This document shows, in pieces, positions 1 to 48,773 of a stretch of DNA of 48,773 bases; the stretch's first letter is position 1; every line of letters begins with the position of its first letter. The position numbers and the translations under genes were made by a program. The stretch comes from Candidatus Heimdallarchaeota archaeon. Its GTDB lineage: Archaea > Asgardarchaeota > Heimdallarchaeia > Heimdallarchaeales > Kariarchaeaceae. The notes under the pieces were generated by a model. The model saw only the letters and a program-made list of their open reading frames with translations, was not told where the DNA came from and did not search any database. The stretch lies in the NCBI GenBank assembly GCA_015523565.1, contig WAKA01000177.1, positions 1-48,773 of the forward strand. Direction: 5' to 3'.

Positions 1-52
1 TTATAGACGAAAGCAATGTTAGATTTATATTTGGTATTTTCAGCGCTGACTT

Positions 53-631
53 ATGAGAAAATCCTCCAAGGTAATAATGGGCATTTCAATAATTCTATTC
101 TTGATGTTGACATCTACGGTTCATACAAATGCACTTCCAGTTTATTCTGAAAAGGAAGGTCCCCCTTACCCTTCCTTGCAAATCATCAAATGGATTGACG
201 TCACCGAGGATCATGTTAAGGTAGGTCAAACCATTAATGTGTACGTAAATATCACAAACTTTGGAGGATCTGCCGCGTTCAATGTAACTATTGTTGAACC
301 TATATTCCAAAACTTTTCAATTTCAAATCTTGAAGGATACAATCCGAAAAATTGGGTTCGAATGGATCCAGGGGCAAGCGTTTTCTATTCATTCCAGTTC
401 GCCTTTGAAAAGGCAGGGAATTACACAATAGAGCCAACAACTGCCCAATACACTGATGCAGAATTAAATGATTATTCCTCCAAATCAGGTTTTTTTGACT
501 TAAAGGTGTTGAAAGGGAACCCCCCTATAAGCAAGAAGGATGAATGGAAATTTGCTTTTTCACTTATGGGTGGTTTCATAGCCCTTCCAGTCATTTGGTT
601 AATTGCTAAAAAGTACATTATTGATAAGTAA
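53..631 (+). CDS. Translocon-associated protein beta (TRAP-beta/SSR2)-like single-pass membrane protein
   Basis: Signal peptide, one Ig-like beta-sandwich, C-terminal TM followed by KKY. Segments NITNFGGSAAFNVTI, KNWVRMDPGASV, KAGNYTIEPTTAQY and EWKFAFSLMGGFIALPVIWLIAKKY parallel human SSR2 as I recall it ([68 protein letters not shown]). Confidence 0.75.
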   Translation: MRKSSKVIMGISIILFLMLTSTVHTNALPVYSEKEGPPYPSLQIIKWIDVTEDHVKVGQTINVYVNITNFGGSAAFNVTIVEPIFQNFSISNLEGYNPKNWVRMDPGASVFYSFQFAFEKAGNYTIEPTTAQYTDAELNDYSSKSGFFDLKVLKGNPPISKKDEWKFAFSLMGGFIALPVIWLIAKKYIIDK

Positions 632-679
632 ATATAAGGTGAAAACAAACTTCATATCAGATATTTCTCGGTGATTTTT

Positions 680-1666
680 ATGGTATTAAAGGGCTTAATG
701 GAAAATCCAGACAAAAAATTCATATTGGTTGGCGGTAAAGGAGGAACAGGTAAAACTACTTCTGCGGCTGCAATTGCCGTGTATTTCGCGGAAAGGGGAG
801 AGAAAACCCTTATCATCTCAACGGATCCTGCTCATTCCTTGGCTGATTCTTTTGACCAGCCATTGGGGAATAAAGAACCAACAAGGATAATCGGTGTAAA
901 CGGACAGCTTTATGGTATGGAAATTGATCCAGAACAGGCGTCTGGTGATTTTGCGGAAATCTTGAACATGTCTGGTGCCAATACGGATGACCTTGCAAAT
1001 ACTTTGGGTTCCATGGGTTTTGACGAGTTCAAAGATATGTTTGCAACCATGCCTCCAGGGGTTGACGAAGCATTGGCACTTGCAAAAGTAATCCAATTCA
1101 TTGAGTCTCCTGAGTACCAAGACTACAAACGGATTATTTTTGACACTGCTCCAACAGGGCATACCCTTAGATTACTTTCCCTCCCTGATTTTCTTGACAG
1201 TTTCCTTGGGAAAGCCATGAAACTCAGGGTCAAGATCAATAACATGTTTGCAGGATTCAAAAGCCTTCTAGGGATGGAAGCCCAAAGAGACAACACTATA
1301 GAGGCAATGGAAGCATTGAAAAAAACAATCATGAAAGTCAGGGAGTTTTTCCAAGATTCTAAAAGAACAGAATTCATCATTGTCACTATTCCTACCATAA
1401 TGGCCATCAATGAATCTGAACGACTGGCAGAGGAACTCCACATACAAAACATTGCAGTCAATAATGTCATTGTCAACCAAATCATGCCTGAAAATTTGGA
1501 TTGTAAATTCTGTAAGGCAAGGTCTGCTGGTCAAGCTCAAAACTTGGAATATATCAGAAACCTCTTTGTACAATTTAATCTAACAGAGGTTCCCTTCTTC
1601 GACCGGGAAATCCGTGGAGTCCCTGCATTAAGAATTATGGGTTCTGCATTGTTTGAAAGCAAATAA
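680..1666 (+). CDS. Get3/TRC40/ArsA-family ATPase, Get3-like
   Basis: Deviant Walker A GGKGGTGKTT, STDPAHSL, DTAPTGHTLRLL, Met-rich helical insert, C-terminal CKFC. Single ATPase domain. Start placed at ATG 680 behind GGTGA (670-674); ORF track starts at GTG 671. Confidence 0.9.
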   Translation: MVLKGLMENPDKKFILVGGKGGTGKTTSAAAIAVYFAERGEKTLIISTDPAHSLADSFDQPLGNKEPTRIIGVNGQLYGMEIDPEQASGDFAEILNMSGANTDDLANTLGSMGFDEFKDMFATMPPGVDEALALAKVIQFIESPEYQDYKRIIFDTAPTGHTLRLLSLPDFLDSFLGKAMKLRVKINNMFAGFKSLLGMEAQRDNTIEAMEALKKTIMKVREFFQDSKRTEFIIVTIPTIMAINESERLAEELHIQNIAVNNVIVNQIMPENLDCKFCKARSAGQAQNLEYIRNLFVQFNLTEVPFFDREIRGVPALRIMGSALFESK

Positions 1667-1749
1667 ATTAAGGGATATTTTCTTTTCATATTTGTGTTTT
1701 TCTCGCAATATATTTTTCAAGGTTACATACTTACATAGGACTGAGAACG

Positions 1750-3780
1750 ATGTCAGATGAAATGATGCAAACTTCAAGAGCCATTCCAATAAATATCAGA
1801 ATGATATTGATTATTTTAATATTGATTGCGGCTCTCGGTATTCCCACATATTTATCCACCACCCAACAGACTAAGCTTGCAGAGGATGTGCAGGAAGGGC
1901 TAAGATTGCAAGAAAGGGACTTGAACATCTCTGCATCGCTTGAACAGGTAATTGGGACAATAAACGAATTGGCTAAAGAAAGTCAATTTTCTGCATACTT
2001 AAAATCTCATAGGGAAGAATTAGAAAATGAAACCGATTTATTCAAAATAAGGCAAGATATCATTATTACCGTTGCTGAAATAAATAACCTTTTGTTTGAT
2101 CGCCAAGCCGAAAAATATAATCTTGTTAATGTCAATTTGACATTTGAAGGGTTTCAAAACGCCGAAATGATTAAGGAATTATCTCAAGCCAAACGAATAA
2201 TCGAAACAAACATGACTACTAATTTGGAAGATCTTGCATCAAAAACGGACGAATACATTTCAAAAATAAATCAAGCGGCCATTGATCTTGCTTATATTGT
2301 CGGGCAACCTACATCTTCTGCAAATATCTCTGTTTCATTGACTGGAAATGCAACTGCAACCTTAAACTCATTGAAATCACATCTAAAATCAAAACTCTCT
2401 GCCGCTAAAAGTTCCAAGGACAATGAAACAATCATCTACGTAGTTGATACATTATATGAACTTGAAAATCTCAATAATCTTATCGATGACATAAATTCAT
2501 TGGTTCAAAAATACCTAACAGTGGCATTGACAGAAAGCCCTGAATCATTATTGGATTATTCGAAGAAATTCAAACAGTCATTTGAACTCATATCCTCCCA
2601 AGCTGATTTCTTATTGGACAAATTTTTAGACCCTACTGCTATTGGCTATTATGCGTTGCAAGCCGATGATCTTGTCTATATCCAAAACCTAGACCCCATG
2701 ATTAGAGGCAATACCACCCAAAAAGGCATGATTCAATATCTGAATTCATCATTGAATCTGGTGTTCGAAACGGAAAGCTTGATTGACCAAATAACTGATA
2801 TCCAATCCACATCATTGAAATCAGCCGTAAATAATATAATTATATTTTTGGAAACCATAAAGAGGGTGGTTCTCTTTGAATTGGATTCTTTTACCTTTAC
2901 TTTCAATACATATGTTAAATTCCGCTCTGCCGCTAACAATATTATCTTGTCTATCACTTTGGCCATCTTAGGTATTCTCGTGTTCGGAGGAACAATTCCA
3001 TTCCTCAACAGAGTCAGGAAAATTACCGTTAGACTGGACGACGGATTTCAGAAAATTGTCAATTATGACCTTTCAATCAAAAAATTTGATAAAATTGAAG
3101 GTGGTGAACTGGGAAGAATTCAATACGGTTTCAATAAAATGGTTGATGAGCTACAACTTATTCTCCAATCATTGGCAGATGCCAGTGAAACCTTGTCCTC
3201 AATTTCTGAAACAATGGCGTCAGGTTCACAGGAAGCTTCGGCATCAGTTACTGAGGTCTCTGACACAATTGCACAGATTTCATATGGTGCTTCTGAACAA
3301 AATAGGTTAATACAACAGCTTTCTGATTTGCTTAAAAAACACATGGATGAAGTCAATGAGGCATCTGTGAAAATCTCCGAGGCAAGTACCTTTGTCCAAC
3401 AAGTCGCAAAACGAACTAATATTCTTGGTCTGAACGCATCAATCGAAGCGGCCAAGGCAGGTCATTTTGGAAGAGGTTTCAATGTCGTCGCTGAAAATGT
3501 CAGGGAACTTTCCGAAGATACCAAAAGGTCTGCCAATGAGATTGCCTCACTTATTGAAACCATCTCACAGAACATTTCAAACACCGTTAAAACAGTGATT
3601 GAAGAAATGGAAGAAGCAAGAATGATCTCTGAAAACACTGCTTCAGGAACAGAAGAGGCAAATGCCGCCACTACGGAACAGGTGTCAATGCTTAGCGAGA
3701 TTAGTGAACAAGCCGCTGAAATTGCAAATATCGCAACAGAACTCAACTCTATCATGGCTCGCTTCAAATTCGCAAAATAA
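1750..3780 (+). CDS. Methyl-accepting chemotaxis protein (2 TM, large helical extracellular sensor, HAMP, short signalling domain)
   Basis: Two TMs flanking a long helical region; HAMP-like GELGRIQYGFNKMVDEL; hairpin tip RTNILGLNASIEAAKAGHFGRGFNVVAENVRELS; methylation-type SQEASA/TEEANA motifs. Confidence 0.93.
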   Translation: MSDEMMQTSRAIPINIRMILIILILIAALGIPTYLSTTQQTKLAEDVQEGLRLQERDLNISASLEQVIGTINELAKESQFSAYLKSHREELENETDLFKIRQDIIITVAEINNLLFDRQAEKYNLVNVNLTFEGFQNAEMIKELSQAKRIIETNMTTNLEDLASKTDEYISKINQAAIDLAYIVGQPTSSANISVSLTGNATATLNSLKSHLKSKLSAAKSSKDNETIIYVVDTLYELENLNNLIDDINSLVQKYLTVALTESPESLLDYSKKFKQSFELISSQADFLLDKFLDPTAIGYYALQADDLVYIQNLDPMIRGNTTQKGMIQYLNSSLNLVFETESLIDQITDIQSTSLKSAVNNIIIFLETIKRVVLFELDSFTFTFNTYVKFRSAANNIILSITLAILGILVFGGTIPFLNRVRKITVRLDDGFQKIVNYDLSIKKFDKIEGGELGRIQYGFNKMVDELQLILQSLADASETLSSISETMASGSQEASASVTEVSDTIAQISYGASEQNRLIQQLSDLLKKHMDEVNEASVKISEASTFVQQVAKRTNILGLNASIEAAKAGHFGRGFNVVAENVRELSEDTKRSANEIASLIETISQNISNTVKTVIEEMEEARMISENTASGTEEANAATTEQVSMLSEISEQAAEIANIATELNSIMARFKFAK

Positions 3781-3836
3781 AACATTGAAAATAGGACTTT
3801 CTTCATATTTATCAATCTTGACTTAATTTATCGGTT

Positions 3837-4847
3837 ATGAATCATTTGGACTTTAGAAGTGACACCATTACCCATCCAACCGAAGAAATGAGAGAAGCCG
3901 CCGCCAATGCAAAGGTTGGAGACGATGTGTTCGGGGACGATCCTACTGTTAACGAACTTGAACAAATCGCGGCAGAAAAAATGGGTAAGGAAGCCGCACT
4001 TTTCGTTACCAGCGGTACTCAAGGGAACCTTGTTTCTGTCTTGGGTCATACAAATCCTGGAAATGAGGTGATTCTTGAGGCTGACTCCCACATTTATCAT
4101 TATGAGGTCGGTGGAATAAGCGCCATTGCAGGGGCAATTCCTAAATTAATCCAGACAGAGGACGGGAATATCACTCCTGAAATGCTTGAAAATGCATTGA
4201 GACCATCCAATATTCATTTCCCGGATACGTCCCTTCTTTGCCTAGAAAATACCCACAACAGGCATGGCGGTATCGCATTGTCTCCGCATTCAATCGCAGA
4301 AGTTGCAAGAGCGGCACATGATCACGGATTGTCCGTTCATTTGGATGGAGCAAGAATCTTCAATGCCGCCATTTATCACAATGTAAATGTCAAGGAATAT
4401 GCAAAAGAGGTTGATACTATCCAATTTTGCCTTTCCAAAGGTCTTAGCGCCCCAGTGGGTTCCCTTGTTGCAGGAACAAGGGATTTCATTGAAAAAGCAA
4501 GAAAGATCAGGAAAAGACTTGGAGGTGGAATGAGACAGGCAGGAATCATAGCCGCCCCTGGTATCATTGCGCTGACGAAAATGGTCGACAGACTCAAGGA
4601 AGACCACGATAATGCAAGAAAACTCGCTGAAATATTGAAAGGACACGGATATAAGATTATAGAGCCTCAAACAAATATCTTGGTTGTCTATACCGATGGA
4701 AAGTTCGAAAATTCTGACGAGGCTGTTGACTTTTTTAAGTCAAAGGGAATCTTATGTGTTCCATTCGGTCCAAATAGGATCAGATTCACAACCCATAGAA
4801 TGATCTCAGCAGATGATATAAAAAGAGTGGATGAATTGCTCTCTTAA
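3837..4847 (+). CDS. ltaE: Low-specificity L-threonine aldolase (PLP)
   Basis: DFRSDT, VGDDVFGDDPTV, SGTQGNL, LENTHN, HLDGARIFNAA, CLSKGLSAPVGS (PLP Lys), GGGMRQAG. Confidence 0.95.
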   Translation: MNHLDFRSDTITHPTEEMREAAANAKVGDDVFGDDPTVNELEQIAAEKMGKEAALFVTSGTQGNLVSVLGHTNPGNEVILEADSHIYHYEVGGISAIAGAIPKLIQTEDGNITPEMLENALRPSNIHFPDTSLLCLENTHNRHGGIALSPHSIAEVARAAHDHGLSVHLDGARIFNAAIYHNVNVKEYAKEVDTIQFCLSKGLSAPVGSLVAGTRDFIEKARKIRKRLGGGMRQAGIIAAPGIIALTKMVDRLKEDHDNARKLAEILKGHGYKIIEPQTNILVVYTDGKFENSDEAVDFFKSKGILCVPFGPNRIRFTTHRMISADDIKRVDELLS

Positions 4848-4901
4848 CTTCTAGAAAATACCCGCAGTTTTAACAACACCTAAAACCAACAACAATAAAG
4901 A

Positions 4902-5510
4902 ATGAATAAAAAAGGACTGTTCATAGCAATTGAGGGAATTGATGGCGCTGGAAAAACAACTGTTGCAAAAGCTGTTGTTGATAGTTTGGAAAAAAAGTAT
5001 AGCTATCCTGTCCTGTTGACTTCTGAACCCACTAAGAAAAAAATTGGATTGCTTCTCAGGCAGTACTTGAAAAACCCTCATGCAAAACGGGAAGTTGATG
5101 CCCTACTATTTGCCGCAGATCGCGTAGAGCACTATTTTGAGGAAATTGAACCTTTTGTCAATAACGGCGGAATTGTCATTTCCGATAGGTACGTATATTC
5201 ATCGTACGCCTATCAATCATCTCAAGGATTGCCCCTTGAATGGCTAATTGAAATAAACAAGTTTGCCCCCCCTGCTGATCTTGTCTTCCTATTGGACGTC
5301 CCAATAGATATTGCCTTGGAAAGGATCAAAAAAGAAAAAAGACAATATTCCGAGAAGTTTGAAAGTAGTCAAATGCTTATGAAAGTTCAACGTGTTTACA
5401 ATTCAATGAAAGAAAACCCGAATGTCAAGGTTCTGGATGCAAACCAACCTGTTGAAAAAATTGTGAAACAAATTTTGGATATTATCCTTTCAACCGTTAA
5501 TCTTGAGTAA
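4902..5510 (+). CDS. tmk: Thymidylate kinase
   Basis: FIAIEGIDGAGKTT P-loop, TSEPT, LLFAADRVEH, ISDRYVYSSYAYQ. Confidence 0.95.
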   Translation: MNKKGLFIAIEGIDGAGKTTVAKAVVDSLEKKYSYPVLLTSEPTKKKIGLLLRQYLKNPHAKREVDALLFAADRVEHYFEEIEPFVNNGGIVISDRYVYSSYAYQSSQGLPLEWLIEINKFAPPADLVFLLDVPIDIALERIKKEKRQYSEKFESSQMLMKVQRVYNSMKENPNVKVLDANQPVEKIVKQILDIILSTVNLE

Positions 5511-5683
5511 TCGATATTCCCTGTAATTCTTTTCGTCATCTATTCATACATTTCTTTAATCAGAATCGATTAAACTTATTAAGAAAATTGAAACTTTGGG
5601 CTTTAGAAGAAGTGCAACGCGAATGATTTATCAATTTCGGAATGCATGCAGAATTAAAGTGCGTTGCTTGCAAAGGTGAAACA

Positions 5684-8600
5684 ATGAGCGAGATGGAAGG
5701 CCAAAAAAGAAGACGGAGACGTCGAAGAAGAGCAATAACAAAAAGAATTGTTGATGAACATGGAAATGTAAAAGTTAAAAAATTCACCAGAAGAAAATCG
5801 AGATTCCAGATCCCTGGACTTACAGCACAAAGGGTTCCTTCACTATTGCTCGGTCTTTCATTCGGGTTTTATGCAACCATGGCTTACTATGAATCAAAAG
5901 GTATCATCAATGATGATAGCTCTGGCATATTCGGATTTTTTCATGGATTTTTCCAAAACCTTAATCCTGTCTTAAAATTAGTATTGGCAGGAACTGTTGG
6001 CACTGCTATCGCCACATTTTTTGGATATGCCCTGTTCACTCAAGGATTTAAAATCAAAAGATGGGGGAAGGCCTTCCGGCAACTTGTTTCAATTGGTGTC
6101 CTTATATTGGTCATTTCATCTATAATCAGCCCATTTGTCAATGAGCCAAACATTGTCAGACAAATAAGTGATGAGGATTTCCAACCAAGAACTGAGACTT
6201 TTGACCTAAGTGGACTTTCCTCACCATTTTATGACGAACTGTTGAATAGCTTCCTTGATTTGCTTGGTGGTCTTGATCCTGATATCGCCAACCAAATTGT
6301 AGCCAATATTACTCCAACTGATAATTTTGGGTTGGATCCCACTCGTGATATTTACCTTTTCAGATGGCAGGTCTCTGAAACTTGGGATACTGCCACCAAC
6401 GATTTCAAAAAAGCTGATGAAACAACAACATTGGATTTCAACGGCTTTGACCCTGGCAATGAACCGTTAGATCCAGATAACTTGAGAACATTTGAAATAG
6501 ACAATTCTTATTTGACAATCGGATCAACCTATTCACAACCTCTTGTCTCATTCTGGAATTCTGAAGAAGGTTCAACTTTGACTTCTCCAGACAATTTTAG
6601 CTTGAAATCCAGTGACCCAACAATTACAGCCACAAAAATGGACGTGTTCAATGATGTCAATGAACAGCCTATTGTTGACGCTAAATTCTCAAAATCTTCT
6701 TCTAGTGGTGCAATTAGTATGCCCGCTTATTGGAAGGCTGAGGATAAACAATCCATCGGTTCTGGGTCCGTAAAATTGAGTGAATTGGAATCCTTGCTTG
6801 GTCAAGCTCCTTCCTCAAGATTCCCAAGTTCCAAACTTCAAAACAATGGAGAGGGAATAAAGAAATTTTGGGGAAAGGATTCCTTACCAACCAATTATAT
6901 TTGGAAAGACCAACAAATTGGACAACAGGATGCATTCACTAGAAAATATAACGAATTTGATCAAATCTTCACTGACAGTACAAGCGTCTATGCCGCAATA
7001 ATCACAATTCATAGTTTCATCCAAGATGCTGTCTTGAAAGCATACCAATCAGGATCATTAAATCTTGATCCTGTCAATGGTCAAGGAGATTTCTCAGGTG
7101 ATACTGACAAAGGTCATTATTTCTACGAAGCCCTTGAAAACGACCTGCCATGGGGCTTGAAAGAAATGCTCCCTGGATATGTCAATATGTTACGCTCTTT
7201 TGGAATTCCCTCTCGCGTTGTATTGGGTTTTGCAGGTGGAACTATTGATTCAAATAAAATTTCTCTTCAAATGCTTAATATCCATTATTGGATTGAAGCT
7301 CTAATCCCATGGAGGGATGACAATGGAAACCTCCGCTGGAGCTGGGGTATATTCAATCCTATCCCCATATTTTCTGCACTTCAATCTGGACAAATCGCCT
7401 ATGGTAGAAATGCCCTTGCAACAAGCGCTTCACTTAATGTCGATTTTACATCTGGTGAAAGCATACCTGGTATCGATTTTAAATTGCAAACAATGGGTGC
7501 TAAGTTTCAATTGAATGTATCTGCTGGGTATGGTGGTGTCCCTGCTTCTGGACAAACAGTAAAACTCAAATTACTGGACGAGAATGATCAAAACCTGCTA
7601 ACACAGGGTCTCCCCTCAGATCTTACCAATTTCGGAACAGACCTGCCTGATGCTATTCTTAATGACAAGGGCTATGCCCTCATAAATGGTTCCGTAAACT
7701 ATAGAGGTAATCTTACGATTGGAGATACAATTGTTGCAACAGTCAAGGCCGTTGATATAGATGCAGCACTTAATCCTGGTTCTGGAAATCCTGTGAATGG
7801 ATATGCAATATTGGCAATATTCGGCTTCAATTTCAACTTCACCGCTACAGGTTGGGTGAAAAATGGAACACTTGTGGCGAATATCTTGGGATTGCAAACA
7901 GGAACTATTCCTGGTGTGGATGCACCTGGATCTGTTGTTGTCCCAACCGTCTCATTCACACTGAGTGCAACTTTGTTTGATGCAAACGGAACAGACCCTG
8001 AAAACGCTATTGCCAATGAATCCATTTCTTTGATGCTTTTCACAAAAGATCAATTCGATCAGCTTGACACTACATCAACTTCCACATTGGACAATGCACA
8101 GAATTATGCCGCAGGACTACTAACTGACAGTGCTCTTGTAACTCAGAAAACTGATAATCAAGGTAATGTATTATGGGTTGTCACCTTCCCCCTGAATGAC
8201 AACAATTACCCCGTTGATGATGCCATTTACTTGTTCTTAATGCAATGGAAAGGAAGTACTGTATTCTCCAATCCTGTTTCGGTGTTGGTGACTATTAGGG
8301 CACAAATGGATACTTTCGGCTATTTCAATCAATCCATTTTACAGGCTACCCAATCTTTTGACACTTGGTATGTAAATATTACTCTTACATCTTTAACTGG
8401 AATTTTGACAGATCCACTGCCAATCAAGGGTGTTCCTGTCGATATACTGTTTGTCAACCAACTTGATTTCGATAGTGCAGGAGTTGTAACATATCAAGAC
8501 CTTGTAAACTTTTTATCTGGACAGACTGAAGGTGCCACCTACTACAATCTCAGTATTGCAACCTCTGGTCATCCCAATACCAGAACCAATCCACTGCCTG

Positions 8601-8851
8601 TTACTGATAAGAACGGTACTGTACAAGCCAATATCTTGATGAAGGCAAGCGAGGTGGCCGCAGGATTTTTCTATTATGTAATAGTGGTGGTTGACGAATT
8701 TGAAATATTCACGATTGTCAAAAATGGCACTGATACAGATAGTTTCAAGTTTGGTGTCGCAGGTGCACCTGGCTATGCTTCAACTCAGTCTGCATCATTG
8801 TCTTGGACCCCGCAAATTGAATTGTTCATGAAGGAGGAGAAAATGGCATGA
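5684..8851 (+). CDS. Membrane-anchored transglutaminase-like protein with degenerate catalytic triad and C-terminal Ig-like domains
   Basis: Arg-rich N-terminus, about 3 TMs, TGase-core motifs MLRSFGIPSRVVLGFAGG / HYWIE / WGIFNP, then a beta-rich extracellular region. Start moved to ATG 5684 behind AGGTGA (ORF track gives 5642). Confidence 0.8.
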   Translation: MSEMEGQKRRRRRRRRAITKRIVDEHGNVKVKKFTRRKSRFQIPGLTAQRVPSLLLGLSFGFYATMAYYESKGIINDDSSGIFGFFHGFFQNLNPVLKLVLAGTVGTAIATFFGYALFTQGFKIKRWGKAFRQLVSIGVLILVISSIISPFVNEPNIVRQISDEDFQPRTETFDLSGLSSPFYDELLNSFLDLLGGLDPDIANQIVANITPTDNFGLDPTRDIYLFRWQVSETWDTATNDFKKADETTTLDFNGFDPGNEPLDPDNLRTFEIDNSYLTIGSTYSQPLVSFWNSEEGSTLTSPDNFSLKSSDPTITATKMDVFNDVNEQPIVDAKFSKSSSSGAISMPAYWKAEDKQSIGSGSVKLSELESLLGQAPSSRFPSSKLQNNGEGIKKFWGKDSLPTNYIWKDQQIGQQDAFTRKYNEFDQIFTDSTSVYAAIITIHSFIQDAVLKAYQSGSLNLDPVNGQGDFSGDTDKGHYFYEALENDLPWGLKEMLPGYVNMLRSFGIPSRVVLGFAGGTIDSNKISLQMLNIHYWIEALIPWRDDNGNLRWSWGIFNPIPIFSALQSGQIAYGRNALATSASLNVDFTSGESIPGIDFKLQTMGAKFQLNVSAGYGGVPASGQTVKLKLLDENDQNLLTQGLPSDLTNFGTDLPDAILNDKGYALINGSVNYRGNLTIGDTIVATVKAVDIDAALNPGSGNPVNGYAILAIFGFNFNFTATGWVKNGTLVANILGLQTGTIPGVDAPGSVVVPTVSFTLSATLFDANGTDPENAIANESISLMLFTKDQFDQLDTTSTSTLDNAQNYAAGLLTDSALVTQKTDNQGNVLWVVTFPLNDNNYPVDDAIYLFLMQWKGSTVFSNPVSVLVTIRAQMDTFGYFNQSILQATQSFDTWYVNITLTSLTGILTDPLPIKGVPVDILFVNQLDFDSAGVVTYQDLVNFLSGQTEGATYYNLSIATSGHPNTRTNPLPVTDKNGTVQANILMKASEVAAGFFYYVIVVVDEFEIFTIVKNGTDTDSFKFGVAGAPGYASTQSASLSWTPQIELFMKEEKMA

Positions 8852-11800
8852 AGAAAATCGTTGTTTTGTTGATTGCACTAATGTTTTTTGGTCAGATAAT
8901 TATTCCAAATTCAACATCTCAGAACAAAGTATCCCACGATGTCATTGTCAACAAAAACTTCAATATAAGAAAAGTGACATCTCCTCCACAAAAAAATGAG
9001 CTTTCTACTGTTGTAGAAAAAACAATTCTGGAAAATAGGCAAAAATTCCATACTGGCGATAAATTCTCTCCTCATCAAAAAGAAAATCCAGAAGTGCCCG
9101 TGTCCATCAAAGCAACAGTTCAAAAGGATTATTCCGTCAAAGTAGGGGATACCTTGACAATTAATGGAGTTTTGAAAAGTGGAAGTGTGCCTTGGGCAAA
9201 TGAACAGGTCGTCTTAATGCGGGAAGGATACGCAAACCTTACTGATATAACAGATGCCAATGGAAACTACAAATTTAGTTTCAGCTATACACTGTCAGAT
9301 ATTGGTAGACATAACTATACTGTATATTTCCCTGGTAATCCATCCCTATTGAGGCAGGAGGGGGTTCTTCAAGAGGGTGTCATATCTGTTACGGAAACAA
9401 TTACCATGAAAGCTTTTACAGATCAAGGTACGTCTGCCCAAACTGTAACTCCAAATTTCCCCTACAATGTTATAGTTACATTCGAATTTTCTGATGGAAC
9501 TCCCTTTGATCCTACAACTGCATCATTCGAAAATGAATCAAACATTGCCTATGATTTTTCAATCTTGAAAATTGACGTGATTGAGACTTACCAGGACACA
9601 GGTGGTGGAACACCCGATACAACAACAGCCCTCAATCTTGTAGATCAACCTGTCACAGGTAGCACTTTGACTTATTCCAGTAATACTGGAAATCAAATCT
9701 CTTCAATGGATATAAAATTAAGTGTGACTCTAAAGAATTATCTGGAATTTGCAGATATCTTATCTTTCAAATCGGAAAGTGATAATACTCAACCAGTTGT
9801 CGCAAATAAATTAATCCTGCAAATCGATATTAACTATGTCTTTACAGCCCAATTCCTTATTGACGGTGCAAATTTGATTGATGGATCAAGGCAATATAGA
9901 CAAGGGCAAAACGTCACTGTTGCAGGAACACTTTCAAATGCAGTTTTGGGCATTGAATATGTCCGCGGAGTTGGGTATACATACACACTGACTTATGGAA
10001 CGCAAACCTTGGTAACTAAAACTGGAAAAACAGATACAAATGGCAAGCTAAAGGAAACATTTTATTTGAACAAGACTGTATTCAATGACACCCTGCAATC
10101 CGTGACCATAAGGGTTGACATTGATACCTCAAACAGTACAATAACAAACTTGTCTCCATCTTCCGTATCAAGAAGTTTCTCATTATATGAATATATTGGC
10201 TCTATCACAATTGGTCCATTGCAGGATACTACAACTGTCTTTTCCGAACAAGGTTCACAGTTCCTTGTCAATGGCACTGTTTATGATATAGATGGAAATG
10301 CATCAGCGTCCGCTAAAGTCAAGTTTTCTATTCTTGATTCTACAAATGCCTTGATTCCAAACTTTGCCCCCACTGCAACAACAAATGGGACAGGATTTTT
10401 TGAGAAAACAATAACTTTACCTTCAATGTCGACTGGAAACGGTACATTCTTCCTTAAGGTCGAGGTAGTCAACGGTACATTCCCAAATGATGTTTGGTAT
10501 ATTCAAAACGCAGTTGAAAAGAGCTACGGCAAGTTCAACTACACTCAGGGGGCAACAATGACTATTCAAAATCTCCGAGGAAAAACCCTGATCGATGGGA
10601 ATATAAGCAGGGTTTTCAATGATTCCTTTGCTAAATTATTACAGCAGAACCCCAGTTACACAATTAACGTGATTGATATATTTGGTCGTGCACCTTATGG
10701 AATGACTGTTCAACTAATTGAGAATTATCTTGCAGTTAGTGCCAGTTCATCATCATTGGTTTATACAATTAATAGTTCAAACAACGGTGTTTTTGTCGTC
10801 AAAATCAATGATTTCAGCAAATTACTTGATCCAAATGGTCCAAACGGAAATCGTTTAACAAATCATCCTGACACCTTTAGGTATGATATAATTCTGAAAT
10901 CATCAAAAGGATCAACAGTGCAAACTCTCTCTGAAAGTTATCAGCTTTATGGCCCTGACGAATCACCCCCTACATTAAATCCAAATTCATTGACAGTTAC
11001 TGGTAATGACGGTACTAGTGGGTCTGATATTGTCGTTTCAATTGCATTGCAGGATCCAACCCAAGTCCACAATATTCGCAACGTAACCATATTCTATAGG
11101 TTAAGCCTGAATAAGAATGTAAATGATACTACCCCTGATTTTGGTAGTCAACCATTTATTGCAAGAGCAATGACCAATGATACGGCAAATAACCGCTTTA
11201 CCTTTACATTCCTGTATAATTCCTCCCAAAATGGTATTTGGATTGAATTTTATTTCATTGCATATGACCTTGCCGGAAATGGATTGGACGTAAATGGCGT
11301 CACAATAAGACCTCCTGCTTATGATCCTAATTATACCCTCTCCTATGACATTCGGACAAACCCTTCGTGGACTGACCAAATTGTTCGGATGGGTGATCTC
11401 TCTATTAGTGACATAAATCTTGGAACTGGAATAGAAGTGAATGGAACTCAATTGGGTGCATTTGACGGTGCCATTGCAAATGGAAGTCAGTTGATTATCA
11501 TCTTTAATGCCCCTGACCCAGATATAGAAAAGGTCTTCTTAATTTATAGGACTCGAAGCGTAGATCCAATAACTTTGGAAGCTGGTGATTGGTCTGACAA
11601 TATCACTGTTGAAATGCTGAAAATGACTGGAAATAGATGGAATTATACTTTTTCAGGAGATTTGTTGGTTTGGGGTATTGAGCTTGATTATAGATTCGCC
11701 TATAGGGACATTTACGGGAACGCAAAAGAAACCTCTTTTGTCAGTACAGAATTCTCTGGATCCACTACCAGAAGAAATCCAATTGTTGTGGATTCTGATG

Positions 11801-12846
11801 CACCAACTGCTACAGCCGTTGTGCATAAAAGTCCCTATAATGAAACATATCCAATAGCAGGAAGAAATGGAAACAATGGAACCTTCTATGAAATTTGGAA
11901 TAATGAAACATTGACCATTGCGTTTAATCTTACAGACGGATCGTCAGGTTCTGGTGTTGCAAATGTAACCTTCTTCATTACCTATTATTTCGCAAACGGG
12001 TCCGTTTACAAAGTCATTAACCAGACAGTCTTTACCTCAAAAATATTTGGCGAAGGTCAGGATGTCCAAATTACATTTGACATTCCAACTGATTTCTATG
12101 TCATAAACGGCTCATTTACATGGTATGCAAATGCAACAGACAAATTTGGAAATGTGCTTCTAATTAATCAAAATGGTATCAACTATATTATCAGAGAACC
12201 ACCGAAACCTCCATTACCTCCTGACCAAACAATCCTCACCTCCAATATCGTCACAACAATAAACGGTTCTGAAGTGACCTTGACAACTTCGGTAACTGTT
12301 CCTCTGACAAATGCCACCCAAGCAGAATCTGGATCTGATTACAGAGGATTGATTATCTTCACTGGATTCATATTCGGTCTCTTTGCATTGGTTTTATATT
12401 ATAAACGGCATACCCTAATTGAATACATTAAACGAAGAAACCGTGCAAGGCTTCTTCAATCTCGTTTACAAGATATCTCCGATGACATTGCCAGATTAGC
12501 AAAAGACGGGAACTATAAGGAAGCGGTTCTCTTAATCTGGCAGGCATTTGAAAGAGCTTGTAGGGAAGCATTACAGGCTCCCAGAAAATACAATATGACT
12601 GTTCGAATGTATACTGATTACATTGGAACTATTACACTTGTTGATCCCCTTGTCCTTACCACTTTGGCTCATGTGTTTGAGAAAGCAAGGTATGGGAACG
12701 AGGAGATCACTGAAGACGACTTCAAAGAGGCATTCAATGCCTTGGAAGTCACTATTCAAACTTTGATTGCCACTGGCGCAAAAAGAATAGTCCTCGAAGA
12801 CGAGGACGAAGATTTCGACATCGATATCGATATCGAAGAAGAATGA
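8848..12846 (+). CDS. Large surface glycoprotein: signal peptide, multiple Ig-like domains, TM, cytoplasmic DUF4129-like domain, acidic tail
   Basis: N-terminal signal; many N-x-S/T sequons; Ig-like repeats ending YFIAYDLAGN / YRFAYRDIYGN / WYANATDKFGN; TM GLIIFTGFIFGLFALVLYY; DUF4129-like TVRMY...FEKARYG..EIT; ATGA overlap with the upstream gene. Confidence 0.8.
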   Translation: MKKIVVLLIALMFFGQIIIPNSTSQNKVSHDVIVNKNFNIRKVTSPPQKNELSTVVEKTILENRQKFHTGDKFSPHQKENPEVPVSIKATVQKDYSVKVGDTLTINGVLKSGSVPWANEQVVLMREGYANLTDITDANGNYKFSFSYTLSDIGRHNYTVYFPGNPSLLRQEGVLQEGVISVTETITMKAFTDQGTSAQTVTPNFPYNVIVTFEFSDGTPFDPTTASFENESNIAYDFSILKIDVIETYQDTGGGTPDTTTALNLVDQPVTGSTLTYSSNTGNQISSMDIKLSVTLKNYLEFADILSFKSESDNTQPVVANKLILQIDINYVFTAQFLIDGANLIDGSRQYRQGQNVTVAGTLSNAVLGIEYVRGVGYTYTLTYGTQTLVTKTGKTDTNGKLKETFYLNKTVFNDTLQSVTIRVDIDTSNSTITNLSPSSVSRSFSLYEYIGSITIGPLQDTTTVFSEQGSQFLVNGTVYDIDGNASASAKVKFSILDSTNALIPNFAPTATTNGTGFFEKTITLPSMSTGNGTFFLKVEVVNGTFPNDVWYIQNAVEKSYGKFNYTQGATMTIQNLRGKTLIDGNISRVFNDSFAKLLQQNPSYTINVIDIFGRAPYGMTVQLIENYLAVSASSSSLVYTINSSNNGVFVVKINDFSKLLDPNGPNGNRLTNHPDTFRYDIILKSSKGSTVQTLSESYQLYGPDESPPTLNPNSLTVTGNDGTSGSDIVVSIALQDPTQVHNIRNVTIFYRLSLNKNVNDTTPDFGSQPFIARAMTNDTANNRFTFTFLYNSSQNGIWIEFYFIAYDLAGNGLDVNGVTIRPPAYDPNYTLSYDIRTNPSWTDQIVRMGDLSISDINLGTGIEVNGTQLGAFDGAIANGSQLIIIFNAPDPDIEKVFLIYRTRSVDPITLEAGDWSDNITVEMLKMTGNRWNYTFSGDLLVWGIELDYRFAYRDIYGNAKETSFVSTEFSGSTTRRNPIVVDSDAPTATAVVHKSPYNETYPIAGRNGNNGTFYEIWNNETLTIAFNLTDGSSGSGVANVTFFITYYFANGSVYKVINQTVFTSKIFGEGQDVQITFDIPTDFYVINGSFTWYANATDKFGNVLLINQNGINYIIREPPKPPLPPDQTILTSNIVTTINGSEVTLTTSVTVPLTNATQAESGSDYRGLIIFTGFIFGLFALVLYYKRHTLIEYIKRRNRARLLQSRLQDISDDIARLAKDGNYKEAVLLIWQAFERACREALQAPRKYNMTVRMYTDYIGTITLVDPLVLTTLAHVFEKARYGNEEITEDDFKEAFNALEVTIQTLIATGAKRIVLEDEDEDFDIDIDIEEE

Positions 12847-12861
12847 AAGGAGCGATAAAAA

Positions 12862-13347
12862 ATGGGAATAATAGATTTCATAAAATCACTTTTCAGCAAT
12901 GAGAAAAAAATGAAGCAACGGCAAGTTCAGACTGCCATGGACGCCGTAAAACAGGCGGCTCAATCTGGAAATTACAATGAAGCATCTATCAAGGCATTCT
13001 ATGCCTTCCAAACAATTGGCGAAGTATACCTCGAAAAACCAAGGGAAAACGCACAAACTGTCCGTGAGTATATTTCCCTAGTCTTGGAAGAAGTCAAGGT
13101 TCCTCGCGAGGAGGTAATGCCTTTAGCATATGCTTTTGAGATTGCAAAATACAGCCCAAATGACGTAACCGCCGATCAGTTCATGAAAGCGGATGAGGCC
13201 TTGAAACTGTTTGAAAGCAGAGCAATGGGTCATGCAGACGGTAAAGGAAAGAAAGGTGGCGGTGCCAAGAAACAGAGGGCAAGGAAACGAGCAGCTCCTC
13301 GAAAACGAACAAGAAGAACAGGAAGGCGACAGCAGCGTGGTAACTGA
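12862..13347 (+). CDS. Stand-alone DUF4129-like protein with Arg/Lys-rich C-terminal tail
   Basis: QTVREY...FEIAKYS..DVT mirrors the C-terminal domain of the upstream protein; tail KGKKGGGAKKQRARKRAAPRKRTRRTGRRQQRGN; AGGAG RBS. Confidence 0.75.
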   Translation: MGIIDFIKSLFSNEKKMKQRQVQTAMDAVKQAAQSGNYNEASIKAFYAFQTIGEVYLEKPRENAQTVREYISLVLEEVKVPREEVMPLAYAFEIAKYSPNDVTADQFMKADEALKLFESRAMGHADGKGKKGGGAKKQRARKRAAPRKRTRRTGRRQQRGN

Positions 13348-15115
13348 TAGAGCTCGAAAGGCATTCGGATGGATGCAGATACTGGCCTTGACATTCATTT
13401 TCGTTGTCGGAGTGGCACCCATTTTCCTCGCTTATGTTGGGGAAAGCAATGAGGCTTTCTCAATCTACAATAATGGTGCTGATGGACTTTCCATTTTCCG
13501 GAATGAACTTGAATTGGCCACTTTCGACTCTGGAGGTCAAAAATACAATGTAAGTAACCTCGTGAGCAATTTAAATGCTTTAAACCGTTTCAATGACAGC
13601 GGTGTTCTCATGGTCATCGGACCATCCGCAAAATACGACCAAACAGAATTCTTTTCACTCCTGCTTTTCCTGTTGCGGGGTGGAAGCTTGGTCATTGCTG
13701 ATGATTTTGGAACTGGAAACGAAATTCTGGAACCGTTGTTCAAGGCTTTTGAATCATATGATTCTCTTGTGGAAACTCTAAATGAAACTGCGGGCATTCA
13801 AATCCCCACATTCAATGAATTCCTGCAAAATTTCACCTCTTCAGATGCAGGTAGTCAAGAAGCGGATGCTTTAAGCGGTACTGGTGTGGGAGGACAACAA
13901 ATTCCTGGCGTTGATCTGGGAGGAACTACCCAATCCCTTGCCAATGGTCTTTTCAATCTAATCGGCAACGTATTGAAACGGTTTGGATTTAATGGTTCTG
14001 TACTTATGGATGTTGGAAGCAATAACCAAAATCCAAACAGACCTGTGATTGTTGACGTGGATGAAACAAATACCCCCTATCGAATGACGGAAGGAGTCCA
14101 AAAAATCCAAACAGAAATGCCCACTATTATCTCATTGCAACTGAATGTTTCTGTTGAGGTGACAGATCCCGATACTGGTGAAGTCAAACAAGTCCAAAAA
14201 ACTGTTTGGCAACCTTTAAGTCGACTCTCCCTCTCTCAAATCGCAGGCGGAAGTTTAGGGCAAGCTGTGCCTGAGTTGGACACATTTAGGCAACTGGATT
14301 TCTTGTTCCCACTTTACTCCTCCAAGCAGTCTTGGATTGAAACAGACATCAAGGCCGCTGCGGATAATACCGCACAACCTGATGTGACTGAATGGGGAAA
14401 CGAAGCATTCAGCCTTGCTTTGACCCTACCAATCTTCCCTGGTGGCGGAAAGATTGTTTTTATTGCCGATCCCAGTATTTTCATTAATAGATGGACAACA
14501 AAGGTTACGGAAAATGACAATCTGCAATTCGCAATGAACGTTGTTGAAATGGTCACTCGACATTTGGAGGAAAATGGAAAGCCAATTCCTGTAATCTTTG
14601 ATTTTGGTCATACATATCAAGCATTGACTTCCCCTGCACTTTACTCAACAGCTTTACTGAAGCTTTTGGCAAACCTCAGCATGTTCCCGCTTCTCGCTCC
14701 TTTCGTTCCATTTACTGCCTATAGCTTCGGTAAACTTGTCATCCCACAATCCAGAAGACTTCGCCCTATCCTCCTCACAAAACGCAGAGGTGAAAAAGGG
14801 GCTTCCCAATTCGAACAGAAACTACAGGAAATCAAGGAAGCAGGTACTTATGGAGAGCCAATCAAGCATCTTGTAAATAAATTGGTTAGAACCGTTCAGT
14901 CTGACGCACGTTTCACGGGTCGATTTGCAAGAGATCCGAAAGAAATGGCTGATTTCTTTGTTTCCAATTTTCCAAGCGAATTCAATAGGAGAGAATTGAC
15001 AAGAAACCTAAAAACACTTTTCAAAATCGCTGAAAATCCTGCAAGGAGAATGACAATGGTTCAAGCAAAGGTATATTTTGCTCTCCTGAAGAAATTACTT
15101 TCCTATGTCACATGA
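13337..15115 (+). CDS. DUF4350-like membrane protein
   Basis: N-terminal TM; FSIYNNGADGLS, LMVIGPSAKY, GGSLVIADDFGTGNEIL, GKIVFIADPSIFIN, VIFDFGH; second hydrophobic segment and helical tail. Start moved to in-frame GTG 13337, overlapping the upstream stop (ORF track gives 13211). Confidence 0.75.
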   Translation: MVTDRARKAFGWMQILALTFIFVVGVAPIFLAYVGESNEAFSIYNNGADGLSIFRNELELATFDSGGQKYNVSNLVSNLNALNRFNDSGVLMVIGPSAKYDQTEFFSLLLFLLRGGSLVIADDFGTGNEILEPLFKAFESYDSLVETLNETAGIQIPTFNEFLQNFTSSDAGSQEADALSGTGVGGQQIPGVDLGGTTQSLANGLFNLIGNVLKRFGFNGSVLMDVGSNNQNPNRPVIVDVDETNTPYRMTEGVQKIQTEMPTIISLQLNVSVEVTDPDTGEVKQVQKTVWQPLSRLSLSQIAGGSLGQAVPELDTFRQLDFLFPLYSSKQSWIETDIKAAADNTAQPDVTEWGNEAFSLALTLPIFPGGGKIVFIADPSIFINRWTTKVTENDNLQFAMNVVEMVTRHLEENGKPIPVIFDFGHTYQALTSPALYSTALLKLLANLSMFPLLAPFVPFTAYSFGKLVIPQSRRLRPILLTKRRGEKGASQFEQKLQEIKEAGTYGEPIKHLVNKLVRTVQSDARFTGRFARDPKEMADFFVSNFPSEFNRRELTRNLKTLFKIAENPARRMTMVQAKVYFALLKKLLSYVT

Positions 15116-15151
15116 AACAATCATATCTAATAAATTAAAGAAATTTTATCT

Positions 15152-15718
15152 TTGGTTGTGTCAGACTTAATCAACAAGTACAGTCAAATCATTAGGGAAT
15201 TACTTATTGACTTGGGAATTACTAATAAGGAAGTACTGGAAAATACTCCAAAAAGATGGATTAAATTCTTGGAATCCTATTCAAAACCCCTGAAAAATGA
15301 TTTCAATGACTTTAAAACATTTCCTAATGCATCCGATGATATGGTTATAGCAGAAACCCACTTTTGGTCGATTTGTGAGCACCATCTCCTCCCATTTTTC
15401 GGAAAAGTATACTTCGGCTATATTCCAGACCAAAAAGTACTTGGAATTAGCAAAATTGTAAGATATATTCAATATACCTCAAAACAGCCATCCATCCAGG
15501 AAGAACTTACACAAAAAATTGCAGATACACTTTTTGAAAAGTCCAATGCAAAGGGGGCAATGGTATTGATCAAAGCATTTCATACATGTGTGGCTTCCAG
15601 ATATAGCAATGGTTGGATGACCACGTCTGCAATCAGGGGCATGTTCAGGGAGAACAAGACTCTAAAAAATGAGTTTCTCTCTTTGGTACATCAATCAAAA
15701 TTTGAAATGCTCGAATAG
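15152..15718 (+). CDS. folE: GTP cyclohydrolase I (FolE, type IA)
   Basis: ENTPKR, SICEHHLLPFFG, GISKIVR, IQEELT, HTC zinc ligand; TTG start. Confidence 0.92.
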   Translation: MVVSDLINKYSQIIRELLIDLGITNKEVLENTPKRWIKFLESYSKPLKNDFNDFKTFPNASDDMVIAETHFWSICEHHLLPFFGKVYFGYIPDQKVLGISKIVRYIQYTSKQPSIQEELTQKIADTLFEKSNAKGAMVLIKAFHTCVASRYSNGWMTTSAIRGMFRENKTLKNEFLSLVHQSKFEMLE

Positions 15719-15770
15719 TATGGTTTGGAAGTCCTTTTATTTGATATGGACTATTTCATTAACGAGACAA

Positions 15771-16610
15771 ATGAAACTCTTGCAATTGTCAATCCTTCTT
15801 TTTCTTCTTGCCCTATCAACATTCGTTAATGGTCAGCAATCCACCACCTTGTGGCCTGCGGGAATAGACTATACCTTGACTTATGCAGAAGACTTGAACA
15901 TTGAATTCTTCAATGCTTCTCTTTCACAGAAGAATTTGCCCATAGTTTTCAATGTCACTGAACTTAACAACACTGGCTACAAATATTTCCTGCAAGGGAA
16001 TGTGTCAAATGAATACAGTGTGAAAATGGACATTATACAAATTCCAAATCTCGGTGCCTTTGAAATTCCTGTTGGAGATTTGCCACTGTTTCTCCCATTG
16101 TCATTCAATGGAAAGGAGGATTGGATGGACTCATTTGGTTCCCAATTGCAAATACTCGGTGGATTCATTAATAATCTCAATAACAGCATTATTGTTGGAT
16201 CAAACATTACAATTACAAATGAGGAGATTATCTTTGCACTGTCTGCCTCATTTGACAATATCTCTTTTATAAATATCAATCAAAATTTCGAGAACTATTT
16301 ACAATTTTTGCCTTTAGATATATTTACAAACCAAAATTATACCCTGTTTAAGGCATCTGTTTTTACAAACTTCACTTATTCAAAAAGCTCTGGCATTCTG
16401 CAAAGCTTTGAGGTGAAAATTACATCTGCAAACGTGACAGATCTCTTGACCAATTATTCAAATCCATTGATCTATCAGGCACTTACCTTTGTCGCAGTTC
16501 TCCCTCCATTTGGCTCTTCAGGTCTATTTGACTCACCACTTCCAGTTTTACCCATGGTCTTTATTCTTCTTGTACTCACAAGAAGATTAAGGAAGAAATC
16601 TCTTTTCTAA
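15771..16610 (+). CDS. Secreted glycoprotein with C-terminal membrane anchor / putative sorting signal
   Basis: From ATG 15771, MKLLQLSILLFLLALSTFVNG is a signal peptide; numerous sequons; C-terminus SPLPVLPMVFILLVLTRRLRKK (motif, TM, basic cluster). Confidence 0.7.
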   Translation: MKLLQLSILLFLLALSTFVNGQQSTTLWPAGIDYTLTYAEDLNIEFFNASLSQKNLPIVFNVTELNNTGYKYFLQGNVSNEYSVKMDIIQIPNLGAFEIPVGDLPLFLPLSFNGKEDWMDSFGSQLQILGGFINNLNNSIIVGSNITITNEEIIFALSASFDNISFININQNFENYLQFLPLDIFTNQNYTLFKASVFTNFTYSKSSGILQSFEVKITSANVTDLLTNYSNPLIYQALTFVAVLPPFGSSGLFDSPLPVLPMVFILLVLTRRLRKKSLF

Positions 16611-17876
16611 ACTTGAAACTTCCGCATCAGATAAATTAAGTGCATCCTTCAAGTTCTTGACTTCTTCAAGGAATTTCTTTCTAATATCCTTGTTTTTGCA
16701 TCTAGGTAAAAGGTCAACACCTTTTTGATACGTTTGCTTTCCACTTGAAAGCGTCACTGACAAAATTGAAAGTAGGGCACACCAATCCTTCTTTTTCCTA
16801 AATATGTCCATCGCATAGTCCATCACTTGATCCTTTATTTTCGTTTTCATGGATATCTGATCCGTTATCATCGGCAAAAGATTTTTGTAAAGGGGGTCTT
16901 CCTTATCAAACTGGTTCATTATTTTCAATGTCATTTCAATTTCGTCCCAACTTAGCTCTGTGGATTGCTGTTCCTCCAATGTTCTCTTTAAATTCTTCCC
17001 AAATGCACGTTCAACCAAAACATTTGATCCCACTAACCTATCAATCTCATTCCGAAGGGTATCTTTTGTAGAATTTTGCCATTTTCCAAGGTCTCTCCAT
17101 GTAAACTCATGACTCAAAATTACTTTGAATACGTCATTAAATCCATTTGCATCTTCACTGTTTATGACACATTGCTCCAATAACATTGCTTTCTGTTCCC
17201 TTTCCAATTCAATGTAATTAAATCCATTCAATACCAAGGAATTTGACAACTTTTTGTTTTTTGACTTCTCAAGAAATGAGCTTAGATCATTGAACAGCTT
17301 TTTTCCACCTTTCATCGTTATTTTGTTGAATTTAATGATGGTGTTGTATCTCTCTTGTTTTTCCTTGTCTTTGATTTTTTTTGACGCCTTCTCTAATTTT
17401 TTAACTAAGTTGAGATCTGCTTCCCTTGTCAATTGCAAAATATTTAGGTACAGCTGACCTATGTTTAATGCTTCATCATGTCTTTTTATTTTCAAGAATC
17501 CCTCTATTGCAGATTTATAATATATTTTCGAATTTTGTAGATCATTTTTGGCTAAATAGATTTTCCCAATTTTCTGATTTATTGCAGAAATTAGGGAAAG
17601 GCTTTTTTCATTCACCTCCACTCTGTCCAGAATATATTGAAAACTGCCCAACGCCTTATCCAATTCATTTAAGTGGAAATAACATTCTCCTTCAGATACT
17701 TTCAAAAAAAAGAAGTTGTTGATTGTTTCAGCATCATGCTTCTGTTTTGCAATTGTCGACTGGAGTCGGTTCAATGATTTCTTGATCTTTTTTAAGGCAG
17801 ACCTGTAATCTCCGATTTCAAAATCAGATTGGATTGATTCCAATTTTAAGTCAATGTCCTTGCCTTTTTTTCCCAT
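16587..17876 (-). CDS. TPR-like alpha-helical repeat protein
   Basis: TPR-like GECYFHLNELDKALGSFQYIL and IGKIYLAKNDLQNSKIYYKSAIE; long ORF. Confidence 0.7.
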   Translation of the reverse strand: MGKKGKDIDLKLESIQSDFEIGDYRSALKKIKKSLNRLQSTIAKQKHDAETINNFFFLKVSEGECYFHLNELDKALGSFQYILDRVEVNEKSLSLISAINQKIGKIYLAKNDLQNSKIYYKSAIEGFLKIKRHDEALNIGQLYLNILQLTREADLNLVKKLEKASKKIKDKEKQERYNTIIKFNKITMKGGKKLFNDLSSFLEKSKNKKLSNSLVLNGFNYIELEREQKAMLLEQCVINSEDANGFNDVFKVILSHEFTWRDLGKWQNSTKDTLRNEIDRLVGSNVLVERAFGKNLKRTLEEQQSTELSWDEIEMTLKIMNQFDKEDPLYKNLLPMITDQISMKTKIKDQVMDYAMDIFRKKKDWCALLSILSVTLSSGKQTYQKGVDLLPRCKNKDIRKKFLEEVKNLKDALNLSDAEVSSLEKRFLP

Positions 17877-18013
17877 GTCTATTTCCTTATAGTTTTCCTT
17901 GCTTTTATCCCTTTAGGAACTGCTTTTTTCAAACCCTGTGTTTTTTACTTTGTCTTCATCCCCGCACTGTTCCAAATTTAAATATAGGTGATTGACCAAA
18001 TTGGGTTGCTAGC

Positions 18014-19846
18014 ATGCCAATGGTTCTACTGAGTATCAATAGGGAACGAATCCCAGAATTTGAGGAATTGATTGATGAAGCTTATGAAATGATCCAGAAT
18101 ATAGATGATCTTTCCCGTGCAATTGATTTCAGCGAACCAAACACCCCTAAACTTATGGTTCTCAAAAACAGGCTAAAAGATCTTCAAGAATTGATCTCTA
18201 ACATTGGTCATTATCAAGATGTCGACGCGGCAAAAAAGCATGAAAAAATCATGGATATCCAAAATGACCTATTGTTGCTCACCAACCGGATTTTTGGTTT
18301 CAATGAAGAGATTGACATGACATTGTCAATAATTACCAATTTCTTGCTCAACCATCTTTGCTCCACTGCCGCGGCAACACCTCACTCACAAGTCATTGGC
18401 ATCGCAAATGTCCTTGCGCAAGTTTTGTCAAGGGAGCACATAAATTCTGAGATCTCATATGAAATCCCAAAAGATATTACACAATCAATGTATTTTTCCC
18501 GCTTTTCCTTAATTTTCAATTATTTAATAACTAATGCTGGACTTTACGCAGCTCCAATTATCGGATTGCCGCATATCTCCATTTCCGCTTTGGGTGGATG
18601 GGCTGAAACTGCTTTGGAGCACTTCTCCCAATTGTTCCATTTCATTGAAAGTTATTTTTCCATAGAAAAATTCATTGGATTTGACAAGATGTTTGATTCA
18701 ATTGTGCAATTTGACACTACCAAGGATGTCCTTTCTTCTTTTCTTTATATGAATGAATTTTATGCATCCTTGGCATCTCTTGCAGACCTGCTAAGCGGCT
18801 TGAAATTTCCTGCAAACCTTGCAGGTCAAGAGAATGATGTGGTGTTTAGTTCTAAAGAACATATTACACGGACTCTCTGTTCGTCAATTAAAAGAAATTA
18901 TTCAATTATCCTGAAATATATCGACCAAATCAAGAAAATGTTCAATGAGGGGGCAATCAATAAAAATGAAAATCCATTTACTGACGAGGATCTAATCCGA
19001 ATTGAAAATGAAGCATACTTGTGGAGTTTAATTGGGGAAATGGGGGAACACCTCATTGAAATTTTAAACTTGCAGGCAAAATTCTACAGTGAAGAGAATA
19101 TCCTGCAAAACAATTTCTATGAGTTCATTAGGGACAACACAAATGATATTTACAATGAATTAAACATTCTTTTCAATAAGATTGACCAAGAGTTTTCATC
19201 TCTTATGGAAGGGTCATTGGAAGATCCAAGTATTGCCTCATCTTCAAGGTTTGTACAATACAGGCATTTCTTCCAATACATGCTTTATGTTGCTTCTGCC
19301 CTTTGGGTATATTTCAAAGACAGCCTGCCCATCAATATGGTCAATGAAAAATATTATTTCTTGTTTCAGATACCCAACATTGAGAAAAATCCAATTGGAA
19401 ATATAATTCTCGCTCAACTCAAGGGATTTATGGGCATAGACAGCAACGATTACTCCTTAATTAACCAATCAATCATTATGTTCAACCAAGTATTGCCTGT
19501 CGTTGAATTTCAGTCCCATCATTATATTCATTCTACAATTACTCGCGAGCTATTTCAGAGCATCATCGACAATTTGTCAAATATCGAAATTGCACAACGG
19601 CTGCGAGCCACTGTTGAAACCTTTTTGGACGGAAATTTCATCGGTTCGGACAGCAAACTATTCCAAAAACTGATCGTATATAACGGAATGCTGGAAATTT
19701 ATGAGGAAAGTGGTGTATTCATGGTCAACCCAGGAGAACGGTTGATCCCTTTTGATATATTCACTTGGCTGTTAACCCCTGGTATTCAATACAAAATCCC
19801 ATTCATTCCGTTTAACACCGCTCTCGACAATTTGGATGAAGGATGA
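18014..19846 (+). CDS. Hypothetical, predominantly alpha-helical protein
   Basis: 610-aa ORF with amphipathic helical pattern; no motif recognised. Confidence 0.7.
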   Translation: MPMVLLSINRERIPEFEELIDEAYEMIQNIDDLSRAIDFSEPNTPKLMVLKNRLKDLQELISNIGHYQDVDAAKKHEKIMDIQNDLLLLTNRIFGFNEEIDMTLSIITNFLLNHLCSTAAATPHSQVIGIANVLAQVLSREHINSEISYEIPKDITQSMYFSRFSLIFNYLITNAGLYAAPIIGLPHISISALGGWAETALEHFSQLFHFIESYFSIEKFIGFDKMFDSIVQFDTTKDVLSSFLYMNEFYASLASLADLLSGLKFPANLAGQENDVVFSSKEHITRTLCSSIKRNYSIILKYIDQIKKMFNEGAINKNENPFTDEDLIRIENEAYLWSLIGEMGEHLIEILNLQAKFYSEENILQNNFYEFIRDNTNDIYNELNILFNKIDQEFSSLMEGSLEDPSIASSSRFVQYRHFFQYMLYVASALWVYFKDSLPINMVNEKYYFLFQIPNIEKNPIGNIILAQLKGFMGIDSNDYSLINQSIIMFNQVLPVVEFQSHHYIHSTITRELFQSIIDNLSNIEIAQRLRATVETFLDGNFIGSDSKLFQKLIVYNGMLEIYEESGVFMVNPGERLIPFDIFTWLLTPGIQYKIPFIPFNTALDNLDEG

Positions 19847-19913
19847 TGTTTTTTTCACAATGCTAATACCTAAGGTTAAAAAGGAGTTTTGCAACTATAC
19901 ATATTAGGGACTT

Positions 19914-20675
19914 ATGTCAAATTTTGAAAAAAAATCAGAAAGCTTGATTTCAGGGTTAATTGTTGTGGTAGTTAAGGAAATGGGTCCTGAAGTCGTATGT
20001 AACATTTCTCCAATTAATGACGACTTGGCTTTCATCACTTCCGCCCATCTGTTTTCATTGGCTGGTCTAATGGAAAATCAAGAAAAAGATGAACGAGAAG
20101 TTATTGGACCTATCCCCGTTAAAAACACTCCGGGTATCAGGGCACTTTTCTTCTTGACTAATGTAAATCATCCAAATTCAGACGACCAAAGGCTGGCTGA
20201 CCATGGTGCACAATTGGGGATAATTCTTTTGTTCAAGGAGGATCGGCTTCCAGAAATCAGAAGGGCAATAGGTCTAATAGAACCTTATCTCAAGTCTTAC
20301 TTTAATAGGTATGATAATTTTAGTGTTGAGGATATAGATTTGCTATTTGGAAACAAGTTATTTGACCATATTGTTGAATTGGTCTCAAAACCACGGACAA
20401 GGGCATTTTGGTATCAACCCCCCAATAAACTCATTGAATACAAAGACCCCTTTTACATAGACAAATCCAAAGACATAATCATTGTTGATGAATATGAAAA
20501 ACAGGCTTATATCTTGACCTCTCCAACCACCTCACCTTTTGAAGCCCGAAAATTAAACAATACCGTGAATGAGATGAACTTCGAACTTTACCGGGGTGCC
20601 TTGGGCATCCAAAAAATGGATGACTTTATGGAAATAGAGCCTATCTTGATAAAATATGGAATTAAGACTTATTAG
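19914..20675 (+). CDS. Longin/uDENN-like domain fused to putative gelsolin-like domain
   Basis: N-half: LIVVVVKEMGPE...VIGPIPV...RALFF...DQR...GIILLF, homologous to the C-terminus of 42908..44188. C-half pattern RAFWY...DIIIVDE..KQAYI...SPFEARK...YRG..IQKMDD..EIE resembles a gelsolin repeat. Confidence 0.55.
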   Translation: MSNFEKKSESLISGLIVVVVKEMGPEVVCNISPINDDLAFITSAHLFSLAGLMENQEKDEREVIGPIPVKNTPGIRALFFLTNVNHPNSDDQRLADHGAQLGIILLFKEDRLPEIRRAIGLIEPYLKSYFNRYDNFSVEDIDLLFGNKLFDHIVELVSKPRTRAFWYQPPNKLIEYKDPFYIDKSKDIIIVDEYEKQAYILTSPTTSPFEARKLNNTVNEMNFELYRGALGIQKMDDFMEIEPILIKYGIKTY

Positions 20676-21628
20676 GGATTTCCTGCAAGAATTTTCCCTG
20701 CCCATTCGTCAATTGTCGATAATATGTCTCCTTTCCCCACTTTTTGAGATTTTATGGCTTCTGAAAGTTTGCGTATGGCAAAGAAGACTGTTGTTGCAGG
20801 AACTTCTCTTTGTTGCAACTCATCCCGGAATTCTGCTAAATATGCTGGTATCTTTTCTATCCTCTCTGCTTTAACTAAATTCTTCAATGTTTCAAACATT
20901 TCTGGAAGTGACAGGTCTGACCAAATTACCTCATTTGAGCTTATGATTATCTTTGAATCAATCATGACCTCTTGATCTTCTTCTTTGAGATATCCCTTTC
21001 TTACCAATTGTGAAAGATGAAATTCAAATTGCGGTACATTGGATTTTTCCCTTAACTTGTCTTTTGGTCCCTTTCCCCCGTATTTTATCAAGGTAGCTAA
21101 TATTTTGGTCTCTGGATCCCCATAAATGGTCAAGGATTCCACAAATTCAATAAATGCATTTGTATATCTCTCATCATCACTTTCAATTTCTCGCATCAAC
21201 AGTTTTTGTGTAGCTGAGGCAAGGCTTTCTGGAAGTCTCTGGCTGATGCTACTTGTTGGATTGCTTCGTTGAAGTTCACTAATCCTGTTCATTAGATCCT
21301 CATTTTCTTTCTTTAATCTATCGAGCTTTTGTTGTAAATTCCTGACAATTTCTGGATCTATTGCTTCACTATCCCTTACTTGAACTTTAGCTCCTGTTTC
21401 CAAAATCTGTATTTCTCTTTCCTTTTCCTCCAAAACATTGGCAAAATACAGATTTTCTTCCTCTAGTTCTTTTTTTGCCTTTATGAGCTTATTAAGGGCA
21501 TCTTCATATTCCTTGATAAGTTCGTTTAACTCAAAGATCCTTGCCTGCAATCCTTGATTGTGCTTCATGGCTTGTTCATATTTCGCTTTCCATGCATATT
21601 TCGTATCTGAATTTTCATTGCCAAACAT
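20672..21628 (-). CDS. Coiled-coil protein with central winged-helix domain
   Basis: About 110-aa heptad-rich N-terminus; KILATLIKYGG...KLREK...FEFHLSQLVRKGYLKEE wHTH-like; small helical C-terminal domain. Confidence 0.65.
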   Translation of the reverse strand: MFGNENSDTKYAWKAKYEQAMKHNQGLQARIFELNELIKEYEDALNKLIKAKKELEEENLYFANVLEEKEREIQILETGAKVQVRDSEAIDPEIVRNLQQKLDRLKKENEDLMNRISELQRSNPTSSISQRLPESLASATQKLLMREIESDDERYTNAFIEFVESLTIYGDPETKILATLIKYGGKGPKDKLREKSNVPQFEFHLSQLVRKGYLKEEDQEVMIDSKIIISSNEVIWSDLSLPEMFETLKNLVKAERIEKIPAYLAEFRDELQQREVPATTVFFAIRKLSEAIKSQKVGKGDILSTIDEWAGKILAGNP

Positions 21629-21908
21629 TGATCAATTAATATTGGGATTACATTGTTTAAGGGTTTCTACTGATAAAAGTTTCAATCAATGGTATTCTGA
21701 AGGAAAATATGACTTGTTTGCTGTGAAATTTTTGGAAAATCCAATTATAAATTCTTTTTCTGCAAATGCAATTGGCATATGGTTAACTGTTAAGTTGTAA
21801 ATTCGGTTACATTATTTTCAATTTTCAGTCGAATCTTCAAAATCTGCATAATGGATTTATAGATATAATGGGGATGCATTTAATTAACAATAAAAAAAGG
21901 GTTTTTCC

Positions 21909-22661
21909 TTAGGTATTTTTCAAGAGTGTTTCTAGTTTTTGGCAGAATTCTCCAAATATTTCTGTTGTTTTTTCTTTTTGTGTTGGGTTTATGACTGCCT
22001 GACCTAAAATAAAAAATTCTGTATTATTCAGTCGGTTAATCAGTAAAATTTCTTTTGCAAGTTCATTGTTCAATTGGAAAATTGATGATTCTCCAACCCA
22101 TGTCCTATCAATCGGCAATTGCGATAGAATTTCCATCAAAAGCATGACCTTATCTTCATTCCCTAAATAAACGTGAATTATCCCGTCATCTAGATCAGTG
22201 AGTAACAAAGTTTCAAATTCTATTCCATCATATGTCAACAATTTGTCTATATAGCTGAAAGTTTTTGGCAACAGCTCTTCTGGAAATTGATATGTGTCCA
22301 AAATCCTTTTAATATGTTTCTCCACTTCTTCAGATGGTGACCAATCGAACAAGGTTTCTATTGTAATTTCTTTACCCAAAAAATCCATTACGTTTGACAG
22401 TTTCTTTGAAATTAACTCTTGATTGTCAAAAATGTCACTGAATGCAATGTATTGAACACCATTCTTGCTTGAGACTGTTATTCTTAATGAGCCAATGTCC
22501 GCTCCCCTGAAATCAAGATCAGAAGAAAGAGTTCCTGTAAAAAGAAGTAATGCCCCAACAAGACCAGAAAGCAACGATGGATCCACCTTTATGGTCTTAT
22601 CATCGTACAAATCAAAACCTAATCCCGAATCTTTATCCATAACCAAAATTTTATGGATCAT
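21909..22661 (-). CDS. Tandem longin/roadblock-like domain protein (putative small-GTPase regulator)
   Basis: From ATG 22661: MIHKILVMDKDSGL...DPSLLSGLVGALLLF...YIAFSD.FD..ELI.KKL is a longin pattern; a second alpha/beta unit follows (ETLLLTDLDDGII...FFILGQA...FGEFCQKLETLL). The ORF-track extension to 22763 looks like intergenic DNA. Confidence 0.65.
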   Translation of the reverse strand: MIHKILVMDKDSGLGFDLYDDKTIKVDPSLLSGLVGALLLFTGTLSSDLDFRGADIGSLRITVSSKNGVQYIAFSDIFDNQELISKKLSNVMDFLGKEITIETLFDWSPSEEVEKHIKRILDTYQFPEELLPKTFSYIDKLLTYDGIEFETLLLTDLDDGIIHVYLGNEDKVMLLMEILSQLPIDRTWVGESSIFQLNNELAKEILLINRLNNTEFFILGQAVINPTQKEKTTEIFGEFCQKLETLLKNT

Positions 22662-22837
22662 CTTGAATTGTTTTGTTTTTTTCCTTAATAAACTAGCCGA
22701 AAGAATAATCCCCACGACAAATTTAATATAAAAATTAAATTGAAAATAAAATGAAAAATTCATCTCTCTCGGTAATTTTGACCTCTCTGGAAATCACTTA
22801 AACAAGCTTTTTTAATTATAAATCCATTAAAAATTCG

Positions 22838-23821
22838 TTGAATAACACTATTCATGGCTCCGAATGGGAAGACTATCTTGATAGTCTGTATGATTGGGTT
22901 AATTCAAGATTGACAGCCTACCAAGAAGGAGAAATTTCTAAAGAGGAATATTACAAGGATTATGATTATTTTAAAATGGAACTGAAAAGGGTTTATTCGA
23001 TTATAGAGGATGAAAGAAAAAGAAGAGAAAAAAATCCTACGGAAAAAATTGAACCACAGGTGATTAAACCAGATCTGATATTCCAGTATTTTTATGGAGA
23101 GGAAAAGAAAGAAATTATTGAAGAGGACAGCAAGGAAACTATTTCTGAAATCCCTGAAGAATCCATTCAGGCACAGGAAAAAATTGTGGAAAGCCAATCT
23201 CAAAAACCACTCTTTGAGGCTATTAAAAAAGTACAATCCAAGAAAAAGCATACCCCAACAAATCAGAATTATACCCAAATCCAAATTGTTTTGCTAGGCG
23301 AAAGTGCTGTTGGTAGAACATCTTTAAGGAGAGCTTTCTTGGGAAAACATTTCATCAATGAACACTTAAGTACTGTTGGCGCTGCTATGGAGGATAAAAT
23401 CATAACTGTAGAAAACGAACATTTCAAGATTACTCTGGTGGATCTGGGAGGACAAGATTTTTATGCGCCTGTCCGTGCCAATTTCTACAAAAAAGCCAAT
23501 GGGGCTCTTCTTGTGTTTGATTTAAGCAGAAAAAACACGTTCATTAAATTGGATTCTTGGTTGAGAGAATTCTTTATGCATACAAAACGCGGTCTCCCAT
23601 TCATCATTGTTGGAAACAAATCAGATCTAAAAAGGGCAGTGAAGAGAGAAGAGGGGATACAACTTGCCGAAAGCTTGAGTAGGCAGACAATGCATGCAGG
23701 ATTTGAAGTGAAATATTTTGAGACATCCGCAAAAGAGAGAATAAATGTTGATGAGGTATTTCTTGAACTAATCAGACAAATCAAGCATTTTAATCATGGG
23801 AAAAAACAAATGTCAAATTAG
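22838..23821 (+). CDS. Rab-like small GTPase with about 145-aa charged N-terminal extension and atypical P-loop
   Basis: G1 GESAVGRTS, G2 STVG, G3 DLGGQ, G4 NKSD, G5 ETSAK; no C-terminal Cys. TTG start uncertain. Confidence 0.9.
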   Translation: MNNTIHGSEWEDYLDSLYDWVNSRLTAYQEGEISKEEYYKDYDYFKMELKRVYSIIEDERKRREKNPTEKIEPQVIKPDLIFQYFYGEEKKEIIEEDSKETISEIPEESIQAQEKIVESQSQKPLFEAIKKVQSKKKHTPTNQNYTQIQIVLLGESAVGRTSLRRAFLGKHFINEHLSTVGAAMEDKIITVENEHFKITLVDLGGQDFYAPVRANFYKKANGALLVFDLSRKNTFIKLDSWLREFFMHTKRGLPFIIVGNKSDLKRAVKREEGIQLAESLSRQTMHAGFEVKYFETSAKERINVDEVFLELIRQIKHFNHGKKQMSN

Positions 23822-23891
23822 AATAAAAATAAGAAAGAAATTCAAAATTTTTGGAGACAACAAATAAATTATATGATTTCTTTGAGAACAT

Positions 23892-24989
23892 ATGTCTGCT
23901 CCTGAGTTTACTTTCATCAATGCAATGTTGTTTGCCTCCAAATTTTTTACCGTCTTGCTCCCCACCTATCTAATTATTCGATTTTTAATGCCACGTATCC
24001 CCAAACTTGGAAAAATTCCTGTATTGAAAACAATGATGCTTCCATCTGACTTGTCAAAAAGGATTTTCTTTGTTTTCTCATTTTCCATGTTTGCAGTCAT
24101 TGTTGTTTTGTTTGCTGTGATTTTGCCTAGTTCCAATACAATTGACGATTGGACACTTGCAGTCACTCTCACTGTGACAATCATAGTAGTAACATTGTTC
24201 CTTTCAGGCGGTTTCGAACGTTCTGTCTCTCAGCCACTTAGGTCTGTTGCATTGCAATCAGCCGAATTTGCAGACAAAAATCTAGCTGCAAAAGTGAAAT
24301 TGTCTGATAGTGGTTTTGGAGAAGCTAGAAAACTGGTTAATGCCAATCGCCAATTAGCTAATGTGTTTCGTACACTAATCACTAACATGAAAGACACCAC
24401 CAATAGACTTGCAGAATCTGCTGAAGAATTGGCCGCTGGTTCCGAGGAAGTTGCCGCGACTACTGAGGAAGTGACCAGCACCATTCAGAACATCGCGGAA
24501 GGTGCCGCCGAACAAGTACGCCAAATCAATCAGATTTCTGAAATCATTAAAGAAATAGAAAACATTATTGAAATCTCTATTTCTGAAATTGCATCCACAT
24601 CAAGCATAACAAAGGATCTTGCAGAGCAGACAAATCTCATTTCCCTCAATGCCGCCATAGAAGCTGCAAGGGCAGGAGCAAGCGGACAAGGATTTGGTGT
24701 GGTGGCTGACCAAGTCAGAAAACTGTCAATTGAATCAAAAAATGCATCTGCATCCATTGAAAATACAATCACTGAAATTGGTGAAAATATAAAGGAATCT
24801 GTGGCTCGCATTGCACACGCAGTTAATACCATTCAAGGAGTGGCAGAAAACACTGCGGCATCATCTGAGGAAGCCGCGGCAGCAGCGGAAGAACAGGCGG
24901 CATCACTTCAAGAGATAACAGAGCATGCTCAAAAATTGTCGGAGCTGGCAGATAAGTCACAGGCTATAATCAATGAATGGAAAATTTGA
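23892..24989 (+). CDS. Methyl-accepting chemotaxis protein lacking an extracellular sensor domain (about 3 TM, HAMP, short signalling domain)
   Basis: Three hydrophobic segments, HAMP-like region, tip QTNLISLNAAIEAARAGASGQGFGVVADQVRKLS, multiple AEE/SEE/EEQ methylation-type sites. Confidence 0.93.
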   Translation: MSAPEFTFINAMLFASKFFTVLLPTYLIIRFLMPRIPKLGKIPVLKTMMLPSDLSKRIFFVFSFSMFAVIVVLFAVILPSSNTIDDWTLAVTLTVTIIVVTLFLSGGFERSVSQPLRSVALQSAEFADKNLAAKVKLSDSGFGEARKLVNANRQLANVFRTLITNMKDTTNRLAESAEELAAGSEEVAATTEEVTSTIQNIAEGAAEQVRQINQISEIIKEIENIIEISISEIASTSSITKDLAEQTNLISLNAAIEAARAGASGQGFGVVADQVRKLSIESKNASASIENTITEIGENIKESVARIAHAVNTIQGVAENTAASSEEAAAAAEEQAASLQEITEHAQKLSELADKSQAIINEWKI

Positions 24990-25045
24990 TTGAATTTGCG
25001 GGATTTGATTGTAACATTTTTTTACTATAAGGTTACTTTTTATCC

Positions 25046-26305
25046 ATGAGTGCAATAATAAAGAAAGTTTTTGCGCGAGAAGTGCTGGATTCAAGAGGCA
25101 ATCCCACAGTTGAGTGCGAAGTCCACACTGACTCCACTTTTGGGAAATTCATAGTTCCATCTGGTGCATCAACTGGTCAGTTTGAAGCTGTTGAACTTCG
25201 TGATGGAGACCCGAAACGCTTCCATGGAAAAGGCGTATTGAAAGCCGTTTCAAATGTAAATGAAATAATCAGTCAGAAAATTGTGGGAATGGACGTTACT
25301 GACCAAGAAGGAATTGACAAGGTTCTGATTGAACTTGACGGTACACCTAACAAGGGAAAACTTGGTGCAAATGCCATTTTGAGCGTTTCAGCCGCTTCTG
25401 CAAGAGCCGCCGCAAAAGTGAAGGGTCAACATCTCTTTGAATATCTTGGTAACAGTAAACGACTGCCCACTCCTCTTTTGAATGTCATTAATGGAGGAAA
25501 GCATGCAGGTGGAAAATTGGCAATCCAGGAGTTCATGATTGTTCCAAAAGGCTTTGAAACATTCAGGGAGGCATTGCGTGCCTCTTCTGAAGTATATCAT
25601 TCGCTGAAAAAATACTTGAAGACCAAATATGGCTCTTCCTCAATTAATGTGGGCGATGAAGGAGGCTTTGCACCCCAAATAGATTTTGCAAAGGATGCTT
25701 TGTCTGCTTTAACAGAAGCCATAAACAATGCAGGATACGAGGTTGGGGAGCACTTTTTCTTTGCAATAGATTCTGCCGCATCTGAATTCTATGAAAATGG
25801 AAAATATTTCGTAGATGAAAAATATATGGATGCAGATGAACTGTTGAACTACTATCTTGAACTTATTGATGATTTCCCTGCATTGATTTCCATTGAGGAT
25901 CCTTTCGATGAAAATGATTTCGAAGCTTTCTCTAAAATGGTCAAAAAAGTAGGAAGTACAAAAGCCATTGTTGGTGATGACCTGACAGTTACCAATGTTG
26001 AACGAATTCAAAAGGCTATCGATATGCAGTCCATGAATTATTTACTATTGAAAATCAATCAAATAGGGACATTGACTGAAGCCAAAAATGCTTTTAACCT
26101 TACAAAATCCCAAAATTGGGGAGTTGTCATCTCTCATAGGTCGGGTGAAACGGAAGACCCATTCATTGCAGATTTGTCAGTTGGATGGGGTGCAGAAAGA
26201 ATTAAAACAGGGGCTCCTGCAAGGACTGAAAGAGTTGCTAAATACAATCAATTGCTGAGAATTGAAGAATTGCTCGGAGAGGAGGCAAAATATTATAATC
26301 AATAA
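25046..26305 (+). CDS. eno: Enolase
   Basis: AREVLDSRGNPTVE, VPSGASTG, VGDEGGFAP, SIEDPF, GDDL, LLKINQIGTLTE, SHRSGETED, RTERVAKYNQLLRIEE. Confidence 0.98.
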   Translation: MSAIIKKVFAREVLDSRGNPTVECEVHTDSTFGKFIVPSGASTGQFEAVELRDGDPKRFHGKGVLKAVSNVNEIISQKIVGMDVTDQEGIDKVLIELDGTPNKGKLGANAILSVSAASARAAAKVKGQHLFEYLGNSKRLPTPLLNVINGGKHAGGKLAIQEFMIVPKGFETFREALRASSEVYHSLKKYLKTKYGSSSINVGDEGGFAPQIDFAKDALSALTEAINNAGYEVGEHFFFAIDSAASEFYENGKYFVDEKYMDADELLNYYLELIDDFPALISIEDPFDENDFEAFSKMVKKVGSTKAIVGDDLTVTNVERIQKAIDMQSMNYLLLKINQIGTLTEAKNAFNLTKSQNWGVVISHRSGETEDPFIADLSVGWGAERIKTGAPARTERVAKYNQLLRIEELLGEEAKYYNQ

Positions 26306-26410
26306 ATTTTAAATCAATAAATTTTATCTGCATCAAGCATAATTAAAAAAACTATTCCTTTTGTTTATATATCTGGAAATTCAGAACAAAATTCAGTTAA
26401 GTGTGGTCGA

Positions 26411-27841
26411 ATGGATGTTCGATGGGTTGAAAACAGGAAAGTCATAGTCATCGATGATTCCCTTTACCAACGGGAATTACTTTTCAGTCAACTGACAAAG
26501 GATGGTTATGATGTTGTTGGTTTGGCTGAAAATGCAAAAGATGGGCTTCGAATGGTGGGAACCCAACGACCTAACATTGTCATACTTGATATTTCTCTAC
26601 CTGACATGCCTACAGACGAAATTATTCGGGGTCTCAGATCACTTTTGCCAAATGTCTTTATTATTGTCTCTGCTCCTTTGGGAATGGAGGAAAATATCCA
26701 TTATCTCATAAGGGTGGGTGCCAACGAGTTCTTACCGAAACCTATCGAAAAATCCCACTTGGATTATATTTTGGTGAAATATGAAATTACAAATTTCCCT
26801 GAAAATACAAATCTTGCATTTGTCATCAATTTTCTTCACCAGCTTTATTATACGCAACTTATTCAGTTTGCAGATGATGAATACGAAAAAATAATCAAGA
26901 GGGTTCTCATCAGGAATTTCAAAAACATGGTTCGAAAATATCCTGAACGATTTATTTTCTATGAAAATCCCTTGAAACTGGACGTGGTTCTTTCATATAA
27001 TAAGAAAATTCCTGTACAGCTTGAAAAGGTTATAATCAGGCAAATTGAAAATCTGTTCCAAAGAAATTTGAATGACTTGGAAAAGAAGATACCGTTGGAG
27101 ATACTTCAATCACTCCTTCAAGAAAGCTTTATGTCATATTATTCTCTTGCAAAACCATTCATTGATGCTTTTGATTATTCGCTTCCTGAATGGAAAAATT
27201 TCAAATTCAAGATTGTCAGACCATCCCCTCCGATGCAAACAGAAAGGCAAAAGTTGCAATATATCTCAAATACTGAATTTTCATGGCCTGACATCCCAAT
27301 CAGTCCAGAAATTGAAAGAATAAACGCATACCGCTTTGAAAATGAAAGAGGTCTTGCATCATTAAAGGAATTGAAATGGAAAAATGATGTCAATGCTTTT
27401 GTTGGTCTCGCAATGTTCGATGAAATTTTAGGTCCTGTAATGGCTCAAGTTACCCCCTCGGTTGTCCCCGAATTCATGGAAGATACAATGAAAATCATTC
27501 CCAGCCTTATGGATCGGCAAGGACTCAAGGATATGGAACCATTTTTGCACTCCGAAAGTGATTTTGGATCTCTAAATATCGTATTTTCTGTAAGATCTGA
27601 AAAGATGAGGGGAATGTCTCTCGATCTCATGCTTTCCATAATTGTCTCTCCAATTTCTGCAAATCATCTACTCAAACTAAGCCAAATGAGTGGAATTCTA
27701 AAAGCAACCGCCGCCCAAATCCTCTATCATCTTTCTGAAAGTGATGTTGCCGATCCTGTAAGTGCAATCAAATTGAAATCAGATATTCCAGACCTTCTCA
27801 ATGTATTTCTCCACGAAGTGAGAACATTTTTGGAATATTAG
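26411..27841 (+). CDS. Response regulator: CheY-like receiver + helical linker + C-terminal uDENN/longin-like domain
   Basis: REC residues VIDD, ILDISLP, IVS and PKP intact; C-terminal FVGLAMFDEILGP...IPSLMD...NIVFSVRSEKMRG...LMLSIIV matches the FDxxxGP / RG pattern of uDENN (DENN/folliculin) longins. Confidence 0.75.
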   Translation: MDVRWVENRKVIVIDDSLYQRELLFSQLTKDGYDVVGLAENAKDGLRMVGTQRPNIVILDISLPDMPTDEIIRGLRSLLPNVFIIVSAPLGMEENIHYLIRVGANEFLPKPIEKSHLDYILVKYEITNFPENTNLAFVINFLHQLYYTQLIQFADDEYEKIIKRVLIRNFKNMVRKYPERFIFYENPLKLDVVLSYNKKIPVQLEKVIIRQIENLFQRNLNDLEKKIPLEILQSLLQESFMSYYSLAKPFIDAFDYSLPEWKNFKFKIVRPSPPMQTERQKLQYISNTEFSWPDIPISPEIERINAYRFENERGLASLKELKWKNDVNAFVGLAMFDEILGPVMAQVTPSVVPEFMEDTMKIIPSLMDRQGLKDMEPFLHSESDFGSLNIVFSVRSEKMRGMSLDLMLSIIVSPISANHLLKLSQMSGILKATAAQILYHLSESDVADPVSAIKLKSDIPDLLNVFLHEVRTFLEY

Positions 27842-27898
27842 GCTGGCAATATCTTTATAAAATAAAAAACTACATTTGTATTATCCAGGTGGTTATGT

Positions 27899-28066
27899 AT
27901 GAAGTCAACAAAATTATCTCCATTGACATTTAGAATCACTCCAGAAATGGAAAGAAGAATTGAAAGGATGGTTGAAAAGAAGCTTTTCAAGAATAAGGCT
28001 GAACTTATCAGAGAAGCAGTGGAAAATTTTCTTCTTAATGAAAAATTAATTATGGACAAAAAGTGA
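27899..28066 (+). CDS. Ribbon-helix-helix (CopG/Arc/MetJ-like) DNA-binding protein, 55 aa, absent from the ORF track
   Basis: MKSTKLSPLTFRITPEMERRIERMVEKKLFKNKAELIREAVENFLLNEKLIMDKK*: beta strand LTFRI plus N-K-A-E-L-I-R-E-A-V signature; AGGTGG RBS upstream; ATG 27899, TGA 28064-28066. Confidence 0.85.
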   Translation: MKSTKLSPLTFRITPEMERRIERMVEKKLFKNKAELIREAVENFLLNEKLIMDKK

Positions 28067-28067
28067 A

Positions 28068-28298
28068 TCAAGAATCTTTTGAAAAATCATTTTTATAACC
28101 CAAAATTGTAATCATGGCTTCATATTGCTGATTTGAGAGCTGAAGTTCATTTGCATTATGCCTTCTCAAAAGATCCGCGGCTATCACCTTAATCCTTGGA
28201 AGGTCTTCCTTGTAGATATTCTCATCCTTTTGCAGGCTCTTAGCTACAAGCATCAAGGCATCAAGAATCCGAACCTTTGGAATAAATTCCTTATCCAT
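28068..28298 (-). CDS. Small hypothetical helical protein
   Basis: 76-aa ORF with protein-like composition, ending 1 nt from the RHH stop (convergent); GGTGG-like RBS upstream. Confidence 0.55.
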   Translation of the reverse strand: MDKEFIPKVRILDALMLVAKSLQKDENIYKEDLPRIKVIAADLLRRHNANELQLSNQQYEAMITILGYKNDFSKDS

Positions 28299-28506
28299 CC
28301 TAACATAACCACCAATGAAAAAAGAAAATTAACGAGTTGTTAAACCTTTCCCAGAATTACTGACTTGGCATTACATTTAAACTCATGTCCAATGAATTGA
28401 AAACAAAAACATCCAATTTATTTTTTCCATACATGTTACAGATTCCATGTTTTCATTGCATGTCTCCCATCCTTAACTTAATTAATTTCAATAATATTTT
28501 ACCTCT

Positions 28507-29097
28507 GTGAATGAAACTGACTTTCTAATACAAAGTTGGGAAGAAACATATTCTTCCGCCCTCTCTGTATTTCTTCAAGTTTGGGAAGACGGGTTTGTGC
28601 CAGATGTTATCCTTGGAGTGGCAAGAGGTGGTTGGGTGCCCGCCCGCCTTATTGCAGACTTTTTTAGAACGAAACAGACGGCAAACATCAAGATCGATTT
28701 CTATGGAGATATCAATGAGAGAAAGGAAGAGCCAGAAATCACTCAATCCGCACCAAATCTTTCTGGAAAAAAAGTCCTTATTGTTGACGATGTGGCGGAC
28801 AGTGGAAAAAGCCTCAAAAAGGTGATGGAACAGCTGGATCAAATGGACAACTGTGTCTATAAAACCCTCACAATTCATTACAAACCCCATTCCATTGTCA
28901 AACCTGACTATTATCTTGTTGAGACAGACAAATGGGTTGTCTATGGCTGGGAAAAATTCGAATTTATGGAGCAGTTTGCACAAATGATGAAATCCAAAGG
29001 CTTAGAGCAAAAAGAAATAGAGAAAAAACTAATGAAGCTTGGCTTTCATCCTGGGGAGATTGGGATCTTTTTCAACAACCTACAGAAACAACACTAA
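28507..29097 (+). CDS. Type I phosphoribosyltransferase (hypoxanthine/guanine/xanthine PRT-like)
   Basis: ILGVARGGWVPAR, PRPP-binding VLIVDDVADSGKSL, KPDYY...WVVYGWE. Confidence 0.9.
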   Translation: MNETDFLIQSWEETYSSALSVFLQVWEDGFVPDVILGVARGGWVPARLIADFFRTKQTANIKIDFYGDINERKEEPEITQSAPNLSGKKVLIVDDVADSGKSLKKVMEQLDQMDNCVYKTLTIHYKPHSIVKPDYYLVETDKWVVYGWEKFEFMEQFAQMMKSKGLEQKEIEKKLMKLGFHPGEIGIFFNNLQKQH

Positions 29098-29111
29098 AAT
29101 TAATTGATGGT

Positions 29112-29144
29112 TTTTCGGGAAATTGTTAAGGTTTTTCCCGAAAA
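29112..29144. repeat. Perfect 11-bp inverted repeat (TTTTCGGGAAA-N11-TTTCCCGAAAA); possible terminator hairpin or operator
   Basis: Arms at 29112-29122 and 29134-29144, just after the PRTase stop and upstream of the gdhA promoter. Confidence 0.6.
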
Positions 29145-29190
29145 GTAAACACCTATCCTGAACAATTTCCTGTAATTTTCCTATTATTTT

Positions 29191-30608
<1,418 letters not shown>

Positions 30609-30610
30609 TC

Positions 30611-31420
30611 CTAATTATCCTTTAACTTTTCCAATATCTTGTTAAGTTTTTCATCATAACTTTTCTCGGTATCTGATTGATACAGGCTTTTTAGTTTTTC
30701 AAACTCCCCAATTTCTTTCTGAAGCAAAACTCGTTCCTCCACTTCTGCTATTGTTTTTCTTAATTCAATCTTATTGCTTGCATGGATTGTAAATCCAATA
30801 AGGGAACCCCAAGTCTCTTCAAGCTGGAAATTCGGTTCTATTTGAAGAAATTGCCTCAGACTATGGGATGCCAAATCTTGATAGCCCAATTCATATTGGC
30901 ATTTGAAAAGGAAAAACCAATATTCTGCCTTGTTGTCCTGTTTCAAAAGTTCTTGAATGGATTCAATTGCTTCTTCATACCTTTGTTCCTTGTAAAGGAG
31001 CTCTGTCAGAAGCAAATCAATAAGAATGGATTTTGCACGATTCTTGCCCTTTTCCAATAATTCTATGGCCTCTTGCAGTTTGTTTCTCTTCTGCAAAATT
31101 AATGCGTAAAAATAATACGGTTCCCAATTCGATAATGCTGACCCTCCTGACTCAAAATATTCCTTCAACCATTTTTCTGCCTTTTGCAATTCCCCTGCCT
31201 GATAAGAGATCATACCCAATTTTAACAAAATATTAAGGTCCATACTGTCCAGTTTATGTGCCTCAAGATAACAGGCATACGCATTTCCATAATCTCTTTT
31301 CAAATAATGGAGTGCTCCACAAAGCACCCATGCCCTTTCATCCTCTGGATTTTCCCCCAATTCTTCAATCAACCCATTGATTAATTCCCCTATGCTATCC
31401 ACGGGATGATCAAAATTCAT
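30611..31420 (-). CDS. TPR repeat protein
   Basis: Several TPR-like units (AWVLCGALHYLKRDYGNAYACYLEA; LGMISYQAGELQKAEKWL; LLYKEQRYEEAIESI). Confidence 0.85.
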   Translation of the reverse strand: MNFDHPVDSIGELINGLIEELGENPEDERAWVLCGALHYLKRDYGNAYACYLEAHKLDSMDLNILLKLGMISYQAGELQKAEKWLKEYFESGGSALSNWEPYYFYALILQKRNKLQEAIELLEKGKNRAKSILIDLLLTELLYKEQRYEEAIESIQELLKQDNKAEYWFFLFKCQYELGYQDLASHSLRQFLQIEPNFQLEETWGSLIGFTIHASNKIELRKTIAEVEERVLLQKEIGEFEKLKSLYQSDTEKSYDEKLNKILEKLKDN

Positions 31421-31560
31421 TAACTATTGTTTGTTTTCCTAGTTAATAACTATGCTTTTGTTTAGTGAGCAAATTAAATCCCAGTTTCAAATTATTAACA
31501 ATCAGAATGGTGGTGGCTGAACCGCTAGATTGTTAAAAAACTTCTATCGCTTTCAATCTA

Positions 31561-32568
31561 ATGGTAGATTTAACCGAGGAAATTAAAGTCCGATCTAAAA
31601 AGGCATTGGATTTCCTCTTTACAATGTCTGAGAAATACATAATGCCTGAAGACCCCTTGAGAAAGGCTGCTTTGCATTATCCCAAAAGTGGCGGGAAGGG
31701 ATTTAGGCCCGCAATGCTGATGTTGACTTGTGGCGCTGTCGGAGGAAATGAGGAAGAGGCTGTTCCTGCCGCAGCGGCCATAGAGGCACTTCATGTTTCC
31801 AGTCTGATACATGATGACTATATGGACAACGACGATACAAGACGTGGTGCAGAGGCTGTATGGAAAAAATGGGATCCTACAATAGCAATTCTTGCAGGAG
31901 ATGTGCTGGTTGGACTGGCTTTCCGACTTATCTCAAAATTGCAAAACATCGGAAACGAACTAAAAACTGAAATCCTTTCTGGATTGGCTCTAAAATACAC
32001 TGAACTATGCCACGGACAGATGTTGGACATTGAGTTCACCAAAAAACCAATTGAAGATGTCTCACTTGAAGAGATCAAACAGATGCAATATCTCAAGACA
32101 GGGGTTCTTTTTGAGTTTTGTTGCGTTTCTGGCGCTCAAATCGGATTAAAAAATAAAAACCATGAATGGATCGACGCCATCCGCTCTTATGCAAAAAAAG
32201 CAGGTACTGCATTTCAAATACAGGACGACATTCTTGGGTTGACCGAAGACAGCTCTAAAACTGGAAAGCCCCAATTTTCAGATATCAGGGAAGGGAAAAG
32301 AACAATTATTGCAGTCCACTCATTTGTCCATGCATCTGAAGAGGACAAGGCGTTTCTTCAGCAATATTTTGGGAACCATAATGCAGATGCAGAAAAACTC
32401 CAAAAAGTCTATGATATTTTTGAAAAGACAGGATCTATAGAGTTTGCCAAATCTTTGGCGCTAAGTCTGGCAAAAGAAGCTCTTGAAGCCTTGAACTCTC
32501 TGCCTGACAGCACAAACAAGGAAATCCTTCAGGAATTCGCATTGTACATGATCAATAGGTCATTTTGA
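31561..32568 (+). CDS. trans-Polyprenyl diphosphate synthase
   Basis: GGKGFRP, FARM HDDYMDNDDTRRG, GQMLD, KTG, SARM FQIQDDILG, SDIREGKRT. Confidence 0.95.
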   Translation: MVDLTEEIKVRSKKALDFLFTMSEKYIMPEDPLRKAALHYPKSGGKGFRPAMLMLTCGAVGGNEEEAVPAAAAIEALHVSSLIHDDYMDNDDTRRGAEAVWKKWDPTIAILAGDVLVGLAFRLISKLQNIGNELKTEILSGLALKYTELCHGQMLDIEFTKKPIEDVSLEEIKQMQYLKTGVLFEFCCVSGAQIGLKNKNHEWIDAIRSYAKKAGTAFQIQDDILGLTEDSSKTGKPQFSDIREGKRTIIAVHSFVHASEEDKAFLQQYFGNHNADAEKLQKVYDIFEKTGSIEFAKSLALSLAKEALEALNSLPDSTNKEILQEFALYMINRSF

Positions 32569-32663
32569 CATCTCTTGAAATTCTTCAATTGAATTCAGTT
32601 ATTTTTATTAGGTTTTTAAGTTTACTGTGAAAAATTTATAAGCAAATAACATTTTTTTCACAT

Positions 32664-33656
32664 ATGCAGAATATTAATGCAACCAAAAAGGTTGGAAAAA
32701 CCATTGTCCATTATGAGGAAATTCCTGAAAGGGTATTGTGGTTTTACCATAGGGGCTACTTAAACTCTTCACAGTCTGCTAAGGTTGTGGTTGCAAATAT
32801 CTCCATTTTGTCTTTGGTTGCATTGGTATTAGGGTATTTTCAACCTAATTCTGGGTTTAACTACTCAAAACCCCTGCTTTACCTTTCTTTCCTGTTGATA
32901 CTTCCAATAGGCATGAGGTATTTCAGGGTTGAACTGTATCGTTTTTATCCATTGATACTGTTTACACTTATTTATGACATTTTGTCTATTTTGCAATTTT
33001 ACTTTGTAATCCATCCTTCATACCGTCCCCTCTATTATTTCGACAAATACTTGTTTGGATGGATTTTTGGAGGTGTTCCTCCCTCTTTTTATTTCTTTGA
33101 AAACCATAACCCTTGGTTTGACATTTTCTTTAGTATAATTTATTTTTCCCAAGTTGTAATTCCTCCTATTTTGTTTTTTTATTACCGATTGACTGACCCT
33201 GAGGAAATTCCTGTACTTGTTTGGGGAATGGGGTTCTTGGGTGTCGCCGCCGCATCCATTTTCTTGTTGTTTCCCACGGCTGCACCTTGGTACATTTACA
33301 ATTTTGGTTTCGATCCCACAAAAGTCAACAGCCTGACTCCTGACATAGCTACAGCAGGACTATGGAATGCAGATCAGGCATTGGGTACTGATTTCTTTGT
33401 CTCATTTTTCTGGTCAAATACACAAGCGAAATTTGCCGCTTTCCCAAGTTTGCATGTTGGTGTCGTTGCCTTATTTTATTTCTTTGTGAAAAAGAAAAAC
33501 CTTGCATTTCAAACCTCTCTTAAATATTACTTGATTTTGATGTTCTTTACAGTAGTTTACCTCAACCACCATTGGGTTGCTGATGCATTGGCAGGATTTA
33601 CCCTTGCTTATTTGGCAGTTCAGTTGTCTTCTCATCTTTACAAGGAAAAAATCTAA
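32664..33656 (+). CDS. PAP2-superfamily membrane phosphotransferase, Aur1/inositol-phosphorylceramide-synthase-like
   Basis: Multi-TM; FPTAAPWY, AAFPSLH and YLNHHWVAD match Aur1/Ipt1-type conserved domains with a His/His/Asp triad. Confidence 0.82.
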   Translation: MQNINATKKVGKTIVHYEEIPERVLWFYHRGYLNSSQSAKVVVANISILSLVALVLGYFQPNSGFNYSKPLLYLSFLLILPIGMRYFRVELYRFYPLILFTLIYDILSILQFYFVIHPSYRPLYYFDKYLFGWIFGGVPPSFYFFENHNPWFDIFFSIIYFSQVVIPPILFFYYRLTDPEEIPVLVWGMGFLGVAAASIFLLFPTAAPWYIYNFGFDPTKVNSLTPDIATAGLWNADQALGTDFFVSFFWSNTQAKFAAFPSLHVGVVALFYFFVKKKNLAFQTSLKYYLILMFFTVVYLNHHWVADALAGFTLAYLAVQLSSHLYKEKI

Positions 33657-33786
33657 AATTAGTTCTAAATTTGGAAAAATACCAATATCATCCCCAATTT
33701 CTTGGAAAATTGCTTGAAATGGAACAAACAGCTTTAAAACAATATGGGATTTCATAATTTGGAAATTTTATTTCAATGGTGATTTC

Positions 33787-35577
33787 ATGAAAAATGAAAT
33801 AAGTTTTAGAATAAGTGGTCAAAACGGAGACGGAATTTTCTCTTCTGGAGAGGTTTTTTCCAAAATCTGTAGTAGGTCTGGTCTTCATGTCCATGGATAT
33901 CGGTCTTATCAATCTGTTATCCGTGGAGGTCACGTTAATTATAGCGTCCGTGCCGCTAATTGGGACGTCGCTGCACCTGCAAATTACATCGATGTCTTGA
34001 TTGCCTTGAGACCAGACAGCTTCATTGTTGATGCACCACACATGTCTGACGATGGAATCATCCTTTATGATTCCAAAGGATTTCGTATCAAACCTGAAAA
34101 TGTTAAAGTAAAGGAAGGAGTAAGAGTTGTGGACATGCCTGCTGTTGAGTTGGCCGCACAGTTCTCCAATCTCAAAATTGTTGCTAATACTGTCTTCTTG
34201 GGTGCTGTTGTTGCAATTTTCAACCTTGACATGAGCGTATTCGAAAAGATGTTAGCCGACAATTTTGCCTCAAAAGGGGAAGAAGTTGTCCGTGTCAACG
34301 TAGAATCTGCAAGAGCAGGATACAATTGGGCTAAGGAAAATCTGGAACCTTTGCAACTTGATATTACAATCGATCCAAATGCAGAACCGAAAATGTTTAT
34401 CGGAGGAAATGAGGCTCTTGCTCTTGGAATGCTAATTGGTGGTCTGCAATTTTATGCTTGGTATCCAATGACACCTGCAAGCCCTGTAGGTCATTTCATC
34501 GCAAAATACGGGGAATTGGCGGGTGTTGTCTGTAAACAAATGGAAGATGAAATCAATGTCTCAAATAGTGTTGTAGGTGCAGCAGTGGCTGGAGCTAGAG
34601 CCGCTTGTGCAACCTCTGGAGGCGGTTTCGCTCTTATGACTGAGGCTATTGGCTATGCATCCATGGTTGAGGCTCCTGTAGTTTACATTGAAGTGGCAAG
34701 AGGTGGTCCATCAACTGGTCTGCCAACTAAACAGGAACAAGGTGATTTGAGACAATTATTGGGTGCTTCTCAAGGTGACTATCCACGTGCAATTATTGCC
34801 CAGACAAGTGTGGAAGATGGCATCATCCTTGGTCAAGAGGCTTTGAACATAGCTGAGAAATATCAAATGCCTGTAATCATTGCTTCTGACTTGTATATGG
34901 GTGAACATTTTGAGACAATTCCTGAGCCTGATCCTGAGGCAATTCCCATTGAACGAGGAAAATTGATCCTTGATGAGGTGCCAGAGGAGATGAGACCATA
35001 TAAGAGATACCTTGTTACTGAGGATGGCATTTCTCCAAGGACAATTCCTGGCGTAAAATATGGACAATATGATGCAGGTTCTGACGAACATGATGAATTC
35101 GGAAAATTGATCTCTGATGTAAGGGCTGGATACCCTGAATCCATCAAAATCAGAATAGAACAGATGAACAAAAGAATGAGGAAAATGGAAACTCTTCTAA
35201 AGGAATTACCTGCTCCAACAGCAGAAGGTCATCCTCCTGAGGATGCAGATGTCTTGCTCGTGACTTGGGGCAGTCTTCTTGACATTACAAGAGAAGCAAG
35301 AAGAGAACTTGAAACACAACATGGAAAAAGAACTGCCCATTTGAACATCAGGTATATTGAACCATTCCATTCAAAAGAAGTAAAAGAAATTCTTGAATCT
35401 TACCAAAAAGCAGGGGCAAAGATCATACTTGTCGAAAACAATTATACTGGACAAATGGGTCAACACATCAGAATGAAAACTGGCTTTGAAATCAAAGACA
35501 AGTATCTGCGGTATGACGGTGAAACAATTCTCCCAAGAGAAATCACTTCTGCCGTGCTTGAAATCTTGAACAGGTGA
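33787..35577 (+). CDS. korA: 2-oxoacid:ferredoxin oxidoreductase alpha subunit (gamma-alpha fusion)
   Basis: GQNGDG, SVIRGGH, YPMTPAS, QMEDEI, TSGGGFALMTE, RGGPSTGLPT, VENNYTGQ. Substrate specificity not determinable. Confidence 0.93.
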   Translation: MKNEISFRISGQNGDGIFSSGEVFSKICSRSGLHVHGYRSYQSVIRGGHVNYSVRAANWDVAAPANYIDVLIALRPDSFIVDAPHMSDDGIILYDSKGFRIKPENVKVKEGVRVVDMPAVELAAQFSNLKIVANTVFLGAVVAIFNLDMSVFEKMLADNFASKGEEVVRVNVESARAGYNWAKENLEPLQLDITIDPNAEPKMFIGGNEALALGMLIGGLQFYAWYPMTPASPVGHFIAKYGELAGVVCKQMEDEINVSNSVVGAAVAGARAACATSGGGFALMTEAIGYASMVEAPVVYIEVARGGPSTGLPTKQEQGDLRQLLGASQGDYPRAIIAQTSVEDGIILGQEALNIAEKYQMPVIIASDLYMGEHFETIPEPDPEAIPIERGKLILDEVPEEMRPYKRYLVTEDGISPRTIPGVKYGQYDAGSDEHDEFGKLISDVRAGYPESIKIRIEQMNKRMRKMETLLKELPAPTAEGHPPEDADVLLVTWGSLLDITREARRELETQHGKRTAHLNIRYIEPFHSKEVKEILESYQKAGAKIILVENNYTGQMGQHIRMKTGFEIKDKYLRYDGETILPREITSAVLEILNR

Positions 35578-35582
35578 TTATC

Positions 35583-36482
35583 ATGGTCGCAACACAACAA
35601 AACGTACAATTATTCACTCAAAAAGACTGGAAAACGGATGTCGCTAAACCAACTTGGTGCCCTGGTTGCGGAGACTATGGAGTACTCTCAGCAACAAGAA
35701 AGGCATTGGTTGAATTGCAAATTGATCCAACAGATACATTGGTTATTTCTGGTATTGGATGCTCCTCCAATTTCCCCCACTTTATCGGTGGCTATGGCAT
35801 ACATTCTGTGCATGGTCGAGCTGCGCCAAATGCTGTTGGTGCAAAACTTTCAAATCCTGACTTGACAGTCATTGTGGCTGGTGGAGATGGCGACGGACTT
35901 GGCATAGGATTGGGTGGTTTTGTCCATGCCGCAAGGAGAAACCTTGATATCACTTATGTAATTATGGACAACCAAATTTATGGTCTTACAACTGGACAAA
36001 CCTCACCCACCTCATTGCTCGGTGCAAAAACAAAGAGTACCCCTTATGGAAATATTGAAAGACCAATCAACCCAATTTCCATGGCTTTGGCCGCAGAGGC
36101 AACTTTTGTAGCAAGAACATTTTCTGGTGACGCCAAACATTTTGCAGAAGTTATGAAAAGGGCAATCGCCCACAAGGGATTTGCCATTGTGGACGCCTTA
36201 AGCCCTTGTGTCACTTTCAACAAGTTCAACACCTATGATTATTTCAGGGAAAGGGTCTACAAACTTGAAGAAACTGACCATGACACTTCGGATCTTATGG
36301 CCGCCTTCAAAAAGGCATATGAATGGGAATTTGAAGACAAGGTACCCATTGGTGTCTTCTATGAAGTCCAAAGACCAACCTATGAAGAACAAGAGCTTGC
36401 CTATAAAGAGTTCGGCAACCCTGTCAAAAGAGGTCCTCAAAGACCACCCAACCTCAAAAAAATAATCAAGGACTTTTATTGA
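35583..36482 (+). CDS. korB: 2-oxoacid:ferredoxin oxidoreductase beta subunit
   Basis: WCPGCGD, SGIGCS, HGRA, TPP motif GDGD...DNQIYGLTTGQTSPT, SPCVTFN. ATG 35583 follows AGGTGA overlapping the korA stop. Confidence 0.93.
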   Translation: MVATQQNVQLFTQKDWKTDVAKPTWCPGCGDYGVLSATRKALVELQIDPTDTLVISGIGCSSNFPHFIGGYGIHSVHGRAAPNAVGAKLSNPDLTVIVAGGDGDGLGIGLGGFVHAARRNLDITYVIMDNQIYGLTTGQTSPTSLLGAKTKSTPYGNIERPINPISMALAAEATFVARTFSGDAKHFAEVMKRAIAHKGFAIVDALSPCVTFNKFNTYDYFRERVYKLEETDHDTSDLMAAFKKAYEWEFEDKVPIGVFYEVQRPTYEEQELAYKEFGNPVKRGPQRPPNLKKIIKDFY

Positions 36483-37266
36483 TCTGACTTCTTAAATTAA
36501 TTAATTCCTTTAATCCTTTAATTGATCTAACACCATACCAACTTAACAAACTCCCATCAATAAAAAATACAGGGACATTTTCCAGTTTCATATTAATTCG
36601 TTTCAGATCTTCTATATCTGGTTGTTTGAATTCATACGGCTCTGAAGGCATTATCAAGACATCAATATCCATTTGCTGAATGCTTTCCTCATCTACTATA
36701 GGATATCTTTCTTCTCTGTTTTCCATGACATTCTCAAACCCTGCCTGTTGAAGCATGTCATGAATGTACGTATCCTTGTTGACACTCATCCATGGGTTTT
36801 TCCAGATCGGGCAAAATACTCTAAATGTTTCTTCAAAAGTATGTTTGTTTGACAGTTCCTTGCCTTCAGCAATCACATTTTTAATCTTGGTTTCTTTCTC
36901 AACCCCAAACAGTTTGGATAAATCCTCAAGAAGCCTTACACTTTCTGAGAAAGATTTCGGAAATGTCACAAAAACATCACAGAATTCTTCTATTTTTTCA
37001 ATTCTTTCCTTGGGGTTTTCCTCCATATTTGCAATTACTAGGTCAGGTGAAAGATCCTTGATTTTTTTGACATTCGGTGATTTTGTTCCCCCTACCTTTG
37101 GCTTTTGCTTTGCTTCTTCTGGTGCAATACAATATCTCGTAACGCCAACAATCTTATTCCCCAACCCCATAAAAAACAATGTTTCTGTCAATGATGGAAC
37201 AAGCGAGACTATTTTATCTCCAGTAAAAGGCGAAAATACCTTTCCCCTTGCATCTGTTACTTTCAC
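36466..37266 (-). CDS. Helical-backbone metal receptor (BtuF/TroA-like) without signal peptide
   Basis: KIVSLVPSLTETL, VGVTRYC, VGGTKSP, PDLVIANMEEN, IWKNPWM, PSEPYEF, DGSLLSWYG. Confidence 0.85.
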   Translation of the reverse strand: MKVTDARGKVFSPFTGDKIVSLVPSLTETLFFMGLGNKIVGVTRYCIAPEEAKQKPKVGGTKSPNVKKIKDLSPDLVIANMEENPKERIEKIEEFCDVFVTFPKSFSESVRLLEDLSKLFGVEKETKIKNVIAEGKELSNKHTFEETFRVFCPIWKNPWMSVNKDTYIHDMLQQAGFENVMENREERYPIVDEESIQQMDIDVLIMPSEPYEFKQPDIEDLKRINMKLENVPVFFIDGSLLSWYGVRSIKGLKELINLRSQINKSP

Positions 37267-37272
37267 AATGAA

Positions 37273-37650
37273 TCACTCCAGCCATTTCAAAAACAATTCA
37301 AAAGGAATCTCTTCTTTTACAAGTTCCTCAATCTTTTCCTTGAATATGAGATTGTAGTCCTCTATTTCATCTTCTGGGATTTCTTCCTCACTCATTTCCA
37401 GCAAATAATAAATTTCCTTGCCAGGAATGGTAAACATAGGATCATACACCTGTTTAGTCTCAACATGCCTGTCATAAATATCCACAAAATTATGTTGCTC
37501 CAACTCAATCCAAAATTCACCTGAATCAAAATAGATATTGAAATATCGGTTCAAGCATCTTCTCCTGTTTTTAAAGAGAAAATTGGATGTTTCAAGAAGA
37601 AATCTCGCATACTTTTTCTCTGACGTTTCACTTTCCATCGGTTTTCTCAT
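37273..37650 (-). CDS. Acidic hypothetical protein
   Basis: 125-aa ORF, 6 nt upstream of and co-oriented with the BtuF-like gene. Confidence 0.6.
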   Translation of the reverse strand: MRKPMESETSEKKYARFLLETSNFLFKNRRRCLNRYFNIYFDSGEFWIELEQHNFVDIYDRHVETKQVYDPMFTIPGKEIYYLLEMSEEEIPEDEIEDYNLIFKEKIEELVKEEIPFELFLKWLE

Positions 37651-37834
37651 TATTTGAAATTAGTAGAAAGAATTAAAATAACTTACAATTGTCTCATTAA
37701 TTTTTCAAGACTTCCCACTTTTTATGAAATTTATATATTAATAAAATCATTCAATTAATTAATCTCTTTTTTTTGTTTATTCTATACAATGAAAACAATG
37801 TTTTTATTAAGTCTGTTACATTTTTTTTTGCACA

Positions 37835-38914
37835 ATGACCGCCAATTCCTCTGATTTCATAAAAAAAGCACTAAACAAGATGCCTGCGAATTATTTACTT
37901 GCAAGTCGAATAGAAACTTATTTCTCTAAAGACGAAAGTACAAAAGAACTAAGAATTAAACTTGTATCTGCATTGAAAAATAAAAAAATTTCTGAAAATC
38001 CCCCTGGACAATCCCTCTTGGATTTGGCGACTGAAATTGCTGAAAGAATGAACGGTCTATGCGGCTATTGTGCTGAAATATGTAAAAACCCTGACCATCC
38101 AAAACTTATGGAAAATTACTCACTCTTTTTTTATTCACACAGTTGGGACTCTGAGGTGAATGTTCTAGGGACAAATGGATCAGGGGTTGTCTATCTAGAC
38201 CCTGTTGGGGTCCAACCCGAAAAATTCGATGATCCCACAATTAAACCAGCAGAATATCATGTGAATTCTAAATTTGTCGCTTCAATTTCTGCTCTCTTAA
38301 GGAAAGAAAAGGCTTCTGCACTTATGCTGAAAGGAGGCGAACCTTCCTTTTATGCGCCGGCAATATTCAATAGTGTCAAATTCTTAAAAGATAACAATCT
38401 TTTCCCCATCCCTCAAAATTTACTCAGTGCACGTGCAGACATATTATCCAATTACCAAACAGATCAATCATTCCTGTTCTATCAAAATTCAATTAATGTG
38501 CCAATTTCAATTTTCTCTCCTTTATTGGCGAATTCACTTATCATTGAAACACTCTCAACAATCATTGATCTATGGAATGTACAAATTGATTATTTCTCTG
38601 ATCAATGCATCTATGAAATTTACAAAACTGAGAATTACCTTGATAGATTTCAAGCCAATTTGGAAAAATTATCTGCAATCTCCCATGATGTTATTATAAG
38701 GCATCATGTGCATCCTGGGCATTTAGAATGCTGTACAATTCCCGCCTTGGATTTTTTGACTTCAAAATTCCCCCAACTGCCCATCAAGATTGATTTGCGA
38801 TATATTATGAATAAGAAACAAAGGGAAGAAATTAAACAAATGATATTGAATTCTTATGGAAATCATGTCAACCTGTCTAGTTCATACGTAACTGAATGGC
38901 TCCTGAACACCTGA
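37835..38914 (+). CDS. Degenerate PflX-like radical-SAM-family protein lacking CxxxCxxC
   Basis: PflX-like landmarks CGYCAEIC, GSGVVY, KGGEPS, IDLW...DYFSDQC, IIRHHVHPGHLECCTIP; no Cys triad after GSG. Confidence 0.6.
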   Translation: MTANSSDFIKKALNKMPANYLLASRIETYFSKDESTKELRIKLVSALKNKKISENPPGQSLLDLATEIAERMNGLCGYCAEICKNPDHPKLMENYSLFFYSHSWDSEVNVLGTNGSGVVYLDPVGVQPEKFDDPTIKPAEYHVNSKFVASISALLRKEKASALMLKGGEPSFYAPAIFNSVKFLKDNNLFPIPQNLLSARADILSNYQTDQSFLFYQNSINVPISIFSPLLANSLIIETLSTIIDLWNVQIDYFSDQCIYEIYKTENYLDRFQANLEKLSAISHDVIIRHHVHPGHLECCTIPALDFLTSKFPQLPIKIDLRYIMNKKQREEIKQMILNSYGNHVNLSSSYVTEWLLNT

Positions 38915-38917
38915 AGC

Positions 38918-39649
38918 TTATTTCCCTATGCTTAATTCCCTATACTTCTCGCTTGCTTCTCGCCAATCTTTTGCATGCATTATTCCTCTTGAAACTGTAA
39001 AAATAACTTTTTCTCCAAATATTTTTTGAAGCAGTTCTGGTTTACCACCTTGGGATCCCAATCCTGGTGCTAAAACAAATGGGTCAGGTGCTATCTCTTT
39101 CACTCTTCGCAAATGTGATTCCTTTATGTGGTTTGTTGTCCCAATGACCATTCCACTTGCAAATTTTTGGGCGTCTGACGCCCATTTCTCATAGGGGGCT
39201 GGCGAGCCTTCAACTAGGTACTTTGCTTCTGGATTTGACATTATTGTCAATAGGATGATTTCCAATCCTAATTTTGATGCTTCTGTCGATGTTTGCTCTG
39301 CGTTTCCCGGAAAAGGTGAAACTGTAAGCATATCAAATCCTTCTTCACTTATGGCAATTAATGCGGCCAAATTACTGGAACCTACATCACTCAATTTGTG
39401 ATCCATTATTGAAATGGCGGGATGTTTGTGAATTCTTTGATTGATTTCTTCCATCTGTTCCGTTGTTGCACCAAGAAAAAACTGCCTGTTCAATTTATAG
39501 GCAACTGCAAGGTCCCATGTCTTGTCAACCAATTCCAAGGCCATGGAAATGCGGTCTTCAATTGGAAGGGTAACAGGTGGATCAATACCTATACAAAGCT
39601 GTGATTCCTTTGATAATACTAGCGAATTGATATCTGTTTTCAATTGCAT
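38918..39649 (-). CDS. pyrF: Orotidine 5'-phosphate decarboxylase
   Basis: LCIGIDP, AYKLN, DHKLSDVG (DxKxxD), TVSPF, MSNP, LAPGLGSQGG, VSRGI; adjacent to pyrE. Confidence 0.92.
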   Translation of the reverse strand: MQLKTDINSLVLSKESQLCIGIDPPVTLPIEDRISMALELVDKTWDLAVAYKLNRQFFLGATTEQMEEINQRIHKHPAISIMDHKLSDVGSSNLAALIAISEEGFDMLTVSPFPGNAEQTSTEASKLGLEIILLTIMSNPEAKYLVEGSPAPYEKWASDAQKFASGMVIGTTNHIKESHLRRVKEIAPDPFVLAPGLGSQGGKPELLQKIFGEKVIFTVSRGIMHAKDWREASEKYRELSIGK

Positions 39650-39652
39650 TCC

Positions 39653-40276
39653 CTATGCCCATTGGGAAATACTGTCTTCAATTGTCTTTCGGTCTTCTTT
39701 ACCCAGTTGTGGAGAAATAAGCAATCCATCCAATATTTCAAAAATGCTGAAGGCTGAATGTATTTTTATCCCCATTTCATTCCAATCATGCATTTCCTTT
39801 TTCTTTCTTCTATCTATCAAGACAAGAATGTCCTTGACATCTGCTCCTGTATTTCTCACTGCCTCAATGGGTTCTAACTTACTGGCACCTGTGGATATCA
39901 AATCATCAACCAAAACCACAATATCTTCTGGTTTCAAATCTTTTCCCTCAACCATTTTTTTGGTGCCATGATCTTTTTTGGATGAACGGATTTGTATTAA
40001 GGGCAATTCTTCTTCCAAACATAATGCCGTTGCAAATGGAACTCCTGCAGACATGATACCACCTATAACGACATTGGTCTTGCTCTTATACAACTTGTTA
40101 AACATAGCTTGGTAATATTTAACGGTCGATTTGAAAAGATCGGGATAGGATGGAATTAATCTTAAATCAATGTAGAATGGGCTGACATCACCTGATTTCA
40201 ATTTAAAATTTCCAACTTTTATGGCTCCGATCTTATAGAGGTGTTCTGCAAAACTAACCAAATCTGGTTCCTTCAT
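39653..40276 (-). CDS. pyrE: Orotate phosphoribosyltransferase
   Basis: GNFKLKSGDVSPFYIDLR, RSSKKDHG, VVLVDDLISTGASK. Confidence 0.95.
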   Translation of the reverse strand: MKEPDLVSFAEHLYKIGAIKVGNFKLKSGDVSPFYIDLRLIPSYPDLFKSTVKYYQAMFNKLYKSKTNVVIGGIMSAGVPFATALCLEEELPLIQIRSSKKDHGTKKMVEGKDLKPEDIVVLVDDLISTGASKLEPIEAVRNTGADVKDILVLIDRRKKKEMHDWNEMGIKIHSAFSIFEILDGLLISPQLGKEDRKTIEDSISQWA

Positions 40277-40305
40277 AAATATAAATTTGCAATCTTTATT
40301 AAAAT

Positions 40306-40617
40306 TTATTCCGAAAGCCTTCTCAACAAATTAATTAATGAATTGCCTGCCTTTACCGTTAGCATTCCCTTCCATACCCCGATAACATTTCCATTTTTAT
40401 CAGTGACCAATATCGTTGGGACTGTTTCAATCCTCATTCTTAATTGATCAAAAGTTTTGGATGCTATGTCAATCTCCATTAATTTAGCTCCATTCAGTCC
40501 ATTTTCTCTCAAGAGGATTTTTTTTGAATAAATGCATTTTGAACAGAATGTACTCTTAATAAGAATTATGGCAGGATGGCTAATCCCATCGATATGAACC
40601 CGTTTCCCAATCAGCAC
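40306..40617 (-). CDS. Divergent thioredoxin-fold protein
   Basis: Hydrophobic strand followed by FCSKC (CxxC), EIDI, cis-Pro motif IETVPT, KNG...WKG. Confidence 0.6.
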   Translation of the reverse strand: MLIGKRVHIDGISHPAIILIKSTFCSKCIYSKKILLRENGLNGAKLMEIDIASKTFDQLRMRIETVPTILVTDKNGNVIGVWKGMLTVKAGNSLINLLRRLSE

Positions 40618-40698
40618 CTTCTATTCTTGATTGAGTTTTGACTTTTTAGGATGTGCCATTGTGGAATATATTTATTCATAACTAACTAATTTCAATGG

Positions 40699-41313
40699 AT
40701 GACTCTTGATCAATCTGATCTCCAGATTTTGTATTATTTAAAACAAAACTCGCGGATATCTCTGACTGAATTGGGGAAATATATAGGTCTGACACCAGCC
40801 GCAATTAATTATCGCCTTCAAAAACTTATTGAAAACAATATCATCAAAAATTTTACAATAGAAATCAACCATGAAAAACTAACACCCAACTATCAGTCTT
40901 TCTACCTGAAGGCAAAATTATCACGGCACGAAATCCCTATTCAATCAGATCCTCTTTCACAGGTCTTCTTCAGGGAAATTCACCTTGTTGCTGATTCCTT
41001 CAATTTACTCGCAATTACTTATCCCTTAGACACTGATCAAGTAAGAAAACTGATTGAATTCCTTGAAAACACAGGGATAACGGATTATTCATTGGTTCCA
41101 ATCATAAATTCCACTTTCTTTTCGTCTTCTATGGAAATTCGAGGTGAAAATATTCAAAAATTGTATTGCCCTGAATGCCAAGCTGAAATGACTGGAAAGG
41201 CAATCATTGTGGAAGTCGACAAAATGAAACTAATGGCATTCTGCTGTGACGATTGCAAAAATAACTTTCTTAAAAGATACGAAAACATAACACAATCTGC
41301 TATTTCTAGCTGA
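40699..41313 (+). CDS. Lrp/AsnC-family regulator with C-terminal TRASH metal-binding domain
   Basis: LDQSDLQILYYLKQNSRISLTELG...RLQKLIENNIIKNF HTH; CPEC...FCCDDC TRASH motif. Confidence 0.88.
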   Translation: MTLDQSDLQILYYLKQNSRISLTELGKYIGLTPAAINYRLQKLIENNIIKNFTIEINHEKLTPNYQSFYLKAKLSRHEIPIQSDPLSQVFFREIHLVADSFNLLAITYPLDTDQVRKLIEFLENTGITDYSLVPIINSTFFSSSMEIRGENIQKLYCPECQAEMTGKAIIVEVDKMKLMAFCCDDCKNNFLKRYENITQSAISS

Positions 41314-41358
41314 TATGAATGCAACTTTTTTTTAATTCATGTTTGTTTAATAAAAAAT

Positions 41359-42828
41359 ATGGCTACTGTTAGCGTAGATGAAAATGAACTAAACATTGAT
41401 GAGATGACCCCTTCGAAAAAAGTTTCAAAGGAAATTATTTTTCTGGTGATTTCAACATTATTCTTGAGAATCGGATTTGGTGCAATCCTGATAATATTTG
41501 ACTGGACTCTTGTCTGGGGAATAGAAAATGCTTTGGGTGTAGCTGAACATTCAAGTGTTGAATCCATACTCATGACCTCCTTTGCTGCAATAACATATCT
41601 GATTGCAGAAATAATGATGACTGGTTATTATGGGAACAAATCTGATAGGATTGGCGCAAAACCAGTAGTTATCTTTGCCACATTTGGTTCCATGATTGTT
41701 ATTTTGCTTTATATGCCATCCTCAATTATTTTTGAAAAATTTTATATTATCCATCCTTTTATTGCCCTTACTTTGTTGACTGGATATCTTGCCGCAATTC
41801 ATTTCATACATGGAATTTTTGCATCCGCAACAGTAGCTCCAACTTTAGGATTTATAAACCATTACTCCAATTCAACAAATAGGACTCTTCATATGGCTTA
41901 TTTTGATAATGCCATTCTCTATGGAAGGGCATTGGGAATGATAAGTGGCGCTTTTGTCTGGATTGCATTCGGTGTTGACAATACAACGAGTATAACTGAA
42001 CAATCTAGAAGAATTGCGTATTCATATCTTCCCCTTTCACTCCTATTACTCATTGCCACATTAATATTGTATTTCGGATTGGAAAACACCCCGAAAAAAG
42101 AGGAAGTCAAGCCATTTAACCTCAAGGAGGACGTAAAAATTGCGTATTCCGTAATGCTAGCTGAGGAAAGAAAACCATTGTTGCTTCCATGGCTTTCAAT
42201 AGCCGCGCTAATCGGATCTGCCTCAATTTGGGGTCCAAGCGTCGCATTTAGAATTGCAGGGGGGGGTAACGGACAAAATTCTGAAAGAGGCTTTGACGCC
42301 ATTCTTCCCATCATGATGGTTCTTTTTGCATTGGCACTGCCTGCACCCTTTTGGGGCTGGATTGCAGATAGGAAGGGAAAGAAAAAGGTTATGCAGTTTG
42401 GTCTATTCAGTATGCCAATTGCTCTTATTTTGGGGTTGGCAATTGGCTTTCCCTTCTATAAGGAGGCTCTTTTGAATCAAGAAGCCTCTATCATCAGTAA
42501 TATTCCGTTTTTATTGTCCTTAGCCCCTTCAATTTTCTTTTTTTCTGCATTCATTCCTATCCTAATTGGATCGCTTGGTGAAACTGCGAAAAAAGAAAAG
42601 AAGGAAGATGGTCATGTTATGTCGGGTTACCACTTTGTCATTGCGTTAGGTGAAATAATTGGTATACTTGGTGGAGGTCTTTTCATTGGATTCTTTGCAT
42701 TGTTACATACTATTGGTTTGATTAAGGACGCTGACATTGCATTGCTTGTCGGATTTGTGCTTTTTGAAGTAATTTTAGTTGCAGGAATGACAATCGGTAT
42801 CATAAGATTACCTGATAGGTATCATTGA
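41359..42828 (+). CDS. Major facilitator superfamily transporter
   Basis: About 12 TMs; motif A twice (GNKSDRIGAKP, GWIADRKGKKK). Confidence 0.88.
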   Translation: MATVSVDENELNIDEMTPSKKVSKEIIFLVISTLFLRIGFGAILIIFDWTLVWGIENALGVAEHSSVESILMTSFAAITYLIAEIMMTGYYGNKSDRIGAKPVVIFATFGSMIVILLYMPSSIIFEKFYIIHPFIALTLLTGYLAAIHFIHGIFASATVAPTLGFINHYSNSTNRTLHMAYFDNAILYGRALGMISGAFVWIAFGVDNTTSITEQSRRIAYSYLPLSLLLLIATLILYFGLENTPKKEEVKPFNLKEDVKIAYSVMLAEERKPLLLPWLSIAALIGSASIWGPSVAFRIAGGGNGQNSERGFDAILPIMMVLFALALPAPFWGWIADRKGKKKVMQFGLFSMPIALILGLAIGFPFYKEALLNQEASIISNIPFLLSLAPSIFFFSAFIPILIGSLGETAKKEKKEDGHVMSGYHFVIALGEIIGILGGGLFIGFFALLHTIGLIKDADIALLVGFVLFEVILVAGMTIGIIRLPDRYH

Positions 42829-42907
42829 CCCGTATGACTCATTTTTCTGTGATTTTTTTAATTTTAATTCACTACCTTAATAACTGAAGTAGGAATGTAG
42901 ATAATAG

Positions 42908-44188
42908 GTGGCATCTCAAGTCAAATGTATTGTAATAGATGATTCTCTATTCGTAAGAAAAACACTCGTCTCACTTATTTCAAGTTTGGGTCATCAAGTT
43001 GTCGGCGAATTTGGGAATGCGGAGGATGCATTGGTTGCCATTCCTGACACAGATCATGATATAATCTTCCTTGATATCATTCTTCCAAATATTTCTGGTT
43101 TGGAAGCCCTAAAAATGATATTGTCCCAAAACAAAGATGAAAAGGTAATAGTCCTGTCTGGTTTGGGTGATGAAGATGTAATTAACGCCGCTCTGCAATT
43201 GGGGGCTATAGACTATATCCAAAAGCCAATTGATGAAATACAACTCAGACGCGTTTTTGAAAGGATAATTGAATCATATTTTATTCCTGACGCAGTTACC
43301 CTTTCAAAAATAGAGGCAACTGCAAAACTTGTCTCAATTTTCTTTGATGAACTTCTATCAATTGCAACATATCAGGTTCGAAGAGTCATCAAATCCCAAA
43401 TTGATTCACTTTTTTTAAACCCACCAGAAATCATCCCTAAAATGTTTAAGTTGGATCCAGAAAATTTCGGCATAACAACCAATGAGGAAATCTTTGGAAT
43501 TTATGAAGAAGAAGAGGTGATTTATGCATTAAACGGCTTTATTGAGATCCTAAAAAATGAACTTTCATACATTTATTCAGAGGATTTCATCAATCGTCTT
43601 TTTCAGTCTGCTATGCTGGCAATTGCCTCAAAACCCAGAACCGCAAAACTTGTTGCATTCGTAAATCCCGAAGAAATTGGAATTCCCCTTCCTGATAAGG
43701 TAAATTATGATCAATTTAAATTTTATTTACAAAAATCCCAATTGCAAATTGAGGATAATCTCCTGTTGGCAACAGTGTTTTTTGGATCAATAGGTCCAGA
43801 AATGAAAAACAGGATTGGAAATGAAGAAATGGTGCCTGAGAATACCATAGTTAAATCTTCAATTTTCTATTTCACCTTGGTTGGATTTGGAAACGAGAAA
43901 AAAGGTCTTTTCGGCCCCTTACCTGTTTCAGATCTAAATGATGTATCTGCTGTATTTTTTTCCCTTTATCCATTGGAAGATGAAAACAATCCCAATCCTA
44001 TTAGTACAATACTTATCCTATTCTACAGGTATACCGCGGATAAGATTGTTGAGGATATTAATAAGCTGAACTTTATCTTTAGAACACGGCTTGGCAATGT
44101 AAAATATTTGGGTGATATTTCCAAACCGATTTTGAGGGGAATAATGGAGGATTTGGTTGAATATTATAGAGAAATAGAAAATGCTTGA
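42908..44188 (+). CDS. Response regulator: CheY-like receiver + helical linker + C-terminal longin/uDENN-like domain
   Basis: REC residues VIDDS, FLDIILP, VLSG and QKP intact; C-terminal FFGSIGPE...YFTLVG...GLFGPLPV...SAVFF...ILILFY homologous to the N-half of 19914..20675; GTG start. Confidence 0.75.
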   Translation: MASQVKCIVIDDSLFVRKTLVSLISSLGHQVVGEFGNAEDALVAIPDTDHDIIFLDIILPNISGLEALKMILSQNKDEKVIVLSGLGDEDVINAALQLGAIDYIQKPIDEIQLRRVFERIIESYFIPDAVTLSKIEATAKLVSIFFDELLSIATYQVRRVIKSQIDSLFLNPPEIIPKMFKLDPENFGITTNEEIFGIYEEEEVIYALNGFIEILKNELSYIYSEDFINRLFQSAMLAIASKPRTAKLVAFVNPEEIGIPLPDKVNYDQFKFYLQKSQLQIEDNLLLATVFFGSIGPEMKNRIGNEEMVPENTIVKSSIFYFTLVGFGNEKKGLFGPLPVSDLNDVSAVFFSLYPLEDENNPNPISTILILFYRYTADKIVEDINKLNFIFRTRLGNVKYLGDISKPILRGIMEDLVEYYREIENA

Positions 44189-44283
44189 CCATTAATTTAG
44201 TGGCTGATAAAAATAGTCATTTGTTGGTTTCTAAATTCTATAGTTTTTTATATTATATTAAAAAACCCCTTTAAGGTGGACAA

Positions 44284-44856
44284 ATGCAATCTGTCGGATT
44301 GACCACAGATATCAAATTATACAAGATTGTCATTGCTGGAGAGACAAATGTTGGAAAAACCAGCTTAAGAATGAGATATTTCGGCGAAAAATTTACCAAA
44401 AGCTATATCCCAACTCTTGGAGTTGATTTTTCTGTAAAAAGACTAAAATTGGATCAATCTACCTTCGCAGAAATCCAAGTATGGGATATGGCTGGACAAA
44501 TGACTTTTCAGGCTTTAAGAAAACGATTCTTTCTCGGTGCATCTTCAATCTTCCTAGTGTTTGATATCAAAGACAAAGAATCCTTTGTAAAGCTAAGGGA
44601 ATGGTTTGACGACTTTTGGGTATCATTCAACAATCGAAAGGACATCCCTGTTGTATTGGTTGGTAACAAAATTGATTTGGGGGATCCTGTAGTATCAAAA
44701 GAGGAAATGGATCAGTTTTGGGAAAACATCAAAAAAGATTACCCTGATTTTACAGGAAAATATGAAACTGTTTTGACTTCTGCGTTAAACGGTGAAAATG
44801 TTCAAGAGCTTTTTGATTCTACTATCCATCATATTTTTGAACTTTATCGGAATTGA
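44284..44856 (+). CDS. Rab-like small GTPase
   Basis: G1 GETNVGKTS, G2 YIPTLGVDF, G3 WDMAGQ, G4 NKID, G5 TSAL; no prenylation Cys. Confidence 0.95.
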   Translation: MQSVGLTTDIKLYKIVIAGETNVGKTSLRMRYFGEKFTKSYIPTLGVDFSVKRLKLDQSTFAEIQVWDMAGQMTFQALRKRFFLGASSIFLVFDIKDKESFVKLREWFDDFWVSFNNRKDIPVVLVGNKIDLGDPVVSKEEMDQFWENIKKDYPDFTGKYETVLTSALNGENVQELFDSTIHHIFELYRN

Positions 44857-45926
44857 TTCAAAACATTCAAAACATTCACCCCCATTGTAAGGACAAACAA
44901 AAAGAATGCCGCCAAAAAAATCAAGGTTCCCTGAATTCCTGCAATTTCCTTCATGAGTTGTTTATCTCTTCCCCAACCGGGAAATATCTCGAATAAGATA
45001 AACAAGGCAAGTACTCCACTGAAAATCTCAAATGCCAAAAACATCTCTATTTGCATGTTTTGACTGATGTAATGGAATAAATAACCTATTCCCAAATAAA
45101 TAAGCAGTAATTTTTTCTTGGTGTTTGGATGCACTATAAAGTAAAAATACTCACTTTTTGACATTGTTTGGCTTTGATGTTTCTTCCTGTTGAAGTTTTT
45201 TGTAAGAATGATTTTGTCATCGTTGATTGTCGATTTTGAAAAGTCTGTCTTGACTCTTACATTCAAAATAGAAACAAAGAAGGTTGTTAACACTAATGTT
45301 GAAATAAATCCAAACTTATCTGCAAAAAAATCTGCATGGAATCCATGTGACGCATACCCATTTCTTATCCACAAAAAATATGAGGCAATAAACATTCCCG
45401 ACAAAACAAAAAATGTTACCAGCGTCAACAATTTTGGAAGGGAATCAAACAGCAATAGGTACTTGAAAAATAAGGCTCCGAATATTGCCAGCCATAAAGG
45501 AAATATGATCTTCATGTCTTCTTTTTTGAGTAAGGGGGTTGTTGGTCGTTCAATTTCAGTTTCATAAATTGAATCACTGGGTTTCATTGGATATGAGCGT
45601 CTTTGATATGGTTGCTGGAATTGTTGTTGTGGTTGATACATGTTCGGTGATAAAGGATATTGGGAATTTTGAGATGCTGGAAATTGTTGTTGGTATTGTG
45701 GCGGCGGAGATGTACCTTTAACAATTGTGCTGGATGTTGGTTGCCCACAATTCTGGCAAAATTTGGAATCTGGCTTTAAGTTCTCTCCGCAATTCCTGCA
45801 TTTGTTCATTGACTGAGTTGTTGTGTCTTGCAAATTTTCCTGTCTTACAGGGCTTCCACATTTTCCACAAAACTTTGCATCAGAAGATAGGGCATTCCCA
45901 CAAACCCTACACGACTTTTCACTCAC
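44844..45926 (-). CDS. Membrane protein with two N-terminal zinc ribbons and a Gln/Pro-rich linker
   Basis: CRVC..CGKC and CRNC..CQNC; linker PPPQYQQQF...QPQQQFQQPYQ; about 6 TMs. Confidence 0.8.
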   Translation of the reverse strand: MSEKSCRVCGNALSSDAKFCGKCGSPVRQENLQDTTTQSMNKCRNCGENLKPDSKFCQNCGQPTSSTIVKGTSPPPQYQQQFPASQNSQYPLSPNMYQPQQQFQQPYQRRSYPMKPSDSIYETEIERPTTPLLKKEDMKIIFPLWLAIFGALFFKYLLLFDSLPKLLTLVTFFVLSGMFIASYFLWIRNGYASHGFHADFFADKFGFISTLVLTTFFVSILNVRVKTDFSKSTINDDKIILTKNFNRKKHQSQTMSKSEYFYFIVHPNTKKKLLLIYLGIGYLFHYISQNMQIEMFLAFEIFSGVLALFILFEIFPGWGRDKQLMKEIAGIQGTLIFLAAFFLFVLTMGVNVLNVLNQFR

Positions 45927-46047
45927 AATCCAGACTTTGCTTCACTCCTTAAAACCAAATCGATACCTGTTAACTCCTTTTCTCAATCAATACGTCAATT
46001 CATGAAATTTTAACTTCATTTAAATTTATTCTCTTGTCCTGAATATC

Positions 46048-47274
46048 ATGGACTCAGAAAGAAAAATGTCTATTATGGACATAAATGACTTGGAAAACAA
46101 AAAAGTACTCGTCAGGGTGGATTTCAATGTGCCCATTAAAGATGGTGTGGTCAAGGACGACACAAGAATCCGTGCCGCTCTTCCAACAATTAATTACTTG
46201 ATCCAAAAGAATTGCAAAATTATACTTATGTCACATTTGGGAAGACCAAAACTTCCAGATATCGAAAAAAAATACTCCCTCGAACCAGTCGCAGAACATT
46301 TGAAAAATCTGGTCGACACTGATGTCTTCTTCTCTCCCGAATTGGTCGGTGAGGAAACAAGAGCGCTTATATCAAAATTGAAACCAAAACAAATCTTACT
46401 TCTGGAAAATACCCGTTATAATCCTGGAGAAACAAAAAATGACCCTGAATTGGGGAAAGAACTCGCCTCACTTGCTGATTATTTTGTCAATGATGCTTTT
46501 GGTACACTCCACAGGGCTCATGCCTCAACCGTCGGTGTTGCGAAACACCTGACTGCTGTTGCGGGTCTCCTTGTCAAAAAAGAGATAGATGCCCTTGATT
46601 CATTCCTGAAAAACCCTGAAAAACCAGTATTGGCAATCTTTGGAGGGGCAAAGGTGTCTGACAAGATCAAAATCATTAACCGATTTATTGGATTTGCAGA
46701 TTATATTGCCATTGGAGGAGGGATGGCGTTCACATTTCTTAAAAGCAAGGGAAATCCAATTGGGAAATCCCTCGTTGAAGATTCCATGCTGAATGAAGTG
46801 GAAAATGCATTGCAGACTGCAAAATCAAAAAATACTGAAATTCATGTTCCCAAAGACTTCAAAATCGGTCATGATCTTGACACTCCATTCTTGGAAAACA
46901 ATATGCCTAAGGTTGTCAATGCTGATTCAATTCCCAATGATGCAATGGGTCTTGACATTGGTCCCCAAACAATATCTGATTTCAATGACCTGATAGATAA
47001 GGCACATTCAATTTTCTGGAATGGTCCCATGGGTGTTTTTGAAAATCCCCTCTATAAGGAGGGCACTTTAAGCATAGCCGAAAAACTCCTCCAGAAAAAG
47101 ACAAAAACAATTATCGGTGGTGGGGATAGTGTATATGCCCTTAATATGACTCTTAAAGAAAAAGGTCTTTCATTGCCTCCTGAAATCCATGTCTCAACTG
47201 GTGGCGGCGCAACCCTTGAATATATGGCTGGAAATGTGCTTCCTGGGCTTGAGGCACTCGACAATCTTGCCTAA
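46048..47274 (+). CDS. pgk: Phosphoglycerate kinase
   Basis: RVDFNVP, MSHLGRP, LLENTRY, NDAFGTLHRAHAS, GGAKVSDKI, WNGPMGVFE, HVSTGGGA; start may be 46066. Confidence 0.98.
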   Translation: MDSERKMSIMDINDLENKKVLVRVDFNVPIKDGVVKDDTRIRAALPTINYLIQKNCKIILMSHLGRPKLPDIEKKYSLEPVAEHLKNLVDTDVFFSPELVGEETRALISKLKPKQILLLENTRYNPGETKNDPELGKELASLADYFVNDAFGTLHRAHASTVGVAKHLTAVAGLLVKKEIDALDSFLKNPEKPVLAIFGGAKVSDKIKIINRFIGFADYIAIGGGMAFTFLKSKGNPIGKSLVEDSMLNEVENALQTAKSKNTEIHVPKDFKIGHDLDTPFLENNMPKVVNADSIPNDAMGLDIGPQTISDFNDLIDKAHSIFWNGPMGVFENPLYKEGTLSIAEKLLQKKTKTIIGGGDSVYALNMTLKEKGLSLPPEIHVSTGGGATLEYMAGNVLPGLEALDNLA

Positions 47275-48758
47275 TTTATGCTCTGAAAAATCCTGCCAAC
47301 TTTTTCTACGTATTTTTCCAATGTTGCAATTTGGAAGTATTTGTTCTCTTCTGTTAATTTGATAACTTCTTTATTGGTTTGAATTAACAGCTCTTTTATA
47401 TCTTTTATTTCCTCATCAACCATTTCTCGAATATGCCTGGATCTTAGCATATTCTTGACATTTTCCAGTTTGTTGATAACCTCAAATGCCTTGTCATGCT
47501 GGTCGTACTCGATATGGCAGGTCAACAACATCAACAAGGTCTGAATTTCCAATGATTTGAGGTTTGATCCCTCCAACTCTTTAAGCATCTTATCTATTTC
47601 TCTTATTAGATTATTATATGTCCTGTCGTTAGGCATTACACGAAATTCCATGATTGAAATCTTGATTAACCTGTACCATGCGACCATTTTAAGTGAAAAG
47701 TCTGGGAAATTGTCGTTTTCAATTATCCGCATTAATCTTTCTTTTTTCTTTATAAGGTCTATCAACCTTCCTGAATAAAAGCATTGGTCAACTTGCATTA
47801 TGTCAATTATGGAGCTAAACCATAAATCTTGTTGTTTTGATGCTATTTCCTTCAATTCTTCCAACAATTTGTATGCCTGGTCAACCTTGTTATGACGTAA
47901 CAATGAATTATGCAGTTCCAAACCTCTCTCAAGCTGTAATTTTGCATGGTTGAACTGTTTGCTTAAGTTATATGCTTGACTAAAGAAATCAATCGCCTTT
48001 TCCATATTGTCCAAAGAAAGATTTGCATTTCCAAGTTCCCTAAGAACATATGGCAAATCTGACTCATTGCCAATATGCTGAATGGCCTCAACAGCATTTT
48101 CAAGATAATGAATCGCAAGATCTGGTCGACCTGTCATTTGATAACAATATGCGAGGTTTAACAGGGAAAAAAATCTAACTGGGCAATAAGGAATGCCCTG
48201 TAATGAATCAATAACCTCATTGAACAGACTTATGGCCTTTTCAAATTTGCCGACATATGAGTAAAATAAACCATGATTATTCTTCCTATAATTTTTCCAA
48301 AAAAGGTGTATACTGAAGGGAATCACGCTTGGATTTTCTGGAATTTCTTTTGTTTTATTTATCTCTGCTTTTGCTTTTGCTAAGTCCCCTGTTTCAATAT
48401 ACCAAAATGTTTTGATAATCCCATTGATCCAATTTATATACTCTTTTAGGTCTGAATAAAGTTTATCTGTCTGATCCTCAATGATACCAATGTGGGTTTT
48501 GGCAGTATTATAATCCCCGTTTCTTATTAATCCCAAGATTTTGATTTGATTGAAGTTTATTAAATTCACAAAGCACTCTTCTTCCCATGTGATGGGGGGT
48601 GGTAAATGCTTCAATTCCAAATATCTCCCTGAGATCAAGTAAAAGAAAGCAAGAAACAAAGCTTCATTCCAATCTTTGGGAATTTTATCCTCTGACTCTT
48701 CATATTCAAAAAATATTTGCCTAATCCCCTCAACTTCTCCCTGCAAAAGAAGTTCCAA
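47271..48758 (-). CDS. TPR repeat protein (5' end at window edge, start uncertain)
   Basis: TPR units NNHGLFYSYVGKFEKAISLF, LNLAYCYQMTGRPDLAIHYL, RELGNANLSLDNMEKAIDFF. Confidence 0.82.
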   Translation of the reverse strand: MELLLQGEVEGIRQIFFEYEESEDKIPKDWNEALFLAFFYLISGRYLELKHLPPPITWEEECFVNLINFNQIKILGLIRNGDYNTAKTHIGIIEDQTDKLYSDLKEYINWINGIIKTFWYIETGDLAKAKAEINKTKEIPENPSVIPFSIHLFWKNYRKNNHGLFYSYVGKFEKAISLFNEVIDSLQGIPYCPVRFFSLLNLAYCYQMTGRPDLAIHYLENAVEAIQHIGNESDLPYVLRELGNANLSLDNMEKAIDFFSQAYNLSKQFNHAKLQLERGLELHNSLLRHNKVDQAYKLLEELKEIASKQQDLWFSSIIDIMQVDQCFYSGRLIDLIKKKERLMRIIENDNFPDFSLKMVAWYRLIKISIMEFRVMPNDRTYNNLIREIDKMLKELEGSNLKSLEIQTLLMLLTCHIEYDQHDKAFEVINKLENVKNMLRSRHIREMVDEEIKDIKELLIQTNKEVIKLTEENKYFQIATLEKYVEKVGRIFQSIN

Positions 48759-48773
48759 ACTTAAATCAAAAAA

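Follow-up and report, generated by a model that had tools for sequence, protein, structure and literature searches.

The window, by which we mean the whole stretch of 48,773 nucleotides that was analyzed, contains on its forward strand an open reading frame at 19914..20675 (stop codon included) that encodes a 253-amino-acid (aa) protein with a longin domain followed by a gelsolin-fold domain. The reading frame was confirmed, and the motifs that an earlier note on this DNA had quoted from this protein and from the response regulator encoded at 42908..44188 were found in both proteins. Pfam gave no match to the 253-aa protein, even at E values up to 1, and assigned no family to any of 29 relatives. 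The region directly upstream (19847..19913, + strand), which was read by eye, has a T-run 3' of the gene before it and, about 15 to 30 nucleotides ahead of the ATG, an A/T-rich, TATA-like stretch; judging from these letters, the gene may have a promoter of its own.

In order, this part of the window encodes a 610-aa protein, the longin-gelsolin protein, a coiled-coil protein, a 284-aa protein, a Rab-like GTPase, an MCP, and enolase. Only two genomes, both of the same genus, retain this order, and we therefore rejected the five-gene cluster of the window as a conserved functional unit. The nearest small GTPase is the Ras/Rab-like protein of 327 aa encoded 2.2 kb downstream (22838..23821, + strand; Pfam Ras, 9.7e-40), which is a candidate client of the longin-gelsolin protein. 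This GTPase has an N-terminal extension of approximately 145 aa, and its P-loop reads G-E-S-A-V-G-R-T-S, with Arg replacing the expected Lys. The sole neighbor conserved beyond the genus is a 313-aa protein without a Pfam family (15669-16610), which, in different genera of the window's family, is encoded close to the longin-gelsolin gene (relatives at L064:7051-7857 and L065:7130-7915). Elsewhere in the order, the closest ortholog from another family (L066:6038-10946) lies between MCP-like and CheR methyltransferase genes, neighbors that echo the MCP gene at 23892-24989 of the window.

A longin domain joined to a gelsolin-fold domain

An AlphaFold2 model built from a 29-sequence alignment (mean pLDDT, 89.3; pTM, 0.67) divides the protein into two domains. 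The first, at residues ~10-158 (19941..20387, + strand), was delimited from the secondary structure of the model, a fold scan, and Foldseek; it has the longin topology of two strands, a helix, three strands, and a helix across residues 14-132, followed by an extra helix at residues 143-158. In the fold scan, VIA, which covers 48,161 PDB chains and is independent of Foldseek, the longin half matched the longin domain of a Lokiarchaeal Roadblock-Longin protein (8yqg_B; Z, 12.3; 140 residues aligned), the C9orf72-SMCR8 complex (7o2w_A; Z, 10.8; 142 residues), the Lst4 longin (4zy8_C; Z, 10.7; 130 residues), the FLCN-FNIP2 complex (6nzd_H; Z, 10.3; 133 residues), and a chain of GATOR1 (8fw5_B; Z, 9.6; 132 residues), while the longins of adaptin sigma, SNARE, TRAPP, and Mon1-Ccz1 proteins, together with Roadblock proteins, gave Z scores of 7 to 9. 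Foldseek also matched this half to 8yqg (E, 1e-4). The best matches are therefore an Asgard longin and then the eukaryotic GAP longins, in agreement with the proposal that the N-terminal half is longin/uDENN-like, and its assignment to the FLCN/SMCR8/NPRL2 (uDENN) type of longin is supported.

The second domain, at residues ~159-253 (20388..20672, + strand), was recognized by a profile match, VIA, and Foldseek; in the model, residues 162-247 comprise a small sheet, a long helix (208-226), and a short one. Its best match in VIA was Thorarchaeota ProGel on actin (7c2f_D; Z, 11.9; rmsd, 2.2 Å; 86 of 88 residues), with adseverin at a Z score of 11.0 and gelsolin at 10.6; across gelsolin, villin, adseverin, fragmin, and the Loki/Heimdall 2DGel domains, Z scores ranged from 9 to 11. 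Foldseek returned 7c2f_B (E, 3e-4; TM, 0.76), so that its matches to both halves, 8yqg and 7c2f_B, agreed with those of VIA. Independently of the model, the family profile matched the sequence of ProGel 7c2f_B over residues 158-249 (E, 1e-5), with villin at an E value of 0.09, and hhalign placed the genome's own gelsolins in the correct register but weakly (E, 0.05 and 0.14). The language-model neighbors of the C-terminal part, which at scores of 0.87 to 0.88 are leads only, were Asgard clusters of ~94 to 104 aa, one of them with PF00626 in 28% of its members. The start of the gelsolin-like domain had been put at about 20393 (residue ~160), a boundary that agrees with the model and with the fold matches (161-249).

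It could be argued that the two-domain appearance is a modeling artifact, or that the gene is nonfunctional, since Pfam has no family for the protein. We consider this scarcely credible given the pLDDT of the model, the model-independent match to the ProGel sequence, and a full-length architecture that is maintained throughout the class with its frames intact.

Gelsolin fold and actin

Asgard gelsolins are known in the architectures ProGel, 1DGelX, and 2DGel, and the DWG motif of gelsolins corresponds to W-x-G (PMC7444086). In the longin-gelsolin protein, the strand before the long helix reads Y-I-L-T-S, versus Y-L-W-R-G in ProGel, and no Trp was present in the W-x-G column in any of 49 family members, so that the absence of this motif, already noticed from the one sequence, extends to the family. 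The Pfam Gelsolin model (PF00626) matched 0 of 29 members, and the 8-kb flanks of 20 family loci contained no homologue of the genome's actin or gelsolins. The window's genome has a single, conserved actin gene (contig C57) and also encodes a gelsolin with two domains. In a related genome, the actin gene (G042:C275:2869-4002; L035) has one in-frame TAG within a full-length, 84%-identical match.

These observations bear on the proposal that the gelsolin-fold domain binds actin, on the monomer or the filament side in the manner of ProGel or cofilin, and so either places the longin on the cytoskeleton or puts actin dynamics under GTPase control. Such a role is conceivable because ProGel, the nearest relative of the domain by both structure and sequence, was solved on actin and contacts it in the crystal (PMC7444086); moreover, the higher-ranking gelsolin-fold matches in VIA are all actin binders, an actin and a gelsolin are available in the genome, and the language-model neighbors provide a further lead. 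However, the binding of ProGel itself to actin is very weak (Kd, ~337 μM; PMC7444086), the W-x-G motif is missing throughout the family, similarity to the genome's gelsolins and to the Pfam model is weak or absent, and the family loci are free of actin and gelsolin genes. We therefore regard actin binding by this domain as doubtful, and the view that the protein is an actin regulator on a route from signal to cytoskeleton found no support beyond fold homology.

Conserved motifs of the longin half

Residue conservation was scored across 49 distinct members of the family. The GP motif, G24-P25 (19983..19988, + strand), opens strand 2 (24-31) and is invariant in 49/49 members. In strand 3, a G-P-x-P motif (G65..P68; 20106..20117, + strand; G65, 100%; P68, 98%) aligns with the G-P-L-P of the response regulator. 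The loop before strand 5 (99-108) holds D91-x-R93 (20184..20192, + strand; D91, 98%; R93, 96%), a candidate arginine finger, and G98 is conserved at 92%. The gelsolin half is less conserved than G24-P25, D91, and R93 of the longin: its best residue is L245 (90%), followed by D192 and N222 (82% each), E175 (80%), and R163 (69%).

A GP motif at the entry to strand 2, adjoining the arginine finger, is found specifically in the catalytic longins FLCN, NPRL2, SMCR8, and C9orf72 and is absent from non-GAP longins, and both the motif and the arginine have been reported in a class of Heimdallarchaeial longins (PMC12290439). The position of G24-P25 fits the GP motif as defined for GAP longins in that study. 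If the alignment is gap free, with model residue 6 placed on chain residue 20, G24-P25 would correspond to G38-P39 of C9orf72. By its place in the topology, rather than by residue-level superposition, R93 may be the equivalent of FLCN R164, SMCR8 R147, and NPRL2 R78, the last of which we take to lie in the loop just ahead of the last strand.

GEF activity is a commoner function of longins than GAP activity (PMC12290439), and longins serve as GEF platforms or adaptors more often than as GAPs, which speaks for an alternative in which the domain is a GEF, senses the nucleotide state, or serves as an adaptor, in the manner of Mon1-Ccz1, DENN, TRAPP, and the adaptin sigma subunits; the matches to the Mon1-Ccz1, TRAPP, AP sigma, and SNARE longins would fit such a role. 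These non-GAP longins nevertheless score lower than the GAP-longin group and, as noted above, lack the GP motif, whereas conservation in the present family is highest at GP and the arginine. A GEF or adaptor function is thus improbable, and because of the GP/Arg signature we favor GAP activity as the most likely function of the longin.

Other carriers of the longin module

The response regulator encoded at 42908..44188, in which Pfam recognizes a REC domain, carries a homologous longin at residues 291-416 (43778..44155, + strand), as determined by hhalign. A single BLASTP comparison of the two proteins gave 26% identity over 81 residues (E, 3e-4), and the 29-sequence family profile aligned residues 291-416 of the regulator to residues 18-151 with a probability of 92.6% (E, 4.6e-7). 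Given these low E values, the module common to the two proteins is real, and the homology between the N-terminal half and the output domain of the regulator, first suggested from motifs, is upheld. The regulator longin keeps GP and G-P-L-P and has no counterpart of D91-x-R93; because GP is kept and the arginine is missing, it resembles noncatalytic partner longins such as C9orf72. We might speculate that a heterodimer of the regulator longin and the longin-gelsolin protein would constitute a phospho-controlled GAP.

The genome has a single full-length copy of the longin-gelsolin gene. The same type of longin is also present in this genome in a second receiver-domain (REC) protein of 317 aa (L006:1477-2430, - strand), and it is found at the C termini of a 449-aa protein (L003:559-1908) and a 396-aa protein (L005:697-1887) that have no other recognized domains. 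Two further candidates were rejected as carriers: neither the 476-aa response regulator encoded at 26411-27841, its unassigned C-terminal half included, nor the 284-aa neighbor encoded at 21909-22763 had significant similarity to the family profile in hhalign.

Distribution of the family

A word-indexed search found five relatives with 49 to 80% identity, and a HMMER search of 1.84 billion representatives found 37 representative relatives at E values up to 1e-3, most of them ~250 aa long and aligned end to end. Some relatives are ~340 aa long with a C-terminal tail; in some paralogues, this tail of ~90 aa gave weak DDRGK/DmsR_N-type matches. Both halves are conserved together, and the two-domain build is therefore a trait of the family.

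In a profile search of 400 genomes of the phylum, 81 of the 82 genomes of the window's class had a family match; in 77 of the class genomes, the best E value was 2e-49 or better, and the matches listed at this level cover nearly the whole profile. There are several paralogues per genome, with at least six matching candidates in one genome. Outside the class, full-length matches were present in three genomes (G397, G398, and G399), of two further families; in five other nonclass genomes that were checked, the longin part alone matched, inside proteins of 470 to 900 aa. The earlier picture of one shuffled module thus needs to be divided: a common longin is indeed found in the regulator and in at least three other proteins, but the fusion to the gelsolin fold is old, class-wide, and rich in paralogues rather than a one-off event.

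A quick maximum-likelihood tree, in which long branches were flagged, resolved well-supported subfamilies and placed the window protein in clade f1 (100% SH-aLRT), apart from the clades with GTPase operons. In one paralogue subfamily, four genomes from the same genus (G060:C129:11574-12368, G065:C1:395917-396711, G056:C98:3455-4240, and G071:C30:8557-9345) each have one in-frame TAA within the matching region, which could reflect a pseudogene common to them, a gene that has been split, or read-through.

GTPase genes beside family members

We compared the regions within 8 kb on either side of 20 family genes, counting GTPases with a home-made GTPase HMM. There were 21 GTPase open reading frames within 2.5 kb of a family gene (12 of 20 loci), versus 3 at a distance of 2.5 to 8 kb; for scale, the 3.57-Mb genome of the window has ~25 matches to the Arf model. 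This genome also encodes a Gtr1/RagA-like protein (contig C120). Since related genomes are not independent, the loci were also counted by distinct context: a small-GTPase gene lay within 2.5 kb in 6 of 12 contexts and was directly adjacent in five. The adjacent GTPases are often pairs of the Arf/Rag-like type.

In f3 and f7, two other families of the window's class, the paralogue is the last gene of a tight, same-strand operon behind two Arf-like proteins of 320 to 340 aa, and in f7 a Ras-like gene then follows it; operons with Arf-like pairs were seen at L067:5971-8759, L068:5931-8735, L069:7989-10783, L073:5836-9469, and L074:5833-9491. In f5, of the same class, the paralogue comes after two Gtr1/RagA-like proteins, one of which scored weakly, and another Gtr1/RagA-like gene lies downstream; in f32, represented by a genome outside the class, it stands between Ras-like and Gtr1/RagA-like genes. 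Paralogues adjoin Gtr1/RagA-like GTPases at L072:7037-10843, L081:6045-9750, L078:6761-10021, and L070:7989-11114, the last of these loci having two long forms (341 to 345 aa, with the extra C-terminal tail) in tandem between HSP90 and Gtr1/RagA-like genes.

The operon GTPases of these paralogous subfamilies are 320 to 360 aa long and either Arf-like or Gtr1/RagA-like. The Arf-like partners matched Arf/Arl structures at E values of ~1e-36, and in a model of one of them (pLDDT, 75.8), a helix at the N terminus is followed by a G domain and then by a C-terminal domain with the order strand-strand-helix-strand-strand-strand-helix. The best fold match of this model was the Asgard protein HodArfR1, and the model matched the Lokiarchaeal RagA-like protein LokiRagO over its whole length. 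By the model, the Arf-like partners combine an Arf G domain with a C-terminal longin/roadblock-like domain, which is a Rag-type build.

The window's own subfamily, f1, has no directly adjacent GTPase gene; the Rab-like gene lies three genes away, in an arrangement confined to the genus. Across the family, GTPase genes lie close to the paralogues in half of the distinct contexts, and no actin or gelsolin gene was present within the 8 kb compared; the GTPase half of the earlier reading, a link between the longin and small GTPases, is therefore well supported and is strengthened further by the conserved GP/Arg motifs. The neighborhoods also bear on the C-terminal domain: with several paralogues in a genome, each tied to its own GTPase pair, a constant structural role is a better fit than actin binding. 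Because the gelsolin fold goes with every paralogue, whatever its GTPase partner, we favor a structural or partner-binding role over one on actin.

Discussion

In this study, we have described a family of longin-gelsolin proteins, of which the best explanation as a whole, to which we give a probability of roughly 0.55, is that they are regulators of small GTPases in which the longin is most likely a GAP and the gelsolin fold forms complexes or binds partners. That the longin regulates an Arf/Rag/Rab-like GTPase is suggested both by the residues that are conserved most strongly and by the genomic associations, and because the family is class-wide and often found beside Arf/Rag-like GTPase genes, it can be tested as a GTPase regulator. 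We postulate a two-domain regulator in which the longin, with its GP motif and conserved arginine, would most likely dock at the nucleotide pocket of a GTPase of the Arf/Rag/Rab-like kind and stimulate GTP hydrolysis, probably as a longin-longin dimer, while the gelsolin fold would occupy the place of the DENN domain in FLCN and SMCR8 or of the TINI/CTD part in NPRL2. For the gelsolin fold taken by itself, a role as the complex-forming or partner-binding module is the most likely one, at about even odds, and a classical actin-binding gelsolin is the less likely of the two and should be seen as a minority view.

The longin half has the same fold as FLCN, NPRL2, SMCR8, and the Heimdallarchaeial GP-motif longins (PMC12290439), with the GP motif ahead of strand 2 and, in the loop before the last strand, a conserved arginine that may be the equivalent of theirs. 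The clients of FLCN, NPRL2, and SMCR8, acting in folliculin, GATOR1, and the CSW complex (C9orf72-SMCR8-WDR41), are Arf and Rag GTPases, and the paralogues described here are tied genomically to the same classes. Unlike FLCN and SMCR8, which have a DENN domain, and NPRL2, which has a TINI domain and a winged-helix CTD, the present protein has neither arrangement, and its C-terminal partner is a gelsolin fold; it is also small, at 253 aa, and would be a GAP without a recognized second, noncatalytic longin subunit.

With the Asgard gelsolins ProGel, 1DGelX, and 2DGel (PMC7444086; PDB 7c2f, 7c2g, 7c2h, 7whg, and 7whf), the C-terminal half has in common a single gelsolin/cofilin-type domain of ~90 residues. 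It differs from them in lacking W-x-G/DWG, in scoring below the Pfam Gelsolin model, and in its position C-terminal to a longin, which is the reverse of the placement in 1DGelX, where the gelsolin domain comes first and a coiled-coil X domain follows. NPRL2-like longins fused to two-component domains have been described in Asgard archaea (Liu et al., 10.1101/2020.10.19.343400), and the regulator encoded at 42908-44188 and the second REC-longin protein are examples of the same type of longin module being recombined in this way. The portion of that text available to us describes receiver/two-component fusions and makes no mention of a fusion to a gelsolin fold. Among open-access papers and preprints, we found no description of a longin-gelsolin fusion.

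A gelsolin fold may also act on a GTPase directly. Sec23 contacts Sar1 through its gelsolin-like domain, which also provides a catalytic residue; Asgard Sec23-like proteins do not have this domain, while many other Asgard proteins do have gelsolin domains (PMC11914678). Together, these observations suggest that the gelsolin fold of the longin-gelsolin protein could be one that acts on a GTPase. Sec23, the Sar1 GAP of COPII, would resemble the present protein, a putative GAP, in having a gelsolin-fold domain within a GAP for an Arf-family GTPase, although the tie to a GTPase is here a genomic one; it differs in having four other domains and no longin. Sec23a (2nup_A) matched the gelsolin half in VIA (Z, 8.1; rmsd, 3.3; 86 residues) much more weakly than ProGel did. 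It can be envisioned that a FLCN-type arginine finger and a Sec23-type contact are combined in one small polypeptide, and that the family is a plausible source of the gelsolin domain that the Asgard Sec23-like proteins lack; this must be counted a long shot.

At the lysosomes of eukaryotes, Rag and Arf GTPases are controlled by the longin GAPs FLCN, GATOR1, and C9orf72-SMCR8, whose origin has yet to be explained. The GP-motif longins of Heimdallarchaeia were recently reported without partners or architecture. Here, a longin of this kind is shown to be part of a family that spans the class, is rich in paralogues, and always has a gelsolin-fold domain, and whole subfamilies of this family share operons with paired Arf-like or Rag-like GTPases of Rag-type build. 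If the gelsolin fold binds actin, the family would represent a very early coupling of GTPase switching and the cytoskeleton within a single protein; if it binds the GTPase, the family would provide a parallel to Sec23.
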